Position numbers and translations under genes: made by a program
Source of the DNA: an uncultured Porphyromonadaceae bacterium
GTDB lineage: Bacteria; Bacteroidota; Bacteroidia; Bacteroidales; Muribaculaceae
Length of the DNA: 64,000 bases
NCBI GenBank assembly: GCA_902468245.1
Contig: CABQXY010000028.1
Span: forward strand, 412,802-476,801
Direction of reading: 5' to 3'
In this document: one piece after another, positions 1-64,000 of the stretch
Layout of the letters: each line of letters starts with the position of its first letter
How positions within the stretch are numbered: the stretch's first letter is position 1
The notes under the pieces: model-generated
Seen by the model: the letters and a program-made list of their open reading frames with translations, nothing else
The model's database searches: none
What the model was told of the DNA's origin: nothing

Positions 1-262
1 TTACGGTATTGACCGCTCCGATTGCCTTGGCTTCAGGGCTGAGTTCAGAAAGATAGGGAATAATCGCCTCCTTATACGGATGCGTCACGTTGAACCCGAT
101 TAGATCGGGATGACAGCTGATTATTTCCGGCAACTGAGAAATGTCATCAATCGGGAATGTGATATATTGCCCTTCGATGCCAAGTTTTTTGAATTTGGCA
201 TCGAAATATGCCGGCGACTGGGTGTGCTGCAGCGGCCATCCTATTATTCCCAACTGAATCAT
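1..262 (-). CDS. aroE: shikimate dehydrogenase (AroE), N-terminal part; C-terminus lies beyond the window start
   Basis: Reverse-strand translation from the ATG at 262: MIQLGIIGWPLQHTQSPAYFDAKFKKLGIEGQYITFPIDD...GFNVTHPYKEAIIPYL. This matches the AroE N-terminal substrate-binding region (G.IG.PI.HS.SP..H...F, NVT.P.K). It is not in the ORF track because it is cut by the window edge. Confidence 0.6.
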   Translation of the reverse strand, partial: MIQLGIIGWPLQHTQSPAYFDAKFKKLGIEGQYITFPIDDISQLPEIISCHPDLIGFNVTHPYKEAIIPYLSELSPEAKAIGAVNTV

Positions 263-280
263 TGTTCTCACATTAAGCTT

Positions 281-2227
281 TTACCAGATGATTACCCGCT
301 CATCCTCGGGCCGGAACATGGCGTGACCTTCGGTAACGTCGAACGCCTTAAGGAACGGGTCGAGGTTCCGCAACGTCACGTTTACGCGGTTGCGACCTAA
401 TGAATGCGGGTCGGACTTGGTGCGCGACAGTATCTCCTCCGGACGTATGTTGGCGGCCCATACCGAAGCGTAAGCCAGATAGAACAGCTGCTCGGGCGTA
501 AAGCCTTCGATTTCTACATTGTCGTCACCGTGCGCATCTTTCCATGCGGTGTACGCAATGCGCAGACCCCCCTGGTCGGCTATGTTCTCGCCGAGAGTGA
601 ACAGACCGTTGGCATATACTCCCGGTGCCACTTCCACCCGGTTAAACTGCTCCACGAGACGGTCGGTAAGTTCCTTGAACCGCTCGGCATCCTCCGGCTC
701 CCACCATTCGTTCAGGTTGCCCTCCTTGTCGAAACGGCGTCCCTGGTCGTCGAATCCATGAGTCATCTCATGGCCTATCACGACGCCGATGGCACCGTAA
801 TTCATGGCGTCGGCTGCGTTGATGTCGAAATATGGCGCCTGGAGTATACCGGCCGGAAAACATATCTCGTTCATCTGCGGGCTATAGTAGGCGTTGACGG
901 TCTGGGGAGTCATGTACCATTCGTCGCGGTCCACGGGTTTGCCCAGCTTGTTGTAGTTGTCCTGCACGAACCATTCGGTCGCTTTCAGTATATTGTGGTT
1001 ATAGCTGCGCTCCGGGTCAATGTCTATCTCGGAATAATCCTTCCATTTATCGGGATAGCCAATCTTGACTTTCAGCACGCTCAGCTTCTCCAATGCCTTC
1101 TGCTTGGTGGCGTCCGACATCCAGGGCAGTTCCTCGATGTGTTTGCCCAAGGCAGTGCGCAGATTCTCCACCAGACGCTTCATGTACTTCTTGTTGGCCT
1201 CCGGGAAATATTTCTCCACATAGAGCTGGCCCACGGCCTCTCCGAACATCGAGTTAGGAATGGCCATTGCCCGTTTCCACAGAGGCTTCTTTTCCTCGGT
1301 GCCCGACATCACGCGGTCGTACAGCTCGAAGTCGGCTTCGTAGAACGCCTCGCTGAGCGTACCGGTGCCTTCGCTTATGGCTATCAGCACCAGGTAATCG
1401 CGCACTTTCTGTATCGGCAGCGAGGGGAGATACGTGCTCATCCATTCTATGAACTTGATGGACGACACGTTCAGCTCCTCGGGCATCTTCAGGCCCGATC
1501 CCTCGAAGATGCCGCGCCAGTCTATGCCGGGAAAGCGCGACAGAAATTCCTCGGTCGTCATCCAGTTATAGCTGAGCAACGGATTGCGGCGTTCCTCGCG
1601 CGTTTTCTTGTGATGGGCAATCTCCGTCTCTATTTCTATCACGGCTTGCCATACGCGCTCGGCGTCTTCGGGCGCGTAGCCCACCAGCCCCATAATAGTC
1701 AGCACGTATTTGTGGAATGCCTGAAGAATGGTGTCGTTACGTTCGTTCTTCTCCAGATAATAGTCTCGGTCACCTAACGACAGTCCGCATTCCGACACAT
1801 GGAGCACATTGACCGACGAATCCGCCGGATTCGGTCCCACGCCGTAGCCGAAGAAACCGCCGCCGGCGCCACGGTTCAGCCATGCCATTGTGTCGGTGAA
1901 CGTATCTGCGTCCATCTTCTGAATCCGTTCCACCACGGGCATGATTGGCGCGGCACCTTCGCGTTCGCGACGTTCCGTGTCGAGTCCCTGCTCGTAGATG
2001 TCATGAATCTTCTGGGCTATCGAGCCGCGTTGTTCGGCTTCGGGATGTTCGCCCAGGCCTTCTATCAGTTCCTTGACCTGCTTGCGCGATTTCTCGGCTA
2101 TGTCGTCGAATACGCCGTAGCGTGAGAATTCCGGTTTCAGAGGATGACTTTTCTGCCAGCCGCCACAGGCGTAGCCGTAGAAGTCGCCGCGAGGATCTAT
2201 GTTCGGGTCGATGTTTTCCTTAATCAT
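281..2227 (-). CDS. M13 family metallopeptidase (PepO / neprilysin-like endopeptidase)
   Basis: 648 aa; zinc-binding motif HEMTHGFDDQG, and NAYYSP / VNAYY, typical of M13; 2-nt gap to downstream SPFH gene. Confidence 0.85.
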   Translation of the reverse strand: MIKENIDPNIDPRGDFYGYACGGWQKSHPLKPEFSRYGVFDDIAEKSRKQVKELIEGLGEHPEAEQRGSIAQKIHDIYEQGLDTERREREGAAPIMPVVERIQKMDADTFTDTMAWLNRGAGGGFFGYGVGPNPADSSVNVLHVSECGLSLGDRDYYLEKNERNDTILQAFHKYVLTIMGLVGYAPEDAERVWQAVIEIETEIAHHKKTREERRNPLLSYNWMTTEEFLSRFPGIDWRGIFEGSGLKMPEELNVSSIKFIEWMSTYLPSLPIQKVRDYLVLIAISEGTGTLSEAFYEADFELYDRVMSGTEEKKPLWKRAMAIPNSMFGEAVGQLYVEKYFPEANKKYMKRLVENLRTALGKHIEELPWMSDATKQKALEKLSVLKVKIGYPDKWKDYSEIDIDPERSYNHNILKATEWFVQDNYNKLGKPVDRDEWYMTPQTVNAYYSPQMNEICFPAGILQAPYFDINAADAMNYGAIGVVIGHEMTHGFDDQGRRFDKEGNLNEWWEPEDAERFKELTDRLVEQFNRVEVAPGVYANGLFTLGENIADQGGLRIAYTAWKDAHGDDNVEIEGFTPEQLFYLAYASVWAANIRPEEILSRTKSDPHSLGRNRVNVTLRNLDPFLKAFDVTEGHAMFRPEDERVIIW

Positions 2228-2228
2228 A

Positions 2229-3164
2229 TTATACGTTGGCGTTCAGAGTAGGAGTCAGGGGCTCGTCGGCACAGAGCACCGCGAGCAGGTTGCCTACCAT
2301 GGAGGCTTTCTGTTCGTTGCTGAGTTTTACGATGTTTTTCGATTCGAGAGTGGTAAGTGCCATTTCCACCATCGACACGGCGCCTTCCACAATTTTTTCG
2401 CGGGCAGTGATGATAGCCGAAGCCTGCTGGCGACGCAGCATCACGGCGGCAATCTCAGGCGCGTATGCCAGATAATTGAGACGAGCCTCCACAACCTCGA
2501 TGCCGGCCATTGCCAGGCGCTCGTTGATGGTGTGCTCAAGCATCTCGTTTATTTCCTTGCTGCTGCCTCGCAGGGTCAGTTCCTCGGCATTGTTGCCGTC
2601 CATGTTGTCGTAGGCGAAATGTCCCGTCACCTCGCGCAGGGCGGCGTCGCCCTGTATCTTCACGAAGTTGTCCAGAGCGTGCTTGTCCAGCTGTGATGTC
2701 CCGGCCGACATGCTCTGTGCGTCAAGGTCGAATGTCACCTTGTACGTGTCGTTGATTTTCCATACCAGCACCATGCCGATCAGCACCGGATTTCCCATCT
2801 TGTCGTTCACCTTGATGGGGTCGATGTCCATGTTGCGGATGCGCAGCGACAGCTTCTTGCGCGACACGAAGGGATTGGCCCAGTAATAACCTACCTTCTT
2901 GCAGGTGCCAACGTATTTGCCGAAGAATATCATCACGCGGGCCTCGTTGGGTTCCTGTGTGAAGAACCCCACGCAACCTATCACAAACGCTATCGCCAGG
3001 ATGGCGAAGATGGGTATCATCAGTGCCGGCACACCCTGCAGGAATGTGAATGTGGCCAATACCAGCAATGGAATTACTATGAAATTTATGAACAGCATCA
3101 AGAACCCGTTGATAAGGGCGCCCTGATACTCGTACTCATGGTTGGGTTGGTCAATTCTTGCCAT
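2229..3164 (-). CDS. SPFH/band-7 domain membrane protein
   Basis: 311 aa; two N-terminal TM segments followed by SPFH-like core; co-directional and adjacent to the M13 peptidase. Confidence 0.7.
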   Translation of the reverse strand: MARIDQPNHEYEYQGALINGFLMLFINFIVIPLLVLATFTFLQGVPALMIPIFAILAIAFVIGCVGFFTQEPNEARVMIFFGKYVGTCKKVGYYWANPFVSRKKLSLRIRNMDIDPIKVNDKMGNPVLIGMVLVWKINDTYKVTFDLDAQSMSAGTSQLDKHALDNFVKIQGDAALREVTGHFAYDNMDGNNAEELTLRGSSKEINEMLEHTINERLAMAGIEVVEARLNYLAYAPEIAAVMLRRQQASAIITAREKIVEGAVSMVEMALTTLESKNIVKLSNEQKASMVGNLLAVLCADEPLTPTLNANV

Positions 3165-3337
3165 AATCAGTGTGCTTTTGAGTTTTTACCAGATAAGTCG
3201 AACATGTCTCCGTGGCAATGTTCATATATAAATGCAAATTTAAAGAAAAAATCCCGGTTTTTCATTATCTTTGTGCGTATTTTGTGGAGTGAGTTCCTAC
3301 TTCGAAGCATGAATATTAATTTGAACTGACAAATATC

Positions 3338-5350
3338 ATGAGGAAATCAGAAAAAATGATCGCGGCCGTATCTATGGCCGTACTCGCCGGCTGCATATTC
3401 GCGAATGCATCCGGTACGTCGACTGCCGGGCCGGGGAAAGATTTTACCGGTTATCCCTACGAGCCAGTACCCTTTACGTCCGTCAAGGTACACGATGCGT
3501 TCTGGGGCAAACGCCTGGACGCCAGTCGGAACGTCACCGTGCCGTTGGCATTCAGCAAGTGCGAGGAATCGGGACGTTACGCCAATTTCGTCAAGGCCGT
3601 ACATCCCAATGACACCATCAAGGTCGAGGGTCTCCCGTTCGACGATACCGATGTGTACAAGACGATAGAAGGTGCAAGCTATCTGTTGCAGACATATCCG
3701 GACAAGAAACTGGAGGCGTACATAGACAGTGTGCTGGTATTGGTTGCCGCAGCGCAGGAGCCGGACGGGTATCTGAACACGCTCTACACAATGAATCCGA
3801 AACATCCCCATCCATGGATGAGTCCGATAAAGTATGAGGCCGTGGAGAACCTGAGCCATGAGTTCTATAATCTCGGGCACATGGTGGAAGGTGCCGTGGC
3901 GCATTACCGTGCCACCGGCAAGCGAAATTTCCTTGATATCGCGATAAAGTATGCTGACAATATATGTCGTAACATCGGTCTCGGCGAGGGACAGCTGGAC
4001 CGAGTGCCGGGACATCAGATTGCCGAGATGGCACTTGCAAAACTCTATTTGGTTACAGGCGACAAGAAGTATCTCGACCAGGCCAAGTACTTCCTGGACC
4101 GTCGAGGCAAGACGTCGCGCCATGACCTATATAGCCAGTCGCATAAGCCTGTGGTGGATCAGAAGGAGGCTGTAGGCCATGCCGTACGTGCCGTGTACAT
4201 GTATTCCGGTATGGCTGATGTGGCAGCACTTACAGGCGATTCCGCCTATATCAAGGCCATCGATACCATCTGGGACAACATGGTGACCAAGAAATATTAC
4301 ATCACCGGCGGCATCGGCGCCCGTCATCAGGGGGAGTCGTTCGGCGACAATTACGAGTTGCCTAACTCCACGGCCTATTGCGAAACCTGCGCGGCCATCG
4401 GCAACGTGTATGTAAACCACCGTCTGTTCCTGCTGCACGGTGATTCCGAATATTACGATGTGCTGGAACGCACCCTTTACAACGGCGTGCTGTCGGGGCA
4501 GTCGCTGAACGGCGATGCGTTCTTCTATCCCAATCCGTTGGCCAGTGACGGCGGTTACAGCCGTAAGCCCTGGTTCGGCTGCGCATGCTGCCCCTCGAAT
4601 CTCAGCCGTTTCATTCCCTCTATTCCCGGCTACGTGTATGCTGTGAAGGATGGTGACGTCTATGTAAATTTGTATCTGGCCAATGACGGCGACCTGAAGG
4701 TCAACGGCAAGCGAGTGCGTCTGTCGCAGTCCGGCAACTATGTCGACGACGGAAACGTGACCGTGACCATCAATGAAAATAAGGCCGATGCATTCACGCT
4801 CAAGCTGCGTATCCCCGGCTGGCAATTAGGCCGCCCGGTTCCCGGCGACCTTTATTCCTACACCGATTCCAAGGCCGGAAATATCTTGGTCAAGGTGAAT
4901 GGGGTTGACGTACCGGTCGAAAATCTTCAGAAAGGTTATTTAGGCATCAACCGCAAATGGAAGAAGGGCGACAAGGTGGAGATCAAGTTTGACAATACCC
5001 CGCGAATGGTAGTGGCCAACGAGCAGGTCAAGAACAACCGTGGCAAGGTTGCCATTGAGCGTGGCCCGATCGTCTACTGTGCAGAATGGCCCGATAATGA
5101 CTTTGACTTGGCGGGAGTCGTGATACAGAAGAATGCCAAGATCAGCGATGGAATCTCGCAGGACAGCAAGCTGAAGGGCCTCCATGAACTGAGCTTGCCC
5201 GCGCAGTCCCTCAGCCGAGACGCCGACGGCAAATTAGGCATCAAGGATGTAACACTCCACATGATTCCCTACTATTCCTGGGCTAACCGTGGCGAAGGCA
5301 AGATGCGCGTCTGGATTCCCACAGAGCTTTCTGCCATCAACAACGAATAA
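3338..5350 (+). CDS. glycoside hydrolase family 127 (beta-L-arabinofuranosidase-like, DUF1680)
   Basis: 670 aa; signal peptide; the conserved GH127 Cys-containing region ...ETCAAIGNVY... and ...FGCACCPSN... is present. Confidence 0.8.
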   Translation: MRKSEKMIAAVSMAVLAGCIFANASGTSTAGPGKDFTGYPYEPVPFTSVKVHDAFWGKRLDASRNVTVPLAFSKCEESGRYANFVKAVHPNDTIKVEGLPFDDTDVYKTIEGASYLLQTYPDKKLEAYIDSVLVLVAAAQEPDGYLNTLYTMNPKHPHPWMSPIKYEAVENLSHEFYNLGHMVEGAVAHYRATGKRNFLDIAIKYADNICRNIGLGEGQLDRVPGHQIAEMALAKLYLVTGDKKYLDQAKYFLDRRGKTSRHDLYSQSHKPVVDQKEAVGHAVRAVYMYSGMADVAALTGDSAYIKAIDTIWDNMVTKKYYITGGIGARHQGESFGDNYELPNSTAYCETCAAIGNVYVNHRLFLLHGDSEYYDVLERTLYNGVLSGQSLNGDAFFYPNPLASDGGYSRKPWFGCACCPSNLSRFIPSIPGYVYAVKDGDVYVNLYLANDGDLKVNGKRVRLSQSGNYVDDGNVTVTINENKADAFTLKLRIPGWQLGRPVPGDLYSYTDSKAGNILVKVNGVDVPVENLQKGYLGINRKWKKGDKVEIKFDNTPRMVVANEQVKNNRGKVAIERGPIVYCAEWPDNDFDLAGVVIQKNAKISDGISQDSKLKGLHELSLPAQSLSRDADGKLGIKDVTLHMIPYYSWANRGEGKMRVWIPTELSAINNE

Positions 5351-5367
5351 AGAATCCACATAACAAT

Positions 5368-5412
5368 AAACGAGAGGGTGCGTCGGACTGTCCGGCGCAC
5401 CCTCTGTGTTTA
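5368..5412. terminator. bidirectional intrinsic terminator between convergent GH127 and S9 peptidase
   Basis: GAGGGTGCG-TCGGACTGTCCGG-CGCACCCTC perfect 9-bp stem (with nested CGGAC/GTCCG) followed by TGTGTTTAT. Confidence 0.5.
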
Positions 5413-5426
5413 TGGTTATGATGTTA

Positions 5427-7580
5427 TTATCTGTGATCGTACGGGCGATTTGCTCTTTCTTCGGCTCTTTGCTTTTCCAGTACAGGATTCTTCAGGTACT
5501 TGTCAAGGAAGCGGAAGAAGCAGCGCTGCCACAGGATTGCGTTCTGAGGTTTTAGAATCCAGTGGTTCTCGTCGGGGAATACCACCATCTCGGCCTCAAG
5601 ACCGTGCATCTTGGCGGCATTGAAGGCCATCATGCCCTGCGAGGCGAGGATGCGGTAATCCAGTTCGCCCACGGTGATGAGCATAGGCGCCTGCCATTCG
5701 TTTACGAAGCGGTGGGGCGAGTTGGCGAATGTGCGCTGTGCCGTGGCATTCTCCTTGTCCCAGTATGCGCCGCCCATATCGAAGTCGGCAAACCACATCT
5801 CCTCTGTCTCGAGATACTGCGACTCCATGTTGAAGATTCCGGCGTGAGCGATCAGGGCTGCGAAGCGGCCGTTGTTGTGACCTGCCAGCCAGTAAACGGA
5901 GAAGCCGCCGTAGCTTGCTCCGATGGCGCCCACATGGTCGGCGTCAACGTAGGGCTGCGACTTGATGTAGTCGGTGGCCGCGAAGTAATCCTGCATGTTC
6001 TGGCCGCCGTAGTCACCCGAAATCTGACGGTTCCATTCCGTGCCGAAGCCCGGCAGCCCGCGACGGTTCGGGGCGATTACGACATATCCGTGAGCAGCCA
6101 TGATCATGAAGTTCCAGCGGTAGCTCCAGAACTGGCTTACGGCCTGCTGCGGGCCGCCCTGACAGTACAGGATGGCGGGATATTTCTTGTTGGGGTCGAA
6201 GTCCGGGGGAAGAATCTCCCAGCAGGTCATCATCTTGCCGTCGGTGGTGGGCACCATTACCTTGCGCACCTCGCCGAGCTTGAGCTGGTCAAGCAGATCC
6301 TTGTTTATCTGCGTCAGCATCTTGGTTTCGGCCTGTCCTTTCGTCACGAGGCAGATGTCGGCGGGCTCGCGCATGGAGCGGCGCATCGTGATGGCGGCGT
6401 TGTCGCTGACGGGGATAACCGTGCCGTAGTCATACTGGCCGGCTGCGACAGTGTCGATGGCGCATGTGTTCACGTCGATGCTGAACACAGGCTCGGTGCC
6501 CTCGTAATAGCCCGTGAACCAGATGGACTTACCGTTCTTGGCCCAGGCTATCTGTTCGGGCCAGTAGTCCCAGTTCTCGGTCAGGTCTTTCTTGGCACCG
6601 GTCTTGACGTCCATCACCATCAGGCGCTTCTTGTCGCTCTCGTATTTGGGAGTGGCCATCGACAGCCATGCTAACTGCGTGCCGTCGGGCGAGAATGCGG
6701 GGTCGGTGTTGTAGCCCTGCTCGCCCGGAGTCAGAATCTTGGTCGATTTGTCGGCGAGATTGTACTGATACAGGTTGGAGTTGGTAGAGAATGCGTAATC
6801 CTGGCCCTTCAGCTTGCGGCTGACATAAACCAGCGACTGACCGTCGGGAGCCCAGGCGAACGACTCGGCGCCGCCGAAGGGACGCATCGGGCATTCAAAC
6901 GGCTCGCCGGCCATGATGTCGGCTTCGTTCTTGATGCCGTCGTTGTGGAAATCAGCCACGAAGGGGTGGGGTATCTGGGTCACCCACTCGTCCCAATGCT
7001 TGTACATCAGGTCGTCCACCACACGGCCGGTGGTCTTGGGCAGTCCCTCGAACAGCGTGGAATCTTTGTCGAAGGCGTCGATGGGGGAGCTGAACACGAT
7101 GTGCTTCTCGTCGGGAGCGATGGAGAAACACTCGATACCGTTCTTCATTTCGGTCAGGCGTTTTACATTGCTGCCGTCGGCATTCATGCGGTATATCTGT
7201 ACCGCGTCGGTTTCCTTGTCTTTGGCCAGGAAAGCGATCTTCTCGCCGTTGGCATACCAGCGGATATTACCTTCGGAACCGGCAGTCTTGGTGAGACGCT
7301 TCATGTTCTGGCCGTCGGCATCCATCACATAGATCTCGGCGTTACCCTTGTTCTCCTCGATGTCCTCGTAGGTGAGGGTGAAGATGATTTTCGATCCGTC
7401 GGGCGACGGCTGCGGGTCGCCGATGCGACCGAACGATTCCAGCACTTCCGGAGTCATCATGCCGTTCACAACCTTTACGTCCGGCTTCTCGATGATTTTT
7501 TCACTCGTTCCCTTGTCTCCGCATCCGGTCAGAGCAAGCGGCAACAACATGGCACACATGGTCAATCCTGTTTTGTTCAT
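5427..7580 (-). CDS. S9 family serine peptidase (prolyl oligopeptidase/dipeptidyl aminopeptidase type) with N-terminal beta-propeller
   Basis: 717 aa; lipoprotein-like signal (LTGCGD); C-terminal alpha/beta hydrolase with GASYGG (GxSxGG) nucleophile elbow. Confidence 0.8.
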   Translation of the reverse strand: MNKTGLTMCAMLLPLALTGCGDKGTSEKIIEKPDVKVVNGMMTPEVLESFGRIGDPQPSPDGSKIIFTLTYEDIEENKGNAEIYVMDADGQNMKRLTKTAGSEGNIRWYANGEKIAFLAKDKETDAVQIYRMNADGSNVKRLTEMKNGIECFSIAPDEKHIVFSSPIDAFDKDSTLFEGLPKTTGRVVDDLMYKHWDEWVTQIPHPFVADFHNDGIKNEADIMAGEPFECPMRPFGGAESFAWAPDGQSLVYVSRKLKGQDYAFSTNSNLYQYNLADKSTKILTPGEQGYNTDPAFSPDGTQLAWLSMATPKYESDKKRLMVMDVKTGAKKDLTENWDYWPEQIAWAKNGKSIWFTGYYEGTEPVFSIDVNTCAIDTVAAGQYDYGTVIPVSDNAAITMRRSMREPADICLVTKGQAETKMLTQINKDLLDQLKLGEVRKVMVPTTDGKMMTCWEILPPDFDPNKKYPAILYCQGGPQQAVSQFWSYRWNFMIMAAHGYVVIAPNRRGLPGFGTEWNRQISGDYGGQNMQDYFAATDYIKSQPYVDADHVGAIGASYGGFSVYWLAGHNNGRFAALIAHAGIFNMESQYLETEEMWFADFDMGGAYWDKENATAQRTFANSPHRFVNEWQAPMLITVGELDYRILASQGMMAFNAAKMHGLEAEMVVFPDENHWILKPQNAILWQRCFFRFLDKYLKNPVLEKQRAEERANRPYDHR

Positions 7581-7581
7581 G

Positions 7582-9552
7582 TCATTTATGTTTAGGTTTA
7601 CGTTTAGTTCGATTTTGGCTCCCCTCTCCCCGCGTCGCTGCGCCTCCCCGCGTCGCGTAGCCGTTTCCGTAGGGAGCTTTGCTCCCGGGGTACAGTATCT
7701 GTATCAGGTCCGGCCTGCGCATCTTGCGCAGCTCCGTTATGATGCCTTGCCGTTCCTCCGGCTTGTACCAGAAGAAGAACTGCCTCTGCGCCAGCTTCTG
7801 CTCCCGTGTCTTGGCCGTGTAGACTTTCTCCCCCGTATAGGGGTGAATCCCGGTGTAATATATCTCCGTGGCCACCGTCATGGGCGTAGGAGTGAAATCC
7901 TGCACTTGTTCCAGCTGGAAGTTCAGCCCCTTGGTTATGGCCGCCAGCTCAGCCATGTCTTCCTCGTGGCAGGCCGGGTGCGACGAGATGAAGTAGGGGA
8001 TGAGCTGCTGCTTCATTCCCGCTTCCTCATTGACGCGGTCGAAGATGCGTTTGAATTTCCTGAACAGCTCGAAACTCGGCTTGCGCATGCAGTCCAGCAC
8101 CCGTTCGGACGTATGCTCGGGTGCAACCTTCAGCCGACCCGACACATGCAGCCGTATCAGCTCCTCGATATACCGGCGGTTGGTCTGGCGCACACGGTCG
8201 TCGGGATTGTCCGCCATGGCCAGGTCGTAGCGCACGCCGCTGCCGATAAACGACTTCTTGACCCCCGGCACGCTGTCGGCGGCATGGTACACGTCAAGCA
8301 GCGGTGCATGGTCGTTGTTGAGGTTGGGACAAGGCTTTGGGTGCAGGCATGACGGTCGCACACACTTGCTGCAGATGTCGCGGTTGCGTCCACCCATGGC
8401 GTACATGTTGGCCGACGGCCCGCCAAGGTCCGAGATATAGCCCTTGAAGTCGGGCATGTGCGTGATCTGCTCAACCTCGCGCACTATCGATTCCTTCGAC
8501 CGCGAGGCGATGAATTTGCCCTGGTGTGCCGAGATGGTACAGAAGGCGCAGCCTCCGAAACATCCGCGGTGCATACACACCGAATGGCGTATCATTTCGT
8601 ATGCAGGTATGGTCTTTCCCTTGTAGCGCGGATGCGGCATACGGGTGTAGGGGAGGTCGAATGTGGCGTCAACCTCCTCGGTGGTCATGGGCGGATACAT
8701 CGGATTGATGCGCACGGTCTTACCGAGTGCACGCTGATATATCACGCGGCCATGATATTTGTTGGATTCCTCCTCTACGTGTCTGAAATTAAGAGACTGC
8801 TTGCGCTTGTCCTTCAGGCATTCCTCGTAGCTTGACAGTACGATTGCGTCCTGCTCCGGTTCCTTGTCGGTCATGAACACGGTCTGCGGCACGTCGGTGA
8901 TGTTCTGTATCTTCTCGCCGGCTTCTATTCGGCGCGTCAGTTCAAGCATGGTGCGCTCGCCCATGCCGTACACTATCATGTCTACCGGTGCGTCAAGCAG
9001 GAACGGTGGGCGCAGACGGTCCTGCCAGTAGTCGTAATGCGACACGCGGCGCAGTGACGCCTCGATGCCGCCGGCTATGACCGGCACGTCGGGGTATAGC
9101 TCGCGCAGTATCTTGGAATAGACTATGGTGGGATAGTCCGGGCGCATTCCATGTCGTCCACCGGGCGTATAGGCGTCGTCGTGACGCAGGCGGCGGTTGG
9201 CCGTGTAATGGTTCACCATCGAATCCATCGCCCCTGCCGAGACTCCGAAATAGAGGCGCGGCTTGCCAAGTTTCTTGAAGTCGCGCAGATCGTCGCGCCA
9301 GTTGGGCTGCGGTACGATGGCCACCTTATAGCCGGCATTCTGCAGCACACGGCCTATGACCGCCGCGCCGAACGACGGATGGTCCACGTAGGCGTCGCCC
9401 GAAAACAGGATGATGTCGGCCTGGTCCCAGCCCAGCGCCTTCATCTCGTCGCGGCTCGTGGGCAGGAAGTCCTCGCGTCGCGGATAGGTGTATGTCTCAG
9501 ATCTGTTTTGCTGCATCTTTCGCTGTTTCTGTGGCTTGGGCACGCGATTCAA
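7582..9552 (-). CDS. ygiQ: YgiQ family radical SAM protein (UPF0313)
   Basis: 656 aa; [15 protein letters not shown]...[12 protein letters not shown]-terminus and [13 protein letters not shown] radical-SAM cysteine cluster; C-terminal tail is encoded by a dispersed repeat element (see findings). Confidence 0.85.
7643..7688 (-). repeat. copy of dispersed GC-rich repeat element (hairpin GGGAGC-aaa-GCTCCC + TACGGAAACGGCTACGCGACG + CGGGGAGG), inside ygiQ 3' end
   Basis: sequence identity to copies at 58394-58487 and 61931-61970. Confidence 0.7.
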
Positions 9553-11635
9553 GCATATCCTGAAGGCCTACCAACTGGTCGCGCAGTCGAGCCGCCTCGA
9601 TGAAGTCGGTACGGCGTGCCGCGTCTATCATGTCGCGTTTCACTATCTCTATCTGTTTCTCCAGCTCGGGCGGCGTCATATATTCCAGCACCGGTTCGGC
9701 GGCGAATACAGCCTGGTGTTCTTCTTCGATATAAGGACGCGGTTTGCGCGGTGCGGTCGGATTCTGAGGTTTCTGAGGACTCGGAATCCTTGACTTCCCT
9801 TTGGTCGGGTTCTGCGCCTTGGCCTCTGCAGCCTCGCCGTAGATTTCCACCAGCTCGTTGTGGCTTTTCTTGGCGATGGGGGTGGGAGTGATGCCGTGCG
9901 CCTCGTTGTACAGCATCTGCTTGGCGCGGCGCCGGTTGGTCTCCTCTATGGTCTGGCGCATGGAGTCGGTTATCTTGTCGGCATACATTATGACGCGGCC
10001 GTTCACGTTACGCGCGGCGCGTCCTGCGGTCTGCGTCAGGCTGCGGTGGTTGCGCAGAAATCCCTCCTTGTCGGCGTCCAGGATGGCCACGAGGCTGACC
10101 TGCGGCAGGTCGAGACCCTCGCGCAGCAGGTTTACACCTATCAGCACGTCGTACACGCCCTCGCGAAGATCCTCCAGGATCTTGATGCGCTCCAATGTGT
10201 CTACGTCGCTGTGGATATAGGCCGAGTTGATGCCCCATTTTATAAGGTGCTTGTTCAGTTCCTCGGCCATGCGTTTGGTGAGGGTGGTGACCAATACGCG
10301 CTCGTCGGCGTCTATGCGCTGGCGAATCTGCTCCATCAGGTCGTCTATCTGGTTCAGCGTCGGACGTATCTCGATTTCGGGGTCGAGAAGTCCCGTGGGA
10401 CGTATCACCTGTTCCACAAACACGCCCTCGGTCTGCTGCAGCTCATAGTCGCCAGGCGTGGCACTCACATAGATGGTCTGTGGAGTGAGGCGTTCGAACT
10501 CCTCGAACTTCAGCGGGCGGTTGTCGATGGCCGCGGGCAGACGGAACCCGTATTCCACCAGGTTCATCTTGCGCGACAGGTCACCGCCGTTCATGCCCCG
10601 TATCTGCGGCAGCGTCACGTGGCTCTCGTCGATGATGGTCAGGAAGTCCTTAGGGAAATAGTCCAGGAGGCAGAAGGGACGCATGCCCGGTTCGCGGCCA
10701 TCGAAGTATCGCGAATAGTTCTCGATGCCGCTGCAGTGTCCTAATTCCTTGATCATCTCCAGGTCGTACGTCACGCGCTCACGGAGCCGTTCTGCTTCCA
10801 GAATCTTCCCCTCGTGCATGAAGAAGTCAACCTGCTTGCCCAGGTCCACGGCTATCTGGTCCACGGCTTTAGCCGTGCGCTCCTTGCTTGTCACGAAGAT
10901 GTTGGCAGGATATATGTTGAATCCCTCAAGGTCGGTAAGCACCGCACCCGATACGGGGTCCACGGTCTGCACTTTCTCGATCTCGTCGCCCCAGAACACC
11001 ACGCGCAACCTGATCTCCTCGAACGACAGCATGATGTCCACCGTGTCGCCTCGCACACGGAACTGACCGCTCTGCAGGTCGGTCTCCGTGCGGCTGTACA
11101 GCGAGCTGACCAGGTCGCGCAGGAACTGGTTGCGACTCAAGCGCTGGCCCACCTTGACCGACACGACCGTCTGGCGGAAGTCCTCGGGATTGCCCATGCC
11201 GTAGATGCAGCTCACCGACGACACCACGATGACGTCACGGCGTCCCGACATCAGGGCCGCTGCCGTGGAGAGGCGCAACTTGTCGATCTGCTCGTTGATC
11301 ATCAGGTCCTTCTCGATGTATTTGTCGCTGCCGGGTATATAGGCTTCGGGCTGGTAATAGTCATAGTACGAGACGAAGTATTGCACGGAATTCTCCGGGA
11401 AGAAAGACTTCATCTCGGAGTATAGCTGCGCGGCCAGCGTCTTGTTGTGCGACAATATCAGCGTGGGACGCTTCACCTGCTGTATCACGTTGGCCATGGT
11501 GAAGGTCTTGCCGGAGCCGGTGACGCCAAGCAGTGTCTGGTGGGGGAGTCCGTTGCGGACGCCTTCGGCCAGCTCGGCTATGGCTTCGGGCTGGTCGCCC
11601 GTGGGCATGTATTCTGATGTCAGTTTGAATTCCAT
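9497..11635 (-). CDS. uvrB: excinuclease ABC subunit B (UvrB)
   Basis: 712 aa; [20 protein letters not shown]-terminus, Walker A GVTGSGKT, helicase motifs, C-terminal UVR domain ([10 protein letters not shown]). Confidence 0.9.
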
Positions 11636-11676
11636 TGTAAATCGGGGTTTGGGAGAGTTGGGATGAGGGGAGAGTC

Positions 11677-12813
11677 TCAGTCCATGCGGTCGCGGTAGTC
11701 GGTGTAGGTGAATTCGCGAAGCAGCACTGGTTCTCCATCCCGGGGTTGGAACCAGATGGAGGGATGCTTAATGCCGTTGAACATGTTGGTCTTTACCGTG
11801 GTGTAATGGTTCATGTCGCAGAGTGTCAGACGGTCGCCCGGCTTTAGCGGACGGTCGAAGCACCAGTCTCCGACGAAGTCACCGGACAGGCACGAGTTAC
11901 CGCCGAGCCGGTATCTGTACGGCGAGTCTGCGCCGTCGGCCACGGTACCGATGGCCTCCTCCACGCGCGGCTGATAGGGCATTTCCAGGCAATCGGGCAT
12001 GTGGCAGGCAAACGAGGCGTCGATGATGGCGGTCTTGATGCCGGCATCCTCCACCACGTCCAGCACTTCGGTAACGAGGTCGCCGGTCTGCCATGTGAAT
12101 GCGCTGCCGGGTTCAAGTATTATCTCGAGATTGGGATACCGCTCGTGCAGACGTTTCATAAGCTTAATCAGATGCTCGGTGTCATAGTCCTTGCGTGTTA
12201 TGAGGTGGCCGCCGCCCATGTTCAGCCATTTCAGCCCGGGCAGCAGGTGTCCGTATTGCTCGATGAACGCGTCCAGCACCTTCTCCAGATCGTGGCTGTC
12301 GCTCTCGCACAGGGCGTGGAAGTGCAGTCCTTCTATGCCCGCGGGAAGTCCGTTCGCGAGTTTGTCCGGATTCTCGCCGAAGCGTGAGCCGGGAACGCAG
12401 GGATTGTATATGTCGGTTTCGATGACGCTGCAGTGCGGGTTGACGCGAAGTCCTACGCTGACCTTTCGGTCGGCTGCCTCGATTTGGGGACGGAACTTCT
12501 CGTACTGGGCCAGCGAATTGAACGTGATGTGGCTGCACCCTTTCAGAAACTCCGGGAATGTCCGCTCGGTATACACCGGGCAATAGGCATGCACGTCGTG
12601 TCCGAGGTAGTCCAGCGACAGCTTCATCTCGTTGAGCGAGCTGGCCGTGGAGCTGTGGAAATATTCTTTTATCACCGGGAATGTCTTCCACAGCGCGTTG
12701 GCCTTGAACGCCATTATGATCTTGACGTCCGCGGCTTCGGCTACCCGTTTCAGTTTCTCCAGATTGGCCCGGAGCCTGTCTTCATATACTATGTAATATG
12801 GTGTATCAATCAT
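11677..12813 (-). CDS. nspC: carboxynorspermidine/carboxyspermidine decarboxylase
   Basis: 378 aa; N-terminus [17 protein letters not shown]...AFKAN typical of NspC (PLP fold type III). Confidence 0.85.
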
Positions 12814-15160
12814 CGATTATATTGAACTTGGCAAATTGCAACAACAGTCGTTTCACGCCCACGTTCTCGAATTCCACGACAATGCCTTCGAGTCCGGAAA
12901 CGCTTGTGAAGTCATTAATAGAACCTATTCCGAACTTCTTATGTTCGATTTTCATCCCCTTCTTAAGCTCCTGCATCGAGTGGGTGGGCATCTCGTCCAG
13001 GGATTTGGCATCCGTGTTCTTACGCGCCTTGAGCTTTGCGGCAGACACGAATCCGCCGAAATTCAGCGATTCGGAAGATTGCGACGATCCGTAGCTTCGG
13101 CTACGCGATGAAGTGCCGTAGCCACCGAAACTGCTGCGGTAGTTCATCACCGGATTGGTGAAGTCATCCTCTATTCCCGACGTCTCCATCTTGACGAACT
13201 TCGGATTGATGTCGCTCAGGAACCGGCTTGGCGACGTCATCACGGTCTGGCCGTTACGGAAACGCGACTTGGCGTAGCTGAGCATACACGTGTCCTTGGC
13301 GCGGGTCATGGCCACATACAGCAGACGGCGTTCCTCCTCAACCTCAGACATGGATTCAAGCGCCATTGCCGAGGGAAACAGTTCCTCCTCCACACCCACG
13401 ATGTAGACGTGCTTGAATTCCAGTCCCTTGGCGGCGTGGGCAGTCATCAGCGTAACTTTCGGTCCTGCCTGCTCGTCTTTCTGATCCTGATCCGTGGCCA
13501 GCATCACTTCGCTGAGGAACGAGGTCATAGACACATCGCCTTCGCCGCTTTCGATGCGGAATTCCACGAACTCCTTCATGCTGCGCAGCAACTCCGTCAG
13601 GTTTTCCTGGCGGCTGATGCTTTCGGGCGTGTTCTCGTGGGCCAGCATGGTCAGCATACCTGTGCGGTTGTACACTAACTGTCCCACCTCGTATGCGTTG
13701 TGCGTGGTGCTGTCGGTCATGAACTGTCGCATCAGCTCAACGAACCGGTCAAGTTTTCCACGCGTGCCGCTGTTGACCGGCAGGGGATAGAGGTCGGGGT
13801 TAGCCAATACCTGCCATAGGCTGACCTTGCCAGAAAGTGCCGTATCGCGCACTTTCTTCAACGTAGTTTCGCCGATGCCTCGGGCGGGATAGTTGATGAT
13901 GCGTCGCAACGACTCGTCATCGTCGGGATTGACGATGAGACGGAAATAAGCCAAGGCATCCTTCACTTCCTTGCGCTGGTAGAAAGCGGTGCTGCCGTAT
14001 ATGCGGTAAGGCATGGAACGTTTGCGAAGTGCCTCCTCCAGTACGCGGCTCTGGGCGTTGGTACGGTACAGCACGGCATAGTCCTCGTAGGTGTCGTGCT
14101 CCGTGAGCACGCTCTGCGCGATGCGGGCCGCCACGAGCGAGGCTTCCTCCAGGTCGCTGTATGTCTGCACTATGTCTACGGGCGCCCCCTCGGCGTTCTC
14201 GCTGTACACGTTCTTGGCCAACTGACGGGTGTTCTTCTCTATCAGCGAGCCGGAAGCGTTCACTATATTCTGTGTGGAACGGTAGTTGCGCTCCAGCTTG
14301 AATGTCTTCAGCCCGGGATAGAACCGCTCCAGGTCGATGATGTTGTTGATGTTGGCGCCACGGAACGAGTAGATGCTCTGCGCGTCGTCGCCCACTACGC
14401 ACAGCTTGTTGTCGGGAGCGGCCAACTGCGAGATGACCAGGTGCTGGGCATAGTTGGTGTCCTGATACTCGTCGACGAGTATGTAGCGGAACTGCTCGGC
14501 GTATCGCTGACGCACCTCGGGATGCTCCGACAACAGCTTGTTCATGAAGAAGATGATGTCGTCGAAGTCCATGGCGTTGGCCATTTGGCAGCGGTCTACG
14601 TACATCTGGAATATCTTGGCGGTCATGGGCCTGCGTGCCTTCATGTCGTGGGCGCCGTACTGACGCGCGTACTCGTCGGGAGTGAGCATGGCGTTCTTGG
14701 CATTGGAGATGCACGAGAAGATAGTGGCCGGCTTATAGTCCTTGTCCGACAGGCCCAGGTCCTTGATTATCATCTTCACCAGGTTGCGCGAGTCGGTGGT
14801 GTCGTAAATGCTGAAAGACGGCTTGAAGCCCAACAGCTCGGCATGATTGCGCAACAGTCGCAGGAAAATGGAATGGAAGGTGCCCATCGGTATGCGGTGG
14901 GCGGCCTGAGGTCCCACCAGTGCCGAGATTCGGTCCTTCATCTCGCGCGCCGCCTTGTTGGTGAAGGTCAGCGCCAGGATGCGGTGAGGCTGATAACCGC
15001 AGTTCAGAAGGTGAACTACCTTGTAGGTCAGCACGCGGGTCTTGCCCGATCCGGCGCCTGCTATCACCAGCGAAGGGCCGTCGAGGTATTCCACGGCGGC
15101 GCGCTGCTGGTCGTTCAGTCTGTCCAGATATCTGTAATCCGGAGTCGGTTGCTGGGTCAT
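12806..15160 (-). CDS. ATP-dependent DNA helicase, UvrD/Rep/PcrA (SF1) family
   Basis: 784 aa; Walker A AGAGSGKT, SF1 motifs (TFTNKAAREM, VDEYQDTN, LERNYRS), UvrD_C region. Confidence 0.85.
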   Translation of the reverse strand: MTQQPTPDYRYLDRLNDQQRAAVEYLDGPSLVIAGAGSGKTRVLTYKVVHLLNCGYQPHRILALTFTNKAAREMKDRISALVGPQAAHRIPMGTFHSIFLRLLRNHAELLGFKPSFSIYDTTDSRNLVKMIIKDLGLSDKDYKPATIFSCISNAKNAMLTPDEYARQYGAHDMKARRPMTAKIFQMYVDRCQMANAMDFDDIIFFMNKLLSEHPEVRQRYAEQFRYILVDEYQDTNYAQHLVISQLAAPDNKLCVVGDDAQSIYSFRGANINNIIDLERFYPGLKTFKLERNYRSTQNIVNASGSLIEKNTRQLAKNVYSENAEGAPVDIVQTYSDLEEASLVAARIAQSVLTEHDTYEDYAVLYRTNAQSRVLEEALRKRSMPYRIYGSTAFYQRKEVKDALAYFRLIVNPDDDESLRRIINYPARGIGETTLKKVRDTALSGKVSLWQVLANPDLYPLPVNSGTRGKLDRFVELMRQFMTDSTTHNAYEVGQLVYNRTGMLTMLAHENTPESISRQENLTELLRSMKEFVEFRIESGEGDVSMTSFLSEVMLATDQDQKDEQAGPKVTLMTAHAAKGLEFKHVYIVGVEEELFPSAMALESMSEVEEERRLLYVAMTRAKDTCMLSYAKSRFRNGQTVMTSPSRFLSDINPKFVKMETSGIEDDFTNPVMNYRSSFGGYGTSSRSRSYGSSQSSESLNFGGFVSAAKLKARKNTDAKSLDEMPTHSMQELKKGMKIEHKKFGIGSINDFTSVSGLEGIVVEFENVGVKRLLLQFAKFNIIDD

Positions 15161-15651
15161 TGTTCGCTGAAAGGTAATGCGATTTCCGCGTACTGCGGGA
15201 TTCGCGGTATGAAATGGTAGGTGTTGCCGGCATAGTCCATGCGGCAGCAGTAATGGTTCAGTCCATTGCTCACCACTAAGTATTGGGCATGCAGCACCAT
15301 ATTATAGCGCACAATCTGGTCGAACACGTCCTGTGTTATCTTGACGTCTGGAGCCTTGTATTCCACTATCACCAACGGCTTGGTGTCGCGACCGAAGGCG
15401 ATGGTGTCGCAGCGACGCGACATCCCGTTCAGGTGAATGCCCACCTCGTTGCCGAGCAGAGAGGCGGGAAACTTGCGGTCGGTAATGAGCCAGTTGACGA
15501 AGTGCTGGCGCACCCATTCCTCGGGAGTGAGCGCCACGTACTTCTTGCGCAACGGATCCCATACACGCTCCACGCCGTCCGCCCCCATCTGCAGCTTAAG
15601 CGTGACCGGGGGAAGGTTTAACGTCGGAAAGTCCTTGTGATTTTCTGCCAT
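15157..15651 (-). CDS. type I restriction enzyme HsdR N-terminal (PD-(D/E)xK nuclease-like) domain protein, standalone
   Basis: 164 aa; resembles the standalone HsdR_N proteins common in Bacteroidetes (IVEYK...VSNG region); ATGA 4-nt overlap with downstream helicase start. Confidence 0.65.
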   Translation of the reverse strand: MAENHKDFPTLNLPPVTLKLQMGADGVERVWDPLRKKYVALTPEEWVRQHFVNWLITDRKFPASLLGNEVGIHLNGMSRRCDTIAFGRDTKPLVIVEYKAPDVKITQDVFDQIVRYNMVLHAQYLVVSNGLNHYCCRMDYAGNTYHFIPRIPQYAEIALPFSEQ

Positions 15652-15667
15652 TATCTGTATCCGGACT

Positions 15668-16495
15668 TTACTTCTTTAACGGTGACCAGTGGCCCTTGTA
15701 GTCGGGGTCGAAGACGGTGTTGAGTATGTCGGCCAGACGCAAGCCGCCACGCAAAAATTGCTGCTCTACTGTTGGAGTCCATTGAGCTATGTAGTCATAG
15801 CTTACGTTGGTGTCATGGGGCGTTGCGTCGTACACCTGCTTGCATATCTCGTACGTTTCCTCGGCCCAGTGTTCGGGATAAGCATCGGTGAGTATCACCT
15901 CGATCTCTGCGGGAGTGGCGCGGTCTATCTGCTGCTGCCACTCGGTGTAGCTCCACTTGTGGCCGGACTCCACCAGGCGCGAATCCCATAGCGAGTGCAG
16001 ATTTGTAGGCTGTTTGAAGTACTTCACGGTCCAGGAGTTGCCGCCACGGTCCGATGCGTGGCCTAAGTGCATGGGCTGATGGATGTCGCCAAGGAGGTGG
16101 GTTACAATTTTAAGCGCCAGGGCACGCCGGCTGTCATCCATGTTGGTATCGGCCAAAACGGCCACCTGCTCGTTGATGGCGCGCACTATGTCACCGCTCG
16201 GCAGCAGGGGAGCGCTGCGGAACGTCTGGTCGGCATCGATGTTCTTGTAATGCCAGGTCTTGCTGTAGGCATACTCGGGCGTATGCGACGCATTGTCCAG
16301 CCAGTTGGACCAGTAAACTATCGATTTACCGTCAAGCAACGAGTCGACCGCAGCCTTGGCGGCCGGTGTCAGGTGGTTTTCGGCTATGAATGCCACGGTG
16401 TCATGTCCTTTCTGACTCCAGCCGAACGACTGGAGAGCGCACAGCGCCATCACACCCGCAACGTTTGTGATTTTTGCGAATCTTGTAAATTTCAT
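15668..16495 (-). CDS. S1/P1 family nuclease
   Basis: 275 aa; signal peptide then WSQKGHDTVAFIAENHL, the characteristic mature N-terminus (W..GH) of S1/P1 nucleases; HLGDIHQPMH zinc-ligand motif. Confidence 0.8.
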   Translation of the reverse strand: MKFTRFAKITNVAGVMALCALQSFGWSQKGHDTVAFIAENHLTPAAKAAVDSLLDGKSIVYWSNWLDNASHTPEYAYSKTWHYKNIDADQTFRSAPLLPSGDIVRAINEQVAVLADTNMDDSRRALALKIVTHLLGDIHQPMHLGHASDRGGNSWTVKYFKQPTNLHSLWDSRLVESGHKWSYTEWQQQIDRATPAEIEVILTDAYPEHWAEETYEICKQVYDATPHDTNVSYDYIAQWTPTVEQQFLRGGLRLADILNTVFDPDYKGHWSPLKK

Positions 16496-16599
16496 TGATA
16501 AGACGTCTTATAGAGCCAGTCGCCCCATACCGGGGCCTCAAACTCTTGTTGCTACAAATTTACAAAATTCATGCCAATCCACCAAATAAGTAATAGTGA

Positions 16600-17721
16600 C
16601 TATATCTTATAGCGGAGTAGATCGCGGCATCCTGACAGGACTTCGTCGATGATATTAAGACAGCGTTTTTCGGGCAATCGGATTTTAGTGCCTACTGCTA
16701 TGAAATCGGATAATTTAGGATGTCCTGTGCCATTGACGGAGGTAGCATGCTCCCCGTTATATCCATCGGTGCATAATGTAAGGTCGTATGCAGGCGCGAG
16801 CCTCCACTGCCAATTACAGTTATCGTCATCCGGAATTACGTAAAAACTGAAATTCTTACAATGGTCGTCTTTATTGTCAGTGAAGTAATTGAATAGCATA
16901 CGGCGGTACATCTGCTCAACATCGTCCAGGCGTTGGGTCACATAGCCAGTGAGGGCAAGCAGATTGGCATAGTCCATGAAGGGCTGACTGAGTGAAAGCC
17001 CCAGCAGAGCACCGGCGGTGGCTGTATGTAACCTGTTGGTATTTAAATCTATATCAAATCTGCGCGATGCGAAATACTTGTCGTTGATTAGCTTAAAGTC
17101 CGGGACAATGATGCCGCATCTGCGGGCAGTGTAATTATACAGATATTCCTGTCTCCCGATGTCTTTGGGGTCATAGATATGCCGGAATTTTACAATCCAA
17201 TGTCCCTCCGAGTCGGAAAATACAGCTTTGGGACGCGCACCTCCGCTATTGCCGCTGTTATACAGCAACAATCCGGCATCGTTGTCCTGTTGTTCCTTAA
17301 GTACTTCAAGGGCCATCTGCTGGAGTTTGTCGAAATCGGCTATTGATTCTTCTGCTTCCAGAGTTATGGCAGGATTGTAAGTTAGAGCACCCATTCCGTT
17401 GTCTCCTACAATGGCGAGCCGGTCAAGCGAGGAAAGATCGGAATCGTTGATACCCTGACGCATAAGTGTCTTATGCAGCAGATATCGACCATATCCATCG
17501 GGCAGACTGTCTTCGAAAATTCCGAAATTGCCTTTAAACGGCTGGGGCTTCGCTACAAAGACACCGGGCTGCAACGGCAGCTCAAGTGGAGATATGCTGA
17601 ATCCATCGGCTATCCATGCGGAGTCGTATTCAAATACGTTGAGACGGTTGTCGGGAGTGAGCGACAACGTTCCGACACGTCGCCCGCGAAACAGGACTTG
17701 CAGTTTATCGGTATGTGTCAT
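16600..17721 (-). CDS. hipA: HipA-like type II toxin (serine/threonine kinase)
   Basis: 373 aa; HipA N-terminal and C-terminal regions (LAPAYDLT motif); 4-nt overlap with upstream HTH gene. Confidence 0.8.
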   Translation of the reverse strand: MTHTDKLQVLFRGRRVGTLSLTPDNRLNVFEYDSAWIADGFSISPLELPLQPGVFVAKPQPFKGNFGIFEDSLPDGYGRYLLHKTLMRQGINDSDLSSLDRLAIVGDNGMGALTYNPAITLEAEESIADFDKLQQMALEVLKEQQDNDAGLLLYNSGNSGGARPKAVFSDSEGHWIVKFRHIYDPKDIGRQEYLYNYTARRCGIIVPDFKLINDKYFASRRFDIDLNTNRLHTATAGALLGLSLSQPFMDYANLLALTGYVTQRLDDVEQMYRRMLFNYFTDNKDDHCKNFSFYVIPDDDNCNWQWRLAPAYDLTLCTDGYNGEHATSVNGTGHPKLSDFIAVGTKIRLPEKRCLNIIDEVLSGCRDLLRYKI

Positions 17722-18095
17722 TTCTTAATGGGATAAGCGCGTTTGTCATCTTTTTTGCGGCGGATCAGCTCAAGTTCCTGCATGGTGTTGAATTTTGCCG
17801 TGCTGAACAAATTTCTGATGTCGGCTATGTAACCTAATGCCATGGCAAGCTTTATAAGCGACTCAAAGGCAATAAGACCGGTACGTTCAAAACGGGCCAC
17901 CGTAGAAATGGGTACTCCTGACCGCTCGGCTATATGTTGCCGTGTGATATTCCTTTCTACACGTCGTTTGCGGAAATTCTCGGCTACCTGCTTTGCAATA
18001 TCATCAGGATTATCGAGTGTATAGCTATCTAATAATGATAATATGTTATCATTAATTCCATTTTGCGCCATAATACAGATAATATTTTGACACAA
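17718..18095 (-). CDS. XRE-family helix-turn-helix protein, HipB-like antitoxin
   Basis: 125 aa; HTH ITRQHIAERSGVPISTVARFE; precedes and overlaps hipA as in canonical hipBA. Confidence 0.7.
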   Translation of the reverse strand: MCQNIICIMAQNGINDNILSLLDSYTLDNPDDIAKQVAENFRKRRVERNITRQHIAERSGVPISTVARFERTGLIAFESLIKLAMALGYIADIRNLFSTAKFNTMQELELIRRKKDDKRAYPIKK

Positions 18096-18167
18096 ATATA
18101 CGCAATAAATCTGAATTATGCAAGCTGATTAATAGCTTTTTTTACCCATTGTGCATTGTGTCTGTAA

Positions 18168-18491
18168 TCATCCTAAGACCTTCAGGCCGATAATGGATAG
18201 GATAAGGGTGGTGATGAAGAATATGCGCCAGAATGTGGCCGGCTCGTTGAAGAAGAATATGCCGACCAGCACCGCGCCTACGGCTCCGATGCCGGTCCAG
18301 ACTGGATAGACCGTGCCGATAGGAATCTTTTGCGAGGCCTTGGCCATCAGGAACATGCTCAGTGCCAACGCCACTACGAAACCGACCCACCAGCCCGTCA
18401 GCTCATGGCCGGTGGCCGTCCTGGTTTTGCCGAGGCAGAAGGTGAAGGCAACCTCCATCAGCCCGGCAAGTATTAGGATTATCCAACTCAT
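18168..18491 (-). CDS. sugE: SMR-family small multidrug resistance exporter, SugE/Gdx subgroup (quaternary ammonium/guanidinium exporter)
   Basis: 107 aa, 4 TM; MSWIILILAGLMEVAFTFCL..., conserved Glu in TM1. Confidence 0.85.
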   Translation of the reverse strand: MSWIILILAGLMEVAFTFCLGKTRTATGHELTGWWVGFVVALALSMFLMAKASQKIPIGTVYPVWTGIGAVGAVLVGIFFFNEPATFWRIFFITTLILSIIGLKVLG

Positions 18492-18622
18492 AATAATATA
18501 TGAACATTACTTGTCCTGTCGAGGGCTGCAAGACTATCTCGGCGTCTCCTTCCAAGGATGCTGCAAAGTTACAACTTTTTCCTGAACAAATAAACTACGA
18601 ATCTTGCGAAACTAATAATAAG

Positions 18623-19408
18623 TTATCTCATGAAATATATGGCTTTCACCACGCCGTAGGGATAGGGTCTGATGTCGGATGAATATCCGAACTTTTGGGG
18701 ATTAAACATCTCTATGATTAATCCTATGAGTTCGTTTTCCGTTGGTTGCTTTGTGATTTGCACATCACATGATATGGGGAAACTGTATTCGATTCCTCTG
18801 TACAAAAATTGTATTGATATAGTTGGGTCACTACCTGTAAGATTCTTGACTACTGAAACATTCTGGGTGTCAAGAGTCCTGGTAGCAGTCCCGGCAGTTC
18901 CGGTGGACTTAAAAACTGCCGGTACCACCACAGTCGCGGTGCCTGTTTTACCGTATATTATATTATTGAAAGCCTTTGTGCCGTATTTGTCAATTCCCGG
19001 GATATCTGGACGGATGTCCTTTTTCCATTCATTGCCGAAACTCCCTGTCAGGTAATCCATGATGGCAGTGTTGACCTTGACCATCTGCCGTTCGGAACAT
19101 TCCACAACACATCCGAAATCCATCCATCCTATGCCATATTTGGCTTTGAACTTTTCTCGTTTACCCGGATAGACTACAGGGGCTATGCTTCCCTGCAGCA
19201 TCAGATTGGCTTTGCCCGATTTTAAATCCTGTTTAATTTTCGGAATGAAATATTTGGCATCATCCTTACTCGCAGATAATTCCCATATTGCATATATCGA
19301 ATCTTGGAATAACTGATCTCTTATATACTGAAACTTGTTTTGAGCACCGAGGTTTCCGCAATATGCCAATACGGCACATATTGCTAATATTTTATGTAAT
19401 CTTCTCAT
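18623..19408 (-). CDS. hypothetical secreted protein (start chosen at internal Met giving signal peptide MRRLHKILAICAVLAYCGNLGAQ)
   Basis: ORF track gives 18623-19717; upstream 103 codons lack coding character and the Met at 19408 begins a clear signal peptide; low GC. Confidence 0.45.
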   Translation of the reverse strand: MRRLHKILAICAVLAYCGNLGAQNKFQYIRDQLFQDSIYAIWELSASKDDAKYFIPKIKQDLKSGKANLMLQGSIAPVVYPGKREKFKAKYGIGWMDFGCVVECSERQMVKVNTAIMDYLTGSFGNEWKKDIRPDIPGIDKYGTKAFNNIIYGKTGTATVVVPAVFKSTGTAGTATRTLDTQNVSVVKNLTGSDPTISIQFLYRGIEYSFPISCDVQITKQPTENELIGLIIEMFNPQKFGYSSDIRPYPYGVVKAIYFMR

Positions 19409-19546
19409 ACACAAAAGTACTAAGAATAATTGACATAGCCAAAAGTCTAATCTCGAAATACTTGAATTTACAAAAATGAATTTGTATAAATGAAATTCAA
19501 TCATTAATTTTATCGGAGAATTTAGGCATTTATAAAACATCAAGAT

Positions 19547-20161
19547 ATGACACCTGAAGAATTTCTGCAAAAATTTGACTGGATGGGACGGTTCAAGTAT
19601 TCTGTCCAGACCATAAAGGATAATAAAACGATATGGGTATTGAAGGCTTCCGACGGGTCTTATCCCATTTCCGAGGGTAGACCTAAAAAGTTTTGTGTCT
19701 GGGCTGAGGAAATCCATGCTCGGTATGAGTGTACAGACGGCTGGGAAGATACAATCCCGACTCCAATGTCGTATGAAGACTTCATGTCGGAGATATATCC
19801 GGTGTTGAAAAAGCGTAAGGTGAACATAATACTTGTGTCGCCTATGAGAAATAGGCGAGGAAAGGAGGTGTCGGTATCGGAATTCATTGATAAAATCGGA
19901 ATGGCAACAGGTGCTGATCCTAATAATAATATTCCTATTGAGCCGGAACCCGAACTAATACCCATCGACAGAAAGGTCCTGAAAGAGTTGTTTGACTATC
20001 TTGACGAGGCGTTAAGTATAGAAGAATGTAATAATGATTTGCGTCTGACCATATCCTATCTCAGGAATCATGGAGTCCGGAATATAGACAATGCCGTGGC
20101 GTGGCTTCAATCCAAAGGAGGATACTGCGACTGCGAGGTTTTGGCCAACGTGGAAGAGTAA
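19547..20161 (+). CDS. hypothetical protein, CRISPR-array adjacent (two-part; C-terminal W..GGYCDCE motif)
   Basis: 204 aa, low-GC ORF with reasonable coding bias; no family confidently recognised. Confidence 0.5.
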   Translation: MTPEEFLQKFDWMGRFKYSVQTIKDNKTIWVLKASDGSYPISEGRPKKFCVWAEEIHARYECTDGWEDTIPTPMSYEDFMSEIYPVLKKRKVNIILVSPMRNRRGKEVSVSEFIDKIGMATGADPNNNIPIEPEPELIPIDRKVLKELFDYLDEALSIEECNNDLRLTISYLRNHGVRNIDNAVAWLQSKGGYCDCEVLANVEE

Positions 20162-20288
20162 TGCTTGAGAAGCGGCTATTACTTTGACAACAGCTAATTA
20201 ATACACCGCATTCCACAAGTAGCTGATAGATGTAAACAAGATCAATTTTTATATTACGATTCATGGCAAAGACGGAATCAAGGAAATA

Positions 20289-21166
20289 GTTCTATTATTT
20301 ATGCACTACGAATCACATCGACGATACGGCCATCTATCCGTTGGTCCCCGTTGTGATTTGCTTTAGATTTATTATTTTTGCACTACGAATCACATCATTG
20401 GTTATGAAATTGAGAATCTCGTGCTTGTTGTGATTTGCTTTAGATTTATTATTTTTGCACTACGAATCACATCAGGAGCTGTCGTTGGTGTATGATGCCG
20501 TAAGTTGTGATTTGCTTTAGATTTATTATTTTTGCACTACGAATCACATCGTACTTTTTGTGGAAACCGTCCTCGCCATCGTTGTGATTTGCTTTAGATT
20601 TATTATTTTTGCACTACGAATCACATCTATTGTAGCATTTTGCTATGGATCTGATTAGTTGTGATTTGCTTTAGATTTATTATTTTTGCACTACGAATCA
20701 CATCTTAATAGCCACCGTTAAAGAGCTGGCCCCGGTTGTGATTTGCTTTAGATTTATTATTTTTGCACTACGAATCACATCTGCAACAAACGAAAGTACT
20801 GGTGAATCAGCGTTGTGATTTGCTTTAGATTTATTATTTTTGCACTACGAATCACATCTAGACTTTGCATGACCAGCGTCACCTCCTCGTTGTGATTTGC
20901 TTTAGATTTATTATTTTTGCACTACGAATCACATCTTGTTAATTCGTCTCCCAGCTCCAGCCCCTGTTGTGATTTGCTTTAGATTTATTATTTTTGCACT
21001 ACGAATCACATCGTGCGCCTGTAACGTTGACGACGACATAAGGTTGTGATTTGCTTTAGATTTATTATTTTTGCACTACGAATCACATCATTAGCAATAT
21101 TAGACTGACCAAGAGGAGTGTTGTGATTTGCTTTAGATTTATTATTTTTGCACTACGAATCACATC
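20289..21166 (+). CRISPR. CRISPR array: 5'-truncated repeat (20289-20319) + 11 identical 47-nt repeats GTTGTGATTTGCTTTAGATTTATTATTTTTGCACTACGAATCACATC, with eleven 30-nt spacers; period 77 nt
   Basis: Repeats start at 20350, 20427, 20504, 20581, 20658, 20735, 20812, 20889, 20966, 21043 and 21120. Eleven unique 30-nt spacers lie between repeat units, e.g. S1 GACGATACGGCCATCTATCCGTTGGTCCCC and S11 ATTAGCAATATTAGACTGACCAAGAGGAGT. The repeat length and GTTGTGATTTGC start are typical of Bacteroidetes type II-C arrays. Confidence 0.95.
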
Positions 21167-21196
21167 ACAATGCGTGTATTGTATTGATATTCACAG

Positions 21197-21243
21197 TGGT
21201 ATAGTGATTCGTAGAATAAAAAAACGCTCCTTTAAATTGGAGC
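21197..21243 (+). repeat. probable degenerate terminal CRISPR repeat (preceded by a 12th spacer-like 30 nt, 21167-21196)
   Basis: GTATAGTGATTCGTAGAATAAAAAAACG aligns loosely with GTTGTGATTTGCTTTAGATTTATTATTTTTG at the expected 77-nt phase. Confidence 0.35.
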
Positions 21244-21256
21244 GTTTTTATTTTCT
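21214..21256. terminator. bidirectional intrinsic terminator between CRISPR array and cas2
   Basis: A-run, AACGCTCC-TTTAAATT-GGAGCGTT hairpin, T-run (TTTTTATTTT); works for the plus (array) and minus (cas operon) transcripts. Confidence 0.6.
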
Positions 21257-21324
21257 GTAGGAGAATAGCATTCTCCACATTATTAGAGATATCTTCTATC
21301 TTTTAGAAATCATACTCTGCTATA

Positions 21325-21675
21325 TCAGAATAGTTCAAGTTGGATGGCATCCGGAAGTGGCGTGCTTTTCTTCGTTCCTTCAAATAGCAAGATCTCTCTA
21401 AACTGGCGTTCGGTTATTGTAATGATACATACCTTACCCTCATTGGGTATCTGTTTTTTTATTCTGTTTACATGAACATCTGTATTTTCTCTGGAGGCGC
21501 AGTTTCTGACATATATGGAATACTGAAACATCGTGAAGCCATCGGAGATCAAATATTTACGAAAATCCGAGGCATCCTTTCGTTGCATCTTTGTTTCCGT
21601 AGGGAGGTCAAACATGATTAATATCCACATGAGTTGATAAGAACTAATTCTGTCGTAGGAAACATAATGCGCCAT
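21325..21675 (-). CDS. cas2: CRISPR-associated endoribonuclease Cas2
   Basis: 116 aa; MWILIMFDLPTETK...YSIYVR typical Cas2 N-terminus; immediately downstream of cas1. Confidence 0.85.
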   Translation of the reverse strand: MAHYVSYDRISSYQLMWILIMFDLPTETKMQRKDASDFRKYLISDGFTMFQYSIYVRNCASRENTDVHVNRIKKQIPNEGKVCIITITERQFREILLFEGTKKSTPLPDAIQLELF

Positions 21676-21693
21676 ATTGCGATGGATTAACTA

Positions 21694-22611
21694 TTAAATC
21701 GGGATTCTCGGATAGATCACCTTCCTGCTTTCTTTTGAGAAACATTTTGCAAGAGAAGATGTTGTTATGGATGCCGCCACGAGCAGAGGACGTCGGATTT
21801 TTCCGAAACTCACATCCAAATTAGGAATTGTCAGTAACGTTTTCTTGGCTTCTTTGTCCAAGCCATTATTCAGATTCTGTTTCAACACCATATCCGCGAC
21901 AAGTAAATCGACATACGGCCTATATGGTTCCATAATATCATCAGCGAGGCAGTTGGCATTATATTTATTGGAATGATGGATTCCGATTAAAGGCGTCAGA
22001 CCACTCCCCACGATACTACGTGCAATGATTGCTCGTAATATGGCGTATCCATAATTTAGAAAAATGTTGATGTCATCTTCTCCGTCCTTATCTCTCCTGA
22101 ATCTGCCTGATTCCATGAACATATTCCGCCAATAATAAGCTGCAGCCCTTCCTTCAAGATTTTCCGGATCTCCACTTCTTACACTTGACGCCCATTTAAT
22201 CATATTCCCGATATTCAGTCCAGTTACCTGGCGTAGAACAGCCCCTTGATTCAGAATTTTTGCCGATACTGTCTGCTGCCATAATTGCTTCTTCAATGGT
22301 AGTGATGCTTGAATCTGAGCGATAGACTTCTCCGATTGAAGTGTATGGGCTTCAAGAGGAAGAATCATATTTGCCGGCATGTGTTTAGAGTCGCAGAAAA
22401 TGACTCCTATATTATTCTGTATCAGTTCCGAAACAAGAGATGATGTGAGAGTGACCTGACCACTCTCTATCATCATAATTCCGATATCTTCAATCGGACG
22501 AGTTATGACTTCTTCCTCACCTGTAAGCTCATTCTCCCTCTTTATTACCAGTTGCTTTAATTTTAAAGATAGATAAGCTTTCTTAGAGAATACCAATGTC
22601 TTCTTTATCAT
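21694..22611 (-). CDS. cas1: CRISPR-associated endonuclease Cas1 (type II)
   Basis: 305 aa; Cas1 integrase fold motifs; 2-nt gap after cas9 stop. Confidence 0.9.
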   Translation of the reverse strand: MIKKTLVFSKKAYLSLKLKQLVIKRENELTGEEEVITRPIEDIGIMMIESGQVTLTSSLVSELIQNNIGVIFCDSKHMPANMILPLEAHTLQSEKSIAQIQASLPLKKQLWQQTVSAKILNQGAVLRQVTGLNIGNMIKWASSVRSGDPENLEGRAAAYYWRNMFMESGRFRRDKDGEDDINIFLNYGYAILRAIIARSIVGSGLTPLIGIHHSNKYNANCLADDIMEPYRPYVDLLVADMVLKQNLNNGLDKEAKKTLLTIPNLDVSFGKIRRPLLVAASITTSSLAKCFSKESRKVIYPRIPI

Positions 22612-22612
22612 A

Positions 22613-25600
22613 TTACGACATATTGTCGAAGTCTATCTCTCCGAGTTGTGAAATGCTGATCTTATGAGGATTAAGGGCTAAGAAAGAGCTTATGGATTGG
22701 GTATTATAAAACATTTTCATCTCCTTATCTCCTTCATTGATTTTGGCTGTAGTATCTGTATGGAACTTGAAACTATAATTATTTGGTGACAATTTCCACA
22801 CTCGATATAGGTGCCTGTTGATAGCAGAATGATTCCGAGATGCGATGGCGTCGTTCCATTCATCTTCACTCAGTCCAAGCACTATCATCTCATTTCTCTG
22901 TAGGCTCATGACAAACTGAGAGTCATGTGGCGGCAATTTGGTTATAATCTCCTGAATATCGGAATTGTCTTCCATATTCGCAATCATATCCCATACCGAA
23001 GCCGGATCGGTTATGATTACAGGAATCCCATAGCGTTTCCTCTTGATGCCATCCCAGAACGATACAACAGACTCAGTAATCTTTCCATCCGGATTCTGAT
23101 AGAATGCAAGATGGTGATTGTTTCTGGTTTGAGAGAAACCGATTTCTTTTCCGGTTAGAGTTTTCTTGACGCATGCCAACGTATCTGCTTTAAGTCCTGT
23201 AAAGCATCTGACATTACGTATCGCACACTTCCCATTCTCATCCGAGCAAATCGAATTTTCAATCAGACTTTTAACGAAATCCTTCTCTCCAACTTCGTCA
23301 AAACGCTCCTGGAACTTACGGCGGATGGATAAATCAACAATACTGTTGATATCCGATTGCTTTTTTATGCTTTCAATCGGATATTTGATAACAAACTCCT
23401 CTCCGTAGCAATCAGCCTGTTCTACTGTATGTCCATTGACAACCAAAGGAGACTTCTTAAGTTGTTTCAAGATCTTACTAATATTTCCGTCGCTTTCTTT
23501 CAGTAGATTCAAAACTGCAGTTCTGATATTGTTATCCACTATGGCATCAGGATTGTTGAATATATGTTTCAGATTCTTCTTACCGATTGGAACCTTAATT
23601 TTTCCGTAAACGGAATCTTTGGTGAGGGCAGCACGAGGAACAAGAATGCCTTTTTGGACACATTTGCGCTTCCCGTTACGCTTTACATATCTCTTGCCGG
23701 GAGTGGCAAGTTTTTTACCGGGTTTGAAGGAAACCGAGATGTTATTGACAGCATCCTGCACTTCCTTGACAGATATATGAGGTTGTGCCGACGCCCACTT
23801 ATCCAGATTCACCTTATCTGAAGCTGACTTATCCGAATCTGCATTCAGGGTATTAAGTCGCTGAATGTATCCCTGTCGCGTAAGTGCTATTACAAGAGCG
23901 TCTATGGCATGATGGCGATGATCCATTCGTTTTGTCCAGTCCTTGATTCGTTCTGTCGTATGTGTCTGGGCATGGGTAGTGTATTCAACTTCTTCAACAA
24001 GATCTGCATTGCGGTATTTGGGCAGATTTAGGTCATGCAGCACGTTGTCATACCCCCACACATGACGGAAGAAACTTGTTACAGCCCCGGATGAAGCATA
24101 GACATTTCTGAACATTTGGGAGAGAATCTCACGTGCTTTCTTGGCGATATACTGGCTTTCGCGCAGATCCCTCTCTATAAAATCCGAAGGAATTTCCGAG
24201 GAAGACATCTTAAGATTGTTGCGCTTAGTCTTTGAGATCTTCCCATTCTTATAAAGTTCCTCAACACGGTCGAGATATGCATTGAATTCGGAATCACTCT
24301 TGGTTTTCATGAAATCATAACCGGTGAGCGCACCCTTAGCCTTGTTACACTCACGACATGAGCATACCTTGTTGGAGAAACTGTCATCGAATAAGCGGGA
24401 GCGAGGTATGATGTGTTCTATCTCGTATCCATGACCTTCGATAAATTGAGATGGAGTAACCACAGCACCGCAATATATACATTTATTCCCGGTCTCCTGA
24501 AGCATCCGCATCTTCTGTATACGGCGACGGGTAGGAGAGATGTTGAGTTCCGCTATCATGTCGGCGAATTTCTGATTCTCTTTCTCCTGCTTGTTGATTC
24601 TTGTCGTAGTTTCCGCTCTATCTTCTTTATTCTGTTTCAGTTCCCGGGCAAGTTCTATGCGTACCTCATCGATTTCGCCAAAACGGTCTGTCACAGCATT
24701 AGTCAGATTAATGGTCTGATTGATGATTTTCTCTACAATAGGCTGGCGGAGTTCTCCTTTGTTAAGCCTGTCAAGACGAGGCTTAAGTGTGCGGGCATTG
24801 TTCTCCTCTGCAGTCATGGAGCCGGAATGATTCACCCCGCACAGCTCGCAAGCTTTACTATAGCCATTACCCTCCATGAGATGAGGGAGGATACGTCGAA
24901 TAAACTTTGCGGATTTATTGGCATACCCATCTTTTACGAAGTCTATGGCATACAGCTTCTCAAGAGTCTCAGCATCTGAGATATTGAATTTTCGAGAAAG
25001 ACAATCAAACAGTTCTTTTTTGTCTTTGATGGAGTATAGTGTATGCCATAGCTGATAAAGCGGCTCGTCAAGATACGACAGATCGATTACAGGTTCTAAA
25101 GCACCTGTATTTTTGTCGACCTTATCGGTTATCTTGACCTTGAACTTCAGTAGTTCCTCTTTCCCGGGGTAATCAGCCAATGCTTTGGCAATGGCGCAAT
25201 ACGTCTTATTCCCTTGTATGCCTTTAGCAAGAGCTTGATCTGATTTAAATCCGTCAGCCTGCTTCAGACCTAATAGGCCGAGGAGTTTGCTTTCCGATAG
25301 TCTGTCGTTGGTATTTAGATAATCGAATATCCGCAGTCTTTCCTCAGGATTAATCGGGAATTCATACTGTAACTTTCTCACGTCTGTTGGCGTTGTATCC
25401 ATCCCGTCGAACAATGACGGTTGCACAATTTTCCTTCCTTTTAGACGTGGATTTACCAGACGAATGTTATTAATCGATTCGTACAATTTGCAAACCTGTG
25501 CTAATGGCGATGACTTAGGTGTTACCTTCGGTCCGCTATCCACTTCTTTACCTGCGGAATTTTTAAAGGTTCGCTTTTCAAAATCGCAGTAGGATACAAG

Positions 25601-26341
25601 GTGCTTGCACGATTTAAGCGGACGTTGAAAGAATATGAGATTCTTCAACTTTGTGATATTCTCATCAGTAAGGATTTCGGGATAGAATTCCTTCTGAGCA
25701 TTTATGATGGCATCAAATTCCTGAGCATACGCCTCTCGAGGGAATACTTCTTCTTTTATCCTATATGTGTATTGTTTCTTGCCTCGACTACTTTCTGCCT
25801 CGGATTCTTTCAACTTGTTGTAGAAAAATTGACCGATAGTCTGATTTAAGGCTTTGATTTCGGAGTATCGATTGTTTACGCGTGTTACGTATTCTGTCTG
25901 TTTGGAATCACCCATGTCGGACTTTGCATGGCGATAACCTCTGCGCTTATTTAGATGCAACAAAACACGTGCGATGTCTGATTTAGAAAGTTGTATGCCG
26001 GGAGTAGACGCATCGCTCCGGAGTTTCCAGGTCTCAAGTGGATTCAGAGGCGGAAAGACTTCTGATTTATCCACCATTCCGAGTTCTATAAGGAATGATC
26101 TGAGAGATTCCCGACGTTGCTGGTATCTATCAAGCATTTTACGCGCGGTTCTTCTTGCGGTACGTTGCGAACAGGGCGTCTCACCCTTTCCGGCTGAAAA
26201 ATCAGAAGCCTCATTGTTTTCGTATTGAATAATGCGGCTGCCTAATCCCAAAAGTTGAATGACATTGGAATCTTTGTCTGATATATCAATTACACTCCAA
26301 CCTATTGATGCTGTTCCGAGGTCAAGTCCGAGTATTTTCAT
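22613..26341 (-). CDS. cas9: type II-C CRISPR-associated endonuclease Cas9
   Basis: 1242 aa; RuvC-I MKILGLDLGTASIGWSVI, arginine-rich bridge helix SQRTARRTARKMLDRYQQRR, HNH motif EIEHIIPRS...CSCRECNKAKG, RuvC-III HHAIDALVIA; no csn2/cas4 in locus. Confidence 0.95.
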   Translation of the reverse strand: MKILGLDLGTASIGWSVIDISDKDSNVIQLLGLGSRIIQYENNEASDFSAGKGETPCSQRTARRTARKMLDRYQQRRESLRSFLIELGMVDKSEVFPPLNPLETWKLRSDASTPGIQLSKSDIARVLLHLNKRRGYRHAKSDMGDSKQTEYVTRVNNRYSEIKALNQTIGQFFYNKLKESEAESSRGKKQYTYRIKEEVFPREAYAQEFDAIINAQKEFYPEILTDENITKLKNLIFFQRPLKSCKHLVSYCDFEKRTFKNSAGKEVDSGPKVTPKSSPLAQVCKLYESINNIRLVNPRLKGRKIVQPSLFDGMDTTPTDVRKLQYEFPINPEERLRIFDYLNTNDRLSESKLLGLLGLKQADGFKSDQALAKGIQGNKTYCAIAKALADYPGKEELLKFKVKITDKVDKNTGALEPVIDLSYLDEPLYQLWHTLYSIKDKKELFDCLSRKFNISDAETLEKLYAIDFVKDGYANKSAKFIRRILPHLMEGNGYSKACELCGVNHSGSMTAEENNARTLKPRLDRLNKGELRQPIVEKIINQTINLTNAVTDRFGEIDEVRIELARELKQNKEDRAETTTRINKQEKENQKFADMIAELNISPTRRRIQKMRMLQETGNKCIYCGAVVTPSQFIEGHGYEIEHIIPRSRLFDDSFSNKVCSCRECNKAKGALTGYDFMKTKSDSEFNAYLDRVEELYKNGKISKTKRNNLKMSSSEIPSDFIERDLRESQYIAKKAREILSQMFRNVYASSGAVTSFFRHVWGYDNVLHDLNLPKYRNADLVEEVEYTTHAQTHTTERIKDWTKRMDHRHHAIDALVIALTRQGYIQRLNTLNADSDKSASDKVNLDKWASAQPHISVKEVQDAVNNISVSFKPGKKLATPGKRYVKRNGKRKCVQKGILVPRAALTKDSVYGKIKVPIGKKNLKHIFNNPDAIVDNNIRTAVLNLLKESDGNISKILKQLKKSPLVVNGHTVEQADCYGEEFVIKYPIESIKKQSDINSIVDLSIRRKFQERFDEVGEKDFVKSLIENSICSDENGKCAIRNVRCFTGLKADTLACVKKTLTGKEIGFSQTRNNHHLAFYQNPDGKITESVVSFWDGIKRKRYGIPVIITDPASVWDMIANMEDNSDIQEIITKLPPHDSQFVMSLQRNEMIVLGLSEDEWNDAIASRNHSAINRHLYRVWKLSPNNYSFKFHTDTTAKINEGDKEMKMFYNTQSISSFLALNPHKISISQLGEIDFDNMS

Positions 26342-26453
26342 GATGACTATATAATTTATAATTATAAATTGCAGTTTTGATTACAAAACTAATAAAATAA
26401 GTTCATGAAAACAATTTTTTGCACTATTATTTGAATAATTCGTTTTTTTGATA

Positions 26454-26461
26454 TAAATTTG
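26454..26461 (+). promoter_or_regulatory. Bacteroidetes sigma-A -7 element (TAAATTTG = TAnnTTTG) with TTTG -33 element 20 bp upstream (26430-26433), driving the tracrRNA
   Basis: match to the TAnnTTTG/-33 TTTG consensus, positioned 6 nt upstream of the anti-repeat. Confidence 0.45.
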
Positions 26462-26465
26462 TGAC

Positions 26466-26558
26466 GCAAAAATAAACTAAAGCAAATCACAATAAGGATT
26501 ATTCCGTTGTGAAAACATCTGAGGAGGGAAATCAAATGATTTCTCTCCTGTCTTTTAA
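26466..26558 (+). ncRNA. tracrRNA: predicted tracrRNA (divergent from cas9)
   Basis: 26468-26492 AAAAATAAACTAAAGCAAATCACAA is the reverse complement of repeat nt 1-24 (22/24 with one bulge). It is followed by the nexus-like TAAGGATTATTCCG. Then comes the hairpin GGAGGGAAATCA-AA-TGATTTCTCTCC (26523-26548) and TGTCTTTTAAT. Confidence 0.65.
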
Positions 26559-27000
26559 TGTTGGATGCTTATATAATTATGACGTAATGCCCAAATATGG
26601 CATCGGTTCAACGCAGTAAAATAAAGAGGGTGGGCCCGACTGATAAGAAGTGCTGGTAATGGGAGACAGATGCCGTCGCTAAAGCTTCGGGCTGGAACAA
26701 AAACAGATGGCACAGCAAAAAAAGAGCGGGTGATGGTGGAAATAATAGGTGTCGCGGATATCGGGTGGATGTGCAAAATATAAGCGGATAAATGGTAGGA
26801 TTGGAATAGAGTTGTCCAAAATATTTTGTAAGTGGTTGAAAATAAGATATGTGGAAATTTATAAAGGTTGAAAAGTTTTCCAAAACGAAAATCTTTTGAA
26901 ATTTTTAGGCGTTTATAGTTGTCGTAAAGAATTAATTTTGTAACTTTGTATCGGAATTGGGATGTGCTCAGTTTAGATACCATTTCGATATCATTCCGAT

Positions 27001-27108
27001 GCCGTTAATGACAGTCAAAACACGCATGCCGTTAATGACAGTCAAAACACGCATGCCGTTAATGACAGTCAAAACACGCATACCGTTAATGACAGTCAAA
27101 ACACACAG
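27001..27108. repeat. 4 x 27-bp perfect/near-perfect tandem direct repeat (GCCGTTAATGACAGTCAAAACACGCAT) ending 28 bp upstream of nrdD ATG
   Basis: copies at 27001, 27028, 27055 (identical) and 27082 (3 substitutions). Confidence 0.9.
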
Positions 27109-27136
27109 TTAACAAAATATAAACAGACCCAGGAGC

Positions 27137-29341
27137 ATGATACAGATAGTCGAGAAGCGCGACGGGCGCGTAGTGGGATATAACGAGGAAAAGATCAAGG
27201 CGGCCATACGCAAGGCGATGCTCACCACCGAGCGTGGGGAGGACGAGGCCCTGATCCAGAAAATAGCCGACCGCATCGGCATCGCAGGCAAGCAGCGCAT
27301 GACCGTGGAGGAGATCCAGGACTGCGTAGAGGTCGAACTGATGAAGTCGGCCCGAAAGGACGTGGCCAAAAAGTATATCCAGTACCGCGACCAGCGTTCA
27401 ATAGCACGCAAGGCCCGCACCCGCGATATGTTCCTGGAGATTATCGAGGCCAAGAACAACGACATCACGCGCGAGAACGCCAACATGAACACCGATTCTC
27501 CCGCCGGCATGATGATGAAGTTCGCTTCCGAAAGCACCAAGCCGTTCGTCGACGACTACCTGCTGTCGCCCGACGTGCGCAACGCGGTGCGCGACAATCT
27601 GATTCATATCCACGACAAGGATTATTATCCCACCAAGTCGCTGACCTGCGTGCAGCATCCTCTGGACCGCATACTGCAGCGCGGTTTCGTGGTGGGTCAT
27701 GGCGAGTCCCGTCCCGCCAAACGTATAGAGACCGCTTCCGTATTGGCCTGCATCAGCCTGGAGACCGCACAGAACGAGATGCATGGCGGTCAGGCCATCC
27801 CGGCATTCGATTTCTACCTGGCTCCATTCGTACGCAACTCATATATAGAGGAAATAAAGAATCTGGAGAAACTGACGGGCCGCGACCTGTCGCATCTGCA
27901 GAATTCCGAGATAAAGGATTACCTGAAGGTGGAACTTGACGGCCTGGAGGGTGACGAACGCCTGCGCCAGCACGCCATCAACAAGACCGTGGACCGCGTG
28001 CACCAGTCGATGGAGGCGTTCATACACAACATGAATACCATCCATTCGCGCGGCGGCAATCAGGTGGTGTTCTCCAGCATCAACTACGGCACCGATACCT
28101 CGGCCGAGGGCCGTTGCGTGATCCGCGAGTTGCTGAAGTCCACATACGAGGGCGTCGGCCATGGTTCCACCGCAATCTTCCCTATACAGATATGGAAGAA
28201 AAAGAGGGGAGTGAGCTACCTGCCCGAAGATCCCAACTACGACCTGTATAAATTGGCATGTAAGGTGTCGGCTCGCCGCTTCTTCCCCAACTTCCTGAAC
28301 TTAGACGCTACCTTCAACCGTGACGAGGCCTGGGATGCCAACGACCCGCGCCGCTTCGAGCACGAGGTGGCCACTATGGGATGCCGCACACGTGTGTTCG
28401 AGAACCGTTTCGGCGAAAAGACCTCCATAGGCCGTGGCAACCTGTCGTTCACTACCATCAACATTGTGCGCATCGCCATCGAGCAGATGGGTATCGAGGA
28501 CAAGGAGGAGCGTATCGCCAAATTCTTCGAGCGTCTTGACGAGGTGATGGATCTGACGGCTCGTCAGCTTGACGAGCGCTATCAGTTCCAGAAGACCGCA
28601 TTCGCCAAGCAGTTCCCGTTGCTGATGCGCGTGTTGTGGAATCACACCGAGGGCCTGAAGCCCAACGACAGCATCGAGAGCGTCATCAACCAGGGTACGC
28701 TCGGCATCGGATTCATCGGACTTGCCGAATGTCTGATAGCCTTGACAGGCAAGCATCACGGCGAGAGCGACGAGGCTCAGCAACTCGGCCTCCGCATCGT
28801 AAGCCACATGCGCGAGAAAGTGAACACCTATTCTGAAAACTACCGCCACAACTATTCCGTACTGGCCACGCCCGCCGAGGGACTCTCCGGCCGATTCACC
28901 AAGAAGGACCGCAAGACGTTCGGCGTGATTCCAGGCGTGACGGACAAGGATTACTACACCAACTCCAACCACGTGCCCGTGTACTATCACTGCTCGCCGC
29001 GCCACAAGGCCAAGATCGAGGGTCCATATCACGAGCTGACTTTAGGAGGTCACATCTTCTACGTTGAGATCGACGGTGATGCCACACACAACGAGGAGTC
29101 GATAATGCAGATCGTGGACATGATGGACCAATACAATATCGGTTACGGATCGGTGAACCACAACCGCAACCACTGTCCCAACTGCGGCTACGAGAACGCG
29201 GAGAAGGACGAGACATGCTGTCCGAAGTGCGGCGCGCGTTTCGAGACCATCCAGCGTATCACCGGCTACCTGGTGGGTACCACCGACCGCTGGAACAGCG
29301 GCAAGCTCGCCGAACTGAAAGACCGCGTGGTTCACAAATAA
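27137..29341 (+). CDS. nrdD: anaerobic ribonucleoside-triphosphate reductase (class III RNR)
   Basis: 734 aa; N-terminal ATP-cone, C-terminal Zn-ribbon CPNCG...CCPKCG and glycyl-radical region. Confidence 0.9.
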   Translation: MIQIVEKRDGRVVGYNEEKIKAAIRKAMLTTERGEDEALIQKIADRIGIAGKQRMTVEEIQDCVEVELMKSARKDVAKKYIQYRDQRSIARKARTRDMFLEIIEAKNNDITRENANMNTDSPAGMMMKFASESTKPFVDDYLLSPDVRNAVRDNLIHIHDKDYYPTKSLTCVQHPLDRILQRGFVVGHGESRPAKRIETASVLACISLETAQNEMHGGQAIPAFDFYLAPFVRNSYIEEIKNLEKLTGRDLSHLQNSEIKDYLKVELDGLEGDERLRQHAINKTVDRVHQSMEAFIHNMNTIHSRGGNQVVFSSINYGTDTSAEGRCVIRELLKSTYEGVGHGSTAIFPIQIWKKKRGVSYLPEDPNYDLYKLACKVSARRFFPNFLNLDATFNRDEAWDANDPRRFEHEVATMGCRTRVFENRFGEKTSIGRGNLSFTTINIVRIAIEQMGIEDKEERIAKFFERLDEVMDLTARQLDERYQFQKTAFAKQFPLLMRVLWNHTEGLKPNDSIESVINQGTLGIGFIGLAECLIALTGKHHGESDEAQQLGLRIVSHMREKVNTYSENYRHNYSVLATPAEGLSGRFTKKDRKTFGVIPGVTDKDYYTNSNHVPVYYHCSPRHKAKIEGPYHELTLGGHIFYVEIDGDATHNEESIMQIVDMMDQYNIGYGSVNHNRNHCPNCGYENAEKDETCCPKCGARFETIQRITGYLVGTTDRWNSGKLAELKDRVVHK

Positions 29342-29379
29342 ATTAATGACCACGCACATATCGACTGCGTGGCGCAGAT

Positions 29380-29901
29380 ATGACAAACGAACTGACTGAC
29401 AATGATAACGAACGTCGGCTACGTGTCCTGGACATAGTCCGGGGCACGACCGTCGACGGTCCCGGTTTCAGGACCAGTATCTATCTGGCCGGATGCCGAC
29501 ACGCCTGTCCCGGCTGCCATAATCCCGAGTCGTGGAGCTTCGACGGAGGCGAGGAAATGACAGTGGCGCAGATCATGGACGTGGTGCGCGAGGAGGACTT
29601 CGACGTCACCTTCAGCGGCGGCGACCCCATGTATCATTCCGAGGAAGTGAAAATAATAGCACGTAAAGTGCACGATATGGGCCACACTGTATGGCTCTAC
29701 ACCGGATTCACGTGGGACGAACTGCAAAAAAATCCTGTCCTGACACAGGTTTTAAGGGAAATTGACGTTATAGTAGATGGGCCGTTCATCCAGGCTCTCA
29801 AGGAGAGGGACCTGTTGTTCCGGGGCAGTTCCAACCAGCGCATCATAGACGTGGCGCGCAGCCTGGAGTCAGGCGAGGTAGTGGAATGGCGTCGGGAATA
29901 A
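29380..29901 (+). CDS. nrdG: anaerobic ribonucleotide reductase activating protein (radical SAM)
   Basis: 173 aa; CRHACPGCHNPESW cluster. Confidence 0.85.
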   Translation: MTNELTDNDNERRLRVLDIVRGTTVDGPGFRTSIYLAGCRHACPGCHNPESWSFDGGEEMTVAQIMDVVREEDFDVTFSGGDPMYHSEEVKIIARKVHDMGHTVWLYTGFTWDELQKNPVLTQVLREIDVIVDGPFIQALKERDLLFRGSSNQRIIDVARSLESGEVVEWRRE

Positions 29902-29922
29902 AACGAGTGGCGGTATGAAGCT

Positions 29923-31512
29923 ATGATAGAAGATATACAATTGCGGGTCACACCCGAGACGGCAGGGAATCCTGGATTGCTTCGGAAAGCGATTCAGGAT
30001 AACGTGCGTAATAAGGGGAGCGTGAACGACTACCGGATAGTGCGCCGCAGCATCGACGCACGCAAACGTCAGGTCATGATCAACCTGACTGTTCGCGTGG
30101 CCACGGGCGATGACAAGGAAGTCAAGGCTCCCTATACACCCGTGACATTCGAGCCGGTCGCGCCAGATGCCAAAACGATGGTGATAATCGGCGCCGGACC
30201 TGCAGGATTGTTCGCAGCGCTTGAGGCGTTGCGTCACGGCATACGCCCCGTAGTATTAGAGCGCGGCGAGGACGTGGACTCGCGCCGCGTGGCCCTGGCC
30301 GAGATAAGCAGACAGAAAAAGATAAACCCGCAGTCTAACTATTGCTTTGGCGAGGGAGGTGCCGGCGCATACAGCGACGGCAAGCTTTTCACGCGCAGCA
30401 AGAAGCGCGGCAACGTACAGCAGGTGCTGGAGCTTTTGGTGCAGCATGGCGCGTCGGAAAATATTCTGATTGACGTTCATGCCCACATCGGCAGCGACAA
30501 ACTTCCGCACGTCATCAAGGAGATCCGCAACACGATAATCAATAACGGCGGCGATGTACGTTTCCGCACGCAGGCCACCGGCCTTGACATAAAGGAGGGC
30601 CGAGCTGTGGCCGTGGAGCTGGCCGACGGCAGAAAGATAGCCTGTGACGCCGTGGTGGTAGCTACGGGTCATTCGGCCCATGACACGTTCCGAGCCCTGC
30701 ACGCACAAGGCATGACTATGGAGCCGAAAGGGATTGCCGTAGGTGTGCGCCTGGAGCATCCGCAGGAACTGATAGACCGAATACAATACCACAATCCGAA
30801 GGGGAGGGGCAAATGGTTGCCTCCTGCCGAATATTCGTTTGTGACGCAGAGCGATGGTCGCGGCGTGTACTCTTTCTGTATGTGTCCCGGCGGCGTCATA
30901 GTTCCGGCCGGTACGGCAGACGGGGAGTTGGTGGTTAACGGCATGTCGGCATCGGCGCGGAGCGGTCGCCTGGCCAATTCCGGAATGGTGGTGGAAATAC
31001 GCCCCGGAGACTTCCCGGAATTTGAGGAGGCCGGCGCGTTGCAGATGCTGGAGCTTCAGGAGCGTTTAGAGCATGATATGTTTACAGCCGCAGGCAACAG
31101 CATCGTGGCCCCGGCCCAACGCATGACGGACTTTGTAGACGGCAAGGTGTCGGCCACATTGCCGGCTACGTCATACGCGCCCGGCATTCAGAGCAAGGAT
31201 TTCAACACCATCCTGCCTCCATTTATATCCCGGCGGTTGGCCGACGGTTTCCGCGATTTCGGCCGCAAGGCCAAGGGTTTCATGACGCCGGAGGGCGTGA
31301 TGATTGGTCTGGAATCGCGCACAAGTTCGCCTATACGCATGACACGCGACCCCGAGCGTCTGAATAGCGTGGGACTCGACAACGTATATCCCGCCGGCGA
31401 GGGGGCAGGTTATGCCGGAGGCATCGTCTCCGCAGCCCTCGATGGTATGAAATGCGCGGCTGCGTACGCGGCTGCGCCGAGTTTACAGAGTTTAGAAAGT
31501 TTAAAAAGTTAA
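29923..31512 (+). CDS. NAD(P)/FAD-dependent oxidoreductase (COG2509-type uncharacterized FAD-dependent dehydrogenase)
   Basis: 529 aa; Rossmann GAGPAGLFAA; C-terminal GEGAGYAGGI. Confidence 0.7.
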   Translation: MIEDIQLRVTPETAGNPGLLRKAIQDNVRNKGSVNDYRIVRRSIDARKRQVMINLTVRVATGDDKEVKAPYTPVTFEPVAPDAKTMVIIGAGPAGLFAALEALRHGIRPVVLERGEDVDSRRVALAEISRQKKINPQSNYCFGEGGAGAYSDGKLFTRSKKRGNVQQVLELLVQHGASENILIDVHAHIGSDKLPHVIKEIRNTIINNGGDVRFRTQATGLDIKEGRAVAVELADGRKIACDAVVVATGHSAHDTFRALHAQGMTMEPKGIAVGVRLEHPQELIDRIQYHNPKGRGKWLPPAEYSFVTQSDGRGVYSFCMCPGGVIVPAGTADGELVVNGMSASARSGRLANSGMVVEIRPGDFPEFEEAGALQMLELQERLEHDMFTAAGNSIVAPAQRMTDFVDGKVSATLPATSYAPGIQSKDFNTILPPFISRRLADGFRDFGRKAKGFMTPEGVMIGLESRTSSPIRMTRDPERLNSVGLDNVYPAGEGAGYAGGIVSAALDGMKCAAAYAAAPSLQSLESLKS

Positions 31513-31593
31513 GATAATGGTACAGACATTCGCAAGACTTCACATTCCTCTTAACTTTTTCAACTATTTCAACTTTATCAACTTTAAAGAAAT

Positions 31594-32304
31594 ATGGCAA
31601 CAATACTCAATATAGAATCATCGCAGAGCGCCAGCAGCGTTGCGCTTAGCGTTGACGGCAATGTGGAATGGAGCGCGGTGGAGCGCGAGGCCATGCATCA
31701 GGCCACGGACCTGGCGCCATTCGTGGCACAGGCCATGGAGGAAGTGACGCGCAAGGAACTTAAGATAGACGCCGTGGCGGTCAGCACCGGCCCCGGCTCG
31801 TATACCGGCCTGCGCATCGGTATGTCGCTGGCCAAAGGGCTGGCGTTCGGTCTCGACGTGCCTCTGATCGGCGTGGAGACACTGAAGCTGATAGCCGTCA
31901 AGGCCATGTTCCGCAACCTCAACTTCACGGGCGAGGAAATATTGGTGCCGATGGTCGCCCCCCGCCGCATGGAGGTCTACACCGCCGCATACGATTTCAG
32001 GCTTGACGCGCTGATTCCGCCGAAGGCCATGATTATAACAGAGGATTCGTTCAAGGAGCTGCCACAGGACCGCCAGATATGGTTCATGGGCGACGGCGCG
32101 GCCAAGACCAAGGATGTAATAAAGCTGCCAAACGCACACTGGATGGACGATGTGCTGCCGATGGCGTTCGATATGGTGGCTTTGGCTGAAAAAAGTTTCC
32201 GCGAAAAGGATTTTCTTGACCTGGCGTATTCCGTGCCGTTCTATATCAAGGACTACGAGGCCGTACACGGCGAGAATCCGTTGAAACAGCTGTTGGGCTG
32301 CTAA
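31594..32304 (+). CDS. tsaB: tRNA threonylcarbamoyladenosine biosynthesis protein TsaB
   Basis: 236 aa; ILNIESSQSASSVAL...GPGSYTGLRIG motifs of the Kae1/YeaZ family lacking metal site. Confidence 0.75.
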   Translation: MATILNIESSQSASSVALSVDGNVEWSAVEREAMHQATDLAPFVAQAMEEVTRKELKIDAVAVSTGPGSYTGLRIGMSLAKGLAFGLDVPLIGVETLKLIAVKAMFRNLNFTGEEILVPMVAPRRMEVYTAAYDFRLDALIPPKAMIITEDSFKELPQDRQIWFMGDGAAKTKDVIKLPNAHWMDDVLPMAFDMVALAEKSFREKDFLDLAYSVPFYIKDYEAVHGENPLKQLLGC

Positions 32305-32316
32305 CCTAATCATACC

Positions 32317-33180
32317 ATGGAAAAGAAAGAGGAAGTAAGTTTCCGGCGCAAACCGGAATGGCTTAAGATAAAGTTGCCGCGGGGCTTCAAGGCCAGTCAG
32401 GTGGTGGAAATGCTCAACGAGCGTCATATCCACACCATCTGTTCCAGCGGCATGTGTCCGAACCGTGCCGAATGCTGGGGCAACGGCACCGCAACCTTCA
32501 TGTTGTGCGGCGCCGTGTGTACGCGCAACTGCCGTTTCTGTAACGTTACAGGCGGCAAGCCCGGTCCCCTTGACCCGCAGGAGATAGAGGACATAGTGCG
32601 TAGCGTAAAGGAACTTAAGCTGAAGCATGTGGTAATCACGTCCGTTACGCGCGACGACCTGCCCGACGGGGGCGCCAGTCACTGGGCCGCGATGATTCGC
32701 CGTCTGCATGAGGAATGTCCCGGCGTGACGATGGAGGTTCTGATTCCCGACATGCAGGGCCGGACCGACCTGCTGGACATAATATTGGACGAGCATCCCG
32801 ACGTGATATCTCATAACCTTGAGACTGTGCGCCGCCTCACACCCGAGGTGCGTCGGGTGGCCACCTACGACCGTTCGCTGCAGGTACTGAAGTATCTGGC
32901 CGATAAAGGCGCAAACACCAAGAGCGGCATCATGCTTGGCTTGGGCGAGACCGAGGAGGAGGTGCTTCTGGCTATGGATGATCTGCGCGCCGTAGGATGC
33001 AGGATAATGACCATCGGCCAGTATCTGCAGCCCTCCAAGCTGCATTATCCGGTGCAGGACTATATTCATCCCGACAAGTTCGAGGAATACCGGCTGAAAG
33101 GAATAGAGAAAGGGTTCGCCCATATTGAGTCGGCTCCTATGGTGCGCAGCAGTTACCACGCTGAGAAACATATAAGATGA
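32317..33180 (+). CDS. lipA: lipoyl synthase
   Basis: 287 aa; auxiliary and radical SAM clusters ...CPNRAEC... and CTRNCRFCNV. Confidence 0.9.
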   Translation: MEKKEEVSFRRKPEWLKIKLPRGFKASQVVEMLNERHIHTICSSGMCPNRAECWGNGTATFMLCGAVCTRNCRFCNVTGGKPGPLDPQEIEDIVRSVKELKLKHVVITSVTRDDLPDGGASHWAAMIRRLHEECPGVTMEVLIPDMQGRTDLLDIILDEHPDVISHNLETVRRLTPEVRRVATYDRSLQVLKYLADKGANTKSGIMLGLGETEEEVLLAMDDLRAVGCRIMTIGQYLQPSKLHYPVQDYIHPDKFEEYRLKGIEKGFAHIESAPMVRSSYHAEKHIR

Positions 33181-33806
33181 AAATCGAATACTGGGGCCTG
33201 ATACCCTACCGCGATGCGTGGGAGAGACAGAAGGAACTGTTTCGGCGGCTGATAGAAGGTGATGCAGAAGCGGAGACAATAGCCGTGTGCGAGCATCCGG
33301 CCGTCTACACGTTGGGATTTCACGGCAATGCGGACAACCTGCTGGTAAAGCCGCGCGAGGGGGTGGAGGTGATACGCATAGAGCGAGGCGGCGACATCAC
33401 ATATCACGGTCCCGGCCAGTTGGTGGTGTATCCGCTGATAGACTTGCGGCGTCATCATCTTGGCGTGAAGCAATATGTGGGGATACTGGAGCGGGCCGTA
33501 CGCGAGACTTTGGAGGCGTACGGCATAGCCACGACCAGCAACGACGACCAGATAGGGGTGTGGCTGGACTGGGGCAAGCCCACTGCGCGTAAGATATGCG
33601 CCATAGGCGTGAAGATAAGCCACGGCGCGACTATGCACGGCCTGGCTCTGAACGTGAATACCGACCTCGGCGCATTCGGGCTGATCAATCCCTGCGGTAT
33701 CACCGATAAGGCGGTCACGTCAATGCAGAGGGAACTGGGACGCGAGGTGGAGATGGGGGCAGTAGCAGAGCTACTGACAGAACGGCTCCGCGACCTGCTT
33801 GAATAG
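33177..33806 (+). CDS. lipB: lipoyl(octanoyl) transferase
   Basis: 209 aa; RGGDITYHGPGQ motif; overlaps lipA stop by 4 nt. Confidence 0.85.
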   Translation: MKIEYWGLIPYRDAWERQKELFRRLIEGDAEAETIAVCEHPAVYTLGFHGNADNLLVKPREGVEVIRIERGGDITYHGPGQLVVYPLIDLRRHHLGVKQYVGILERAVRETLEAYGIATTSNDDQIGVWLDWGKPTARKICAIGVKISHGATMHGLALNVNTDLGAFGLINPCGITDKAVTSMQRELGREVEMGAVAELLTERLRDLLE

Positions 33807-33845
33807 CAGCGTAGCGCGGAGTGCCTACGCCATTAAAATAATATT

Positions 33846-33877
33846 AGAGCGCATCTGCCGGGTGGCGGATGCGCTCT
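33846..33877. terminator. hairpin terminator between convergent lipB and GH30 genes
   Basis: AGAGCGCATC-12 nt-GATGCGCTCT 10-bp stem; A/T-rich flank on minus side. Confidence 0.5.
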
Positions 33878-33901
33878 GTCAATATAAGGATCAGTCGGGA
33901 T

Positions 33902-35584
33902 TTACTCAAAGGTATAGACTATGGTAGTTACGGAGGCCGGCTCCAGGAAGACCTTGTCGGCTACGTTGAAACGGTCCTCCTCCAGATGGCGCGTGGCCGT
34001 GGTTGTGTAGCGTGTCACGGTCGCCGGCGTCTTGCCGTTGTCGAAACTGTTGGTCAATGTCACGCCTTTCTCCTTGTCATAGTTGGTATATACGGCCACG
34101 ACGGTCTTGCCGTCGGGCGATACGTATGCAGTGCCGAAGAAGTCCTTGTTTTCATTGGCCTTCAGACCGACGCGTATATAGCCCGGGCGGATGAAGCGGC
34201 TGTAATTGCCCAATACCCAGAGGTTGTGCGTGGCATCGACGTTGCCGCCGCCGGTGAAGTCGTTGGAATAGTTGCCGCCGCTCGGTGTGGTCTTGATCAG
34301 CTCGAAGCGGTTCTTCTGATCGTAACGCTCCACAGACATCGCCGTCCAGTAGCACCACGACGTGCATCCTGCCATAACGATATCATTGTGGATGACGCGG
34401 CTCATGTACTGGGCAATGTCGAATTCCGATACATCGCCATAGGAACCGCCCAGTTCCGAAGGCTCCTTGTCGAGCATGGACCATTCCGTCTGCCATACGC
34501 GCAGGCCTTTCGGAGCGGCTGCGTCGGCCACCTTTTTACGTACGTCGCGCATGTGGTTCCAGTTGTCGAACGTCCAGTATGAATGTCCGGCCACAACCTT
34601 GTCGACGCTACTCAGGTCGCCGATATAGTTTTCAGACGCCGGGTCGAACAGTTCCTGGATCTGGCTGGTGCGGCCACGGTTGTTGTTGTCGTACTCATAC
34701 AGATAGTTCCAGGCTGCGGCCTCAGGCACGAGGATCTTTGTGGAGATACCTTTATCCTTGAAAGCCTTGTCCATCTCCACGGCCAGCTGCTTGATCTGAC
34801 GGTTGAGCCATCCGGAACCCTCCTGCGAGTTGCCGTCCCAGTTATACTGCGGTTCGTTGACAGGGGAGACGTGCGTCACGTTGTATCCCTGGCCGATGAA
34901 ATGCTCGGCCACCGTGGCCATATAGCCGGCGAAATCGTCGTAGCAGTCCTCCTTCAGGTTTGCCTCCCAGCGGGAGTCGGAACGTCCCTGTCCGTTGAGT
35001 GTCCACTGCACTAAGGGGGAGTTGCTGAACAGCACGAAACTCTCCACGCCCATCTGCTTGGCCTGGTCCATGAAGTAGCGCTGTCCGGCGCACTTGTCCC
35101 AGTTGTAGGAGCCGTTAACAAGGAATGCTTCGGCACGGTTATTGGCGTTGTCCTGGTTGATGCCAGAAGCATCGCCTGCCTCGAAAGTACCGGCGCCGAG
35201 GTTGACGCGCCACATCGAGAGTCCGATGCCGTCGGGCTTCCCTTTGGAGATACGCTGCGAGAACAGCCATGTGGCCAGTTGCTGACGGTTGCCCGTCCAG
35301 TATTGGCCAATCCAGTTGGGAAGCCAGCAATCGGAGGCACCGAAGCCCTCCATGACCTGACGCGTGTCGGCGGTGTTGACCACCGTGTTCTGCGACGTGC
35401 ACGTGAATCCGGGTTTAGGCGACACTATGTCGCCGCCGGGCGTAGGATCGGGAGTGTCAGGCTCGTCGCCGCCACTGCCCACCGGGCGTTTCGTGGAAAC
35501 GCCGGTGGGTTTTTCATCGCATGATATCAGTGCAGGCATACATGCCGCAGCCATGCACAGTAATAGAATCTTACTTAGTCTCAT
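33902..35584 (-). CDS. clan GH-A glycoside hydrolase, probably family 30, lipoprotein (start set at Met giving MRLSKILLLCMAAACMPALISC)
   Basis: NEPQY acid/base motif and TEW nucleophile region; ORF track start 35635 overlaps susD, internal Met at 35584 gives a lipoprotein signal abutting the susD stop. Confidence 0.6.
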   Translation of the reverse strand: MRLSKILLLCMAAACMPALISCDEKPTGVSTKRPVGSGGDEPDTPDPTPGGDIVSPKPGFTCTSQNTVVNTADTRQVMEGFGASDCWLPNWIGQYWTGNRQQLATWLFSQRISKGKPDGIGLSMWRVNLGAGTFEAGDASGINQDNANNRAEAFLVNGSYNWDKCAGQRYFMDQAKQMGVESFVLFSNSPLVQWTLNGQGRSDSRWEANLKEDCYDDFAGYMATVAEHFIGQGYNVTHVSPVNEPQYNWDGNSQEGSGWLNRQIKQLAVEMDKAFKDKGISTKILVPEAAAWNYLYEYDNNNRGRTSQIQELFDPASENYIGDLSSVDKVVAGHSYWTFDNWNHMRDVRKKVADAAAPKGLRVWQTEWSMLDKEPSELGGSYGDVSEFDIAQYMSRVIHNDIVMAGCTSWCYWTAMSVERYDQKNRFELIKTTPSGGNYSNDFTGGGNVDATHNLWVLGNYSRFIRPGYIRVGLKANENKDFFGTAYVSPDGKTVVAVYTNYDKEKGVTLTNSFDNGKTPATVTRYTTTATRHLEEDRFNVADKVFLEPASVTTIVYTFE

Positions 35585-35585
35585 A

Positions 35586-37274
35586 TTAGAATCCTGGGTT
35601 CTGTTCGATAGCACCGTTGGAGTGCTGGATTTCATACTGAGGAATAGGCCAGAGGAGGTCGCGGCTTTCCGAGAAGCGGGTACCCTTGTCGGAGGGTTCG
35701 CCCTGGTTGTTCTTCTCGTACATATCGGCGTCGGCGCCGGTGTTGTACTTCACGAACGAGCCGTCGGGTCCGAACAGTTCGGCCATGACCGATTTGCCAC
35801 TGTCGCCCTTCCAGCGGCGTATGTCGTAAAGTCGGCACTGCTCGAAGGCCAGCTCCAGACGGCGCTCCAGACGGATGGCGTCGCGCAGGGCGTTACCGCT
35901 GGATGTTACATCGGGCAGGTTGACGCGGGTGCGCACACGGTTCAGGGCCGTGCGTGCGTTGCCCTCGTCGCCCGTGGCCTGACAAGCCTCGGCATACATC
36001 AGGAGCACGTCGGCGAAACGCAGGATGCGGTGGTTCAACGGAATCTTGCAGATGTTGTACACCTCGGGACGCTGTGACAGAGGTACGAAATACTTGCGGA
36101 TGATACGTGCCGACTTATGCTGCGACGGCTTGATGAGATAGCGGGTTGTCATGTAATCGTCGGTCCATCCGAACAGTTTCTTACAGTCCTGGAACTCGGA
36201 ATTCGTCACACCGCCCTGATAGGAGTCCTTGGTGGTATTGTTCTGGATGAATTTGTCGAACTGATCCTCACCTGCGATTTCGGTGCAACCGGTCTTGATG
36301 ATGGTCCAGCGGAGACGCTCGGTGTCGCCTGCTGCGATGTAGGCATTCTCTAGGTCGGAAGTGGGCTGACCCCACGACCATCCGTCTCCGACGCCGTTAC
36401 GGCAGCCTGTCATTACGGTAAGCGAGCCTCCTAAGTTGTAGAGGTCGCCGCCGTATGCCTGCTGCACCTCGAACAGAGATTCCACTGAGTTGTTGTAAGC
36501 CATATCCCACACCTGACCGAATTCGGGCAGCAGGTCGTACTGCTTCTCGTCGATGACAGTGCCGAGAGTCGACTTCGCCTCGGCCATCTTGCCGTGATAG
36601 AGCTGAACCTTGCCTAAAAGGCCCAGGGCTGCGCCACGGGTGGCACGACCGAGGTCGGCGGCCGCATATTCACTGCGCTGGGGCAGGATTGCGGCGACAT
36701 CGGCGAATTCCTTCTCGCAGAAGTCATACACCTCGTCGAGAGTGCTGCGGCCTATGCCTGCAGTATTGTCGAGGGGCTCAAGAATGAGGGGAACGCCACC
36801 GAAGTTGCGGGCCAGATCGAAATAGTAGAAAGCGCGGAGGAAACGCACCTCGGCCAGACGCTGGTTGCGAAGCTCCTCGTTCATCGAAGCACCGGGAATA
36901 CGGGCGATTGCCTCGTTGCATGTATGGATGCCCTGATAGCGTGCGCCCCAGAAGTTCTGGATTATACCGTTGGAGGCGGCGTTGGGCATGAAGTGTGTGA
37001 TGTCCTGATAGCCGTCGTCCTGAGTGGTGTTGCCGTCCCACAGGTCATCGGTGGTCATGTCAGACATCAGCCATGCATTAGTGATCTGCCACCAGTCCAT
37101 CTTGGTCAGCTCGAAGTAGCAGCCTGCCACGAAGGCGTTGACTTCTTCCTCGTTCTGGAAATAGGTGTCAAGGTTCTCCTGTCCGCGCACATCCGCGGTC
37201 AGGAAGTCGTCGCACGATGTCGTCGACACAGCCAGCGCCATCAATGCTCCGTATAATAAATATGATTTTTTCAT
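35586..37274 (-). CDS. susD: RagB/SusD family nutrient-binding outer membrane lipoprotein
   Basis: 562 aa; lipoprotein signal (TSCDD), SusD-like TPR region, immediately downstream of SusC. Confidence 0.85.
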   Translation of the reverse strand: MKKSYLLYGALMALAVSTTSCDDFLTADVRGQENLDTYFQNEEEVNAFVAGCYFELTKMDWWQITNAWLMSDMTTDDLWDGNTTQDDGYQDITHFMPNAASNGIIQNFWGARYQGIHTCNEAIARIPGASMNEELRNQRLAEVRFLRAFYYFDLARNFGGVPLILEPLDNTAGIGRSTLDEVYDFCEKEFADVAAILPQRSEYAAADLGRATRGAALGLLGKVQLYHGKMAEAKSTLGTVIDEKQYDLLPEFGQVWDMAYNNSVESLFEVQQAYGGDLYNLGGSLTVMTGCRNGVGDGWSWGQPTSDLENAYIAAGDTERLRWTIIKTGCTEIAGEDQFDKFIQNNTTKDSYQGGVTNSEFQDCKKLFGWTDDYMTTRYLIKPSQHKSARIIRKYFVPLSQRPEVYNICKIPLNHRILRFADVLLMYAEACQATGDEGNARTALNRVRTRVNLPDVTSSGNALRDAIRLERRLELAFEQCRLYDIRRWKGDSGKSVMAELFGPDGSFVKYNTGADADMYEKNNQGEPSDKGTRFSESRDLLWPIPQYEIQHSNGAIEQNPGF

Positions 37275-37286
37275 GATCTTCTATGA

Positions 37287-40200
37287 TTAGAATTTAAAGT
37301 CAAGGCCTATCACGTAGGTGCGGGGAGTGGGATAGTTGCTGTAGTCTATACCGGTGGCGATTGCACCGCCGTCGTAGAAAGGACGTTCAGGATCCATTCC
37401 CGAATACTTCGTGATGGTGAACAGGTTCTGGAACGAAACGTAGAAACGCAGCTTGTACTGTTTCAAGACGGATTCGGGCAGGGTATAGCCTAAGGTAAGG
37501 AGCTTGCAGCGGAAGTAGTCGCCGTCCTCCACGAAGAAATCGCTGACGCGTGTGTAGTTCTGGTTCAGGTCGTTGTAGCTGAGGCGCGGTATGTCGTTGG
37601 ACGTACCCTCGCCGTGCCATGCCTTGTTCAGAGTGCCCTTGAACACATTCTGTCCGCTTGCACCGCTGTAACGTGCCTTCTGCAGGTTGAATATCTTGTT
37701 GCCGAATGTTCCGAAGAAGTTGGCCGCCAGGTCGAAGCCCTTGTACTCGAAGTTCATGTTCAGGCCGAGCTGCAGAGCCGGGTAAGGATTGCCGATATAT
37801 ACCTTGTCCTCGTCGGTCAGCTTGCCGTCATGGTTGCGGTCGATGAACTTGATGTCGCCGGGCTGTGCGTCTGGCTGAATCAGGTTGCCGTGTTCGTCGC
37901 TGTGGTTGTAAACCTCCTCCCAGGTCTGGAACAGACCGTCCGTGGTGTAACCGAAGAAGCGCGAGATCAGGCCGCCGTCCTCGTTCTTGATGATGGACTC
38001 GCTCATGCCGGTGCCGTCCCAGATGGGACCGTCGCCTGTGAACTTGATCGCCTTGTTCCTGACGCCCGACATCTGGACTCCGATGCTGTAGTGGAAGTCA
38101 CCCGCGCGGTCGTTCCAGTTGATGGCGAGTTCCCAGCCGCGTGCGCGCATCTTGCCGATGTTCTGCGTGATGGCACCCATCCACGTGGGCACACCCATGA
38201 TGAGCTGGCTCTGCTTGCCGTAGAGCATGTCGTGCGATGTCTTCTGATAGAGGTCGAACGTGACGCCCAGGCGGTCATTGAAGAAACCCAGGTCAATTCC
38301 GAAGTCAAGGTCCTCGACGGTCTCCCATTTCAGGTTCGGGTTACCCATATCTCCGAGGATTGTGGCGGGATAGCGGGTGCCGTCGGGACCGAACACGTAG
38401 TTCACGCCGTTGTTGAGTTTCGTCATGTAAGCGCCGTTGGCGATGGCTTGGTTACCCACACGGCCCCAGCCCAGGCGGATCTTGGCATTGCTGAGCCAGC
38501 CCTGCGTAGCCTCCATGAACTTCTCGTTCGACAGGCGCCATGCCAGCGAAACCGAGGGGAAGTAACCGAACTTGTTGCCTTTGGGGAAGCGCGAGCTACC
38601 GTCGGCACGGATGGATGCAGTCAGATAGTAGCGCGAGTCGTAGTTGTACATCACACGGCCCAAAAAGGATGCCAGTGTCTGGTAGCTCATGCTGCCGCTG
38701 GCCTTCTGGTCGCCTGTACCGGCGGATACCTCGTGCAGCAGGTCGGAGCTGCCGGGCACATCCTGACGTGAGCCCTCCAGCCACCAGTCGGCGTAACGCT
38801 CGGCGGTGAAACCGGCCATTACGGTCAGATTGTGTGTGTCGGCGTATGTATCGGAGTATGTGATGGTGTTGTTCCAGGTCCAGTTCAGACCGTCGCTGTA
38901 TTTACGGCCCACTTCGTCCTTGTCGCGCTTCTCGAGGTCGGCGATATGGAACTCGCAGTTATACCAGTCTTTGCGTTCCATCCAGAAGTTCAGACCGAAC
39001 TGTGTGCGGAGAATCAGCTGCTTGATGGGGCGGATCTCGATAAAGGGATTGGCAAGGAGCTGGAACTTACGTGTCTTGTTGTCCATACGTGCCAGATTTG
39101 CCACGGGGTTCCATTCCTGGTTGTTGTAGGAGCGCTGATAGTTGTTCATCGGGTTTTCGGCATCCCACTGGTCCTCGGGACGGAACACGGGAGTGGTGGG
39201 GTCCATGGACTGGGCCGCGCCGAACAGGTTGGGGGTGTCGGCCCAGTTCTCCATGTTGGGAGCCAGGTCGAGACCGACTTTCAGCCAGTCGGTGAAGTTA
39301 TACTCCGTGTTGAGTCGGAGGTTCAACTTGTCCCAATAGCCAACGTCGTACTGCGAGTTGTTGCGGAAATATCCGAGCGAGAAGGAGTAGATGAATTTGT
39401 CGTTGCCTCCGCGTACGCCCAATGAATAGTTCTGTACCAGGGCCACGTCGTTTATCACCTCGTCCCACCAGTCGGTGCCGTCAACGGGAGAGTAGTTCTC
39501 GTAAGGAGAGTTCCAGGGAGCCACGCGGCCGTCGTTTTCATAGCGTTTCATGAACACCTGCTCGTACTCGTCGGCCCAGGCGATGCCGGGTCTGGGGATG
39601 TGCTGGAAGCCGACGGAAGCGGAGAAGTCCACGGAAGTCTTGCCGGCCGCGCCCTTCTTGGTGGTTATGATGATTACGCCGTTCGATGCGCGCGTACCGT
39701 AGATAGCAGATGCGGAAGCGTCCTTCAGCACCTCCATGCTCTGGATGTCGTTGTTGTTGATGAAGTTGATGTTGCTGGTGTTCAGAGGCACACCGTCCAC
39801 CACGTAGAGGGGACTGGAGCCATTGACTGAGGTGATGCCTCGGATTATGACCTTAGGCGCGTCGCCGGGACCGCCGGCCGAAGCGATCTGCACGCCGCTG
39901 ACCTTGCCCTGCAGGGCATCCATGGCGTTGCCGGTCACTACTTCGGTGATTTCGTCACCCTTCACTGTCGAGATGGAGGATGTCAGGTCGCTGCGCTTCA
40001 CGGCGCCGTAACCAACCACCACAAGTTCGTCGAGCGAGTTCTCGGTCTCCTTCATCGAGATGTCGATCTTGGTCTGGCCGTTTACCTTTACGTCCTCGGT
40101 CACGAAGCCGACGTACGAGAAGGTGATGGTCCCCTTGGAGGGAACATTGTTCAGAGTATAATATCCGTCGATGTCGGTGACGGCTCCGTTGGTCGATCCT

Positions 40201-40334
40201 TTGACCATTACTGTGGCGCCTATCAGGGGTTCATTGTCCATCGCGGACAATACCCGTCCCTTTACGGTCAGATTCTGCGCCCATGCCGTGACGCTGAGCA
40301 ACACGGCACACAGTATCAATATAGCTTTTTTCAT
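37287..40334 (-). CDS. susC: SusC/RagA family TonB-linked outer membrane transporter
   Basis: 1015 aa; carboxypeptidase-regulatory-like N-terminal domain, TonB plug, C-terminal beta-barrel ending ...GLDFKF. Confidence 0.9.
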   Translation of the reverse strand: MKKAILILCAVLLSVTAWAQNLTVKGRVLSAMDNEPLIGATVMVKGSTNGAVTDIDGYYTLNNVPSKGTITFSYVGFVTEDVKVNGQTKIDISMKETENSLDELVVVGYGAVKRSDLTSSISTVKGDEITEVVTGNAMDALQGKVSGVQIASAGGPGDAPKVIIRGITSVNGSSPLYVVDGVPLNTSNINFINNNDIQSMEVLKDASASAIYGTRASNGVIIITTKKGAAGKTSVDFSASVGFQHIPRPGIAWADEYEQVFMKRYENDGRVAPWNSPYENYSPVDGTDWWDEVINDVALVQNYSLGVRGGNDKFIYSFSLGYFRNNSQYDVGYWDKLNLRLNTEYNFTDWLKVGLDLAPNMENWADTPNLFGAAQSMDPTTPVFRPEDQWDAENPMNNYQRSYNNQEWNPVANLARMDNKTRKFQLLANPFIEIRPIKQLILRTQFGLNFWMERKDWYNCEFHIADLEKRDKDEVGRKYSDGLNWTWNNTITYSDTYADTHNLTVMAGFTAERYADWWLEGSRQDVPGSSDLLHEVSAGTGDQKASGSMSYQTLASFLGRVMYNYDSRYYLTASIRADGSSRFPKGNKFGYFPSVSLAWRLSNEKFMEATQGWLSNAKIRLGWGRVGNQAIANGAYMTKLNNGVNYVFGPDGTRYPATILGDMGNPNLKWETVEDLDFGIDLGFFNDRLGVTFDLYQKTSHDMLYGKQSQLIMGVPTWMGAITQNIGKMRARGWELAINWNDRAGDFHYSIGVQMSGVRNKAIKFTGDGPIWDGTGMSESIIKNEDGGLISRFFGYTTDGLFQTWEEVYNHSDEHGNLIQPDAQPGDIKFIDRNHDGKLTDEDKVYIGNPYPALQLGLNMNFEYKGFDLAANFFGTFGNKIFNLQKARYSGASGQNVFKGTLNKAWHGEGTSNDIPRLSYNDLNQNYTRVSDFFVEDGDYFRCKLLTLGYTLPESVLKQYKLRFYVSFQNLFTITKYSGMDPERPFYDGGAIATGIDYSNYPTPRTYVIGLDFKF

Positions 40335-40352
40335 TGGAATCTTAGATGTAGG

Positions 40353-41978
40353 TTACTGTGGAAGAAGTTTGATTCTCTCTGCGTGAGCATCGAATATCAG
40401 CTTGTACTTGCCTTCGGCGGGAATTACAGGCTTGATCCAGTTGTCGCCGATGAAGTTCTTGCGGTAATCCTCGCCGCCCCATGCATTGATGTCGAACGAC
40501 TCGCCGGCGTTGGGGTACATGAACTTGAACTGTTCGGGAGTGAGGCTGCCGTATTTCCAGTCGAAATATTCTTTATTGCCTTTGAAATGGTCGTTGTCAG
40601 GCATAACGAGGCCATAGTAAACGCACTTGCTGGGATCCGTGCTGTCGTCTACACGCCATGTGGTATAGTTCCACCAGCCATCGCTATGCCAGTTGTGGAG
40701 GATAAAGCTAATCTCTCCGGCCTGAAGCTGCCAGCCGTCAATGAAGAAGATGTTGGGATTCTTGGGATCCTGTTCCATGCGGCTCTTGATGTCTCCGGGA
40801 CCACCTGCGGGGCCGAAGTACCATTCCTGCCACCAGTTGTCGGCTGTCCATTTGTCATGCCATGTGTTCAGGTCGTTCTGTCCGTAACGCATGTGCTTCA
40901 CGGGGTTAGGAGCGTCGGCGGGAGTGTAGGTCTCCAATGCGTATGATCTCTCGAACGTGTTTACAGTAACCTTATAATAAGTATTGGCTTTGGTAAGCTC
41001 GATGCGTCCCACCGTCTCCGGATCGTCGCCAAGCACACCTTCCGTCTGCAGGTCGGGACCGAAGCAGATGGGGCTGAAATCGGTTTTCTGGGGCAGGAAG
41101 CAGATCTGGGTATTGGCGTTCTCGTTGTAGTAGGCCACAGTGTAGGTGTAGGGAGCGATATGGTCCATTGCCATCGGTACGCCGAACACATCTGCGTTCA
41201 GGTCGGCGGCGGTGGCCACGTCGCACAGATACAGCACATCGAAGTCAGGCAGCTCGCTGACCTTAACGACGGACTCGATTTTGGTGTTGCGTACTTCGCC
41301 CTCCTGGGCCGCCATGTCGAACGCCTCGACGGTCAGCTTGTAGTCCGCTACCTTTGACTCCAGGGGAATGGCCCGCGAGAAGGTAAGCGTTTTCTGACCG
41401 TTGGCTTCAAGACGAATCGGGAAGCCTTCGATGCCCTCCATGTCTACCATGACATAATCGAGGGCTACGTTGTCTTCGACGTCAAACTTCAGATTGAACG
41501 TGGTGTTGGCTTTCAGAAGCACTGTCATCTCACGGTCGGGAGCGGCGGTGAACACAGGTGCGGTGAAGTCGGCGTCCAGAGTCACCAGCACGGTCTTTTT
41601 GATGGTATTGCCTGCAACGTCATCGATGTAGATGTCGACATTGAAGCTGTCGCCCTGCACGTCCTGCTGAATCTTGTACGAGAAATCCAGTTCATACTCC
41701 TTCAGCGGCTCGCCGTAGATGGAGAGGATGTCGATGGTCTTGTTAAGACCGATTTCCTTACATTCGAGGCGGATGTCCTTGATGCCGTCGGCATCTTTTA
41801 CGGTACCTGCCAGCTTGATGGATGCGCCGGCGACTGTCTGCACATGCTCGGCTTTCACGGCAAAGTCCGGATCTGCTCCGTCCACCACGTCCCAGTCGGA
41901 GTCCGAACACGAAGCCAGACCCAACATGGCTAATGGCACCAGGAACATTCCAAACCGTAATTCAGGATGTTTACTCAT
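40353..41978 (-). CDS. cell-surface lipoprotein of the polysaccharide-utilisation locus (SusE/F-like or SGBP-like, Ig-like repeats), hypothetical
   Basis: 541 aa; lipoprotein signal LASCSDSDW; position directly upstream of susC. Confidence 0.5.
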   Translation of the reverse strand: MSKHPELRFGMFLVPLAMLGLASCSDSDWDVVDGADPDFAVKAEHVQTVAGASIKLAGTVKDADGIKDIRLECKEIGLNKTIDILSIYGEPLKEYELDFSYKIQQDVQGDSFNVDIYIDDVAGNTIKKTVLVTLDADFTAPVFTAAPDREMTVLLKANTTFNLKFDVEDNVALDYVMVDMEGIEGFPIRLEANGQKTLTFSRAIPLESKVADYKLTVEAFDMAAQEGEVRNTKIESVVKVSELPDFDVLYLCDVATAADLNADVFGVPMAMDHIAPYTYTVAYYNENANTQICFLPQKTDFSPICFGPDLQTEGVLGDDPETVGRIELTKANTYYKVTVNTFERSYALETYTPADAPNPVKHMRYGQNDLNTWHDKWTADNWWQEWYFGPAGGPGDIKSRMEQDPKNPNIFFIDGWQLQAGEISFILHNWHSDGWWNYTTWRVDDSTDPSKCVYYGLVMPDNDHFKGNKEYFDWKYGSLTPEQFKFMYPNAGESFDINAWGGEDYRKNFIGDNWIKPVIPAEGKYKLIFDAHAERIKLLPQ

Positions 41979-42080
41979 GATGATTAGGTTATAGTTACTA
42001 AGGATAAAAATTACAGTAGTCCAATTATCAGTTTCAGACTGTTCCGATTGCGTTATAATATAAAACCGGTCAGTCGAAAG

Positions 42081-42124
42081 TATTAGCTTTTGGTATTAGT
42101 CGATATTAGCTTTTGGTATTAGTC
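42081..42124. repeat. two perfect 21-bp direct repeats TATTAGCTTTTGGTATTAGTC separated by GA, in polysaccharide-utilisation locus/EamA divergent promoter region
   Basis: copies at 42081-42101 and 42104-42124. Confidence 0.85.
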
Positions 42125-42258
42125 TGATCTTAACATTGCAAAATTAGGCAATAAAGTGCAAAATTCCAAGTAATTCACAAAATTTTTGTAATTTTGTCGA
42201 ATAAAATATAAATAGGCATTAACAAGGTTTATCCTGTTGATATAACTTTTCATAAGTC

Positions 42259-43140
42259 ATGTGGATATTTTTAGGACTGTTGTCGGCGTTTTGCCTCGGA
42301 TTCTATGATGTATTCAAGAAAGTGTCGTTGAAAGGTAACAACGTTCCGGTGGTGCTGTTGCTCAACACTATGTTCGGCACGTTGCTGCTGAGTCCGGTGC
42401 TGATAGAGAGCGTGGTACAGGGACATTACGGTCCCGGCGTCACGCTGATGCAGAACCTGTTGGTGGTGCTGAAGGCAGTGATAGTGCTGTCGTCGTGGAT
42501 ACTGGGATACTTCGCTATCAAGCATCTGCCGCTCACCATCCAGGGACCCATCAACGCCTCGCGGCCCGTGCTGGTGCTGTTGGGGGCGTTGCTGATATTC
42601 GGCGAAAGACTCAACGCGCTGCAATGGTGTGGCATGCTGTTGGGATTCGCCTCGCTGTTCTTCATATCGCGCATCGGCGCCAAGGAGGGATTCTCGTTCA
42701 AGGCCTCGATATGGCTGTGGATGTCGATAGGAGCCACCATGCTCGGAGCGGTGAGCGCCCTGTACGACAAATTCCTGATGGGCCGGTTCCAGCCGCTGCA
42801 GGTGCAGGCCTGGTATTCGTTCTATCAGATGCTGATGATGGGCGTGGTGGTGCTGATACTCTACAGATTCGCGCCCGCGCACTTCGGCGGCAAATTCAAA
42901 TGGAGATGGTCAATACTTGCCATCTCCGTATTCCTGACGGTGGCCGACCTTGCCTATTTCTACTGTCTTACCATCCCCGGAGCTATGATTTCGATTGTGT
43001 CCATGACGCGACGCGGCAGCGTGATCATACCGTTCCTGTATGGAGTGACAGTGCTGAAAGAGAAGAATGTAAAGGCCAAGGCCATAGACCTGTCGATCCT
43101 GTTCCTGTCGCTGGTACTGTTGGTGCTGGGGAGCCGATGA
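42259..43140 (+). CDS. EamA/DMT-superfamily transporter
   Basis: 293 aa, ~10 TM, two EamA-like halves. Confidence 0.8.
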   Translation: MWIFLGLLSAFCLGFYDVFKKVSLKGNNVPVVLLLNTMFGTLLLSPVLIESVVQGHYGPGVTLMQNLLVVLKAVIVLSSWILGYFAIKHLPLTIQGPINASRPVLVLLGALLIFGERLNALQWCGMLLGFASLFFISRIGAKEGFSFKASIWLWMSIGATMLGAVSALYDKFLMGRFQPLQVQAWYSFYQMLMMGVVVLILYRFAPAHFGGKFKWRWSILAISVFLTVADLAYFYCLTIPGAMISIVSMTRRGSVIIPFLYGVTVLKEKNVKAKAIDLSILFLSLVLLVLGSR

Positions 43141-43158
43141 GGGGGGATAAGGTAGAGT

Positions 43159-43175
43159 AAAAGCCGCGGGCTTTT
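43159..43175. terminator. bidirectional intrinsic terminator (AAAAGCCGCGGGCTTTT)
   Basis: palindromic GC stem flanked by A and T runs, between convergent EamA and ABC-F genes. Confidence 0.55.
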
Positions 43176-43239
43176 ACCACAGTGCGGATGGTGCTGCGGG
43201 TTGTTGGCACAGTGCGGGTTGTTGGCACAGTGTGGATGG

Positions 43240-45204
43240 TTAGGAGAGGGCGTCCAGTTCCTGCTGGGCTATCTCCCAGACGGACATCTCGTTTTCCAGC
43301 TTCTTGGAGGTAGCCTGATAAGCCTCGAGGGTTTCGGGGCTGGCGTCGCCGCTTCCTATCTTGTCCTCCAGGGCCTTCACTTCCAGCTCCAGGGTTGCTA
43401 TGGTCTCCTCGGCCTGCTTTACCTTCTTCTCGGCCTTCGACACCATCTTGGCACGTTCCTTCTGCTCGGCATAGCTTAGTTTGCGAGGCGTTTCGGTCAG
43501 TGGTGCTGACTGAGTGGGAGCTGCTTCCTTGGCTTTAGGTTCAGCGGTCTTGGCCGCAGGGGCGGGAGCGTCCTTTTTTTCCAGCTCGTGCAGGTTGGTC
43601 ATGTCCTTGGCGCGAAGGAAGTCGTAGATGCCGCCAAGATGCTCGCGCACCTTGCCGCCGCCGAACTCGTATACCTTGTCAACGAGGCCGTCCAGAAAGT
43701 AGCGGTCGTGGCTCACCAGTATCACCGTGCCGTTGAAATCGGCGATGGCCTCCTTCAGCACATCCTTTGACGGTATGTCCAAGTGGTTGGTAGGCTCGTC
43801 GAGAATCAGGAAATTGACCGGCTCGAGCAGAAGGCGTATCATGGCCAGACGTGTCTTTTCACCTCCGGACAGCACCTTCACTTTCTTGTCGATGGCTTCG
43901 CCGCCGAACATGAAGGCGCCTAAGATGTCGCGCACTTTGGTGCGCATGTCGCCGGTGGCCACATTGTCGATGGTTTCGAACACCGTCAGCTCGCCGTCGA
44001 GCAGCTGAGCCTGGTTCTGGGCGAAATAGCCTATCTTGACGTTGTGGCCTACCTTCAGCGTGCCGTCGTAGGGTATCTGCTCCATGATGCATTTCACCAG
44101 CGTGGACTTACCCTCGCCGTTGCGCCCCACGAACGCGACTTTCTCGCCGCGACGTATGGTAAACTCCACACCCGAAAACACCTGATGGTCGCCGTAACGC
44201 TTGCCAACGCCCTCGACTATCAACGGGAAGTCTCCGGAACGTTCGGCCTTGGGAAATTTGAGGCGCAGTCGGGAGTTGTCCACCTCGTCAACCTCTATGG
44301 GCACTATCTTTTCAAGCTGCTTGATGCGGCTCTGCACCTGCACGGCCTTGGTGGGCTTGTAGCGGAACCGTTCGATGAATTCCCTGGTGTCGGCTATCAT
44401 CTTCTGCTGGTTCTCGTAGGCGCGCATCTGCTGTTCCACGCGCTCTTTGCGCAGTTCCAGGAATCTGGAGTAATTGACTTTATAGTCATATATTTTTCCG
44501 CACGATATTTCCAAAGTGCGGGTAGTGACATTGTCAAGGAAAGCGCGGTCGTGGCTAACCAGAAGCACCGCATTCCCCTTGTTCATCAGAAAGCGCTCCA
44601 GCCACTGGATGGATTCGATGTCCAGGTGGTTGGTCGGCTCGTCAAGCAGCAGTATGTCGGGACGGCGCAACAGTATCTTGGCCAGCTCGATACGCATACG
44701 CCAGCCTCCGGAGAATTCCGAGGTGGGGCGGTGCATATCCGTCGGCAGGAAGCCTAAGCCCGTGAGCGTGGACTCAATTTCGGCTTCCATGTTGTCGGCT
44801 CCCTCGATCGAAAGGCGGTGGTTCAGGTAATCGAACCTCTCGAGCAGATTGTGATACGACTCTGATTCGTAGTCGGTGCGTTCGGTCATCTGCTGCTGCA
44901 CTGAGGCAAGTTCATCCTTCAGATTCTGTAATTCCGAGAAGGCTTTCTTCACCTCGTCCAGTACCGATGTGTCGTCGGCCAGTACCATCTGCTGCGGCAG
45001 ATAGCCTACGGTGATGCCGTTGGGCATGGACACCGTGCCGTGCGTCGGCTCCTCCAGACCCGCCAGTATCTTCAGCAATGTGGATTTACCAGCGCCGTTC
45101 TTGCCCGTGAGGGCTATGCGGTCGTTGGGATTGATCACAAAACTCACATCGTGAAACAGGGGACGCGCCGAGAACTCAACCTCGAGATTGTTGATACTTA
45201 TCAT
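43240..45204 (-). CDS. ABC-F family ATPase (two ABC domains, C-terminal coiled coil; Uup/EttA-like)
   Basis: 654 aa; two Walker A (GKNGAGKST, GRNGEGKST), two LSGGE signatures, no TM. Confidence 0.85.
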   Translation of the reverse strand: MISINNLEVEFSARPLFHDVSFVINPNDRIALTGKNGAGKSTLLKILAGLEEPTHGTVSMPNGITVGYLPQQMVLADDTSVLDEVKKAFSELQNLKDELASVQQQMTERTDYESESYHNLLERFDYLNHRLSIEGADNMEAEIESTLTGLGFLPTDMHRPTSEFSGGWRMRIELAKILLRRPDILLLDEPTNHLDIESIQWLERFLMNKGNAVLLVSHDRAFLDNVTTRTLEISCGKIYDYKVNYSRFLELRKERVEQQMRAYENQQKMIADTREFIERFRYKPTKAVQVQSRIKQLEKIVPIEVDEVDNSRLRLKFPKAERSGDFPLIVEGVGKRYGDHQVFSGVEFTIRRGEKVAFVGRNGEGKSTLVKCIMEQIPYDGTLKVGHNVKIGYFAQNQAQLLDGELTVFETIDNVATGDMRTKVRDILGAFMFGGEAIDKKVKVLSGGEKTRLAMIRLLLEPVNFLILDEPTNHLDIPSKDVLKEAIADFNGTVILVSHDRYFLDGLVDKVYEFGGGKVREHLGGIYDFLRAKDMTNLHELEKKDAPAPAAKTAEPKAKEAAPTQSAPLTETPRKLSYAEQKERAKMVSKAEKKVKQAEETIATLELEVKALEDKIGSGDASPETLEAYQATSKKLENEMSVWEIAQQELDALS

Positions 45205-45417
45205 GGAAATTATGCTTCTGTCAATTCAAATTTGCCGCAAAATTAACAATTTTATCGCTAATAGCCTTTAATAGGAGTAAATAAATTGTCAATCCCAACA
45301 TTTTTTGTTAATTTTGTAAGTTAAGAAAGGTGATTTCATTTGTTAATAAAGAATGAGTGAAATTGCTTGTAAAAACAAGCTAAGAAAGAAAAACAACCGT
45401 AAAAGAAGACTCGAAAT

Positions 45418-46707
45418 ATGGACATGATGCAAGAGGCTTTGGAATACCATGAAGATGGACGCCCCGGCAAGATCGAGGTGATGCCCACCAAGCCATACTG
45501 TACGGCACGCGACCTGTCGCTGGCCTATTCGCCCGGCGTGGCCTATCCCTGTCTTGAGATAGATAAGAATCCGGACGATGCATATAAATATACCAACCGG
45601 GGAAATCTTGTGGCCGTGATCTCGAACGGCACGGCAGTGCTGGGTCTCGGCAACATAGGCGCCTTGGCCGGCAAGCCGGTGATGGAAGGCAAAGCGCTTC
45701 TGTTCAAGATATACGCAGGTCTGGATTCGTTCGATATCGAGATCAACGAGAGCGACCCGCAGAAGATGGTTGAAATAATCCGCTCGCTTACGCCCACGTT
45801 CGGCGGCATCAACTTAGAGGACATAAAGGCTCCGGAAAGCTTCTACATAGAGAGCGAGCTGCGTAAGCAGTGCGATATACCCATCATGCACGACGACCAG
45901 CACGGCACATCGATAATCTCCGGTGCCGCATTGCTGAACGCCTGTGAGATACAGGGCAAGAAACTGGACGACATCAAGCTGGTGATAAACGGAGCCGGCG
46001 GGGCAGCCATCAGTTGCGGCCGCATCTACAAGCGTCTGGGAGTGAAGGCTGAGAACATCGTGATGTGCGATTCTAAGGGGGTGATACGCAAGGACCGTGA
46101 CAAGCTCACGGAGCAGAAGCGCGAGTTCGCCACCGACCGCGACCTGCACACTCTTGACGAGGCAATCGTGGGGGCCGACGTGTTCTTGGGTGTGAGCGTC
46201 GGCAACGTGCTGACACCTGCCATGCTGATGAAGATGGCACCCAAGGCGATAGTGTTCGCGCTGGCCAATCCGACGCCCGAGATAGACTACGAGCTGGCCA
46301 AGGCCACACGTCCCGACATCATCGTGGCCACGGGCCGCAGCGACTATCCCAATCAGGTGAACAATGTATTGGGCTTCCCCTACATATTCCGTGGAGCTCT
46401 CGACTCGCGTGCATCGACCATCAACGAGGACATGAAGGTAGCCGCCACATACGCCATAGCCAAGCTGGCGCACGAGCCGGTGCCGCAGCAGGTACTGGAC
46501 GCGTACGGCGTGAAGGAACTGAGCTTCGGTCCCGACTACATACTGCCCAAGCCCGTGGACAAGCGTCTGCTGTTCACCGTATCGCCGGCAGTAGCCAAAG
46601 CCGCCGACGAATCGGGAGTGGCCCGCAACCCCATCAAGGACTGGAACAAATATCAGCAGTTCCTTGAGAGCGTATTACCCAAACAAAACGAGAAATGCGA
46701 AAAATAA
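45418..46707 (+). CDS. NADP-dependent malic enzyme (short form)
   Basis: 429 aa; malic enzyme N-terminal and NAD-binding domain motifs (GLGNIGA, ...). Confidence 0.8.
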
Positions 46708-47312
46708 TCGTATCGACGCTGACGGCTCTTGCGGCTGTATCGTTCACATCATACGCGATAACACCGCAGGAGGTGATGCAGCAGACCGTAGGCAAAATCA
46801 AAGGCACCAAAGGGATCACCGGCAACTTCCGTGTCAGCGGTGACCAAGGGTCGGCCGCCGGTTCGTTCAAGTTCGACGGCACGCGGACATACATAGAGTC
46901 CGGCCAGTTCGGCAAGCAATGGTTTGACGGCAAGACTCTGTGGACACTGAATCCAAATACGAAAGAGGTGACGGTATCCACGCCCGAGCCTGTGGATGTG
47001 GCTGACGCCAATCCGTTGATGTATCTTAACGGATACAACAGTAGCTACCGGCTGTTCTTCAGCAAGCGCAAGGAGGCCGGCAAGTATCTTGTACTGCTGA
47101 ATCCAAGAAATAAGAACGCGGACATCAAGGCCATCGAGGTGGCCATAAATACCAAAACCCTGTTGCCGGAACGGTTTATAGTACGGACTAACGATGATCA
47201 ACGAAGCACCGTTTACGTCACGAACCTTAACCTTAACGGCAAGCTGCCGGCAGGCACATTCACATTTCCTGCGGCAAAATATAAGGATTACGAAATAGTA
47301 GACATAAGATAA
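46695..47312 (+). CDS. LolA-like outer-membrane lipoprotein carrier protein
   Basis: 205 aa, signal peptide, size/beta-rich composition typical of LolA family; weak. Confidence 0.5.
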
Positions 47313-47313
47313 G

Positions 47314-48258
47314 ATGGAAAAACATACCAAAGTATTGATAATAGGGTCGGGTCCCGCGGGGTACACCGCAGGCATATATGCATCGCGTGCCAATCTGTCG
47401 CCGATGCTTTACGAGGGCGACCAGCCCGGCGGCCAGCTGACGCAGACCACCGAGATCGAGAACTTCCCCGGGTATCCGGAAGGGATTCTCGGTCAGGAGA
47501 TGATGGACGACCTGCGCAAGCAGAGCGAACGTTACGGCACGGAGATAGTGTCGCGTACCATCGACAAGGTGGATTTCAGCAAGCGGCCTTTCGTATGTCA
47601 AGACGACAGGGGAGACGTGATAGTGGCCGAGACGGTGATAATATGCACCGGCGCGAAGGCCCGTTACCTTGGACTGGCGGACGAGGAGAAGTATCGCGGT
47701 ATGGGCGTGAGCGCCTGCGCCACGTGTGACGGATTCTTCTACCGCAAGCGCACCGTGGCCGTTGTGGGCGGCGGCGACACAGCCTGCGAGGAAGCCCTGT
47801 ACCTTTCCACACTGGCAAGCAAGGTGTACATGATAGTGCGCAAGGACCATCTGCGCGCATCGCACACGCTGCAGCAGCGCGTGTTCAACAAGGGGAACAT
47901 CGAGATTCTGTTCAAGTGCAACGCCACGGGCCTGTACGGCGAGGACGGCGTGGAGGGCGCACACATAGTGCGTCACTTAGGCGAGGAGAAGGAGGAGCGT
48001 TTCGACCTGCCGTTGGAGGGATTCTTCCTGGCAATCGGCCACATACCCGCCACACACATATTCCGTGGGCAGCTCGATCTGGACGGCGAGGGATACATCC
48101 GCGTGCAGTCACCCACCACACGCACCAGCGTGGAGGGAGTGTTCGCAGCCGGCGACTGCGCCGACCCGATATACCGTCAGGCCGTATGTGCCGCCGGCAC
48201 CGGATGCCGGGCCGCCATGGACGCGGAGCGTTTCCTGGTGGATCACAGCGACCTTTAA
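47314..48258 (+). CDS. trxB: thioredoxin-disulfide reductase
   Basis: 314 aa; GSGPAGYTA, redox-active CATCDG, GGGDTA. Confidence 0.9.
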   Translation: MEKHTKVLIIGSGPAGYTAGIYASRANLSPMLYEGDQPGGQLTQTTEIENFPGYPEGILGQEMMDDLRKQSERYGTEIVSRTIDKVDFSKRPFVCQDDRGDVIVAETVIICTGAKARYLGLADEEKYRGMGVSACATCDGFFYRKRTVAVVGGGDTACEEALYLSTLASKVYMIVRKDHLRASHTLQQRVFNKGNIEILFKCNATGLYGEDGVEGAHIVRHLGEEKEERFDLPLEGFFLAIGHIPATHIFRGQLDLDGEGYIRVQSPTTRTSVEGVFAAGDCADPIYRQAVCAAGTGCRAAMDAERFLVDHSDL

Positions 48259-48297
48259 GCATTGCTTTAATTATAATAATGTAACACACTTCCAATC

Positions 48298-48777
48298 ATG
48301 GATAAACAGGATATGCTGGATCGCCGCTATCTGCGCATGGCCACGATATGGGCCGAAAACTCATACTGCGAGCGCCGCAAGGTCGGCGCCCTGTTGGTTA
48401 AGGACAAGATGATAATCTCCGACGGCTACAACGGCACTCCCTCGGGATTCCCCAACGTGTGTGAGACCGAGGAGGGCACCACTTTCCCGTACGTGCTTCA
48501 TGCCGAAGCCAACGCCATCACCAAAGTGGCCCGCAGCAACAACAGCAGCGAGGGGAGCACCCTCTATATCACCGCAAGTCCATGCATGGAGTGCTCGAAA
48601 CTGATAATACAGGCGGGTATAAAACGTGTGGTTTTCTCCGACCTGTACCGCATCACCGACGGTCTCGACCTGCTGAAACGAGCAGGCATCGAGACCGTAC
48701 ACATCCCCTTGGACAATGACGGAACGGATGCCGGTGCGTGCGGATGTGATGATTGTAAGGATCAATCCATACATTGA
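48298..48777 (+). CDS. dCMP deaminase (deoxycytidylate deaminase)
   Basis: 159 aa; HAEANAI and PCMECSKLI zinc motifs. Confidence 0.8.
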   Translation: MDKQDMLDRRYLRMATIWAENSYCERRKVGALLVKDKMIISDGYNGTPSGFPNVCETEEGTTFPYVLHAEANAITKVARSNNSSEGSTLYITASPCMECSKLIIQAGIKRVVFSDLYRITDGLDLLKRAGIETVHIPLDNDGTDAGACGCDDCKDQSIH

Positions 48778-50402
48778 TGAAAAAGAAAAATTACGGATAC
48801 ATACTGTTGCCTCTGTTCCTGAGTCTGGGCATAATCGGAGGCTTGTTCATCGGCAGATACTCCAGCGAACAGCGGATGAGCCCGGGCGAGGAGAAACTTC
48901 GCACTGTGCTTGGCATGATACAGGAGCAATATGTGGATCCGATAGACATAGACAGCCTGATAAACGAGTCGATACCCGACCTGCTGGCATCGCTCGACCC
49001 GCATTCGGCCTACATTCCGGCCGAATCGCTGACCATAGCCAACGATGACCTTGAGGGCTCGTTCGGCGGCATCGGCGTGGCTTTCCAGGTGCTGAACGAC
49101 ACCGTGACCGTGGTGGAAGTAATAACCGGCGGCCCTGCCGAGAAAGTCGGAATCCTGCCGGGTGACCTTATACTGGAAGCCAACGGCAAGAAGCTGACCG
49201 GCGAGAAGATAACCAGCGACGAAGTGTTCAAGACACTGCGCGGCAAGGAGGGAACGAAAGTCAAGACCCTGGTGAAGCGCCGCAGTTCCAAGACTCCGCT
49301 CACGTTCGACATAGTTCGCGGCGAGATACCCTCCAACAGCGTGGATGCTGCATATATGCTGACTGATGATACCGGATACGTGAAGGTCAGCAAGTTCGCG
49401 CGTACCACCTACAGCGAGTTCTACACAGCTTTGACCCGACTGCAGAAGGAGGGAGCCAAGAAGTACATAGTAGATCTTCGCGGCAATTCGGGCGGCTTCA
49501 TGGACCAGGCCATATATATGGCCAACGAGTTCCTGCCGGCCGGGCGCGGCATAGTATTCACCAAGGGCCGGATAGCCGAAAACCAGACCATAGCCACCAG
49601 CGACGGCACCGGACAGTTCCAGAACGTGCCGCTGACCGTAATAACAAACGAGTTCTCTGCCTCCGCGTCGGAAATATTTGCCGGAGCCATCCAGGACAAC
49701 GACCGAGGTCTCGTTATCGGTCGCCGCACGTTCGGCAAGGGATTGGTACAGAACCAGCTCTCGCTGCCTGACAGCTCGGCCGTACGTCTTACCGTGGCCC
49801 GCTATTATACGCCGTCCGGACGATGCATCCAGAAGGAATACAAGCGTGGCAAGGATGGCAAATACGAGATGGACATCGCCGACCGATACACGCACGGCGA
49901 GTTCTATTCGCGCGACAGCATCAAGCTGGACAAGAGCAAACTGTTCCGCACCGTGAACGGGCGCGAGGTGTACGGAGGCGGCGGCATCATGCCCGATGTG
50001 TTCGTGCCCGAAGACACCACGGGTTACACTTCCTACTATCTGGAGGCTGTGAACAAGGGTCTGATCAATACTTTCGCGCAATATATGGCGGACTCCTACC
50101 GCCCGATGATGAAGGACAAGAGTGTGGAGAGCATGATGCGCATCCTGCCGCGAGACAACACGCTGCTGCAGAACTTCGTGAGCTATGCCGCCGGCAAAGG
50201 GCTGCCCGCAAGGTGGTATTACATCAACCAATCGCGCGGTTTGTTGTTAAATCAGATAAAGGGAGTGATTGCGCGCGACCTGGTAGGCTACGAAGGCCTG
50301 ATCAAGATACTGAATCAGGAAGACAAGACGGTATCGGAGGCTTTGCGTCTGCTGGAACAGGGACAATCGCCCGTAAACATCAAACCAAGTAAAAAGAAAT
50401 AG
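48774..50402 (+). CDS. S41 family C-terminal processing peptidase (PDZ domain)
   Basis: 542 aa; N-terminal TM, PDZ, S41 catalytic region (GNSGG..., ...ASASEIFAGA...). Confidence 0.85.
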   Translation: MMKKKNYGYILLPLFLSLGIIGGLFIGRYSSEQRMSPGEEKLRTVLGMIQEQYVDPIDIDSLINESIPDLLASLDPHSAYIPAESLTIANDDLEGSFGGIGVAFQVLNDTVTVVEVITGGPAEKVGILPGDLILEANGKKLTGEKITSDEVFKTLRGKEGTKVKTLVKRRSSKTPLTFDIVRGEIPSNSVDAAYMLTDDTGYVKVSKFARTTYSEFYTALTRLQKEGAKKYIVDLRGNSGGFMDQAIYMANEFLPAGRGIVFTKGRIAENQTIATSDGTGQFQNVPLTVITNEFSASASEIFAGAIQDNDRGLVIGRRTFGKGLVQNQLSLPDSSAVRLTVARYYTPSGRCIQKEYKRGKDGKYEMDIADRYTHGEFYSRDSIKLDKSKLFRTVNGREVYGGGGIMPDVFVPEDTTGYTSYYLEAVNKGLINTFAQYMADSYRPMMKDKSVESMMRILPRDNTLLQNFVSYAAGKGLPARWYYINQSRGLLLNQIKGVIARDLVGYEGLIKILNQEDKTVSEALRLLEQGQSPVNIKPSKKK

Positions 50403-50404
50403 CT

Positions 50405-50974
50405 ATGGATAAGCGAGACATAAGGAGAAAGGTGAGCGCGATGCGCAAGATGCTGTTGGAAACCGAAAAAGAGGCATCGGCACTGGAGGTGTTCGCGCGT
50501 CTGGAAGACACGGCCGCGTTCATGATGGCTGACCGCATCCTTATGTACCACTCGCTGAGCGACGAACTGTCCACACGAGCATTCCTGCAGAAATGGCACG
50601 GCCGCAAGCATTTCTATCTGCCGCGTGTCAATGGGGTGAACCTGGAGATACTGCCATACGACGAGTCACGTCTGGAACTCGGCTCGTTCCACATCGAGGA
50701 GCCTACGGGCAATGACACGGTGGACGCCCGCGAACTGGAGATGATTGTAGTGCCGGGTGTGGCCTTCGACCGACGCGGTAACCGGCTGGGCCGCGGCAAG
50801 GGGTTCTATGACCGCCTGTTGGCGGGTACCAATGCTACGACAGTAGGTGTGGGTTACGATTTCCAGCTGATGGACGAGATTCCATGCGAGGAACACGACG
50901 TGCCCATGGATTATGTCATAACGCAGCACACCACAATGCGTTTCCACAAGCCTAAAAAGCACCGAAGCTATTAA
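50405..50974 (+). CDS. 5-formyltetrahydrofolate cyclo-ligase
   Basis: 189 aa; family-size and GNRLGRGKGFYDR motif. Confidence 0.75.
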   Translation: MDKRDIRRKVSAMRKMLLETEKEASALEVFARLEDTAAFMMADRILMYHSLSDELSTRAFLQKWHGRKHFYLPRVNGVNLEILPYDESRLELGSFHIEEPTGNDTVDARELEMIVVPGVAFDRRGNRLGRGKGFYDRLLAGTNATTVGVGYDFQLMDEIPCEEHDVPMDYVITQHTTMRFHKPKKHRSY

Positions 50975-51099
50975 ACCTACCAGTTAATTTTAATTCAAAT
51001 TAACAGACACAACACTAACCGCTACGTTCCCATTTTTCCCATCTCTCCTCATAATACCACTCCTCTCAATAATTAAAACACACCAATAACAATATAAAT

Positions 51100-53904
51100 A
51101 TGATCAGAAAGATTGCGAGTCTGGCCATGCTGGGAATGACCTGTGTCATGGCATACGGACAGAATCCGGCGATTCCGTTGAATCCGGAAGTAAGACACGG
51201 CAAGCTGGACAACGGCCTGACGTACTACCTCCTGCACAACGAGGAGCCGAAGGAGCGTGCCAACTTCTACATCGCGCAGAAGGTCGGTTCCACGCTCGAG
51301 AACGAGAATCAGCTTGGTCTGGCCCACTTCCTGGAGCACATGGCTTTCAACGGCACCAAGCACTATCCCGGCAAGAACATGCTGAACTATCTGCAGTCGA
51401 AGGGCATCCGCTTCGGCGCGGACATCAACGCCTACACCGGCTTTGACGAGACAGTGTACAACATCGACAACGTACCTACCACCGACAAGGCCCTGATGGA
51501 TTCCGTACTGCTCGTGCTGAGCGACTGGAGCGGCAGCATCCTGCTGGAGGAAGACGAAATCAACGCCGAGCGTGGCGTGATCGAGGAGGAGTGGCGCAGC
51601 CGCCGCGATGCCCAGAACCGTATGTTCGAGGCTATCCTCCCTGTATTGTACAAGGAGTACCAGTATCAGCAGATGCCTATCGGCAAGATGGAGATTGTAC
51701 GCAACTTCCCGCCGCAGGCCATCCGCGACTACTATCACAAATGGTATCGTCCGGACCAGCAGGGCATAGTGATTGTCGGTGACTTCGACGTCAACGAGAT
51801 GGAGCAGAAGGTGAAGGACCTTTTCAGCAAGATTCCGATGCCCGAGAATGCCGCTCCCCGCGTATATCCCACGGTCAGCGACAACGAGAAGCCCATCTTC
51901 GCGTATTTCACCGACAAGGAAATGCCTTACAAGATGATCAGCGTGTCGTTCAAGAGCGACAAGATTCCTTTCGAGGAACGCAACACCGTCATGGCATATA
52001 TGCAGGAGAGGGTGGTACAGGCTCTGATCGAGATGATGATCAACAACCGTCTGCAGGAGCATTCCAAGGATCCCAACTGCAAGTACTCGTATGCCGGCGT
52101 GAGCTTCGGAGACTTCTATGTATCGACCACCAAGGATGCGTTCGACATCACCATCATAGCCAAGGACGGCATCAAGGATGCTTACGACGACGCTCTGGCC
52201 ATCGTGGCCCGTGCATGCAAGACCGGATTCATGGAGTCCGAACTGGTCCGCGCACGCGACGAACTCCTTTCCACCTACGAGAAGGCCTACAACGAGCGTA
52301 AGTCCACCAAGACTTCGACTCTGGCACGTCGCCTGATCCGCACGTTCATCGACAATACCGCCAATCCCGGTGCCGAACAGGAGTACACGATGATGAAGCA
52401 GGTTCTTCCGGTGATACCCGTTCAGGAACTTAACATGATGGCTACCCAGATACTGACGCCCAACAATCAGGTCATAGTCGTTTCGCAGCCTGAGCGCGAG
52501 GGTATGGAAATGGTGTCCGAGGAGGTGATGACAGCCGACCTCAACAAGATCATAAACGCCGAGTACACGGCATACGTAGACGAGGAGCTTCCGTCCACAC
52601 TGGTGGCCAAGGCTCCGAAGGCCGGCAAGATCAAGAGCGAGAAGGCGGGTCAGTTCGGAACAACAGAATTCACTCTGAGCAACGGCGCAAAGGTTGTGAT
52701 CAAGCCCACCGACTTCAAGGCCGACGAGATTCTGTTCACCGCCTTCCGCAAGGGTGGCCGCGACATCTACAGCAAGAACCAGGCTGCAAATGTGATGTGC
52801 ATGTCGGACGCTGTGGACGCTTCCAAATTCGGCGAATACAAGGCATCGACCGTATCGAAATATCTGGCAGGCAAGAAAGTAGAACTGAGCTATAGCGTAG
52901 GCAACGCCGTGACGTCGCTCAAGGGACAGTCCACTGTCAAGGATCTGCCCGTGTTCATGGAGGTGCTGTACGAGACCATGACCGACCTTCAGCCTGACAC
53001 CGCGGCTTATCGCGCCAACATTGAGCAGACCATCGGTTTCCTCCGCGAGCAGGAAAAGAGTCCGCAGTTCGTGTTCAGCAGCCGTCTTGACCAGGCTCAG
53101 AATTGCCACGACGACCTCTATTACAACGTGCCCTCCGTCAGCATTCTGGAGAAGGCAAACTATTCCGAGATGCTCAAGATGGCCAAGCAGAGCATGGCCA
53201 ATGCCGCTGACTTTACATTCCTGTTCGTCGGCAACATCGACGCTGCGACTCTGAAGCCGCTGCTTGAGAAATACATCGCATCGCTTCCCTCCAAGGGCAA
53301 GGCTTCGCAGGTAAAGGTTATCTCGCCCCGTCCATACGTCAAGGGTGATGTGAAGGACCACTTCGACATCCCGATGGCCACTCCTTCGACACAGGTGTTC
53401 GTTGTCAGCAACGGTACCGACATTCCTTACTCCATAGCCAACAGCTGCATGATTTCGGCAGTAGGTGATATCATGGACATCATTTACACCGAGACTCTGC
53501 GTGAGGAAGAAGGCGGCACATACAGCCCCCAGGGATTCGGAGGCTTCAACCAGTACACCAACCACTGGCAGCTCGGCTACTGGTTCCAGACCAATGCCGA
53601 TGTGCAGCAGAAACTGGTTGACCGCGCCAACACCGAGCTTGCAAACCTGCTGAAGAACGGTGCGAAAGCCGAGCACTTCAACAAGGTACGCGAGGCTATG
53701 GCAAAGCAGTACGAGATCAATGTCCGCACCAACAACTATTGGAAAAACAATCTGATAGACTGGCTGCTGGGCTTCGACAACATCTCCGGCCACAAGGCAG
53801 CCATCGACGGCATGACCGTAGAGGGCCTGAACAAGTTCATGAAGCAGCTTGACCCCTCCAAGAACCGTCTTGACTTTGTAATGACAGGTGTAGCCGAGAA
53901 GTAA
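51100..53904 (+). CDS. M16 family (insulinase/pitrilysin-like) zinc peptidase, secreted
   Basis: 934 aa; signal peptide; inverted zinc motif HFLEHMAFNGT (HxxEH). Confidence 0.85.
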   Translation: MIRKIASLAMLGMTCVMAYGQNPAIPLNPEVRHGKLDNGLTYYLLHNEEPKERANFYIAQKVGSTLENENQLGLAHFLEHMAFNGTKHYPGKNMLNYLQSKGIRFGADINAYTGFDETVYNIDNVPTTDKALMDSVLLVLSDWSGSILLEEDEINAERGVIEEEWRSRRDAQNRMFEAILPVLYKEYQYQQMPIGKMEIVRNFPPQAIRDYYHKWYRPDQQGIVIVGDFDVNEMEQKVKDLFSKIPMPENAAPRVYPTVSDNEKPIFAYFTDKEMPYKMISVSFKSDKIPFEERNTVMAYMQERVVQALIEMMINNRLQEHSKDPNCKYSYAGVSFGDFYVSTTKDAFDITIIAKDGIKDAYDDALAIVARACKTGFMESELVRARDELLSTYEKAYNERKSTKTSTLARRLIRTFIDNTANPGAEQEYTMMKQVLPVIPVQELNMMATQILTPNNQVIVVSQPEREGMEMVSEEVMTADLNKIINAEYTAYVDEELPSTLVAKAPKAGKIKSEKAGQFGTTEFTLSNGAKVVIKPTDFKADEILFTAFRKGGRDIYSKNQAANVMCMSDAVDASKFGEYKASTVSKYLAGKKVELSYSVGNAVTSLKGQSTVKDLPVFMEVLYETMTDLQPDTAAYRANIEQTIGFLREQEKSPQFVFSSRLDQAQNCHDDLYYNVPSVSILEKANYSEMLKMAKQSMANAADFTFLFVGNIDAATLKPLLEKYIASLPSKGKASQVKVISPRPYVKGDVKDHFDIPMATPSTQVFVVSNGTDIPYSIANSCMISAVGDIMDIIYTETLREEEGGTYSPQGFGGFNQYTNHWQLGYWFQTNADVQQKLVDRANTELANLLKNGAKAEHFNKVREAMAKQYEINVRTNNYWKNNLIDWLLGFDNISGHKAAIDGMTVEGLNKFMKQLDPSKNRLDFVMTGVAEK

Positions 53905-53929
53905 TCGGAAACACCCAGACACAATATAA

Positions 53930-53956
53930 GGCCCCGGGTCGTTGCGACCCGGGGCC
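53930..53956 (+). terminator. intrinsic terminator after M16 peptidase
   Basis: GGCCCCGGGTCG-TTG-CGACCCGGGGCC followed by TTTGTTATTG. Confidence 0.6.
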
Positions 53957-53967
53957 TTTGTTATTGA

Positions 53968-54029
53968 ATTAAATCAGGATTAATCGAGATAAATCGGGAT
54001 TAATCGAGATAAATCGGGATAAATCGGGA
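53968..54029. repeat. about 6 tandem 10-bp units (GATTAATCGA / GATAAATCGG alternating) between M16 terminator and serA stop
   Basis: exact 10-bp periodicity read directly; each GATTAATC is itself palindromic. Confidence 0.8.
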
Positions 54030-54947
54030 TTATTTATTCACGCGGTATTTGTCCCAGCCGTCGGTGAGGTAGGCCACGGCCTGCTCGGCGGCGGCTACGC
54101 CGGCGTTGAAGTTGGCTTCGGTGGTCTGAGCTCCCATCTTCTTGGGCGTGAAGAACACGCGTGCGGCGAATTTCTTCTCGAACTCCTCGGCTGTGTCGGG
54201 CTTGATGTCGCTGACATAGCGCAGGTCGGGACGCTCCTCCAGGGCCTTCATCAGACCTTCCTCGTCTATCACCTCCTTGCGGGCGGTGTTGATCAGCACA
54301 CCGTTCTTCGGCATCTTCATCACAAGGTCGTAGCCGATGCTCTTGCGCGTCTCGGCAGTAGCCGGGATATGCAGCGACACGAACTGATTTTCAGTAAAGA
54401 GTTCGTCGGCCGAATGCAGCGGCTTGACGCCTTCGCCTTCCATCATCACGTCGGGCACGAACTTGTCGAGCGCCGATACATGCATGCCGAATCCCTTGGC
54501 TATGCGTGCCACGTTGCGGCCTACCTGTCCGAAGGCGTAGAGACCGAGTGTCTTGTCCTTAAGCTCAGTTCCAGACTTGCCGTTATACTGGTTGCGGCAC
54601 ATCATGATTATCATTCCGAACACCAGCTCGGCCACGGCGTTTGAGTTCTGGCCGGGGGTGTTCATCACGCAGATGCCATGCTTGGTGGCTGCTTCGAGGT
54701 CGATGTTGTCGTAGCCGGCACCGGCGCGCACTATCACCTTCAGCTGCGGAGCTGCGTCCATGATGTCGTTGTCTATCTTGTCGCTGCGGACAATCAGTCC
54801 GTCGGCGTTCCTGACGGCTTCCAGCAGGTCGGCGCGTGTGCCTCCCTCAACCACTTCCAGCTCGTTGCCCGAGGCGTTGATGCTGTTCTCTATGGCTTTG
54901 ACAGCGGCCGGGGCAAACGGCTTTTCGGTAAATACAAGTATTTTCAT
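54030..54947 (-). CDS. serA: D-3-phosphoglycerate dehydrogenase (short-form, D-isomer 2-hydroxyacid dehydrogenase)
   Basis: 305 aa; NAD-binding GxGxxG (GQVGRNVARIA), conserved context with serC. Confidence 0.8.
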   Translation of the reverse strand: MKILVFTEKPFAPAAVKAIENSINASGNELEVVEGGTRADLLEAVRNADGLIVRSDKIDNDIMDAAPQLKVIVRAGAGYDNIDLEAATKHGICVMNTPGQNSNAVAELVFGMIIMMCRNQYNGKSGTELKDKTLGLYAFGQVGRNVARIAKGFGMHVSALDKFVPDVMMEGEGVKPLHSADELFTENQFVSLHIPATAETRKSIGYDLVMKMPKNGVLINTARKEVIDEEGLMKALEERPDLRYVSDIKPDTAEEFEKKFAARVFFTPKKMGAQTTEANFNAGVAAAEQAVAYLTDGWDKYRVNK

Positions 54948-54959
54948 AGTATCACTGCA

Positions 54960-56027
54960 TTAATGTTTGGCTTCGAATTCCTTCATTACGGCTACCAATG
55001 CCTCCACGCTCTCCTTGGGTAGTGCGTTATAGAGCGACGCGCGGAATCCGCCAACCGAACGGTGACCCTTGATGCCTACCATTCCCTTGCTTGTGGCGAA
55101 GTCCAGGAAGTCCTTCTCCAGCTCGGCGTAGTCGGGCTTCATGACGAAGCATACGTTCATTATGGAGCGGTCCTCCTCGGCCACTGTGCCAGTGAACAGC
55201 TTGTTGCGGTCAATCTCGTCATAGAGGATTGCTGCCTTCTCCAAGTCGCGGCGTTCCATCTCGGCCACGCCTCCCTGCTCCTTGTAGTAGCGCAGTGTCA
55301 TCAGCGCCGAGTAGATGGGCAGTACTGGGGGAGTGTTGAACATCGAGCCTTTCTTCACGTGCGTGCGGTAGTCGAGCATTGTGGGAATGGGGCGGCTCAC
55401 GTGACCTAAGGCCGATTCCTTGACGATGACGATGGTGACGCCGGCGGGGGCCAGGTTCTTCTGTGCGCCTGCGTAGATCACCTCATACTTGGTGGGATCG
55501 AACACGCGCGAGAAGATGTCGGACGACATATCGCACACCATGGGCACCGGGCTGTCGGGATCCTTGCGGAGTTCCGTACCGTAGATGGTGTTGTTGCTGG
55601 TGTAGTGGAAATAGTCGGCGTCGGCGGGTATTACGAAGTTCTTGGGTATATAGTTGAACTTGGTGTCCTCGCTGCTGGCCACTACGTCGACCTCGCCGAA
55701 CAGTTTTGCCTCCTTGATGGCGTTGGACGCCCATGTGCCGGTGTTCAGATATGCGGCCTTCTTCTCCAGCAGGTTGAAGGGCACCATGCAGAACTGCATG
55801 CTTGCGCCGCCGCCTAAGAACAACACGTGGTAACCTTCCGGAAGCTGAAGAAGCTCCTTGGTCAGGGCCACGGCCTCGTCTACCACGGCCTGGAATTCCT
55901 TGCTGCGATGCGACACTTCCAGCACCGACAGACCCGTGTCTGCAAAATTAATCACTGCATCCGCTGTATTCTGGATGGTATAGGGCGTCAGTATGCTCGG
56001 CCCTGCATAAAAATTGTGCTTTTTCAT
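54960..56027 (-). CDS. serC: phosphoserine aminotransferase
   Basis: 355 aa; class-V aminotransferase with PLP-lysine region. Confidence 0.9.
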
Positions 56028-56212
56028 GCTTTCCTGTTTTGGGTTAATTAAGATTTCCCCACATAGTTTTTCATGGGTTTTACATTAAAGCATTGATTCG
56101 AACCGAAGTCACTTGATGCATTTATTTCGCAACCCCGATTCCATTGCAAATATAGTCCAAATTCTTCATTCCTCAAAATTAAAAGCAACCGACTGCAAAA
56201 ATAGACGTATAT

Positions 56213-56247
56213 AGCATAAAAAAAGAGGCACCGGGTTGCGGTGCCTC
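56213..56247 (-). terminator. intrinsic terminator of the second M13 peptidase gene (minus strand)
   Basis: minus-strand GAGGCACCG-CAACC-CGGTGCCTC followed by TTTTTTTAT. Confidence 0.55.
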
Positions 56248-56273
56248 CATAGGTATGGGTATGTAATGTAGGA

Positions 56274-58313
56274 TTACCAGATGGTGATTCGTTCGGATTC
56301 GGGGCGGAACATCTTGTCGCCGGCCTTGATGCCGAAAGCCTTGAAGAAGGGGTCGATGTTGCGCAGCGATACGTTGACGCGATTCACGCCCAGCGAGTGG
56401 GGATCGGCCATGGTGAGACGGCGCTTCTCTTCGTCGCGGATGTTGTTGGCCCAGAGGTTGGCGTAGTTCATATAGAATACCTGCGTGGGATCCAGACCGT
56501 CGATCTTGGCCTCCTCGGATGTGATGTCCACGCCTTTCTTCTTCTGCGAGTCGAGCCATGCGGTGTATGCCACGCGCAGACCGCCGTGGTCGGCGATGTT
56601 CTCGCCCAGGGTGTATGCGCCGTTAGCCTTCAGGTCGGGGAAGATCTCGATTTCATTGAACTGGTCGGCCAGACCCTGTGTCAGCTTCTGGAACTTTTCG
56701 GCGTCCTCGGGAGTCCACCAGTTCACCATGTTGCCCTTGGCGTCGAAGTTACAGCCCTGGTCGTCGAATCCGTGAGTCATTTCGTGGCCGATCACCACGC
56801 CGATACCACCGTAGTTCTCGGCATCGCTGGCCTCGGGATCGAAGAAAGGAGCCTGCAGGATGCCGGCGGGGAATACGATCTCGTTGGCCAGCGGGCTATA
56901 GTATGCGTTGATGGTCTGCGGAGTCATGCCCCATTCGGACTTGTCCACGGGCTTGCCCCACTTCTCCAGATAACGGTCCTGTGCCCACATCGCAGCGTTG
57001 TGCATGTTCTCGTAGTAGGAAAGGGCCGGGTCTATCTCCAGCAGAGAGTAGTCCTTCCACTTGTCGGGATAACCGATCTTGACGGTGAATGCGTTCAGCT
57101 TCTTCATGGCCTGCACCTTGGTGTCGTCGCTCATCCACGACAGGTTGATGATATGCTTGCCAAGAGCGTTGCGCAGGTTCTCCACCAGCTGCAGCATGTA
57201 TTCCTTGGAGCTCTCGGGGAAATATTTCTCGACATAGAGCTGTCCGATGCCTTCGCCCATCACGCCCTCGACGGCGCCCAGAGCCTTCTTCCAGCGGGGA
57301 CGCTGCTGCTGAACGCCCGACATCACCTTATTGAACTCGAAGCTTGCGTTGGCAAAGTCATCGCTCAGGTAAGGAGCGGCACCGCTGACATACTCCCACA
57401 GGTAGTAGTCCTTCTTCTCACGGTCGCTCAGTGTCTTTATCAGCTTGTCAGCCTGCTTTACAGTATTGATCTCGGTAACGATCACCGTCTCCGGCGCGTC
57501 GATGTTCATGGTCTCCTTGAACCAGCGGTTCCAGGGAATATTGGGGTACATCTCCTGAAGCTGAGCCATAGTGCGGATATTGTACATGGCCGGGATGTTG
57601 CGGCTCTGCTCGCGGGTCCATGTGGAGTCGGCCAGCAGGGTCTCGATCTTGATGACGTTCTTGGCGATGCGCTTGGCGTCCTTGGCGCTGTAGCCGGCCA
57701 GCTTCATGTCGGTCTGGATCAGCTTGTCGTAAGCGTTCAGGATGTCCTTGTGCTTCTTGTCCTTCAGCAGGTAATAGTCGCGGTCGCCCAGACCGAGGCC
57801 GGTGGATCCTACGTACATGGCGTAGATATTGCTGTTGCCGAGGTCCTCCTGCGGAGCGGCGTTGAAGAAGGGCGAGCCGTAGTTGCGGTGAATCCAGATC
57901 AGCAGGTTCTCCATATCCTCGGGCTTGGTGTTCTCGATCTTGGCCAGGTCGGCCTTGATGGGAGCGGCGCCCTCGCGGTTGCGGCGCACGGAGTCCATGG
58001 CCAGCTCATAGATGTTGGCGATCTTGTAGGCGTTGGTGCCCTTGGCGGGGTCGGTGGCGGCCAGACCCATCACCAGGCGCTGCACACGGTTGTTGCTCGA
58101 ATCGTTCAGGATGTTGAACTGGCCGTAGCGGCTGTACTCGGGGCTGAGGGGGTGATCCTTCATCCACTTGGAATTCACGTGGCCGTAGAAATCCTCCTTA
58201 GGCGAGATGTTGGGGTCGAGGCCTTTGCCGTCGAGACTTTTCAGATGCTCCTGTGCCATGCCGGGAACGGCAGCGGCTGCAAGTGCAAGTGCCAATAATG
58301 CTTTGGTTCTCAT
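56274..58313 (-). CDS. M13 family metallopeptidase (second paralog, secreted)
   Basis: 679 aa; signal peptide MRTKALLALALAAAAVPGMAQ; HEMTHGFDDQG; ~60-65% identical to the 281-2227 paralog over the catalytic domain. Confidence 0.85.
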   Translation of the reverse strand: MRTKALLALALAAAAVPGMAQEHLKSLDGKGLDPNISPKEDFYGHVNSKWMKDHPLSPEYSRYGQFNILNDSSNNRVQRLVMGLAATDPAKGTNAYKIANIYELAMDSVRRNREGAAPIKADLAKIENTKPEDMENLLIWIHRNYGSPFFNAAPQEDLGNSNIYAMYVGSTGLGLGDRDYYLLKDKKHKDILNAYDKLIQTDMKLAGYSAKDAKRIAKNVIKIETLLADSTWTREQSRNIPAMYNIRTMAQLQEMYPNIPWNRWFKETMNIDAPETVIVTEINTVKQADKLIKTLSDREKKDYYLWEYVSGAAPYLSDDFANASFEFNKVMSGVQQQRPRWKKALGAVEGVMGEGIGQLYVEKYFPESSKEYMLQLVENLRNALGKHIINLSWMSDDTKVQAMKKLNAFTVKIGYPDKWKDYSLLEIDPALSYYENMHNAAMWAQDRYLEKWGKPVDKSEWGMTPQTINAYYSPLANEIVFPAGILQAPFFDPEASDAENYGGIGVVIGHEMTHGFDDQGCNFDAKGNMVNWWTPEDAEKFQKLTQGLADQFNEIEIFPDLKANGAYTLGENIADHGGLRVAYTAWLDSQKKKGVDITSEEAKIDGLDPTQVFYMNYANLWANNIRDEEKRRLTMADPHSLGVNRVNVSLRNIDPFFKAFGIKAGDKMFRPESERITIW

Positions 58314-58393
58314 AGTTATGTTGTTTGGTGTTGTGTTTGATAATGGGGGAGAGGGGGAAGCGCCGGAGGCGGATGAGGTGGGCGCCGGAGACG

Positions 58394-58487
58394 CCGGGAG
58401 CGGAGCTCCTTACGGAAACGGCTCCGCGAGGATCAAAGAGGGAGCGGGCTTCTTTAAGGAAACGGCTCCGCGACGATATGGGGAGGG
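58394..58487 (+). repeat. two adjacent copies of dispersed GC-rich repeat element (CCGGGAGCGGAGCTCC-TTACGGAAACGGCTCCGCGAGG ... TAAGGAAACGGCTCCGCGACG..GGGGAGGG)
   Basis: shared 17-20 nt core ACGGAAACGGCTCCGCGA(G/C)G with copies at 7643-7688 (reverse) and 61931-61970; second copy supplies the last codons (..AEPFP*) of menF. Confidence 0.7.
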
Positions 58488-59479
58488 AAAAGAGAGGTAA
58501 GGGTGGAGAGCTTGCGGTCTATCTCGGCCCATTCGGAGGCGGGGTCGGACTCGGGCATGATGCCGGCGCCGGCGTACAGCACGGCGCGGTCAGGCGCGAT
58601 ATGGGCGCAGCGGAGGGTTACGAACAGGCTGAAGCTGTCATAGCCATTCCACGGGCCACAGTAGCCGCCAAAGAAGGAGCGCTCGAAATGCTCCTGTTGC
58701 GCTATCGTCTCGGCGGCGAGTTCGCGCGGCATACCGCATAGAGCGGGAGTGGGCGCTAATGTGTCTATCAGCTGAAGCACATCGAGAGTGTCAGAGGCCG
58801 GGACGCTGATGCGCGTCATCAGATGCTCCACGGGACCCGCCATCTTGGTGACAGGCTTGTCGGCAACCGGCCGGAGTCCCGAATTCGTGAAACAGTCCAT
58901 TATGTATTTCGTCACCACATCATGTTCCCGACGGTTCTTGGTGTCCCAGTCGTCGGTGTCGTTGTCGCGGTGCGTGCCGGCCAGGGCCATGGTGTGCAAT
59001 TCCTTGCCGTCATTCTCCAGCAACACTTCGGGAGTGGCACCAATCCAGCTGCCCGATTCCGGCGACGTAAAAAGATAAACGAACGCATCTGGATAATTCC
59101 GGCACAGGGAATCGAACAGCGCGTTGATGTCGGCGGGTGCGTCCTGAAGCAGACACCTTGCAGCCACAGCTTTTGTGAGCTTGCCTTCACGTTCCAGTGT
59201 CTTGATGGTTTCCACCTCGTCGGCCAATTGACCGGGTGTGGTGGATGCCTCGGGGAACGGTGCGCAGAGGCCATGTCCGTTAAGGCGTAGTGCCTCACTG
59301 AAGGTGTTGGACTCGCATTCGCGGTCGGCCGGTATGAATATCATGGGAGAGTGCGGCAGGAAGGGAGCAATGACAAAGCCGCGACCTTCGGGCTGTTCCA
59401 GGCAATGGTCCGACATCCCGCCGCAACATTCCGTTGCACCGGGGAGCCTGTATTTGAACGCGTAGATGTGTTTTGTCAT
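58454..59479 (-). CDS. menF: isochorismate synthase-like chorismate-binding enzyme (MenF-like)
   Basis: 341 aa; C-terminal chorismate-binding motif ...YAGAGIMPESDPASEWAEI... Confidence 0.65.
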   Translation of the reverse strand: MTKHIYAFKYRLPGATECCGGMSDHCLEQPEGRGFVIAPFLPHSPMIFIPADRECESNTFSEALRLNGHGLCAPFPEASTTPGQLADEVETIKTLEREGKLTKAVAARCLLQDAPADINALFDSLCRNYPDAFVYLFTSPESGSWIGATPEVLLENDGKELHTMALAGTHRDNDTDDWDTKNRREHDVVTKYIMDCFTNSGLRPVADKPVTKMAGPVEHLMTRISVPASDTLDVLQLIDTLAPTPALCGMPRELAAETIAQQEHFERSFFGGYCGPWNGYDSFSLFVTLRCAHIAPDRAVLYAGAGIMPESDPASEWAEIDRKLSTLTSLFPPHIVAEPFP

Positions 59480-60786
59480 TACTTTTTAATTTCTTTAGCC
59501 ACGAAGTCGAATGGATATGCCTCGGTGATTTCAGCCTCGATGAAGTCGCCGGGCTGCGCGTCGGAACCATATACCGTATAGGTCATGTCAACCTCGGGAC
59601 TGTCCCATTGTGAACGGCATATCAGTTTGTCGCCTTCACGTTCGTCTACAAGTAGGCGAACCTTTTGACCGACCATTTCGGAAGTGAGTTCATCGCTGAT
59701 GTTTTCCTGAAGCTCCATCAGACGGTCCAGTCGCAGCTGCTTCGTTTCTTCGGGAATGCTGTCCTCGTAATGCAGCTGGGCGTAGGTGTCTTCCTCCTCC
59801 GAATAGGCGAATGCACCCATGCGGTCGAATTTCTGCGTGCGCACGAATTCCATCAGCTCGTCGAAGTCCGCTTCGGTCTCACCGGGGAATCCGACCATCA
59901 GCGTGGTGCGGATCTTGATACCGGGCACACGCTCGCGAATCTGCTTCAGGAGCTCCAGCGTCTTCTCCTTATCTATGTGTCGGCGCATGGCCGTAAGTAC
60001 GTTGTCTGATATATGCTGCAACGCGATGTCAAGGTACTTACATACGTTGTCGCGACGCGCCATAACGTCAAGGATGTCCATGGGGAAGTCGGCGGGATAG
60101 GCGTAATGCAGTCGAATCCATTCCACGCCCGGCACTTCGGCCATGCGGTCGATCAGTTCCGCAAGATGATGCTTGCCGTCAATGTCCATGCCGTACGACG
60201 ACAGGTCCTGGGCAATGACGTTGAATTCCTTCACACCTTTTGACACAAGATCGCGGACTTCGTCGATAATCTCGTCGGCAGGGCGTGACTTGTGTCGTCC
60301 CGTTATTAGAGGTATGGCGCAGAAGGCGCAGAAACGGTTGCATCCCTCCGAAATCTTGAGATAGGCGCTGTGCGGAGGGGTGGTGAGGTCGCGTTCCCAT
60401 ATCTTGGGAGTCTGCTGCCCGGAAAGGTCAGGGAGCGAGTCGATGAATCCCGTCCAGTCAAACTTGCCGTACCAGGTGTCCACTTCCGGCATCTCGGCCG
60501 GCAGTGAGTCGCGGTAACGCTCGGAGAGGCATCCCATCACCACGATGTGGCCTATCTTGTGCTTCTTCTTAAGCTCGGCCAACTCCAGCAGCATCATCAC
60601 CGACTCCTCCTTGGCATCACCGATGAAGCCGCAGGTGTTCACCACCACATACTCGCCGTTCGGGGTATCGGGATCGTGTTCCGTCTCATAGCCCTTCGCG
60701 GCCAGACGGCGCAGCAGACGCTCCGAATCTATCAGATTCTTGGAGCATCCCATTGTCACTATGTCTATCTTGTTCTTCTTGTACAT
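59479..60786 (-). CDS. rimO: ribosomal protein S12 methylthiotransferase RimO (MiaB-like radical SAM)
   Basis: 435 aa; MTTase N-domain cysteines (C..C..C), radical SAM CNRFCAFC, C-terminal TRAM. Confidence 0.8.
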   Translation of the reverse strand: MYKKNKIDIVTMGCSKNLIDSERLLRRLAAKGYETEHDPDTPNGEYVVVNTCGFIGDAKEESVMMLLELAELKKKHKIGHIVVMGCLSERYRDSLPAEMPEVDTWYGKFDWTGFIDSLPDLSGQQTPKIWERDLTTPPHSAYLKISEGCNRFCAFCAIPLITGRHKSRPADEIIDEVRDLVSKGVKEFNVIAQDLSSYGMDIDGKHHLAELIDRMAEVPGVEWIRLHYAYPADFPMDILDVMARRDNVCKYLDIALQHISDNVLTAMRRHIDKEKTLELLKQIRERVPGIKIRTTLMVGFPGETEADFDELMEFVRTQKFDRMGAFAYSEEEDTYAQLHYEDSIPEETKQLRLDRLMELQENISDELTSEMVGQKVRLLVDEREGDKLICRSQWDSPEVDMTYTVYGSDAQPGDFIEAEITEAYPFDFVAKEIKK

Positions 60787-60792
60787 TCAGTA

Positions 60793-61785
60793 TCAGATAG
60801 CGTTGCCGAAAAGTGAGCGTACGAATTCGTCCGGATGGAATATCTGCAGGTCCTGAATTTTCTCGCCGAGACCGATGTATTTCACCGGAATCTTGAACTG
60901 ATGGCTGATGCCAATCACGACACCACCCTTGGATGTGCCGTCCAGCTTTGTGATGGCCAGGTTGTTGACTTCGGTGGCTGCTACAAACTGACGGGCCTGT
61001 TCGAATGCGTTCTGTCCGGTGGAGCCGTCCAGCACCAATAGGATTTCCTGCGGAGCGTCGGGCACCACGCGCTTCATTACGTTCTTGATCTTGGTGAGCT
61101 CGTTCATCAGGCCGACCTTGTTGTGCAGACGGCCTGCGGTGTCGATTATAACCACGTCGGCGCCCTGTGCTTTGGCCGAGCTGACAGTGTCGAAAGCCAC
61201 GGCGGCAGGGTCGCTGCCCATCTTCTGCTTCACGACCGGCACGCCCACGCGCTCGCCCCAGATGTCAAGCTGCTCTATAGCGGCTGCGCGGAATGTATCG
61301 GCTGCGCCAAGCACCACCTTGTAGCCGGCTTGCTTGTACTGGTAAGCCAATTTGCCGATGGTCGTGGTCTTGCCTGCGCCGTTGACGCCTACCACCATTA
61401 TAACGTAAGGCTCGCCGTTGGTGTCCGGAATTTCGAAGTCCTCGAGACGACCGGAATTCTCCGGCTTTTCCAACATGCGGGTTATCTCGTCGGCCAGGAG
61501 AGTGCGGAGTTCTTCGCTGCCCACGTACTTGTCCTGGGCTACACGTTTCTGCAGACGGTCTATTATCTCCAGAGTTGTGTCGGTGCCGACGTCGCTGGTC
61601 ACAAACGCTTCCTCAAGATTGTCAAGGACCTCGTCGTCCACCGAGCTCTTGCCGGCGATGGCGTGCGAGATCTTGCTCCATACGCTTTCCTTGGTCTTGG
61701 TCAGACCGCTGTCCAAGGTTTCCTGCTCCTGGCGGATCTGCTCCTGGTCTTTCTTCTTACGCGAAAAAAAATCTTTGAATCCCAT
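60793..61785 (-). CDS. ftsY: signal recognition particle receptor FtsY
   Basis: 330 aa; SRP GTPase motifs GVNGAGKTTT, DTAGR, ... Confidence 0.9.
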   Translation of the reverse strand: MGFKDFFSRKKKDQEQIRQEQETLDSGLTKTKESVWSKISHAIAGKSSVDDEVLDNLEEAFVTSDVGTDTTLEIIDRLQKRVAQDKYVGSEELRTLLADEITRMLEKPENSGRLEDFEIPDTNGEPYVIMVVGVNGAGKTTTIGKLAYQYKQAGYKVVLGAADTFRAAAIEQLDIWGERVGVPVVKQKMGSDPAAVAFDTVSSAKAQGADVVIIDTAGRLHNKVGLMNELTKIKNVMKRVVPDAPQEILLVLDGSTGQNAFEQARQFVAATEVNNLAITKLDGTSKGGVVIGISHQFKIPVKYIGLGEKIQDLQIFHPDEFVRSLFGNAI

Positions 61786-61930
61786 AATATTTAAATAAGG
61801 GTATGTTGCCGAATAACCGGCCGAGGCCGAAGGTCCGCTTCGGTCCGTGCCGATTATTACAGGGCTTTTAATCTACAAAATTAATTAAAAGAGACAACAT
61901 ATCAAAATAAAGGTAAATTCGGGATTGCGT

Positions 61931-61970
61931 AGGAGCTTCGCTCCTGAACAGAACGGCTCCGCGAGGGAGG
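61931..61970 (+). repeat. copy of dispersed GC-rich repeat element (AGGAGC-TTC-GCTCCT hairpin + GAACAGAACGGCTCCGCGAGGGAGG)
   Basis: immediately downstream of the outer-membrane protein stop codon; shares core with 58394-58487 and 7643-7688. Confidence 0.7.
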
Positions 61971-61971
61971 A

Positions 61972-64000
61972 TTACATCGATATTCCGCCCTGGGCTTTGG
62001 CTGAGGAGGTGTCGTCGGGGTTGATGTTCAGGCCGGACTCCTTGACCTTCTCCTTGAGGTGTCCGAAGTTCCAGCTCAGCGTCAGGGCTACGCTCGGACT
62101 CCAGTTGGACCAGGATGCCGCGCTTCGGGTGTCCGGTGTGTTGGTGTGCCATGTGCCGCCCTGGTATGCGCGCAGGAAGTTCCAGGCGCTCAAGCCTACG
62201 GTCAGCGCGTTGTCCTTCAGGAAGCTCTTGTTGACGCCGAGTCCGTAGTAGTAGTATCCGGTGCTGTATCCCTGCGAGGTTATCTGATGTATGGTCTGGC
62301 CGCCGCCTACATTGAACCGGAATCCCTTCGGGGCACTGTAGTTCCAGTTGATGCCGTAGTTGCCGCCCCAGCCGTGCGAACGCTGATTGATCTTGCGGGC
62401 GTTGATGTCGGTGTATCTGATGTCGCCGTTGACCGAGAGCGACATGGAGTTGGTGATGTTCCAGTTCAGAAAACCGCTGAGGCTCGTTATGCGGCGCCGG
62501 CCATAGTTGCCGTACGTCTCTATCGCAGTGATGCCTTCGTATCGCGTATAGTTTATGATGGAATTGTCGGTCTGTTCGTAGCTCAGCTTGACGTTGCCGC
62601 CCAAGAGGCGTCCGAAGTTGGTGTATGTGAGGGACACCACATTGTTGTGCTCGCTGGTCAGGTCCGGATTACCGGTCTGGGTCATCTGGTCAGAGATCTT
62701 GGTAACATGCGGGTTTACCTGCGACAGCGAGGGACGCGATATGCGCATCTGGTAAGCCAGACGCAGGTTGGTGGCCGGTCCGAAGATATAGGTGACGGCA
62801 GCATTGGGCACCCAGTCGTTGAGATGCGAGGTAAAGCCTGTCTTTGCGGCGTCATGATATTCCAGATTCATTACGGTATGTTCGTACCTGATACCGGCCG
62901 TAAGTCCCACCTTGCCGCCGAACGAGCCGTTATAGGCCGCATAGCCGGCATATATGTCCATGTTCTGACGGATGTCGTCGCTATCGTCCGAGGCTGGCCG
63001 CATAGTCTCCATGCTGTCGCCGACGTTAAATTGCGAAATGGCTGAGTTGCGGCGGAATATTCCCTTGAATCCCGCGTCGAGCGTATGGGTGCCGTTGCCG
63101 AACGGATTGGAGTAATCGGCCTGTACGGTATGCTGGCGTGTATATTCGTGATTGATGTTTTCCCGCCAGGGGGTGAGGATTGTATAGTTGTCGCCGTTGA
63201 AATCGTGGTTAGTGAAGTCCAGGAAGTTCTTGCCGAAATCGAACATATACGCGAAGATGATGCGGTGCGAGGACATGTCGTTGAATCCGATGCGGTAGGA
63301 TGCGTTGGCCGATGCACCCTGGTTCAGGACACTGCCGCGAGTCATATCGGTATCATAGCTCCACCGTTTGGCTCCCGAGGCATCGTACATGGTGCTGGTG
63401 CCGGAGAACTGCTTGATGCGTGCGTTGACGTTGTTGAAGCTTCCGCCCATCGTGAAAAGGTGACGGGCCGACGGTTCCCAGCTCATGTTGAGTCCGGCCT
63501 GTTCATAACCGAAGCCGAATTTCTGTTTCATTTTGCTTTTCAGAAGTCGGTCGGTTTCGGAGTTCAGATATGTAGTTGAAGTTTCGTTGATGTTCTTGTT
63601 CGGCATGATACCATCCATCGCGCCGGTGGCGTTGAGGCTTATCATCACCTTGTCGGCCTTGACGGTGCCGTAAGCGCTGAGATAGGCCTGCTTCGTGCCG
63701 TATCCTGCCGCCAGGGTGCCGGAGTAGCCGTCGCGGCGCTGCTGAGTCTCGGTCACGAGGTTCAGGATTCCTCCGAATCCCTCGGCATCGTATTTGGCGC
63801 CGGGCTCGGTCAGCACCTCTATCTTCTGTACAGATTCAGCAGGCATGGCCTTGAAAATCTTCTGGTAGTTGGCCTCCATCATCACGTCTTCCTTGCCGTT
63901 GACGTAGATCTTGAAGCCGGAATTGCCGTTGATCTGTATGTTGTCCTGGGCATCGACAGTGACCATAGGCACCTTCTTCAATGCGTCGAGCAGAGTCTGG
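61972..64000 (-). CDS. outer membrane beta-barrel / TonB-dependent-receptor-like protein (PF14905-like), N-terminus beyond window end
   Basis: open to window edge; beta-strand-rich, aromatic C-terminal region; N-proximal part resembles receptor plug/carboxypeptidase-regulatory region. Confidence 0.55.
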   Translation of the reverse strand, partial: QTLLDALKKVPMVTVDAQDNIQINGNSGFKIYVNGKEDVMMEANYQKIFKAMPAESVQKIEVLTEPGAKYDAEGFGGILNLVTETQQRRDGYSGTLAAGYGTKQAYLSAYGTVKADKVMISLNATGAMDGIMPNKNINETSTTYLNSETDRLLKSKMKQKFGFGYEQAGLNMSWEPSARHLFTMGGSFNNVNARIKQFSGTSTMYDASGAKRWSYDTDMTRGSVLNQGASANASYRIGFNDMSSHRIIFAYMFDFGKNFLDFTNHDFNGDNYTILTPWRENINHEYTRQHTVQADYSNPFGNGTHTLDAGFKGIFRRNSAISQFNVGDSMETMRPASDDSDDIRQNMDIYAGYAAYNGSFGGKVGLTAGIRYEHTVMNLEYHDAAKTGFTSHLNDWVPNAAVTYIFGPATNLRLAYQMRISRPSLSQVNPHVTKISDQMTQTGNPDLTSEHNNVVSLTYTNFGRLLGGNVKLSYEQTDNSIINYTRYEGITAIETYGNYGRRRITSLSGFLNWNITNSMSLSVNGDIRYTDINARKINQRSHGWGGNYGINWNYSAPKGFRFNVGGGQTIHQITSQGYSTGYYYYGLGVNKSFLKDNALTVGLSAWNFLRAYQGGTWHTNTPDTRSAASWSNWSPSVALTLSWNFGHLKEKVKESGLNINPDDTSSAKAQGGISM

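What the first reader, a model, noticed from the sequence alone, without database searches (positions are those of the whole stretch)
20162..26570. Complete, compact type II-C CRISPR-Cas system: tracrRNA, cas9 (1242 aa), cas1, cas2, 11-spacer array
cas9 (RuvC-I/II/III + HNH), cas1 and cas2 are contiguous on the minus strand with 2-20 nt gaps. There is no csn2 or cas4, which places the locus in subtype II-C. The array of 11 identical 47-nt repeats with uniform 30-nt spacers lies downstream of cas2. No repeat has a mutation, and the repeat start GTTGTGATTTGC matches the Bacteroidetes II-C repeat class, which suggests an active or recently active array. At 1242 aa this Cas9 is smaller than most described Bacteroidetes II-C Cas9s (about 1400 aa). 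It also differs from the Neisseria/Campylobacter II-C clade (about 1000-1080 aa). The orthologue, its PAM and its guide architecture are probably uncharacterised.
Basis: partly seen in the sequence, partly recalled or inferred. Interest (0 to 1): 0.75.

Follow-up and report, generated by a model that had tools for sequence, protein, structure and literature searches.

The report
Ordinary Bacteroidales type II-C CRISPR-Cas9 locus
This is a complete, apparently working CRISPR-Cas9 immune locus of the kind common in Bacteroidetes; it is an uncharacterised but otherwise ordinary member of a known family.

Summary
On the minus strand lie cas9 (1242 aa), cas1 and cas2. Beyond cas2 lie 11 identical 47-nt repeats, a 12th degenerate repeat and 11 spacers of 30 nt. 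A tracrRNA lies upstream of cas9, and there is no csn2 or cas4, so the locus is type II-C.

The tools add the layout. The tracrRNA and the array are both read on the plus strand, so crRNAs are transcribed towards cas2. Each repeat carries a Bacteroidetes -7 promoter box (TAnnTTTG). The degenerate cas-distal repeat is the "extra" repeat and can no longer pair with the tracrRNA. The conserved cas2-proximal flank is the likely spacer-integration side. This is the published II-C architecture.

The tracrRNA core matches that of nine biochemically characterised "clade X" Bacteroidetes Cas9s, so the guide architecture is known.

The Cas9 belongs to a populous shorter class (about 1140-1310 aa). This class lacks a ~125-aa REC insertion and keeps a Cys-rich HNH motif. 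I found no characterised member.

No protospacer was found, so the PAM stays unknown.

Verdict: new member of a known kind, low to moderate interest.

The parts
20273..20319 (+). Degenerate 'extra' (oldest, cas-distal) repeat. Its first 16 nt have diverged and its last 31 nt are kept.
   Evidence: It has 16 mismatches to the consensus, 13 of them in the first 16 nt. Its duplex with the tracrRNA is only -14.5 kcal/mol, against -31.7 for the consensus repeat. The same degenerate repeat is present in relative L081.
20320..21166 (+). CRISPR array: 11 spacers of 30 nt alternating with 11 identical 47-nt repeats. The crRNA sense is the plus strand, read towards cas2.
   Evidence: Exact repeat positions and spacers are. 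The sense strand follows from the tracrRNA orientation. TAnnTTTG occurs at repeat position 24 in every full repeat.
21167..21219 (.). Conserved cas2-proximal flank of the array (leader-like). This is the presumed side of spacer integration.
   Evidence: It is conserved in L081, L082 and L083, and recognisably in L084, whose Cas9 is 77% identical. The degenerate repeat lies at the opposite end of the array.
21220..21259 (.). Bidirectional intrinsic terminator between cas2 and the array.
   Evidence: An 11-bp stem has a T-run on both strands. It is conserved in relatives.
21325..21675 (-). cas2 (116 aa)
   Evidence: Pfam CRISPR_Cas2 at 6e-19, TIGR01573 and PADLOC Cas2_II at 2e-44.
21694..22611 (-). 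cas1 (305 aa), type II/NMENI class
   Evidence: TIGR03639 at 293.6 bits against a cutoff of 120, covering the full length. PADLOC Cas1_II at 2e-108.
22613..26341 (-). cas9 (1242 aa). Catalytic residues: RuvC-I D7, RuvC-II E563, HNH H643 and N666 with C621/C624/C662/C665, RuvC-III H811 and D814. The C-terminal WED/PI region starts at about residue 880.
   Evidence: TIGR01865 at 477 bits and Pfam RuvC_III plus HNH_4. The catalytic residues are invariant in 20-67 homologues. In the AlphaFold model (mean pLDDT 77.7) every listed Foldseek PDB match (top 50) is a Cas9, CbCas9 first at E 1e-39.
26384..26391 (-). Putative -7 promoter box (TAGTTTTG) for the cas operon, 43 nt upstream of the cas9 ATG.
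   Evidence: This is a motif match only. It has not been tested.
26454..26461 (+). -7 promoter box (TAAATTTG) of the tracrRNA, with TTTG about 20 nt upstream.
   Evidence: Motif match. In 61 of 79 homologous tracrRNAs, TAnnTTTG occurs at the same place, against 2 of 79 in a control stretch.
26461..26562 (+). tracrRNA, divergent from cas9. Anti-repeat about 26465-26493, nexus hairpin 26496-26505, terminator hairpin 26523-26548, U-tract 26553-26556.
   Evidence: Its own fold is -28.3 kcal/mol, z = -5.7. Covariance model R1 finds homologues in 79 of 85 sources, nearly all just upstream of cas9 on the opposite strand. 96% of cells are paired, and 166 cells show a change on both sides against 46 in shuffles. 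Repeat and anti-repeat co-vary in L084.

Best explanation
This is a functional type II-C CRISPR-Cas9 adaptive immunity locus of a Bacteroidales bacterium. The closest Cas9s found in genomes are from Muribaculaceae.

Shown by the sequence and comparisons:
- Intact cas9, cas1 and cas2 lie on the minus strand.
- A tracrRNA gene lies divergently upstream of cas9, with its own Bacteroidetes-type promoter box and an intrinsic terminator.
- The array's repeats pair with that tracrRNA only if the array is transcribed on the plus strand, that is, towards cas2.
- A bidirectional terminator separates the two converging units.

Inferred from the anatomy and from published II-C work:
- Each repeat carries its own promoter (a TAnnTTTG -7 box at repeat positions 24-31). 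Each spacer is therefore transcribed from the repeat upstream of it.
- The resulting crRNA consists of the spacer plus the 5' part of the next repeat. It pairs with the tracrRNA anti-repeat and loads into Cas9.
- Cas9 then cuts PAM-flanked matching DNA with its HNH and RuvC sites.
- New spacers enter at the cas2-proximal repeat, next to the conserved flank.
- The cas-distal repeat is the oldest, 'extra' repeat. It has lost its tracrRNA-pairing half, which prevents a useless guide being made from the upstream flank.
For: Genes and catalytic residues:
- Cas9, Cas1 and Cas2 are identified.
- D7, E563, H643, N666, H811 and D814 are invariant in 67 relatives.
- In the AlphaFold model every listed Foldseek PDB match is a Cas9.

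tracrRNA:
- The anti-repeat duplex is -31.7 kcal/mol, against -16.1 +/- 3.1 for shuffled repeats.
- The RNA's own fold has z = -5.7.
- Homologues are found in 79 of 85 sources at the same place and on the same strand.
- Covariation is strong.
- A promoter box sits at the model start in 61 of 79 homologues, against 2 of 79 in a control stretch.
- Repeat and anti-repeat changes in L084 are compensatory.

Repeat promoters:
- TAnnTTTG occurs at positions 23-26 on the strand opposite cas9 in 25 of 37 distinct Bacteroidota repeats. Shuffles give 2.0 on average and 7 at most.

Published support:
- II-C repeats carry promoters, spacers are acquired at the last repeat, and the extra repeat is mutated mainly in its first 15 nt (PMC12080349).
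- Repeat-encoded promoters are reported in Flavobacterium II-C arrays (PMC10309648).
- Metatranscriptomes show the B. fragilis 47-nt II-C array transcribed facing the cas genes (PMC4911918).

Activity in the lineage:
- The 11 repeats are identical.
- The window shares no spacer with L082 or L084 (88% and 77% Cas9 identity), and the single spacer of L081 (95%) is not in the window array.
- The leader-like flank is conserved.
Against: - No protospacer was found for any spacer, so there is no direct sign of a target or a PAM. Searches covered the phage and plasmid collections with the whole array, 8 spacer 22-mers in IMG/VR and 2 spacer 24-mers in metagenomes.
- No expression data exist for this organism. 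The promoters and transcription starts are motif-based.
- The -33 element of the repeat promoter is poorly placed. TTTG lies only 12 nt upstream of the -7 box.
- The -7 box of the extra repeat is mutated (TATTTATG), and relative L082 keeps only 14 nt of its terminal repeat. The oldest spacer may therefore be poorly expressed.
Confidence: 0.9

Rival explanations
1. The layout is the classical, II-A-like one. The array is transcribed from a leader promoter between cas2 and the array, on the same (minus) strand as the cas genes, and crRNAs are minus-strand RNAs.
For: The array lies directly downstream of cas2, with a conserved leader-like flank. This is the default assumption for CRISPR arrays.
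Against: - The tracrRNA strand is fixed by its promoter box, terminator and covariation. Its anti-repeat can pair only with plus-strand repeat RNA.
- A terminator stands between cas2 and the array on the minus strand.
- Promoter boxes in the repeats lie on the plus strand. Of 37 related repeats, 25 carry the box on that strand and 3 on the cas strand.
- Published II-C and B. fragilis data agree with plus-strand transcription.
Confidence: 0.04
2. The locus is an inactive relic: a horizontally acquired island that no longer acquires spacers or interferes.
For: - No protospacer was found for any spacer.
- The locus lies in a low-GC island, 36-47% GC against 55-59% in the flanks.
- The assembly of close relative L081 shows only one spacer.
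Against: - All three ORFs are intact and full length against their family models, and the catalytic residues are intact.
- The 11 repeats are identical.
- Spacer content differs completely between strains with 77-95% Cas9 identity.
- The tracrRNA promoter, anti-repeat and terminator are all intact.
- The missing protospacers are expected, because the phages of these uncultured gut Bacteroidales are poorly sampled.
- L081 comes from a de Bruijn graph assembly, in which arrays tend to collapse.
Confidence: 0.06
3. The shorter Cas9 class marks a mechanistically distinct II-C variant, for example with different guide handling or a need for an unrecognised partner.
For: - The short class lacks a ~125-aa REC insertion.
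- It carries a CxxC...[C/H]xxC signature in HNH that is absent from all 19 long-class sequences.
- Identity to the nearest solved structure, CbCas9, is only about 20%.
Against: - The tracrRNA core, repeat class, locus order and orientation are the same as in the long class.
- No extra gene lies within the operon.
- Neighbouring genes differ between relatives.
Confidence: 0.05

Closest known systems
Clade X Cas9 orthologues of Bacteroidetes (Gasiunas et al. 2020, PMC7606464: Cca1, Cga, Cme1, Ffr, Ghy2, Orh, Phi, Psp, Wvi)
   Same: - The repeats are 45-50 nt and start GUUGUGA(U/A)UUGCUUU.
- The tracrRNA core CACAAUAAGGAUUAUUCCGUUGUGAAAACAU matches, followed by a single terminator hairpin.
- The systems are type II-C with cas9, cas1 and cas2.
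   Different: - The characterised enzymes are 1345-1535 aa, and this one is 1242 aa.
- Long-class genome relatives are 30-34% identical to it.
- It lacks the ~125-aa REC insertion after residue 145.
- It has Cys residues in HNH that the long class lacks.
- Its PAM is unknown, and clade X PAMs vary widely.
CbCas9 (Chryseobacterium), the PcrIIC1-associated II-C Cas9, PDB 8iyq/8wr4
   Same: It is the best sequence match and the best fold match among solved structures (E 2.4e-51; Foldseek E 1e-39). It is a Bacteroidota II-C Cas9.
   Different: - It is 1442 aa and only about 20% identical.
- It works with the accessory PIN-domain protein PcrIIC1. No such gene lies in or next to this operon.
Neisseria meningitidis / Campylobacter jejuni type II-C systems
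   Same: - The gene set is the same.
- Promoters lie inside the repeats.
- The array is transcribed towards the cas genes.
- Spacers are acquired at the transcript-distal repeat.
- The extra repeat is mutated (PMC12080349).
   Different: - Those systems have 36-nt repeats, Cas9s of about 1000-1080 aa and sigma-70 type -10 boxes.
- This one has 47-nt repeats, a Bacteroidetes TAnnTTTG box and a different tracrRNA scaffold.
- The Cas9 matches are only partial (E about 1e-44 over residues 458-767).
Flavobacterium columnare / F. psychrophilum II-C (Fp2Cas9; PMC10309648)
   Same: This is a Bacteroidetes II-C system. A repeat-encoded promoter drives array transcription towards the variable end, and the tracrRNA lies upstream of cas9.
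   Different: - These are long-class Cas9s from a different order (class assignment from my own knowledge; their lengths were not checked here).
- Their PAMs (for example NNAAAG for Fp2Cas9) cannot be transferred to this enzyme.

Membership tests
Type II CRISPR-Cas (Cas9 systems) | A single large effector with a split RuvC domain (motifs I-III), an inserted HNH domain, and intact catalytic residues. | tested here: met
   TIGR01865 at 477 bits against a cutoff of 100, covering residues 3-1235. Pfam RuvC_III and HNH_4. D7, E563, H643, N666, H811 and D814 are invariant. Every listed Foldseek PDB match is a Cas9.
Type II CRISPR-Cas (Cas9 systems) | A tracrRNA with an anti-repeat complementary to the CRISPR repeat, followed by structured 3' hairpins. 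| tested here: met
   The duplex is -31.7 kcal/mol against -16.1 +/- 3.1 for shuffles. The nexus and terminator are supported by covariation in 79 homologues. Rfam itself has no match, even at E <= 1.
Subtype II-C | Cas1 and cas2 are the only adaptation genes. There is no csn2 (II-A) and no cas4 (II-B). | tested here: met
   The operon is cas9-cas1-cas2 with gaps of 1 and 18 nt. Flanking ORFs from 12.8 to 31.5 kb give no Csn2 or Cas4 hit in Pfam, NCBIfam or PADLOC.
Subtype II-C | The array is transcribed towards the cas genes from promoters inside the repeats, and the extra (oldest) repeat lies at the transcript-proximal end. | tested here: inconclusive
   The sense strand is fixed by the tracrRNA. 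A TAnnTTTG box is present in every full repeat and in 25 of 37 related repeats, against 2.0 expected. The cas-distal repeat is degenerate. Actual transcription starts cannot be tested without RNA data.
Clade X Cas9 / Bacteroidetes 47-nt repeat class (Gasiunas 2020) | Repeats of 45-50 nt and the clade-specific tracrRNA/sgRNA scaffold. | tested here: met
   The 47-nt repeat starts GTTGTGATTTGCTTT. The tracrRNA core matches those of Cca1, Cme1, Orh, Psp, Wvi and others. The exact core is present in 51 of 79 family tracrRNAs.
Clade X Cas9 / Bacteroidetes 47-nt repeat class (Gasiunas 2020) | Phylogenetic placement of the Cas9 protein inside clade X. | tested here: inconclusive
   All the closest genome relatives are Bacteroidota Cas9s that share the scaffold. 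Mean identity is 0.47 within the short class, 0.56 within the long class and 0.37 between them. No tree was built with the published clade X full-length sequences, because only truncated sequences were available.
PcrIIC1-associated II-C systems (CbCas9 type) | An accessory PIN-domain gene, pcrIIC1, in the locus. | tested here: not met
   There is no additional ORF in the operon. No PIN-domain hit was found among the neighbours.

The most novel reading that the evidence does not exclude
The 1140-1310-aa 'short class' of Bacteroidota II-C Cas9s, to which this enzyme belongs, may be a distinct and still uncharacterised lineage. It lacks the ~125-aa REC insertion, retains a Cys4/Cys3His zinc-finger-type HNH, and uses the same clade X guide scaffold. 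Its PAM range or biochemical properties could differ from those of the characterised long-class enzymes.
Probability: 0.5. Interest if true: 0.35.

Novelty: new member of a known kind. Interest (0 to 1): 0.25.

Why it matters
The biology matters little, because every element follows the published type II-C plan for Bacteroidetes. Two points have modest practical value.

First, the enzyme represents a populous Cas9 class for which I found no characterised member. Its sgRNA can be designed directly from published clade X scaffolds, so PAM and activity tests would be straightforward.

Second, the locus is a clean example for annotation pipelines. The crRNA strand runs opposite to the cas genes, and the "degenerate" repeat marks the transcript-proximal, old end of the array. 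Default tools often get both wrong.

At 1242 aa the enzyme is not small enough to compete with the Cas9s of about 1000-1080 aa already in use.

Tried and rejected
1. Protospacer search and PAM inference gave no credible hit.
- The whole array was run by BLAST against 50,697 phage records and 72,556 plasmids. The plasmid hits are similar CRISPR arrays.
- The arrays of relatives L084 and L082 were run against the phage records.
- Eight spacer 22-mers were searched in IMG/VR.
- Two spacer 24-mers were searched in metagenome contigs.
- No self-target was found in the window with up to 6 mismatches.

2. An inverted copy of the repeat's 3' part lies in the leader (21204-21222). I considered it as a second anti-repeat or a regulatory hairpin. 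I rejected this because it is not conserved in close relatives.

3. A TAnnTTTG box lies on the cas9 strand inside the anti-repeat. I considered it as a repeat-derived cas9 promoter. It is present in only 11 of 79 relatives, so it is not supported.

4. I considered that the degenerate repeat is kept specifically for its promoter half. Support is weak. Its -7 box carries a mutation, and L082 keeps only 14 nt of its terminal repeat.

5. Rfam gave no tracrRNA match at the gathering threshold, nor at E <= 1.

Residues 1-1200 were modelled instead.

7. ORF 26555..26983 (142 aa) has no family hit, and L082 differs from it by a 59-nt indel. It is not a gene.

8. The apparent loss of cas2 in L081 is a gene-calling gap. 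The cas2 sequence is present.


Full report
**Observation**

Three minus-strand ORFs are packed with gaps of 1 nt and 18 nt: 26341..22613 (1242 aa), 22611..21694 (305 aa) and 21675..21325 (116 aa).
- The first is Cas9. It matches TIGR01865 at 477 bits against a cutoff of 100, aligned over residues 3-1235, and Pfam RuvC_III and HNH_4.
- The second is a type II Cas1 (TIGR03639, 294 bits).
- The third is Cas2.

Beyond cas2 lie 11 exact copies of a 47-nt repeat at 20350..21166 with a period of 77 nt. A 12th copy at 20273-20319 has 16 mismatches, 13 of them in its first 16 nt. This gives 11 spacers, all 30 nt long.

No Csn2 or Cas4 is encoded in or beside the operon. The neighbours are:
- on the array side: a DUF2750/DUF2695 protein, a FEKKY-domain ORF, an SMR pump, a HipA/HTH pair, an S1/P1 nuclease and a UvrD helicase;
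- on the cas9 side: NrdD, NrdG and an FAD-dependent protein.

**tracrRNA and strand of the guide RNAs**

The plus strand at about 26465-26493 is complementary to the 5' 33 nt of the repeat.
- The predicted duplex is -31.7 kcal/mol. Five hundred shuffled repeats give -16.1 +/- 3.1 kcal/mol, with a best value of -26.7.
- Downstream follow a short GGA/UCC hairpin and a 26-nt GC-rich hairpin with a U-tract. The RNA's own fold is -28.3 kcal/mol, z = -5.7.
- Immediately upstream lies TAAATTTG (26454-26461), a match to the Bacteroidetes -7 promoter consensus TAnnTTTG, with TTTG about 20 nt further upstream.

I built a covariance model from this RNA and its counterparts in two relatives.
- It finds a homologue in 79 of 85 sources. 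In nearly all of them the homologue lies within about 250 nt upstream of cas9 on the opposite strand.
- On that alignment 96% of cells are paired, and 166 cells show changes on both sides of a pair against 46 in shuffles. Sliding the partners by 1-3 columns collapses the signal. The alignment was fitted to the model, so these counts lean towards the model's structure.
- In 61 of the 79 homologues, TAnnTTTG occurs at the model start, against 2 of 79 in a control stretch.
- In relative L084 (77% Cas9 identity), the repeat and the anti-repeat carry matching changes.

The tracrRNA is therefore real and is transcribed on the plus strand. It follows that crRNAs must also be plus-strand RNAs. The array is read towards cas2, converging with the cas operon. 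A bidirectional intrinsic terminator (21220-21249) stands between the two units.

**Repeat promoters, polarity and the extra repeat**

Every full repeat carries TATTTTTG at positions 24-31 on the plus strand. Among 37 distinct repeats from related Bacteroidota loci, 25 have TAnnTTTG at positions 23-26 on the strand opposite cas9, and only 3 have it on the cas strand. Shuffled repeats give 2.0 on average and 7 at most.

This fits published descriptions.
- In II-C systems each repeat carries a promoter. Spacers are acquired at the last repeat relative to transcription. The first, oldest, "extra" repeat is often mutated in its first 15 nt, which weakens tracrRNA pairing (PMC12080349).
- Repeat-encoded promoters are reported for Flavobacterium II-C arrays (PMC10309648).
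- Metatranscriptomes show the B. fragilis 47-nt II-C array transcribed facing the cas genes (PMC4911918).

This locus matches that plan.
- The degenerate cas-distal repeat pairs with the tracrRNA no better than random sequence (-14.5 kcal/mol).
- About 60 nt next to the cas2-proximal repeat are conserved in relatives down to 77% Cas9 identity, as expected for the integration side.

Two weak points remain. The -33 element is poorly spaced in the repeats. The extra repeat's own -7 box is mutated, so the oldest spacer may be weakly expressed.

**Activity**

The catalytic residues D7, E563, H643, N666, H811 and D814 are invariant across 67 relatives. The 11 repeats are identical. The window shares no spacer with L082 or L084 (88% and 77% Cas9 identity), and the single spacer of L081 (95% identity) is not in the window array. 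This indicates turnover in the lineage.

L081 shows one spacer and the same degenerate terminal repeat. It comes from a de Bruijn graph assembly in which arrays can collapse, so I draw nothing from its short array.

**Targets and PAM**

No protospacer was found.
- The whole array was compared with the phage and plasmid collections.
- The arrays of two relatives were compared with the phage collection.
- Eight spacer 22-mers were searched in IMG/VR.
- Two spacer 24-mers were searched in metagenome contigs.
- No self-target exists in the window.

The PAM therefore remains unknown.

**Where this Cas9 sits**

Homologues are abundant. Of the 120 best hits, more than 100 are full-length proteins of 1233-1299 aa, at 47-95% identity. 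Among species-representative genomes the closest are Paramuribaculum (55%), Lepagella muris (49%) and Muribaculum (48%), followed by many other Bacteroidota.

ORF lengths in those loci fall into two groups.
- The first group is about 1140-1310 aa and is at least 34% identical to the query. It includes Muribaculaceae, Alistipes, Paludibacteraceae, some Chryseobacterium, Chitinophagaceae and Pedobacter.
- The second group is about 1350-1445 aa and is 30-34% identical. It includes Capnocytophaga, Prevotella, Flavobacterium and Epilithonimonas.

This sample is ranked by similarity to the query, so the proportions are biased towards the short group.

Two features separate the groups.
- A ~125-aa insertion after window residue 145, in the REC lobe, is present in the long group and absent in the short group.
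- A CxxC...[C/H]xxC signature in HNH (C621, C624, C662, C665) is present in about 40 of 48 short-group sequences and in none of 19 long-group sequences.

The nearest solved structure is CbCas9 (1442 aa), with E 2.4e-51 by sequence and 1e-39 by Foldseek on a model with mean pLDDT 77.7, at about 20% identity. CbCas9 works with the accessory protein PcrIIC1, which is absent here.

**Comparison with characterised systems**

Gasiunas et al. 2020 characterised nine "clade X" orthologues of 1345-1535 aa. They come from Capnocytophaga, Chryseobacterium, Flavobacterium, Ornithobacterium, Prevotella, Parabacteroides, Weeksella and two metagenomes. All have 45-50-nt repeats.

Their tracrRNAs share the core CACAAUAAGGAUUAUUCCGUUGUGAAAACAU. 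The window tracrRNA contains this core exactly, and so do 51 of 79 family members. The guide architecture is therefore already known, and an sgRNA can be designed by analogy.

I found no characterised member of the short group in the searched literature. That is absence of evidence in an incomplete library.

**Verdict**

The suggestion that the guide architecture is uncharacterised is not supported. "Compact" holds only relative to the characterised Bacteroidetes enzymes.

The locus is a new member of a known kind. It is an uncharacterised orthologue from a common short class of clade X-type Cas9s, arranged and probably working exactly as published II-C systems do. Interest is low to moderate.

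Noticed in passing
window 26999-27104: There are four tandem copies of a 27-nt unit (ATGCCGTTAATGACAGTCAAAACACGC) about 30 nt upstream of the nrdD start (27137). Relative L082 has three copies in an otherwise highly conserved intergenic region. There is no Rfam match. The function is unknown; it could be a regulatory site array for nrdDG.
   Followed up: partly
window ~16500-27000: This is a low-GC island (36-47% GC against 55-59% in the flanks). It contains a HipA-like kinase and an HTH protein (16600..18095, minus strand), an SMR efflux gene, a FEKKY-domain ORF, a DUF2750/DUF2695 gene and the entire CRISPR-Cas locus. The HipA/HTH pair is absent at the same place in relative L081. The region appears to be a variable, probably horizontally acquired island.
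   Followed up: partly
window 21204-21222: The leader-like flank contains an inverted copy of the 3' part of the repeat (GTGATTCGTAGAATAAAAA, 84% complementary). It is not conserved in close relatives, so it is probably a chance match.
   Followed up: yes
window 26467-26474 (minus strand): A TAnnTTTG box lies on the cas9 strand inside the tracrRNA anti-repeat and points at cas9. It mirrors the repeat promoter. Only 11 of 79 related tracrRNAs have it, so it is probably a by-product of complementarity.
   Followed up: yes
window 24347-24481 (Cas9 residues 621-665): The HNH domain carries C621, C624, C662 and C665, a CxxC...CxxC zinc-finger-like signature. It is conserved in about 40 of 48 short-class Bacteroidota Cas9s and absent from all 19 long-class ones, including the class of the characterised clade X enzymes.
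   Followed up: partly
L082 11806-11872; L081 5344-5470: The terminal (oldest) repeats differ between strains. L082 keeps only 14 nt of its terminal repeat. L081 has the same degenerate repeat as the window but only one spacer, which may reflect assembly collapse. The window shares no spacer with either strain.
   Followed up: partly
window 26555-26983 (minus strand): This 142-aa ORF between the tracrRNA and nrdD has no family match, and L082 differs from it by a 59-nt indel. It is not a gene. Rfam also has no family matching this tracrRNA, although the RNA is conserved in 79 of 85 sources searched (the window and 84 related loci).
   Followed up: yes

Follow-up and report, generated by a model that had tools for sequence, protein, structure and literature searches.

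A predicted tracrRNA gene divergent from cas9 in a Bacteroidales type II-C CRISPR-Cas9 locus

The guide RNA of SpCas9, which belongs to type II-A, comprises a nexus, a linker, a GAAA-looped stem-loop 2 (ACUU-GAAA-AAGU) and a terminal hairpin with a U-tract. Promoters of the Bacteroidetes reportedly consist of two parts, a TTTG element at -33 and a TAnnTTTG box at -7, a scheme that is said to go back to work by Bayley and colleagues in 2000. The 1442-aa CbCas9, associated with PcrIIC1, is said to have been described by Zhang and colleagues in 2024 (Nature 630:484). A subcluster of Bacteroidetes Cas9 proteins, with repeats of up to 48 nt, has been set apart by Chylinski et al. (2013), who also placed the tracrRNAs of II-A and II-C systems mostly upstream of cas9. 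The tracrRNAs and sgRNAs of the clade X Cas9 orthologs have been listed by Gasiunas et al. (2020; PMC7606464, Supplementary Data 2), and the same source gives PAMs from biochemical screens for Cga (Chryseobacterium gallinarum) and Cca1 (Capnocytophaga canis). The type II-C systems of Riemerella anatipestifer, Flavobacterium columnare and Flavobacterium psychrophilum have repeats of 47 nt (PMC5006608, PMC10309648), as does the locus described here. For Riemerella, a 16-nt anti-repeat, TGAAAGCAATTCACAA, has been predicted upstream of cas9 (PMC5006608), and for Flavobacterium, promoters that are encoded in the repeats and directed towards the variable end have been reported (PMC10309648); these papers left the tracrRNA promoter and the full RNA undefined, and tracrRNA transcription was not resolved in the latter. 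The II-C system of Neisseria meningitidis (Zhang et al. 2013) has, as cited in PMC5006608 and PMC10309648, the same gene order as the locus described here; its array is transcribed against the cas operon (PMC3737331), as is predicted here, and a promoter element lies within every repeat, according to the account given in the two citing papers (PMC5006608, PMC10309648).

The window, that is, the whole 64-kb stretch of DNA that was analyzed, carries a CRISPR-Cas9 locus and its neighborhood with the following features, given in window coordinates:

20273..20319, plus strand: degenerate twelfth (terminal) repeat, the old end of the array
20350..21166, plus strand: CRISPR array, in which 11 identical repeats of 47 nt alternate with 10 spacers of 30 nt
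21220..21249, both strands: bidirectional terminator hairpin between cas2 and the array, from a terminator scan
21325..21675, minus strand: cas2 (TIGR01573, E = 2.3e-20)
21694..22611, minus strand: cas1, type II (TIGR03639, E = 1.3e-87)
22613..26341, minus strand: cas9, 1242 aa (TIGR01865, E = 1.4e-142)
26384..26391, minus strand: candidate -7 box of cas9, TAGTTTTG, recognized by sequence alone, in a back-to-back arrangement with the predicted tracrRNA promoter
27137..29341: nrdD (anaerobic ribonucleotide reductase), the neighbor beyond the predicted tracrRNA

The order of the locus is tracrRNA, cas9, cas1, cas2 and array, with a gap of 795 nt between cas9 and nrdD that contains the predicted tracrRNA. 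According to the ORF map, only three genes lie between the tracrRNA and the array, all of them identified (cas9, cas1 and cas2), and neither the ORF map nor the family matches revealed csn2, cas4 or any fourth cas gene at the locus, which is therefore assigned to type II-C. Cas9 has intact catalytic motifs for RuvC and HNH, namely DLG (D7), EHIIP (H643), CN (N666) and HHAID (H810/D814). The nearest solved Cas9 by sequence is CbCas9 (PDB 8iyq, E = 2.4e-51 over the HNH/RuvC-III region), from whose system the locus differs in that no additional cas-associated gene lies from cas9 to the array. The 47-nt repeat has the sequence GTTGTGATTTGCTTTAGATTTATTATTTTTGCACTACGAATCACATC.

Related loci were fetched by Cas9 protein, not by RNA, and number 83 in total. 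Three were taken from genomes, namely L001, a Bacteroidales MAG of the rumen with a Cas9 that shares 92% identity with that of the window, and L002 and L003, with 41-42% identity; the remaining 80 come from metagenomes, with Cas9 identities of 25-78%. No spacers are common to the window and L001, and, with repeats that are identical and spacers not shared with this close relative, the II-C system is apparently active. At the position of the candidate cas9 -7 box, L001 has TAGCTTTG.

The gap upstream of cas9 very probably holds the tracrRNA gene of this Bacteroidales type II-C locus. The RNA would be transcribed divergently from cas9, 125 nt upstream of it, and folds with a z-score of -4.0. Its gene comprises the following parts:

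26430..26433, plus strand: TTTG, the predicted -33 promoter element of the tracrRNA gene, with a 20-bp spacer between it and the -7 box downstream
26454..26461, plus strand: -7 box TAAATTTG of the predicted tracrRNA promoter, a match to the consensus TAnnTTTG
26465..26556, plus strand: predicted tracrRNA of ~92 nt, with the 5' end placed within a few nucleotides and the 3' end at the U-tract
26466..26492, plus strand: anti-repeat, complementary to repeat nt 1-24, or to nt 1-32 in the extended register
26493..26506, plus strand: nexus (stem-loop 1) UAAGGAUUAUUCCG, with GGA at 26496-26498 paired with UCC at 26503-26505
26507..26519, plus strand: conserved linker UUGUGAAAACAUC, with a possible mini-hairpin UGU-GAAA-ACA (26508-26510 with 26515-26517)
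26522..26549, plus strand: terminal hairpin of 12 bp with one G-U pair and the loop AAAU, from the terminator scan and the fold
26553..26556, plus strand: U-tract UUUU, 3 nt (GUC) past the stem

Both sequence and energetics show pairing between the 5'-terminal 27 nt of the RNA and the opening 24-32 nt of each plus-strand repeat. The reverse complement of 26468-26492 is TTGTGATTTGCTTTAGTTTATTTTT, and both the coordinates and the pairing of this segment, with 22 matched positions and a 1-nt bulge, are as the original prediction had given them: the anti-repeat pairs with repeat nt 2-17 (16 bp), A18 of the repeat is bulged (1 nt), and pairing resumes with nt 19-24 (6 bp), making 22 Watson-Crick pairs, with G1 of the repeat opposite U26493 as a G-U. 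An alternative, more stable register has 17 bp, an internal loop and another 10 bp (GCAAAAAUA with UAUUUUUGC) and extends to repeat nt 32; since it uses G26466 and C26467, the anti-repeat probably begins at 26466. In the predicted duplex, a lower stem of 17 bp is thus separated from an upper stem by a bulge or internal loop. The duplex energy is -31.9 kcal/mol, the best among 25,188 windows; the background of 25,188 other 30-nt windows, taken from both strands, averages -8.65 +/- 2.6 kcal/mol, and shuffled anti-repeats give -7.6 +/- 2.5.

It had been claimed that no better anti-repeat exists elsewhere, and this holds throughout the window: in a local alignment of the repeat with the whole 64 kb minus the array, the anti-repeat scores 42 and the runner-up 24, and the best unrelated site of the window reaches a duplex energy of -23 kcal/mol. 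These values weigh heavily against the idea that the functional tracrRNA lies elsewhere, either at 21204-21214 by the array or between the cas genes, in which case the crRNAs would be made from the minus strand. The 11 nt at 21204-21214, GTGATTCGTAG, do complement repeat nt 34-44 and have a terminator next to them, and in one relative, L012, the RNA lies beyond the array and not upstream of cas9. However, this match, called weak from the outset, pairs with the 3' part of the repeat, the wrong end and one unused by type II tracrRNAs, and is degenerate in L001; moreover, a second copy is found by neither of the covariance models described below, and the promoter boxes of the repeats point along the plus strand. 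A tracrRNA elsewhere is thus extremely improbable, and the RNA upstream of cas9 is retained as the predicted tracrRNA.

Comparison with the related loci supports the same assignment. In the loci that contain an array, the anti-repeat was sought as the best match to the locus's own repeat outside the array. Among 44 distinct loci (43 relatives and the window), it lies on the strand opposite to cas9, from a few tens to ~270 nt upstream. In 25 of these 44 loci no repeat pairs better with the anti-repeat than the cognate one (median rank 0), and cognate duplexes are ~10 kcal/mol better than those with non-cognate repeats, so that the predicted anti-repeat changes together with its cognate repeat across the related loci. 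On the 3' side of the variable anti-repeat, nearly all loci have UAAGG-loop-CCGUUGUGAAAACAU, followed by a GC-rich hairpin of unrelated sequence and a T-run.

These RNAs were described by covariance models. An alignment of 4 seeds alone with MAFFT misaligned the terminal hairpins, and a 25-sequence alignment with covariance models was used instead. The first model, R1, comprises 25 RNAs, the window included, and has a single match in the window (26469-26555, 84.8 bits) and one match each in 72 of the 83 loci. In 71 of these 72 the match lies 32-263 nt upstream of cas9 and is divergent from it, the arrangement originally proposed for the window; the exception is L012, with its RNA beyond the array. 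Loci negative for R1 mostly have little or no sequence 5' of cas9. Since the window was within R1, a second model, R2, was made with 23 relatives; neither the window nor L001, the relative with the 92% identical Cas9, was included. R2 matches 26469-26555 on the plus strand over its full length (81.5 bits, E = 6.2e-15), and elsewhere in the 64-kb window it yields weak matches to CRISPR repeats only. Together with a 31-nt core shared with the clade X sgRNAs, this match upholds the identity of the RNA as a tracrRNA. Recognition by tracrRNA covariance models, which had been suggested as a check, was thus obtained with the family models R1 and R2 but not with the tracrRNA family of Rfam: searches of Rfam (4227 families), over 20000-27300 at E <= 10 and over the whole window at gathering thresholds, returned nothing at the site. 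This means that the RNA is not represented in Rfam, the tracrRNA family included, and has no bearing on function. Phe_leader and other weak Rfam matches at 21132-21260 reflect the long hairpin and the terminator beside the array and were rejected as family members.

The conservation of the non-repeat part of the RNA is relevant to another reading, in which the anti-repeat is an orphan repeat, inverted and degenerate, that was left behind when the array was rearranged; it would yield no functional RNA, and the hairpin would terminate a neighboring gene. An anti-repeat is repeat-like by definition, a further fragment that resembles the repeat, TTTTTGCACTA (nt 27-37, in plus sense), is found at 26416-26426, and Chylinski et al. 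(2013) propose that tracrRNAs originate from degenerate repeats. Against a mere relic, ~60 nt of non-repeat scaffold (nexus, linker and hairpin) are kept across Cas9s just 30-49% identical, the hairpin covaries, the promoter is conserved at a fixed spacing, and the scaffold is active as an sgRNA in relatives, as biochemistry has demonstrated. Nor is there anything for the hairpin to terminate: the minus-strand ORF at 26555-26983 (142 aa), which overlaps the 3' end of the RNA, is without a family match and is broken in L001 by indels of 1, 56 and 1 nt, and was therefore rejected as a gene. Such a relic is very improbable, and the conserved unit is better read as a tracrRNA gene. In agreement with this, the window and L001 share 98.1% identity over the stretch that runs from the -7 box through the RNA, as against 86.7% and 77%, with indels, in the flanks, and both differences within the RNA fall in the loop of the terminal hairpin. 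A GC-rich conserved block at 26590-26725 has fold z-scores of +0.1 and +1.3 and gives no sign of a structured RNA.

Among the modules of the predicted tracrRNA, the terminal hairpin is the one in which covariation is evident. Compensatory changes are seen at 10 of 10 modelled pairs across the family, and 95.7% of cells are paired, as compared with 45-61% for slid partners, counts that are biased in favor of the model, the alignment having been fitted to it and the sequences being related. The 12-bp hairpin with one G-U pair reported in the original prediction is present, with the arms AGGAGGGAAAUC/GAUUUCUCUCCU at 26522-26533 and 26538-26549 and a 4-nt loop; the register originally assigned to it has to be abandoned, as it leaves an impossible 2-nt loop. 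The U-tract announced after the hairpin is found as well, but it has merely four U residues and GUC stands between it and the stem. A tract this short, 3 nt away from the stem, is a point against the assignment of the RNA as a tracrRNA.

The nexus-like element UAAGGAUUAUUCCG follows the anti-repeat directly, as had been noted. Its stem is nearly invariant and is 100% paired in 65 distinct family members, its loop varies in length, and its third pair is kept in 2 sequences through a swap of A-U to U-A. The module after the nexus, GUUGUGAAAACAU, is a linker or a mini-hairpin; the linker is nearly invariant, and a compensatory change in the mini-hairpin occurs in L002 only (1 sequence). Since nexus and linker are almost invariant, their structure rests on conservation and on the analogy with SpCas9, not on covariation. 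The likeness to the SpCas9 guide RNA includes the AAGG...CCGUU nexus, a small hairpin with a GAAA loop past the linker, a bulged duplex, and a terminal hairpin with a U-tract, and the linker mini-hairpin may be a counterpart of stem-loop 2. The two differ in that SpCas9 belongs to type II-A and has a lower stem of 6 bp, as opposed to 17 bp here; also unlike SpCas9-type systems, the locus has a Bacteroidetes-type promoter, an array convergent with cas9 and no Rfam match.

The sequence after the nexus also admits a second role for the tracrRNA, either as an in-cis repeat mimic that masks the 3' end of the anti-repeat or through a long form that guides regulation of the cas9 promoter. GUUGUG after the nexus equals the first six bases of the repeat, and in the minimum-free-energy fold of the free RNA UCACAAU pairs with GUUGUGA around the nexus, both segments being invariant in the family; in the mimic version, the invariant GUUGUG may sequester UCACAAU until crRNA or Cas9 displaces it. 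The in-cis helix is without covariation, however, and has two pairs broken in L002, co-folding with the repeat favors the intermolecular duplex over it, and CCGUU and the GAAA-hairpin linker have another possible explanation, as equivalents of the linker and stem-loop 2 in SpCas9. As to the regulatory version, the tracrRNA and cas9 promoters stand back to back, the cas9 promoter being 70 bp away, and long-form tracrRNAs have been reported in II-C systems (bioRxiv 10.64898/2026.06.01.729453); on the other side, neither an upstream promoter nor a guide-like segment was identified. A second role is, on balance, unlikely. If true, it would be a regulatory layer for this tracrRNA family, one that is undescribed in Bacteroidetes II-C systems.

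The promoter of the predicted tracrRNA gene is conserved together with the RNA. Both the -7 box at 26454-26461 and the TTTG 20 bp upstream of it, which had been put forward as the two promoter elements, are present, and both recur in the relatives. An exact TAnnTTTG stands upstream of the anti-repeat in 31 of the 44 distinct loci, as against 1.7 expected from shuffled segments, and in the related loci 22-32 nt separate its G from the 3' end of the anti-repeat that follows. Of the 31 loci with an exact -7 box, 29 have a TTG 17-23 nt upstream of it (shuffling predicts 5.3); a spacer of exactly 20 nt, found in 17 of the 31, is the mode and is also the spacer of the window. From the position of the -33/-7 consensus, the start of transcription is predicted within a few bases of 26465-26468. 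In the searchable literature, no explicit description of a conserved -33/-7 promoter for these tracrRNA genes was found.

The anti-repeat also defines the polarity of the array. As the plus-strand anti-repeat complements the plus-strand repeat, the crRNAs are predicted to be read from the plus strand, convergent with the cas operon, in line with the original prediction. Each repeat has TATTTTTG, a match to the consensus TAnnTTTG, at nt 24-31 of its plus strand. Across the related loci an exact TAnnTTTG is present in repeats on the crRNA strand in 23 of 44 and on the other strand in 0 of 44, and the restriction of this box to the plus strand of the repeat supports the predicted plus-strand crRNAs. 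The degenerate terminal repeat at 20273-20319 has retained its 3' 33 nt with 3 mismatches, and the 5' 14 nt that pair with the tracrRNA are gone; a terminal repeat that keeps the promoter-bearing 3' part is what would be expected of the first unit of a plus-strand, repeat-driven array, in which this end may need the promoter half only. The predicted arrangement agrees with accounts of II-C arrays in Neisseria and Flavobacterium (PMC5006608, PMC10309648). The Neisseria element differs, according to the citing papers (PMC5006608, PMC10309648), in being an extended -10 box with the start in the spacer, whereas the box here is a TAnnTTTG -7 box that lies 16 nt before the repeat end, so that the start would fall inside the repeat; the Neisseria repeat is 36 nt long, as compared with 47 nt here. 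No match was obtained for 32 spacers (window and L001) against a phage collection in distant mode, nor for three 22-nt spacer cores against IMG/VR, and all spacers against the window and the fetched loci gave 14-nt chance matches only. As no protospacers were found in these searches, no PAM was derived.

The scaffold of the predicted tracrRNA is shared with RNAs already on record. A search of open-literature main texts for the literal scaffold sequence returned nothing relevant, and the one match is in a supplementary table, that of the clade X orthologs (PMC7606464). The 31-nt core CACAAUAAGGAUUAUUCCGUUGUGAAAACAU is identical in Cga and the window, as are 28 nt (AAUAAGGAUUAUUCCGUUGUGAAAACAU) in Cca1 and the window, and in both clade X and the window the anti-repeat, nexus, linker, single GC-rich hairpin and U-tract follow in the same order and the 47-nt repeats start with GUUGU. 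In clade X, homologous RNAs built on this scaffold function as sgRNAs for the Cas9 orthologs (PMC7606464). The differences concern the Cas9 proteins, of 1403-1430 aa in clade X and 1242 aa here, the hosts, Flavobacteriia in clade X and Bacteroidales here, and the sequences of the anti-repeat and the terminal hairpin, which are not the same; in addition, the duplex here has a bulge or internal loop past the first 17 bp. The biochemical activity is known from the clade X orthologs.

In the proposed mechanism, a Bacteroidetes-type promoter (-33 TTTG, 20 bp, -7 TAAATTTG) would start transcription of the tracrRNA at ~26465-26468, and transcription would end near 26556, at the 12-bp hairpin and the U-tract. 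The crRNAs would be plus-strand transcripts that run convergent to the cas operon and probably begin at the TAnnTTTG box embedded in the repeats. Cas9 would then bind the crRNA:tracrRNA duplex by way of the nexus, the linker and the 3' hairpin.

The predicted tracrRNA is an ordinary part in its usual place, a new member of a family that is already known, and it leaves the understanding of type II systems unchanged. Annotation gains the strand of the array and a complete parts list of the II-C locus, together with a sequence from which an sgRNA could be designed for a compact, 1242-aa Bacteroidales Cas9. At the level of the family, the addition is modest: the predicted tracrRNA genes of this Cas9 clade keep a -33/-7 Bacteroidetes promoter at a fixed distance from the anti-repeat, and a -7 box is retained on the crRNA strand of the repeats in the clade.

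Two short stretches of the CRISPR-Cas locus in the window match parts of the repeat, and both could be followed into L001, the closely related locus of a rumen Bacteroidales MAG. One of them, together with a palindrome, occupies the interval between cas9 and the tracrRNA gene:

26374-26391, palindrome GTTTTGATTACAAAAC, overlapping the candidate cas9 -7 box
26391-26384, minus strand, candidate cas9 -7 box TAGTTTTG
26416-26426, plus sense, TTTTTGCACTA, an exact copy of repeat nucleotides 27-37

The TTTTTGCACTA stretch precedes the anti-repeat by 40 nt and is flanked by the predicted divergent promoters of cas9 and the tracrRNA. It is kept in L001 with one mismatch and is possibly a remnant of the repeat that gave rise to the tracrRNA gene. 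The palindrome, kept only in part in L001, could serve as an operator or form a 5' hairpin in the cas9 mRNA.

The other stretch lies between the last repeat and cas2 (21167-21324):

21204-21214, GTGATTCGTAG, the reverse complement of repeat nucleotides 34-44

It is followed by TAGAATAAAAAAA and then by a bidirectional terminator (21220-21249), and is degenerate in L001. An inverted copy of the repeat 3' end, 8-10 nt long, is also found in the leader regions of many related loci (L003, L018, L037, L047, L053, L055, L059, L067, L071 and L076), located approximately 38-48 or 60-72 nt beyond the last repeat, with ...TAGAAAATAAAAAA and a terminator after it; the position of these copies is consistent and their scores are borderline.

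On the other side of the tracrRNA gene, the region preceding nrdD (27137) contains a tandem repeat:

26941-26948, TAACTTTG box, preceding the tandem repeat
26999-27104, four tandem copies of a 27-nt unit with the core CCGTTAATGACAGTCAAAACAC, just upstream of nrdD

Since the tandem repeat is located downstream of the TAACTTTG box, it is placed in the predicted 5' UTR. Compared with the four copies in the window, L001 has one, with 2 mismatches, and because of this single copy the set of 27-nt units in the window is a recent tandem expansion.

Among the related loci, two architectural exceptions were identified:

L012, 7337-7417, plus strand, tracrRNA located past the array and not upstream of cas9
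L019, 9785-11042, array directly after cas9, inverted relative to the usual layout

Within the tracrRNA family, a subgroup is distinguished by the terminal hairpin GCCYCGUCCUUxxxACGGGGC with UCCUU in the loop, found in the tracrRNA 3' parts of L036, L039, L040, L042, L047, L048, L054, L057, L063 and L067 and lacking from the window tracrRNA. In this subgroup, the loop could form a pseudoknot with AGG/AAGG just 5' of the stem.

A scan of IMG/VR viral contigs with the 26-nt tracrRNA scaffold matched 17 contigs; cas9 adjoins the RNA in 12 and is absent beside it in two:

L092, 262-287, minus strand, scaffold RNA after a Dam-type methylase gene, with a baseplate-like gene in the region and no cas9 found within 9 kb
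L096, 1027-1052, minus strand, scaffold RNA with a hairpin without a T-run, a tyrosine integrase gene approximately 250 nt away and no adjoining cas9

These two RNAs may represent tracrRNA copies that are orphan or carried by phages (for comparison, see bioRxiv 10.64898/2026.06.01.729453).

The spacer content differs completely between the window (10 spacers, 20397-21119) and L001 (22 spacers, 11176-12915), with none in common. This lack of shared spacers, despite identical repeats and 92% identity of the Cas9 proteins, indicates recent, independent spacer turnover in the two arrays.
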